A DNA stretch of 10,278 bases from Thermodesulfobacteriota bacterium (GTDB taxonomy: Bacteria > Desulfobacterota_D > UBA1144 > Nemesobacterales > JAJCZQ01), in assembly GCA_965203965.1 (NCBI GenBank), contig CBDBDR010000011.1, positions 1-10,278 on the forward strand. Reading direction: 5' to 3'. Made by a program: the position numbers and the translations under genes. Positions 1 through 10,278 of the stretch are shown here, piece after piece (position 1 is the first letter of the stretch; every line of letters begins with the position of its first letter). The notes beneath the pieces were generated by a model that was not told where the DNA came from, did not search any database, and saw only the letters and a list, made by a program, of their open reading frames with translations.

Positions 1-84
1 AGCATAAACCTGAATACTACAGTGTGTATAGCAACATAATAGATGCACATCATGTACAACAATGTACAATTAATCGATACCAAC

Positions 85-336
85 CAGTTTCCAAGCATCA
101 TTTTGTGATTTCCATTCCTCATTACCAGTGCTAGCTGTGCTGCCGGTCTGCTCAGCAACATGTTCTGCAATGCTGTTCATTTTGGTTGGTGCAGTGAATT
201 TGACAAGCTTTTTTAATCGACTGATTTCATCTTTACGACGGTGATACGTGATGTGAAAAGCAACAACAATCTCTGAAAAAGTGCATGGAGTTTGAATGAG
301 GTGATGGACATCTGGCTCCAATGTAGCAAGAACAAT
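85..336 (-). CDS. RNF213: RNF213-like exon IVLATLEPD...DAWKL (3' edge 85 or 81)
   Basis: TTGCAG acceptor; overlaps ORF 70..351; donor ambiguous (GTTGGT or GTATCG). Confidence 0.72.
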
Positions 337-3300
337 CTGCAATTTAAACACTTATAAATCTATTCTTTATTATTATAATAATAATTATACCTGTGTTTCA
401 TTTTCTCTTAAACTTTCATGTTTTAACAATGATGGCAAAGTAGCATTTATCAAATCTGTTATGTATCGTCGGCCCATTGAAACATGGTGCTCCTCTTTAA
501 TAGTGTTCAGAAGTTTGCATAAACAAGTCAGATTATCCTTCATGTCATAAACAAGATCCTTGAAGAGGACCGCTGATTCGGTTTCTACAAAAGGAGTTTA
601 ATGCATAGTATCAATGGTTTCTGACACTCACCAAAATTGGATAGCTTTAGCCTCCATCGAGTTTCCAAAGAATCTTGGAAAAAAACAGAAAAGGGAAAAG
701 AACACACAAATGAAATCTGATAGAGGTCAAATCTGTTTTCTATGGTGGCAAAATGTTGCTGTTTTACGACATCAGAAATGATTTTGTGTTTAAATGCTTC
801 TATCCAGAAACAAGTAACAGGTTCATTACTGCACAAAAGAAGTTCCAGATTGTAGTTAGTATCAATGGCTGCAATAATACCAGAAAGAACACCTGCTGTT
901 TCACTTTCAAGTCGCCTCAGAATAACATTCATGAATGCTCCTCCATGTTGAAGATGTAATGAATTGGTAGCCTCTTCAACAATCCAATTCCTCATTTTAT
1001 TGTCAGCTTCTTCCTTTTTCTTAAGGATGGAATGTATGTAGTCAACCAATACTTCATAAAAGTCTGAGAAAAAATGAATTAATTATAATGCAAACAGTAC
1101 ACATAATAATTATGCATACCCTTATTGAATTCATTCCGTAATAATGTTAGCAAAACTAAATTAAGTTGTTTCATTCTCTCAGCTGTTATACCAATTGGCA
1201 AATGGGCAGCTTTTTCTACGGCTTGCTGTATATGGACATATAGCTTTAAATTAGCCTGTTCCTTTCGTTCAAAATGTTGTGCTGTTGACAGGCTTGTGTC
1301 ACAAAGAGGTGGTTCAATGTAAATCTTACGGAACAGTTCACTGAGTAGCTTTTTATGTTCATCAAAGGCAAGAGAGACAGGTGAAAATGGCTGCACAGGA
1401 AAAAAGTCATCAATATGAGTGCATATCCATTCACCACCATGAAAGCAAACAAAAGATGACTTGCTGTTGCCATGCTTTCTTGGTAGGTACACTGTAAATA
1501 AAACGTGGAAGTGCCCTTTTGCTCTTTTTGATGGCTGTGATGATTGCTCTTCAAGTAAAGGAGATTTTGGCGGATCGAGCCTAGCAGATTCCTCTTGAAT
1601 GATGTCTTCAAGGCGATATTTTGCACAGGCTAACAAATCACCATTTAAGTGACCAGAACCACACTGGACTATGAGAAGTACATCTTCCTGATCATGATCA
1701 AATTTTTGATATTCCTCTCTGGTAAAATTAAAAAAATATTACAATGAGTAATGAGTATTAATTATTATTTACCTAACTTTTGTCGTATAACTAAACTCGG
1801 TATCAAATTGTTGAAGAGAACACAAAACAACACGAGATTGAAGATTCTCTTCAAGCTCGTCAATCTTTCCCTCTGAAACCAACTGATTATGTGTTGTAGC
1901 CTGTGCATAACATTAATTAATTAGAAGTACAAACACATGTTAAAAATCTTGCCTGCATAAGGACACCTTGCTTGGTAAATGTAGTCTTGGAAATATGGTA
2001 CTGCACAAAATCTTCCAAAGACATATGATGCTGCCTCTCCATATAGATCTTACACAACTTAGTGTGTTCTTCCACTAAAGGGGTGTTTATAAGACGAATC
2101 AATGCATCTGGAGATGCCATCTCAAGCAAAAGAGATTTGCACGACTCAAAAACCTACAAAGAGAAATTGAATAGCAGTGGTACTATAGAACAATAAAAAA
2201 TATATGGTGCAAGTTCACAAAATATCTATGATCATGTTGAGCTGAGCAGATATTACTCCTTTGGTGAGACACAACCATAAGCTAATTATTTTTATCAAGC
2301 AATTTTGCCCCAAGACTCAGACAAGTTTCACCAAAAGTTCGATTCAAGAGCAGCAAACAATGATTATAATTATGGCTTTTCTAAATAATAGTTAGACAGT
2401 GCATCCGAGGATCTACGCGATTTAGAAGCCCGAGAGCCGTTGCTATATAGCGTCCGAGCGTAGCGAGGACGCTATGGCAACGGCGTGAGGGCTTCTAAAT
2501 CGCGTAGATCCGATTGGATGCACTGTCCAACTGGTTTAGACTATAGCAACAGCGAACAGAAACGACGCAAGCCAGTCGAAATCAAACGAGCAAAGCAACG
2601 ACTCTCTTTTTGTCCCGTCTTTGTTGACGGCGATATTCCTTGGATACCCGTGGGCAGAACCATGAATAGGCTCCAGAGCAGTGCAAAGAAGAACGCCGTC
2701 GAAGTTTTAACTGAAGACTTGCTATGGGCTAAAGGTTTGCTAGGAGGTGAAACACCGAAGATGCTATTGGACACTGTAGTTTTCTACAATGGTCTGTACT
2801 TCGCACTACGCAGTGGGAGAGAGCATCGCCTATTGAGACATTCACCTTGCCAAGTTGAGGTGGTCGAAAAGCCAGGTGAGCGACCTTATCTACTCTACCA
2901 CAAAGACCGTGACACATCCAGGAACCATCCTAGTGGTCTACAGGGATGCAAAACTATGCCTAAGGTTGTTATTCGCTACTCTAACACACAGAACCCCGAG
3001 AGATGCTTCGTCGCTCTATTTAAAAAGTATAGACAACTTTGCCCTGACAATCCAGTGGACCGGCAACGCATTCTACCTGCAACCATCGCTTTCTCCAACT
3101 GAGACCTGCTGGTACACACGGAAACCAATGGGTCACGCCTCGCTCAGTAGTACAGTGGCTCGACTGTGCAAACAAGTTGGTTCCGACGACTAACCAGACT
3201 CAAGAGAGACTCACCAGAGATCTACCATAGCTAACTTTATTGATTATTCAGTATATTTTTGTGCATTAATCGTAATCTATTGTTTTAGCACCATGTGGCG

Positions 3301-6300
3301 GGATTACATTACGGAGTGGCGGGATTACATTATGGGTGGAGGGATTACATTACGAGATTTAGATCCAAGCAACTAGACAATCTGATTGGCTAATACCACT
3401 AAGCTATAGTCTAAGTCACAAGTTGACTTAGTTTATTTTACTGCTGAGTATAATGATTAAGAAAACATGAATAACATTTTGTCCAGTATTCACCGTCAGC
3501 ATCGAAATAATTTTTATTTTTCCACACATAATTTTTCTGTTAGCTATTATGTCTATTCACCTCTTTCTCCCACTCCTTTGATGTTGGATCCATCAGCTGA
3601 TTTGCAGATAAACTTTTTGAAGCAGTAAATACAATTGCTGAAGGTGTATCAGACTGAAATCCTACAAATGAATCAGAAGGCTGAAACCTACGTACATGAA
3701 ATGTGTATTCATTGATTGTATGGCAATTTCCACATACTCATAGTTAGGCACGCTGTTAAATTCTTCAATCCATCTTTTGATCAAAATTAAAACCTTCTTT
3801 TGTCTTTCATTCAGCACTGTTGATGTGTCCACTATATGTTTCTCAAGACGGTTAATAAGTGGAGTTGGGAATCGATCATAGACTTCCTTTTTCTCAGCAA
3901 TAATAATCAATCTATTGAATGCTGATTTAAAATCATACAATATACAATATTTAACGGACTTAAAGTCATTGTGAACACGGCACTTGATTCGATGTGTTTG
4001 CAGTCCAAGATCTACAAATCGTGTATCAGCTCCATACTCACGATAATACTGTAAATAAATTTGATTGGATTTATAATTGTATGCATGCATACACACATAC
4101 CTGGTTTAGCACATCATAAAGACTTTCATATTCTTCATACAGGTTCAGTAAAATGACTGTTCTTCCTGTTTCCATACAAATTTTAATTGTGTTGATGTTT
4201 CTGTACACCTAGGATATTGCAAATAATTATAGTTATACTGAGCTATATACAGCAATTCCTTCAGCACCTGAGTTATCTGTCTATCTTTAGAAAAACTGCT
4301 TCCAAATATAATCAAAGGTGGTTGCTGGTCTACAGTTACTGTAGCACCAGATTTGCTAGGAAGCTCATGAGACTGCTGATAGTTAACTTCAAAAAAGTGT
4401 TGTAATGTTTGAAGTGCTGCATAGCTCTCAGTCAAAAATAACAGGTACCGATTTTGACTAGAAATACAAGAAGACATGTACATGGACATGTAACTTGTAC
4501 TTACCCATGATATGATCGCTCTTTATTTGCTAAGCTAGCTTTTATCAATCCTGCTGGACTGCAATCAGGCTCAATAAGTGGCCATATCTGTACAATTAGA
4601 CATTATTTTTTATTACAAATTACAGCAATAATTATTATACCTTTTCTTCGAATTTTTGGTCCAAGTAACTTTCAAACTCAGTTTGAACTTTTTCATTACA
4701 AAATTGACCCCTCACCAGTTGATCGTGAAATAAGTGCAACAATTCATTTTCACTTTTCTTATTTTCATTCAGTTGTAGAAACTTTTCCTTCAATAATTTA
4801 CAAGCATTTTCATCATTTTTGAATGCATCACAAAGCTTTCCTCTCCATTCTTCTATTTTGACATGTTTATCAGGGACAGAAGGAAAATTAGTCAATTGTG
4901 ATTGCTCAAACACTTTCCATGGATCAAACCCATCATATCCACTAAAGTTCCGCAGTATCACATGCTTAATTTGTGCCTTATTAGGAACACATTCAGCCTC
5001 TTTACATAACCAGTACAGCATTTTGATCAAACTACAATAATAAAATTAATGAAATAAATTTTACTGCAAAACTTTCTAACCTGTAAAAGTCTCTCAAGCC
5101 AAAAAACTCTTTTCTGATCTCTCCAGCTTCACCATTTTGTTTGTTAATAATTTCCAAGTATAAACTAGCAAAATATTTGAAGCATGGTTCCAGCCATTCA
5201 GCTACTTTATCACCAGAGCAAATTTCCCTGTTTAAGTTAAATTATTGCATAAAAATATTATTGTCAAAAATAAATCATTACTTGGCACTTTCAAATAGCT
5301 CATCTTCCTGAGGATCACATCTAGTCACCATGATACCACGATTCATCTTGGCTGGATCTAGAGCCCAATTAGATATTCCAATAAACGCGACTCTGTCTTC
5401 ACGATCAACAACCTACAAAATAATTATAGTACATGATATCCATTGAAGCTGCATAAAATTAATTATGCCACGCGGTAGACGTGGCATATTTAGGGCTGGG
5501 CAGAAAACAAGATGGCGGCTACACATAGGCTAACGCAATAATTCATGTATATCTTGGCTATTGACGACATCAGTGGTATTTATTAGGGAGGCACGGTAGT
5601 GACTCCCTATGTAGGGATGAACGAGAAAACAAGATGGCGGCTACATACAATGTATTAGTGTTCAAACGCAGATATTTCGCCTGGTGATGAATTTTATACG
5701 TCCATAGACACTCAAATCTGCTATCTGGCGTTGCCCCATCTTACAGTAGCAAGGAGATTGCTCGAAATTGTTACTAAAGTGACGAACCTGGAAACGGTGA
5801 AAATCGAGTTTCGTCATCTTCGTTTTCTTTCTTTCTTTCTTTCTTCCACTCGCCTAGCACCTTTACGTGAGCAGTGCCGAGACCAAAACACCCACGAACA
5901 GTCGTGAAATTCTCCTGGCATGTGCCTTTTGAACTTTGTTTTTAGCGTAACGGCGATATAAATTCAGCGATTTCTCGATCGTGATCTATTGTCAGCTTAG
6001 TGTTAGACGCCATTATTGTGATTGCGCAATACGCACGTGACCAAGCAGTGGCTAGCGCACGTGACCAAGCAGTTAGAGTATCGCCGCGCCGTATGGATCA
6101 ATATCACGGTGAACACATACCTGGCATTTGTCTGGAGTCTTCGAAGAACGGTAAGCTCGTGTAGGATCGCCATTCTGCGCTTGCCAGATAATTATAACCG
6201 CCATATGTCTACAAACAAGGGTGGGCTGGGCTCGTATGCAATGCATGCATGCGTAGGCGACTAGGCAGAGCTGATTTGTCAATTTTAGCTACAAGTTTAA

Positions 6301-9300
6301 GAAAAGCCATCAACAACAGCAATACTAAACTAATGGTGGAAACAAAGACTTCTGAATACATGCATGATATTGAACTGCACTTCACTGAAAAAGAAAAAAG
6401 GACACAAACAAGTAAATTAAAAAGATTTCTATTGAAATCAAAAGGATGTAGTGATGAAGAAATCTACCACTGGTTCACAGTGTAAACCAACAAGGAACAA
6501 GCATGGAATGGTAACACGATTGACTTGCTAACAGACCATAGATCCCTACATCAGTGGCTGTACATAAGACTATGATCAATATTTTGTCACAAACAGCTGA
6601 ATTCAATTCAATGCACGTCAGGTGTCAGTCAACAGTAACTAGCTGAACTAGCTATGTCAGGCCACAGCAGCCACTGATGTAGGGATCTATGGTCTGTTAG
6701 CAAGTCAATCGTGTTACCATTCCATGCTTGTTCCTTTTTGGTTTACATTGTGAACCAGTGGTAGATTTCTTCATCACTACATCCTTTTGATTTCGATAGA
6801 AATCTTTTTAATTTACTTTATTATTATTTGCTGTACATGTAGTTATTATTATGCATGAAAGTGCCATGCAATCACTTATAATTATTATGCTATGGGATAT
6901 GAAATTAAATTATTATTAATGATTGGAGAATTGCCAACTAAGTATACTTATACTACAGCTCAATGTAATTCTAGAATCTGATTGGTCAGTTGGAGGAAAA
7001 TAGATCACATATTCTTCCGCGGGAACTCGATTGGAACTCGTCAGTGTTTTCCTCTGGCATGAGTTTCTTTTGTATACATTCAGTCTACTGTCTTATGTTC
7101 AGATTTATAGCACAGGTACTAGCTTTGGTAGTTACTGGTTGTGCGTTCGCTTCTTGGTATGGGCAGTGTCTATAGGCCAGGGTACTTGGCTACGATTGAC
7201 TTGTTGTGCATGAAAAGCGTAAGAAAGCAAGAAACTCACAGCATTTTGCTATGTTAACAGCTCAAAGCTTGCCTAATAAATGCACACAGCACGTACAAAA
7301 GACTATCATTCTAACTATTCGTTGGAGTCACAAGGTCAGCCATTGCAACGTGGAACGCAAAGTGGCGTTTGTGGGTGTGGCAGCTGGTCACAGTGCGTGT
7401 TTTCGAGCAAGAAGAAACGCTCGTGCTGCAGGAAATTGTCGCTTTGGGACGGTCATGAACCATTGTTATTCAAAAATATCTGTGTCGGTTTATTGTTGCC
7501 ATGTAGCTGTAGTATAAATACCTTAGACTACAAATCATCGGCAACTACGGGATTTAGAGCACCTTGGCAACTGAAATAGACGCCCTCGCGCTATGCGCTC
7601 GGGTTGTCTATACATCGGTTCCCGCGGTACTCTACACCCTGTAGTTGCTTCGATCCGTCGTCTAACCTATACGTATAAACTAAAAAAGATGAATAAAAAG
7701 GATGTAAAGACAGCTGATAAGCAATCTTTAATTCTGAATGAAATGAGCAATGAAGAAATCTACCACTGGAGAGGTAACACGGAATGATACACAATTAACT
7801 GCGCTACTGTAGGGTTGGGGCAATGCCAGATAATTTTTGAAGTAAGTATATCTTTGGTCACGTACAGTACCGTTCACGAGTAAGTGTACTCAAACCCGCG
7901 GGCTAACCGCGCGTAACTCGGGGGTGCCCGCGGGTTCGTGAACATGTACCCGCTGCCCGTACCACACTAACCCGCGGCCCTCATGCAGCCTTGCATGCAC
8001 TCGCGCCCCGCTAGATAGCTAGGCAGACTCACGTTGTCGTTGTGCGACCTGCGCGAGCATATACAGTGCTCGCACGTATCCGCACCAGCGCGTGATGCAC
8101 TCTGTATTTGCATCTACCCGCGGTTAATGATATACGGTTCCGCGGGCAAGACAAAATTACCCCCGGGTTGCCTGCGAGTCTCCCGCGGGTGTTGGTCCAC
8201 TTACTCGTGAGCGGTACTGTACATTATTTTTACCACCTGGTGAAATACTACTACATGGCATTGCAGCTTCATTTTTCCGCCTATCCCATGCAAACTTACA
8301 TCGACGGAATAGTTGCTTCCTTCAGTTCCATCTTCTAACCAAGGATGAAGGACCTTTAGTGGTAGACCAGGTGAGTCCTCAGCAAGTCCTACTTCATCAA
8401 GTACAACAACAGACACAAATTTGTTTCTGTCTATTTTTCTTTGTATTGCAATAGCTTGTTCAAAAACATTTGAAATACTTTCAGAAGTTGATAGTTGACT
8501 GCACTGATATGAAAACATTTGAATCTACAATAAAAGAACATTGATTATTAATTTTGATAGGACTATATTAATATAGTTAGCATCACCTCTTTAAAATTTT
8601 GCAAAAATCCACTTCCCGTCATCGAATCATTAACAATTTTTTTAGCAAGTGATTTAGAAGTTCCCGGTTTGCCAATAAGGAATAGTGGTATCTTCACATT
8701 TGCACAAACCACCATCATCATGACATTCTCACAAAGTGCTCTGTTGTGTGCAATATTCTGTCCAACTTCTCGCATGTTGTTTAAAAATACTTCCTGGCAG
8801 CTTTAAAAATAGGAAGTACCCATTACAAGTGATCGCATATGTTGCTGCTTTGTTCTTACCGAAGAACATGGTCGACAAAATGTTCTGGTGTAATTCGACA
8901 CAATGGATATTCAAAAACAGGTGAGACAGCAGCTACAAAATCGTCCCGCTTAGCTCGTTCTTGAAGTCTTGCATAGTAGCAAACTGACAGAGCCAAAAGA
9001 ACTGCTCTTGTTGTTTTACACTATATATATCATAAATACAAACACAATACTATTGTTCAACCAATTACCGTTATAAAAGTTGAATTCTTGAATAACTTCC
9101 TCATTTCAGATTCAATCACGTCTGATTTTTCAATGAAGAACTTGAAGACAATCATTGTTCTATCCACATCACGCAGACTCACATAGCTGCATTCATCCTA
9201 TGAAGATGATACATGATTAAGTTGATTGGTGTATAACACATAATGCAAAAAGCTGACCTTTGTATTTCTCATAAAATCTTGTGATGCATTCAGAATACTA

Positions 9301-10278: not shown

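Follow-up and report, generated by a model that had tools for sequence, protein, structure and literature searches.

Cryptons are DNA transposons, reportedly described as such by Goodwin et al. in 2003, and we know of no demonstration of the way in which they move. The recombinase of the DIRS retrotransposons has long been suspected of a Crypton-like origin. The attC sites of integrons and attP(+) of the CTX phage are imperfect hairpins of one strand that rebuild a duplex core with an unpaired or unequal crossover spacer; one strand is exchanged, replication resolves the product, homology with the target is minimal, and the inserted units lie in tandem arrays. The transposase of IS608 is an HUH (Y1) enzyme that works through 5'-phosphotyrosine, with guides of 4 nt.

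The section of Kojima and Jurka (2011; PMC3212892) on animal Cryptons presents them as lacking terminal repeats of any kind. Cryptons in general are characterized, in the parts of three articles that deal with them (PMC8969392, PMC12130899, PMC13465315), by a short terminal direct repeat only, a low copy number, and the absence of a conserved structure, and the reviews among these, in the same parts, call them enigmatic and without a structural hallmark (PMC8969392, PMC12130899). DIRS-1, according to the passages on this element in PMC7192593, has an essential internal complementary region (ICR) complementary to both extremities, for which a role in end repair and circle closure was proposed and partly shown; it forms single-stranded intermediates, its target is defined by the junction trinucleotide, and it inserts into older copies.

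The window analyzed here, a stretch of 10,278 nucleotides, contains a non-autonomous, decayed element of the CryptonA type (DUF3504 tyrosine recombinase) at positions 2385–3414 of the + strand (1030 bp), with an internal deletion and a frameshift. It lies in a minus-strand host intron (2152–3558) that is delimited by a contig joint (2151->3559, with CT..AC ends) in run X6, the RNA nature of which is only a guess. The remaining introns of this minus-strand gene are 50–60 nt long (X6 joints of 50–59 nt with the same CT..AC ends). The element-bearing contig, with its eukaryotic host gene, is part of an otherwise bacterial assembly.

The preliminary description had bounded the element by a terminal direct repeat, TCTAA, at 2380–2384 and 3410–3414. 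All of its letters and coordinates were correct, and alignments of copies agree with ATAAT on the left and GTCTAA on the right. The second TCTAA is the right terminus of the element; the first, however, belongs to the flank, being target sequence that is identical by chance to the final 5 nt of the element, which starts at 2385. TCTAA is equal at both ends in the window but not a constant terminal direct repeat: the 5-mer at the left-flank position varies among other copies, and targets share only TA(N). Many contigs have loose ends at 2380/2382/2385, in agreement with this left terminus. The first bases of the element are the spacer ATAAT (2385–2389), which AG extends to the 7-bp spacer in the core of the joined ends (GTCTAA-ATAATAG-TTAGAC). 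Toward the right end there are three tandem repeats of 20–21 bp (GTGGCGGGATTACATTACGG; 3295–3355), a CCAAT-type palindrome (CAATCTGATTGG; 3378–3389) that is conserved in both genomes, and the terminal 12-mer GCTATAGTCTAA (3403–3414), which pairs with 2536–2547 and has the crossover point immediately 3' of it. No terminal inverted repeats were found in the integrated form of the element.

The ORF at 2485–3102 has a Pfam match to DUF3504 (2.4e-21), the only domain matched by the window ORFs; since a second frame (2855–3193) continues the domain, a frameshift lies near 3050–3060. The remnant of the tyrosine-recombinase gene (2662–3169, + strand) corresponds approximately to residues 191–350 of a protein of ~510 aa. 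The box I arginine (LRSGREH) is kept, while HxxR and the catalytic Tyr have been deleted, and the window copy is therefore dead. We found 38 relatives. The Pfam matches of the recombinase are DUF3504, a QRICH1-type N domain, and Phage_integrase, and its Atlas neighbors are eukaryotic. The full-length relatives have 509–524 aa, 69–74% identity, and the domains PF12012, PF25561, and PF00589; among their residues, R247 never varies, and H375, R378, H401, and Y410 hardly do. A recombinase copy sharing the ends of the window element, on which the preliminary description had made its reading depend, is present at L016:4337–6720; it is near full length (2.38 kb) and lies between the same ends, although it is decayed, and an intact autonomous copy bounded by these ends was not encountered. 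The surrounding L016:3000–8000 holds one ORF of at least 120 aa, and the 2.38-kb copy has room for a single ORF; genes for gag, reverse transcriptase, and RNase H were not found in it. This copy encodes no other transposition enzyme (reverse transcriptase or DDE transposase).

The left end opens a 143-nt imperfect hairpin (2390–2532, + strand; arms 2390–2447 and 2473–2532), the flaws of which are one A.C mismatch (2394/2528) and a 2-nt bulge of the right arm at an ATTGG motif. The DNA fold of the 181 nt at 2380–2560 has an energy of -67.4 kcal/mol (z = -14.1), and none of 200 shuffles was as low. At the apex, the motif CCGAGCGTAGCGAGG (2454–2468, + strand) is conserved in sequence and orientation although the stems change, with the "flip" orientation in 16 of 19 copies, the inverted one in 1, and loss in 2. 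An inverted hairpin centre was recorded in 1 of the 19 scripted copies and also in L016, where it was judged by eye. The right arm belongs to an internal complementary region (2473–2547, + strand) that complements the joined left and right ends and consists of this arm, a GGT spacer (2533–2535), and the 12-mer TTAGACTATAGC (2536–2547). The 12-mer forms an inverted repeat with 3403–3414 at 12 of 12 positions, and the reverse complement of 2519–2547 reads GCTATAGTCTAA-ACC-AGTTGGACAGTGCA. A third copy of the hairpin-arm motif, direct and unpaired (TACGAGATTTAGA; 3351–3363, + strand; cf. 2414–2426), is a candidate accessory binding site of the recombinase; 5 of 8 families have it at an equivalent position, 38–51 nt away from the right end and with a family-specific sequence. 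Rfam gave no match within the element.

The same plan of hairpin and ends was found in nine subfamilies from two genomes, including the decayed recombinase copy in L016. Beyond the window, the arrangement is repeated in 21 more copies and eight more subfamilies; it is therefore far beyond chance. ATAAY-AGTTAGA, the left end, opens the hairpin (~140 nt); 3 nt of spacer come next, and then a 12-mer complementary to the final 12 nt of the element (GCT-NNNN-TCTAA). The family is a high-copy one with gene-less short derivatives of ~370 bp. Summed contig depth over the hairpin, which is not a copy number, was 68,241 in run X2 and 305,504 in run X3, compared with ~50 and 137 in the flanks.

The preliminary description had named as tests the conservation and covariation of the 12-nt inverted repeat and compensatory covariation in the hairpin arms, and both were borne out, the former in the eight subfamilies tabulated from two genomes. 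Among 22 internal sites found by pattern, 21 had a right end 66–752 nt downstream that matched over 11 nt with at most one mismatch (14 exactly). Within the eight subfamilies, the end 11-mer and its internal partner differed at 2 of 88 positions, whereas pairs from different families had 2.04 mismatches per 11 on average, and just 2 of 40320 permutations were as good. Read on the + strand, the two within-family mismatches are both G.T; a third family carries G-C at this position. The four variable positions beside TCTAA change freely provided that the partner changes too, and subfamilies b and d, with nearly identical hairpins, differ at one position in both the end and the internal 11-mer. 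In the hairpin, 25 of 54 pairs show compensatory double changes among nine family representatives, and complementarity spans the entire arms, not the arm motif alone. Spacer lengths are constant across families, at 3 nt internally and 5 nt at the end. A G-versus-A difference between the right end and the internal site is common to all three copies of family a and all four short-family copies of G000. At the level of family consensus, G.T outnumbered A.C by 10 to 3, whereas the nine single representatives had G.U in 8 columns and A.C in 7, so that the strand bias is weak. As a counterpoint, gene conversion of the inverted repeat (concerted evolution) could imitate such covariation.

Insertion was examined at a paralogous empty site. 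In three uninterrupted copies, GTATCTAA and CTGTTAT are contiguous, and in G001 C41 a 348-bp element splits them with nothing duplicated. The insertion occurred exactly 3' of a single TCTAA without target duplication, which is what had been expected of an empty site. The left flank of other copies shares only T-A (-3/-2) with the terminal TAA of the element, and identity with the target comprises T(-3) in 17, A(-2) in 19, and T(+8) in 17 of 19 copies. The spacer of the element is found at the left end only in all 19 copies (ATAAY in 18, ATATA in 1); the right flank is of the target type, the two exceptions being junctions, tandem or nested, at which a further element starts.

Once a circle or a head-to-tail dimer has brought the ends together, a single strand is able to form a ~175-nt hairpin, in which the crossover TAA^ATAAY faces a spacer 2 nt shorter; GTCTAA and TTAGAC then form inverted 6-bp arms around the 7-bp spacer. 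Natural head-to-tail copies carry the predicted junction GTCTAA-ATAAY-AGTTAGAC, as in a dimer with GTCTAA-ATAAT-GGTTAGAC and a heterologous dimer with GTCTAA-ATAAC-AGTTAGATAC. The hairpin of ~170 nt that the preliminary description had predicted for joined ends is matched by the natural dimer junction, which gives a fold of ~180 nt in which the 12-mer is paired (+ strand, -64.8 kcal/mol; - strand, -54.6 kcal/mol). Neither a circle junction (3414->2385) nor an exact empty allele was among the joints listed for the contigs of four runs.

The long joined-end hairpin suggests that transposition of Cryptons may proceed through DNA circles in a folded, single-stranded form. Tyrosine recombinases cleave both strands of a site at the 5' margin of the spacer, a rule that would have to hold for the present enzyme as well. 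The joined ends would constitute a classical recombinase core (GTCTAA, 7-bp spacer, TTAGAC) of which the + strand alone is exchanged: exchange between the ends of an integrated copy would close this strand into a circle that is released at the next replication. The single-stranded circle would then fold, and its internal complementary region would provide the core with a built-in partner strand, much as happens in attC sites of integrons or in the attP(+) hairpin of the CTX phage; the recombinase would join the folded strand to a (C)TAN^N7-T target, and replication would complete the insertion. From such a cycle would follow the lack of target duplication and the weak target homology, as well as the high copy number and the frequent landing of insertions immediately after the TCTAA of copies already in place. 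We infer this folded single-stranded mechanism from the structure, and the signature of one-strand exchange and the G.T intermediates give it indirect support. That the + strand alone is exchanged, through a single-stranded circle in which the internal region supplies the missing partner strand, has in our judgment about even chances of being correct. The third, unpaired arm motif and the two-sided target preference would fit sequence-specific binding to duplex DNA equally well.

Alternatively, the ends may act as a duplex site resembling attP on a double-stranded circle, which we consider unlikely. The palindrome would then represent two inverted sets of recombinase-binding sites plus a crippled second core with a 5-bp spacer, which would shape the synaptic complex as do the attP arm sites of lambda and the inverted FRT repeats in the 2-micron plasmid of yeast, and the arms would be alike through binding one protein and homogenization by gene conversion. 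The joined ends do form a textbook core, with 6-bp inverted arms around a 7-bp spacer; 5 of 8 families repeat the unpaired arm motif at 38–51 nt from the right end, target preferences flank the crossover on both sides, and an inverted hairpin centre (1 of 19 copies and L016) is expected from arm-arm recombination. However, families b and d share the hairpin, and presumably the recombinase, yet their co-varying 11-mers differ, and the four positions by TCTAA are free to change with their partner. Moreover, whole arms are complementary beyond the motif, and the left-only spacer in 19 of 19 copies is unlike a two-strand exchange across unlike spacers.

It is quite improbable that the internal region is, as in DIRS elements, a template that restores the ends of incomplete linear single-stranded intermediates before circle closure, the intermediates being cDNA from a reverse transcriptase acting in trans or nicked DNA. 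The topology equals that of DIRS-1 (L, then L'R', then R), and the traits given for DIRS-1 in the relevant passages, namely the ICR, single-stranded intermediates, the junction trinucleotide, and insertion into older copies, are paralleled here. Nevertheless, the 2.38-kb full-length copy has a recombinase ORF only, DIRS and Ngaro recombinases lack any DUF3504 match in the part of PMC3212892 that treats them, and the G-versus-A difference shared throughout family a and the short G000 copies means that the end is not recopied from the internal site in every cycle.

A role outside recombination, as a promoter or 5' leader of the recombinase, a second-strand priming site, or a source of small RNA, with the 12-nt match as a by-product of insertion with a palindromic core, is very hard to believe: the hairpin does lie immediately upstream of the ORF start, with ATTGG on its right arm and a CCAAT palindrome at the right end, 16 of 19 copies preserve both the sequence and the orientation of its apical motif, and contigs of a run guessed as RNA cover it, but a by-product would neither covary at four free positions in eight families nor hold a fixed 5-versus-3-nt spacer difference, the entire structure is kept in gene-less short copies, and the element has no Rfam match.

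With + strand exchange as the preferred reading, we tentatively propose, as a possibility that falls somewhat short of even chances, that this clade of animal-type Cryptons follows a top-strand-only tyrosine-recombinase cycle via folded single-stranded circular DNA. This cycle would be the first eukaryotic counterpart of integron cassettes and the CTX phage, and the complementary region would be a DNA-level forerunner of the DIRS-1 ICR, a mechanistic link between Cryptons and tyrosine-recombinase retrotransposons. If the single-strand model is true, folded-DNA recombination would no longer be a bacterial specialty, and the very high copy number of a recombinase element without target duplication would be explained. 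The hallmark of the family (a subterminal hairpin, an internal joined-end complement, and a palindromic junction core) would let short Crypton-derived elements be annotated, the 12-nt pairing makes the transposition model open to concrete mutational tests, and the family links Cryptons in structure with the ICR found in DIRS retrotransposons.

Like the IS200/IS605 elements (IS608), the element has subterminal hairpins and internal bases that would pair with both end cleavage sites in single-stranded DNA; in contrast to IS608, it uses a tyrosine recombinase, and the pairing comprises 12 nt and a hairpin arm. With attC and CTX attP(+) it shares an imperfect hairpin that rebuilds the core with an unequal spacer (5 versus 3 nt in all families), minimal target homology, and tandem insertions. 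Its product structure (left-only spacer, 19 of 19) would fit the exchange of one strand; the G.T strand bias is weak. It differs in being eukaryotic and in having a hairpin that is complete only once the ends are joined, and, judging by its Pfam matches and eukaryotic Atlas neighbors, its recombinase belongs to a family other than those of IntI and XerC/D. Like CryptonA elements, it has a single DUF3504-matching tyrosine recombinase ORF, no reverse transcriptase, terminal inverted repeats, or target duplication, non-autonomous derivatives more numerous than autonomous copies, and a presumed circular intermediate. It departs from the published Cryptons by a subterminal hairpin of 140 nt, an internal sequence complementary to the joined ends, a palindromic junction core, and a very high copy number; no comparable end design for Cryptons was found in the literature searched.

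The likeness to DIRS-1, as that element is portrayed in the passages available, lies in an internal stretch complementary to the adjoined left and right extremities (L, then L'R', then R), the lack of target duplication, a junction trinucleotide in common with the target, insertion into older copies, and a single-stranded intermediate, which is proposed for the present element. On the other hand, this Crypton-type element has no gag, reverse transcriptase, or RNase H, and its recombinase is of the DUF3504 type, which DIRS recombinases do not match (PMC3212892). Its complement adjoins the left end in the hairpin, whereas that of DIRS-1 is placed before the right repeat, and the right end pairs over 12 nt compared with the 55 nt given for DIRS-1. 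Instead of the inverted terminal or split direct repeats of DIRS types, the inverted repeat is confined to the left end, and just 12 nt of it are shared by the right end. The internal region works like an ICR in an element that is not a member of DIRS.

The last 12 nt of the element (3403-3414) are exactly complementary to an internal site at 2536-2547 (TTAGACTATAGC), as the preliminary description had claimed, and all the sequence letters quoted there were correct when the window was rechecked. The 143-nt hairpin occupies 2390-2532. Folding of 2380-2560 as DNA gave -67.4 kcal/mol (z = -14.1), a value that none of 200 shuffles equalled. The Rfam search found nothing within the element, and its sole match in the window (E 0.74) was far below threshold. 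The ORF at 2485-3102 matched DUF3504 (2.4e-21), and the domain resumed in a second frame, indicating a frameshift near 3050-3060. Full-length relatives have 509-524 aa and 69-74% identity; the window retains only approximately residues 191-350 and, compared with them, lacks both the HxxR box and the catalytic tyrosine. Judged from this sequence, the window element is a dead, doubly deleted copy.

The 10,278-bp contig C11, which is the entire window, is one of 17 contigs in the assembly. By appearance, the 1.5-Mb contig is a bacterial chromosome; the remaining 16 small contigs (~0.48 Mb in total, 35-46% GC) have eukaryote-type repeats in common with the window. Although the assembly has a completeness score of 99.5% as a bacterial genome, these contigs (C1-C16) look eukaryotic, with 50-60-nt introns and shared transposons. 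Contig C11 is host DNA carried along in the bacterial assembly. In the window, contigs of a sequencing run that we guess to be RNA bridged CT..AC-bounded gaps of 50-59 nt, and a single joint (2151->3559) spanned the element region. These joints indicate a minus-strand host gene with tiny introns, one of which is enlarged and contains the element. The element was also considered as an intron-creating “introner”; this reading was rejected, because the intron (2152-3558) runs 233 and 144 nt past the element and the splice sites are therefore not the element’s own. When eight neighbouring minus-strand ORFs were compared with Pfam, the only hint was a weak MoxR-type AAA ATPase match of an exon-like ORF of the host gene (8563-8775, minus strand), with an E value of 0.007, below cut-off strength. 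The same gene is interrupted by a 2.8-kb block of other host repeats (5440-8240), which contains a hairpin with 98% complementary 151-nt arms (6410-6560 and 6668-6818) and a 64-nt inverted-repeat pair (7862-7925 and 8159-8222). Parts of this block recur on C16, C5, C2, C7, C4, C1, and C15 of the assembly.

The host contigs of the assembly hold five further copies and one right-end fragment. The copies comprise three short gene-less ones of ~375 bp each (two arranged head to tail on C1), another deleted copy, and, on C15, a 1.1-kb copy from a diverged subfamily. No other recombinase copies were detected by tblastn in this assembly. Many contigs from public runs end in unlike sequence just before 2380, 2382, or 2385, and these ends, together with the copies, place the start of the element at ATAAT (2385) and its stop at GTCTAA (3414). 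These termini agree with the preliminary description, except that the left TCTAA, which it had counted as part of the element, belongs to the flank. The joined-end sequence that it had predicted exists in nature: the head-to-tail pair on C1 reads GCTGTGGTCTAA-ATAAT-GGTTAGAC, with TCTAA present once. The fold of this junction reached -64.8 kcal/mol (z = -11.3) with the 12-mer paired, while the opposite strand reached -54.6. Among the joints shown for four runs, all of which consisted of contigs, neither a circle joint (3414->2385) nor an exact empty allele (2384->3415) appeared; this speaks neither for nor against such forms. When contig depth was summed, which does not give a copy number, the hairpin had ~1000x the value of the flanks (68,241 vs ~50 in run X2 and 305,504 vs ~137 in run X3). 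The degenerate 23-letter pattern of the hairpin apex had 0 matches in genome_contigs; its sole match in metagenome_contigs (L015) was, on reading, an unrelated GC-rich contig and was rejected as a chance match.

With a profile of ten full-length recombinase relatives (A1), a single locus was identified in the genome collection: L016, in a second genome (G001). Its record is likewise labelled bacterial, and its contigs are eukaryotic in appearance. The 2.38-kb element carries, in order, the left end (caa/ATAATAGTTAGAC), the internal site (GTCTAACTATTTTAGACTGTAGC), a decayed recombinase ORF that spans profile positions 5-452 and contains stops and a deletion, the CCAAT palindrome, and the right end (GCTGCAGTCTAA). 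Thus, the same ends accompany a recombinase-bearing copy of the autonomous type, though a dead one. Across the 8 Mb of G001 searched, there were 39 matches to the L016 element and 63 to a short subfamily, representing at least six subfamilies. Intact relatives of the recombinase are present as proteins in public data; in viral_contigs, none of 21 pattern matches was confirmed as a relative. A more distant recombinase fragment in G001 (L024:980-1310, C18) has two hairpins ahead of it, one with 51-nt arms starting AAATAGTTATATC and one with 93-nt arms immediately before the ORF start; such an upstream hairpin may be general in the clade.

The complementarity of the right end and the internal site was maintained while their sequences changed. 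The internal-site pattern search gave 25 sites, from which 3 were dropped because they were either mirror images at a tandem junction or matches across families. For 21 of the remaining 22, a right end lay 66-752 nt downstream with its last 11 nt within one mismatch, 14 of them exact. These 11-mers agree within subfamilies and differ between them. The right end and the reverse complement of the internal site both read CTATAG in the window, CTATGG in subfamily b, CTATGC in d, CTGTGC in e, CTATAC in f, and CTATGCTATAA in C15b; the right end is CTGCAG against CTACAG in subfamily a, and CTGTGG against CTATGG in the short family of the window’s assembly. Within families, 2 of 88 positions were mismatched, compared with a between-family mean of 2.04 per 11, and only 2 of 40320 pairing permutations were as good as that observed. 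The inverted repeat is conserved and covaries across these eight subfamilies from two genomes. In each of the two mismatches, G faces T on the + strand; six families have A-T and one has G-C at this position, and the mismatches read as the classical route of compensatory change. Between TCTAA and the arm, the joined ends invariably have a 5-nt spacer (ATAAY, in one case ATATA) and the internal site a 3-nt one, so that the folded form would always have a 2-nt inequality at the crossover.

The hairpin arms also covary: of 54 hairpin pairs aligned across nine family representatives, 25 were kept by two-sided changes. The ratio of G.T to A.C wobble pairs was 10:3 in family consensus sequences and 8 vs 7 columns among single representatives; the + strand bias is weak, and a clear one was dropped as an interpretation. 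Of 19 copies, 15 folded better as the + strand, for the most part only slightly so. The central ~55 nt of the hairpin is exactly inverted in a subfamily b copy of G001 (C41:87468-87838 vs C41:53070-53440; L049 and L032) and, by eye, in the subfamily a copy at L016:4345-4430, with the outer-arm asymmetry unswapped. Scripted comparison of 19 copies gave 16 flip, 1 flop, and 2 in which the centre is lost, in addition to the L016 flop. Rolling-hairpin replication, from which equal flip and flop are expected, is ruled out by this rarity. The inverted centres appear to be infrequent secondary inversions, and they do show that the arms occasionally recombine or fold in vivo.

Other conserved features accompany the hairpin. 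In all subfamilies (alignment A2), a bulge in its right arm, at 2513-2517 in the window, yields ATTGG, a CCAAT box on the opposite strand. Likewise in all subfamilies, a CCAAT palindrome (CAATCTGATTGG or ACCAATCAGATT; 3378-3389 in the window) lies ~15-30 nt from the right-end 12-mer. Both are possible promoter elements, which would face the recombinase ORF across the joined ends. The conserved apex (2454-2468, CCGAGCGTAGCGAGG) includes TAGCGA, which resembles the CS-6 loop motif of ssoA single-strand origins in bacterial rolling-circle plasmids; the likeness may be a coincidence.

The joined ends form a palindromic core, GTCTAA-N7-TTAGAC, and insertion occurs 3' of TA(N) without duplication. 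Among 19 copies with both ends, the left flank has A at -2 in all 19, T at -3 in 17, C at -4 in 10, and A, T, C, and G at -1 in 10, 6, 3, and 0, respectively; the right flank has T at +8 in 17 and A at +9 in 11. The element spacer stands at the left end in 19/19 (ATAAY 18, ATATA 1) and never in the right flank, save where another element directly adjoins. Four insertions sit immediately behind another copy’s TCTAA: the C1 dimer, family a then family b on C41 of G001, family f then a b/d-type left end on C2, and an f element within the left end of a minus-strand b copy. The last provides a paralogous empty site: GTATCTAA directly adjoins CTGTTAT in three uninterrupted copies, and a 348-bp element separates them in the filled site, with nothing duplicated and nothing lost. 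Different subfamilies lie head to tail or nested in each other’s end cores (G001 C41:52600-53440, C41:95883-96600, and C2:49354-49545; G000, the window’s assembly, C1:2008-2752), in arrays that resemble cassette arrays. This suggests that insertion favours the TCTAA ends of the elements themselves. The internal site was rejected as a second crossover site, since no copy is permuted there and its core has a 5-bp spacer rather than one of 7 bp.

On each strand, a tyrosine recombinase cleaves at the spacer’s 5' edge. If both strands were exchanged across unlike spacers, the element spacer would come to lie equally often at either end; its constant position at the left fits exchange of the + strand only. 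The observation in the preliminary description is real and its reading holds; for the folded single-stranded mechanism that it proposed, we infer an even chance that movement proceeds by + strand-only exchange through a single-stranded circle, with the partner strand supplied by the internal complementary region. If one strand were exchanged in this way between the two ends of an integrated element, the + strand would be closed into a circle and released as single-stranded DNA, while one daughter chromosome would retain the element; this would account for the high copy number. The core of such a circle would lack a partner strand, which the internal region would provide, and the unequal spacer would protect the internal-region side from cutting. 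At the target, the + strand alone would be exchanged, and replication would complete insertion. We take integron attC, CTX phage attP(+), and the IS608 guide sequences to be the closest analogues of this mechanism.

A duplex attP-like site with architectural repeats would also agree with the target preference on both sides and with the presence, in 5 of 8 families, of the arm motif a third time and unpaired, at 38-51 nt from the right end. Subfamilies b and d hardly differ in their hairpins, and both of their 11-mers differ at one position, which indicates a constraint on complementarity and not a fixed protein-binding sequence; we regard the duplex site as possible but doubtful. Templated end repair of the DIRS type is unlikely, as no reverse transcriptase is present and the G/A difference that separates the end from the internal site is inherited. 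It is also unlikely that the hairpin acts as a promoter, in priming, or as a source of small RNA and that the 12-nt match is a by-product.

By its enzyme and the absent target duplication, the element is classified as a Crypton. In the openly searchable full-text literature, no description of a Crypton hairpin or internal complement was found, and relative to that literature the end architecture is undescribed for Cryptons. Kojima and Jurka 2011 report that animal Cryptons showed no terminal repeats and that DUF3504 is unmatched by the DIRS and Ngaro recombinases (PMC3212892). According to Goubert et al. 2022, Cryptons are low-copy elements whose sole structural feature is a short terminal direct repeat (PMC8969392). 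An introner survey states that conserved structural features are lacking (PMC12130899), and the Glomhopper paper that repeats are variable or poorly conserved (PMC13465315). The closest analogue by layout is the ICR of DIRS-1, which is essential and complements both extremities of an element that has single-stranded intermediates and a junction trinucleotide and inserts into older copies (PMC7192593).

Follow-up and report, generated by a model that had tools for sequence, protein, structure and literature searches.

The two ends and internal splint of a gene-less Crypton-type element point to probable movement as a folded single DNA strand

Animal Cryptons have been described as elements in which no terminal repeats were found (Kojima and Jurka 2011; PMC3212892), and CryptonA-1_OL measures 2073 bp (PMC3212892, supplement 1). 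According to the passages that a 2026 review devotes to it (PMC13565253), the Crypton transposition mechanism is experimentally undemonstrated and a double-stranded circle is assumed, and the main text of the Glomhopper paper (PMC13465315) contains neither the word 'hairpin' nor the word 'circular'. For the phage CTX, XerC and attP(+) are described as undergoing a one-exchange reaction that is resolved by replication (PMC3442271). The literature searched, which did not extend to Repbase Reports and most subscription journals, holds no description of the Crypton ends reported here, which Repbase may note; within the same literature, the folded-strand route is known from bacterial integrons and phages only. 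Here we describe element 2, a gene-less Crypton-type member that probably moves as a folded single DNA strand by means of a DUF3504 recombinase.

The window (the whole stretch of DNA analyzed, 10,278 nucleotides) is contained in contig C11 of assembly G000 (2 Mb; largest contig 1.5 Mb), the relatives of which are classed as prokaryotes. It is nevertheless animal DNA: RNF213 is matched by short minus-strand exons (E 1.7e-9), and a repeat-rich intron (approximately 5413-8300, splice sites read by eye) encloses element 2. No copy of the element was found in 60 bacterial relatives of G000, which is what host DNA binned with a bacterium would give. Elements 1 and 2 are built on the same blueprint, consisting of a 7-nt spacer, TTAGAC, a 143-nt hairpin, a 5-nt spacer, and a 13-nt complement of the far end. 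The features are listed below, those of element 2 in the order in which its strand is read.

2385..3414, plus strand: element 1, built on the same blueprint; a broken fragment of a DUF3504 recombinase lies at approximately 2641-3190 (PF12012, E 1.6e-21)
6948..7672, minus strand: element 2 as a whole, non-autonomous, 725 bp without coding remnant
7673..7675, minus strand: left half-site TAC of the host target (consensus TAH)
7666..7672, minus strand: left spacer GTATAGG, 7 nt, the first bases of element 2 (ATATAGG in the relatives L103 and L104)
7660..7665, minus strand: inner arm TTAGAC, the base of the hairpin
7523..7665, minus strand: imperfect hairpin from TTAGAC to GTCTAA, 143 nt (fold z -5.6)
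7583..7603, minus strand: apex with tandem GA/GA mismatch and triloop (ATA in element 2)
7518..7522, minus strand: internal spacer GGTAT, 5 nt, opposite the 7-nt spacer in the fold
7505..7517, minus strand: internal complement of the far end, TTATACTACAGCT, 13/13 match
7011..7040, minus strand: decayed subterminal repeats (GAGTTCC...), three copies of approximately 20 nt in the C4 homologue
6978..6984, minus strand: CAATCAG motif, starting 37 nt from the far end
6948..6960, minus strand: far end AGCTGTAGTATAA, the outer arm
6938..6947, minus strand: spacer GTATAC and right half-site TTAG of the host target (consensus N6-DTA)

A six-frame profile search returned no coding remnant in element 2 (best E about 1), and likewise none in its homologue on contig C4 (78% identical). 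The first-pass annotation had placed the left boundary at 7677. The sequence TATACGTATAGGTTAGAC is located at 7677-7660 on the minus strand, and its part at 7673-7677 (TATAC) is host DNA belonging to the host target, as is its counterpart TCTAA at element 1. GTATA stands both at the start of element 2 and just past its end, leaving a 5-nt boundary ambiguity in a single copy. This ambiguity is resolved by 3 observations. The C4 homologue and element 2 have the body and both ends in common and differ in their flanks, with divergence upstream of the spacer. Among the Logan contig pieces, which come from four public runs and at most two samples, four of those listed end at 7671 and two at 7670, and there is a loose end at 6948. 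Finally, L103 from assembly G061 is a 772-bp relative that reads CAATAT/ATATAGG-TTATAC...GGTAT-TTATACTATA...GTATAGTATAA/AGTAAT-TTAT (slashes here and below mark boundaries), and its internal copy and far end are altered together relative to element 2. Element 2 therefore occupies 6948-7672. Its junction should accordingly read AGCTGTAGTATAA-GTATAGG-TTAGAC, with a 7-nt spacer as in element 1, in place of the form quoted initially, and the predicted empty allele on the minus strand is TTTATACGTATACTTAG (TTTATAC-GTATAC-TTAG), which differs by one base from the TTTATAAGTATACTTAG (TTTATAA-GTATAC-TTAG) that a boundary at 7677 predicts. No joint skipping element 2 occurs in the contig pieces listed, among which positions 6820-6924 are without cover. 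Neither an empty allele nor a circle or single-stranded form of the element came to light. The summed contig depth in X1 was about 1e4-6e4 at the element ends versus 46 on the flank, which suggests high abundance, depth being no copy number. No RNA dataset was listed as a holder of the element, which has no bearing on its expression.

The motifs quoted in the first-pass annotation are all present, with the apex as quoted at 7603-7583. The hairpin of element 2 has a DNA folding energy of -36.1 kcal/mol (z -5.6; none of 200 shuffles was as good) and that of element 1 an energy of -67.5 (z -13.6). The internal copy of element 2 (7505-7517) is a perfect complement of the far end (6948-6960), the 13/13 match having a chance of about 1.4e-4 within 4 kb. 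When the whole 725-nt strand was folded, the internal copy paired with the far end with a predicted probability of 0.81-1.0 and both spacers were open; this pairing would bring both ends together, making a circle unnecessary for that purpose. As had been claimed, each internal copy fits its own end: it matches its own far end at 12/12 positions in elements 1 and 2, and the best of the other 17 far-end types reaches 10/12 in each. Outer-arm pairing averaged 10.6 of 12 with own and 7.3 of 12 with cross far ends, a score that is partly circular because the ends were chosen by that match. Far ends called from the 37-nt motif alone coincided with the pairing-based calls in 14/14 cases, with 9-12 of 12 pairs; this check is less circular, yet the motif rule was written after these ends had been seen. 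The motif stands at the 37-nt position in 16 of the 17 far ends that bear it and is absent from 32 of 49 far ends. Element 2 itself is decayed: the majority letters of related contigs restore six listed positions to Watson-Crick pairs and turn one A-T into G·T. The apex loop, ATA in element 2, is GTA in approximately 97% of the summed contig depth in X1 (position 7594; 56274 of 58060).

Elements 1 and 2 had been presented as independent evidence, their stems and bodies being thought unrelated. However, the 2 stems have TCTAAATC(C/G)CGTAG in common (13/14, weak when taken alone, E 0.59) and a CAATC-GATT motif begins exactly 37 nt from the far end in both bodies. Judged by these sequences, the 2 elements are diverged relatives and not independent inventions. 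In element 2 and the C4 homologue, the repeats of approximately 20 nt lie upstream of the 37-nt CAAT motif, and both the motif and the repeats may be accessory binding sites.

The hairpins carry a signature of one strand. On the element strand of 18 hairpin families of common descent, each represented by a copy picked for its element-strand folding energy, we counted 89 G·A versus 7 C·T and 19 G·G versus 4 C·C mismatches. Of the 33 two-by-two loops, 22 were GA/GA. Near the apex, 45/61 copies had C(GNA)G and none had its opposite-strand version; GCGNAGC is described as a very stable DNA mini-hairpin (PMC13037366). Wobble pairs gave no clear strand bias, the counts of G·T versus A·C being 49 versus 31 in stems (p 0.057, not significant) and 4 versus 6 in the outer arm. 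In the inner arm of the largest family (L003 type), the favored strand shows an A·C mismatch.

Blueprint matches were collected with a strict scanner, to which a loose one was tightened after giving many AT-rich false matches. The blueprint scanner found no match in 1.5 Mb of contig C17 or in 575 kb of shuffled loci. Of 70 strict matches, 9 artefacts or duplicates were dropped, leaving 61, from which 4 doubtful and 8 absent far ends were then set aside; the flank counts given below also leave out tandem junctions (2 left, 3 right). The matches span seven assemblies (G000, G061, G062, and those with the prefixes WLWD, WLWI, JAAGOD and VSKX), and the counts overstate independence, since the families are related to each other and one assembly, WLWD, supplied most of the copies. 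Among the 87 genomic loci fetched, those with 800 nt or more of upstream sequence (75) were testable, and 39 of the 75 have the strict blueprint on the gene's strand ahead of a DUF3504 tyrosine-recombinase gene. The predicted association with DUF3504 ORFs is thus borne out, the same ends being found around recombinase genes. Among the 36 loci without the strict blueprint, 18 were partly similar (three over only 26-54 nt) and 18 showed no similarity within 1.2 kb; 2 of the latter (L030, L038) have a related left end farther upstream and a third (L087) shows the same apex on a different hairpin.

Complete elements of 1.5-2.9 kb with these ends number 28; a DUF3504 recombinase gene lies between the ends, and the recombinase match takes up most of the interior. 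Elements of this length are therefore too short for an additional RT or Rep/Helicase. The idea of a tyrosine-recombinase system with gene-less passengers holds in this form, with hairpin length and end pairing conserved, a conservation that suggests a requirement in cis. The recombinase fragment of element 1 has 72 longer relatives, among them full-length proteins that keep R, K, HxxR, H, and Y (20 aligned). A structure model of P0005 (mean pLDDT 67) resembles QRICH1 as well as Cre/Xer-type recombinases, 1pvq_B being aligned over 271 positions at Z 13.8 and rmsd 8.4 A. The left-end type of element 2's subfamily, ATATAGG...GGTAT-TTATACTA, runs into a recombinase N-terminus in L104/L106, from another genome (profile 63-105, E 3.7e-5); within 19.5 kb, L106 showed neither a far end nor more of the recombinase, and no complete autonomous element with exactly the ends of element 2 was found among the loci examined. 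An all-motif regular expression was passed in one stop-free frame by 15/28 long elements (spuriously by L086), and an intact autonomous copy is unproven because none of these reached 400 aa. The recombinase scan of viral contigs found no relative. Two pattern matches there were rejected as viral carriers, being chance matches with the hairpin context absent inside putative phage structural genes.

The link to the recombinase also bears on a very improbable alternative, that element 2 is a Helentron-derived non-autonomous element of the HINE/DINE-1 type, moved by a Rep/Helicase, with the recombinase gene as captured cargo. On the plus strand, the layout of element 2 (terminal repeat, subterminal inverted partner and terminal stem-loop) is indeed that of HINEs as described (PMC4067079). 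However, the recombinase gene has a fixed place and strand between the ends in several families and assemblies, the elements are too short for a Rep/Helicase, and their target is TAH/N6-DTA, not TT.

This target consensus is a loose palindrome with a 6-nt centre, derived from 59 left and 46 right flanks, neither of which had served as a scan criterion. TA occupies -3/-2 in 49/59 left flanks (background 0.10) and +8/+9 in 26/46 right flanks (background 0.135, p 9e-12), and the locus of element 2 fits with TAC/GTATAC-TTAG. Any of the four bases can precede the element (A 25, T 18, C 14, G 2 of 59), its end being fixed as TAA; this places the exchange immediately behind base 3 of the left half-site. 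A crossover unit made of the terminal TATA repeat is not supported; the 7-nt spacer faces the 5-nt internal spacer. No family-wide direct repeat was found in the 59 left and 46 right flanks, including the 4-6 bp terminal repeats that define CryptonF and CryptonS.

The conserved structure could in principle act at the level of RNA, with a transcript that guides the recombinase, for which bridge RNA is the model, or that is reverse-transcribed in trans with the internal copy as a DIRS-like complementary region. Tandem G·A pairs, which count in favor of this reading, form in RNA too. DIRS-1, moreover, is described as combining a tyrosine recombinase with a non-coding region complementary to both ends (PMC5633606). 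We regard an RNA-level role as quite unlikely: the autonomous elements have no room for an RT, the internal copy matches its own end only while the targets have no common sequence that a guide could read, and the mini-hairpin class is much less stable as RNA according to a figure that PMC13037366 gives for the form with a 4-nt loop only.

The family-type spacer is one-sided. In a hairpin-similarity search whose query was without the spacer, it was present at 79/80 left ends, L057 being the exception; these 80 remained of 132 rows once 51 recognized as backward readings of the 3' arm, and L036 on inspection by eye, had been discarded. The 7-nt spacer was found in 0/46 right flanks, and only 2/46 repeat its first 4 nt, one of them through the 5-bp GTATA repeat of element 2. 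A 7-nt junction spacer and a 5-nt internal spacer were present in 61/61 curated matches, the 5-nt spacing being fixed by the scanner and the 7-nt length being set by flank divergence; the target spacer, in contrast, is 6 nt long. The first target base equals the spacer start in 19/46 cases versus 12.4 expected from background, and the first two in 9/46 versus 3.1, so that some homology may be used. A one-sided spacer is as a single strand exchange predicts, and two exchanges across unlike spacers would give both kinds of daughter.

These observations weigh on the published duplex model (PMC13565253), in which the same element and enzyme would proceed through a double-stranded circle. The internal copy would then be an accessory binding site, and its covariation with the far end would reflect a single family-specific recombinase that recognizes the two. 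The hairpin would serve expression or priming. In its favor, the internal GTCTAA-N5-TTA(G/T)AC in duplex form is itself a two-arm site, the outer arm is without wobble bias, the A·C mismatch of the largest family falls in the inner arm, and Starships have a circular intermediate, whose strandedness is left unstated in the relevant part of the preprint (bioRxiv 10.64898/2026.09.21.753150). Nevertheless, approximately half of the copies should have lost the left family spacer by this route whereas 79/80 retain it, and neither the 7-nt versus 6-nt spacers nor the GA/GA and GNA features of one strand are explained. We thus consider a double-stranded circle unlikely, though a serious contender.

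Head-to-tail junctions of the predicted type do occur. C1:2011-2752 consists of two copies of a 371-bp gene-less element joined head to tail through GCTGTGGTCTAA/ATAATGG/TTAGAC, and L005 contains two head-to-tail junctions. These tandem copies show that the junction can exist; a free circle does not follow from them. The natural C1 and L005 junctions fold into one continuous stem, with energies for the element versus the opposite strand of -64.1 versus -53.3 in C1 and -61.2 versus -62.2 in L005; the element strand is thus favored in C1 and neither strand in L005. One contig with a 7613-to-6961 back-joint was left out of the evidence, having unknown letters between the joined positions.

From the anatomy, the link of the ends to the recombinase, the target consensus, the one-sided spacer, the junctions and the strand-biased hairpin, we infer the following course of movement as a folded single strand. 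In the single-stranded element the hairpin would form and the internal copy would pair with the far end, so that the last base meets the first. The recombinase, supplied in trans, would cut the element strand after TAH and after TAA and swap the ends, producing a single-stranded circle, while the opposite strand would retain the element, allowing copy number to rise. The circle junction would fold into an outer arm, a mismatched 7/5-nt spacer, an inner arm and a long terminal hairpin, together forming a recombinase site on one strand. A single exchange with a duplex target at the left edge of both spacers would give an atypical Holliday junction, to be resolved by replication, and the product would be TAH/7-nt spacer...TAA/N6-DTA without duplication. 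More broadly, we lean towards viewing animal DUF3504 Cryptons as peel-and-paste transposons, in which one folded strand is spliced into almost any TA-N8-TA site through one exchange. They would constitute an independent eukaryotic invention of the integron/CTX strategy, with a site made of the two ends and an internal splint and with gene-less passengers down to 200-400 bp.

The blueprint fixes exactly where the elements end, gives a target consensus and a cut position, and offers a natural junction of approximately 180 nt as minimal substrate, so that one protein and oligonucleotides would suffice for a direct test of the Crypton mechanism. Should the single-strand route be true, a eukaryotic recombinase acts as the literature searched describes for bacterial integrons and phages only, and with little target homology, which could be of use for inserting single-stranded donors. 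The blueprint is also relevant to the activity that the domesticated DUF3504 proteins (ZMYM2-4, QRICH1, KCTD1) had ancestrally, and gene-less repeats currently called HINEs may need reclassifying.

By enzyme and size, element 2 is very probably a non-autonomous CryptonA-type element, an assignment that rests on PF12012 and the description in PMC3212892; it is filed as non-autonomous because it encodes no recombinase. It has in common with CryptonA a single DUF3504 tyrosine recombinase, an autonomous length of approximately 2 kb, short and abundant gene-less derivatives, and the lack of TIR and TSD, as seen in the 0/46 right flanks that repeat the spacer. Termini shared with recombinase-bearing elements are provided by the 39/75 loci, the conserved residues and the left end of L104/L106. 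CryptonA as published has no recognized ends and is assumed to form a double-stranded circle, whereas here there are an end blueprint, a target consensus and a strand signature.

Helentrons, HINEs and DINE-1 are described as having an asymmetric inverted repeat of approximately 13 bp beside a terminal stem-loop (PMC4067079), as here. They differ in their TT target, short stem-loop and Rep/Helicase partner from the 143-nt hairpin and TAH/N6-DTA target of our elements, and all long elements found with these ends hold the recombinase, the loci having been fetched by it. DIRS-1 likewise has an internal non-coding copy complementary to its ends, a tyrosine recombinase and a circular intermediate (PMC5633606), the last of which would be shared on the proposed route. 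Here, however, there is no RT, gag or long inverted terminal repeat: the 28 elements measure 1.5-2.9 kb, element 2 lacks long terminal inverted repeats, and the internal copy serves as one arm of a site carried by the hairpin. SE elements, as far as their description goes, also use a tyrosine recombinase that circularizes one strand and have a 6-bp central target region, but the variable 6 bp come from the donor, there are four core genes, and attC-like inverted repeats were not detected in them.

The integron attC site has in common with the ends described here a predicted folded single-strand form that has two arms, a central spacer left unpaired and a terminal structure that varies (PMC7439510). 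The attC x attI reaction has in common with the proposed route a cut after the ...AA of the outer arm and one exchange with a duplex site that is resolved by replication (PMC8946536). In contrast, neither a cassette array nor an attI platform is apparent here, the terminal hairpin of approximately 130 nt is conserved, and the site is split across both ends. Neither the junction of element 2 (GTATAA/G) nor that of element 1 (GTCTAA/A) matches the RYYYAAC R box, and the P0005 model shows no special closeness to IntI, which ranks 25th among its structural matches, below Cre and Xer (2a3v_C: Z 9.9, rmsd 9.5 A, 250 aligned). CTX phage relies on the host XerCD and one fixed dif target and its single strand is the packaged genome, whereas the family studied here brings its own recombinase and accepts a degenerate target. 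In its working, element 2 may be likened to attC and CTX attP, as a member of neither.

The gene-less element under study and element 1, the two blueprint elements of the window, were not the only ones found in the window's own assembly (G000), and head-to-tail arrays were detected both there and in the DUF3504 recombinase survey (L005):

G000 contig C14, 1156-2068: blueprint element of 913 bp, carrying the spacer GTACTAG, CAGGT and the internal copy of the far end
G000 contig C15, 91600-92507: third-family element of 908 bp with three subterminal repeats
G000 contig C1, 2011-2752: head-to-tail array
Locus L005, 2983-6330: head-to-tail array

The 913-bp element occupies the target TGC|GAGGTG-ATAG (the bar marks the insertion point), and the 908-bp element the perfectly palindromic target ATAC|ATGTGA-GTAT. 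In the L005 array, a copy carrying the recombinase precedes a gene-less unit of 316 bp, after which comes a third left end.

Variants of the blueprint were found at other surveyed loci. Mini versions at L045, L053, L054 and L067 (198 bp in L053 and L054) have hairpins of 57-112 nt and each carries its own matched end and internal copy, with the GNA apex, the triloop near the hairpin tip, absent from L045 and L067. In the L015 family (approximately 12 left ends), the inner arm is ATAGAC/GTCTAT, in which both partners of the first pair have changed in a compensatory manner, and the ATAATAG spacer is unchanged. The left end at L057 (2896-2908) has TTAGAC as its very first bases and lacks the family spacer; it is either a truncation or a rare product of the other strand. 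L107 contains 2 DUF3504 recombinase remnants in opposite orientation less than 5 kb apart.

The G000 assembly scores as 99.5% complete and 0.07% contaminated, and animal repeats are present on contigs C1, C4, C11 (the window), C14 and C15. Megabase contigs bearing blueprint elements are also present in 2 other assemblies (G061 and G062). Both blueprint elements of the window are located between exons of a host gene, and other repeats were detected alongside them:

1-10278, minus strand: RNF213-like gene rich in introns
5458-5645: repeat containing 22 nt duplicated in direct orientation (copies at 5502 and 5624)
6410-6818: inverted-arm element (arms of 151 bp, 98% complementary, separated by 107 nt)
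7865-8219: palindromic GC-rich element, CAGTACCG...CGGTACTG, with TA at each flank

Sequence similar to the 5458-5645 repeat was also found after the head-to-tail dimer on C1. The inverted-arm element is MITE-like; a 20-nt piece of it recurs in inverted form at 7750-7769. The palindromic element resembles a MITE of the Tc1/mariner type.
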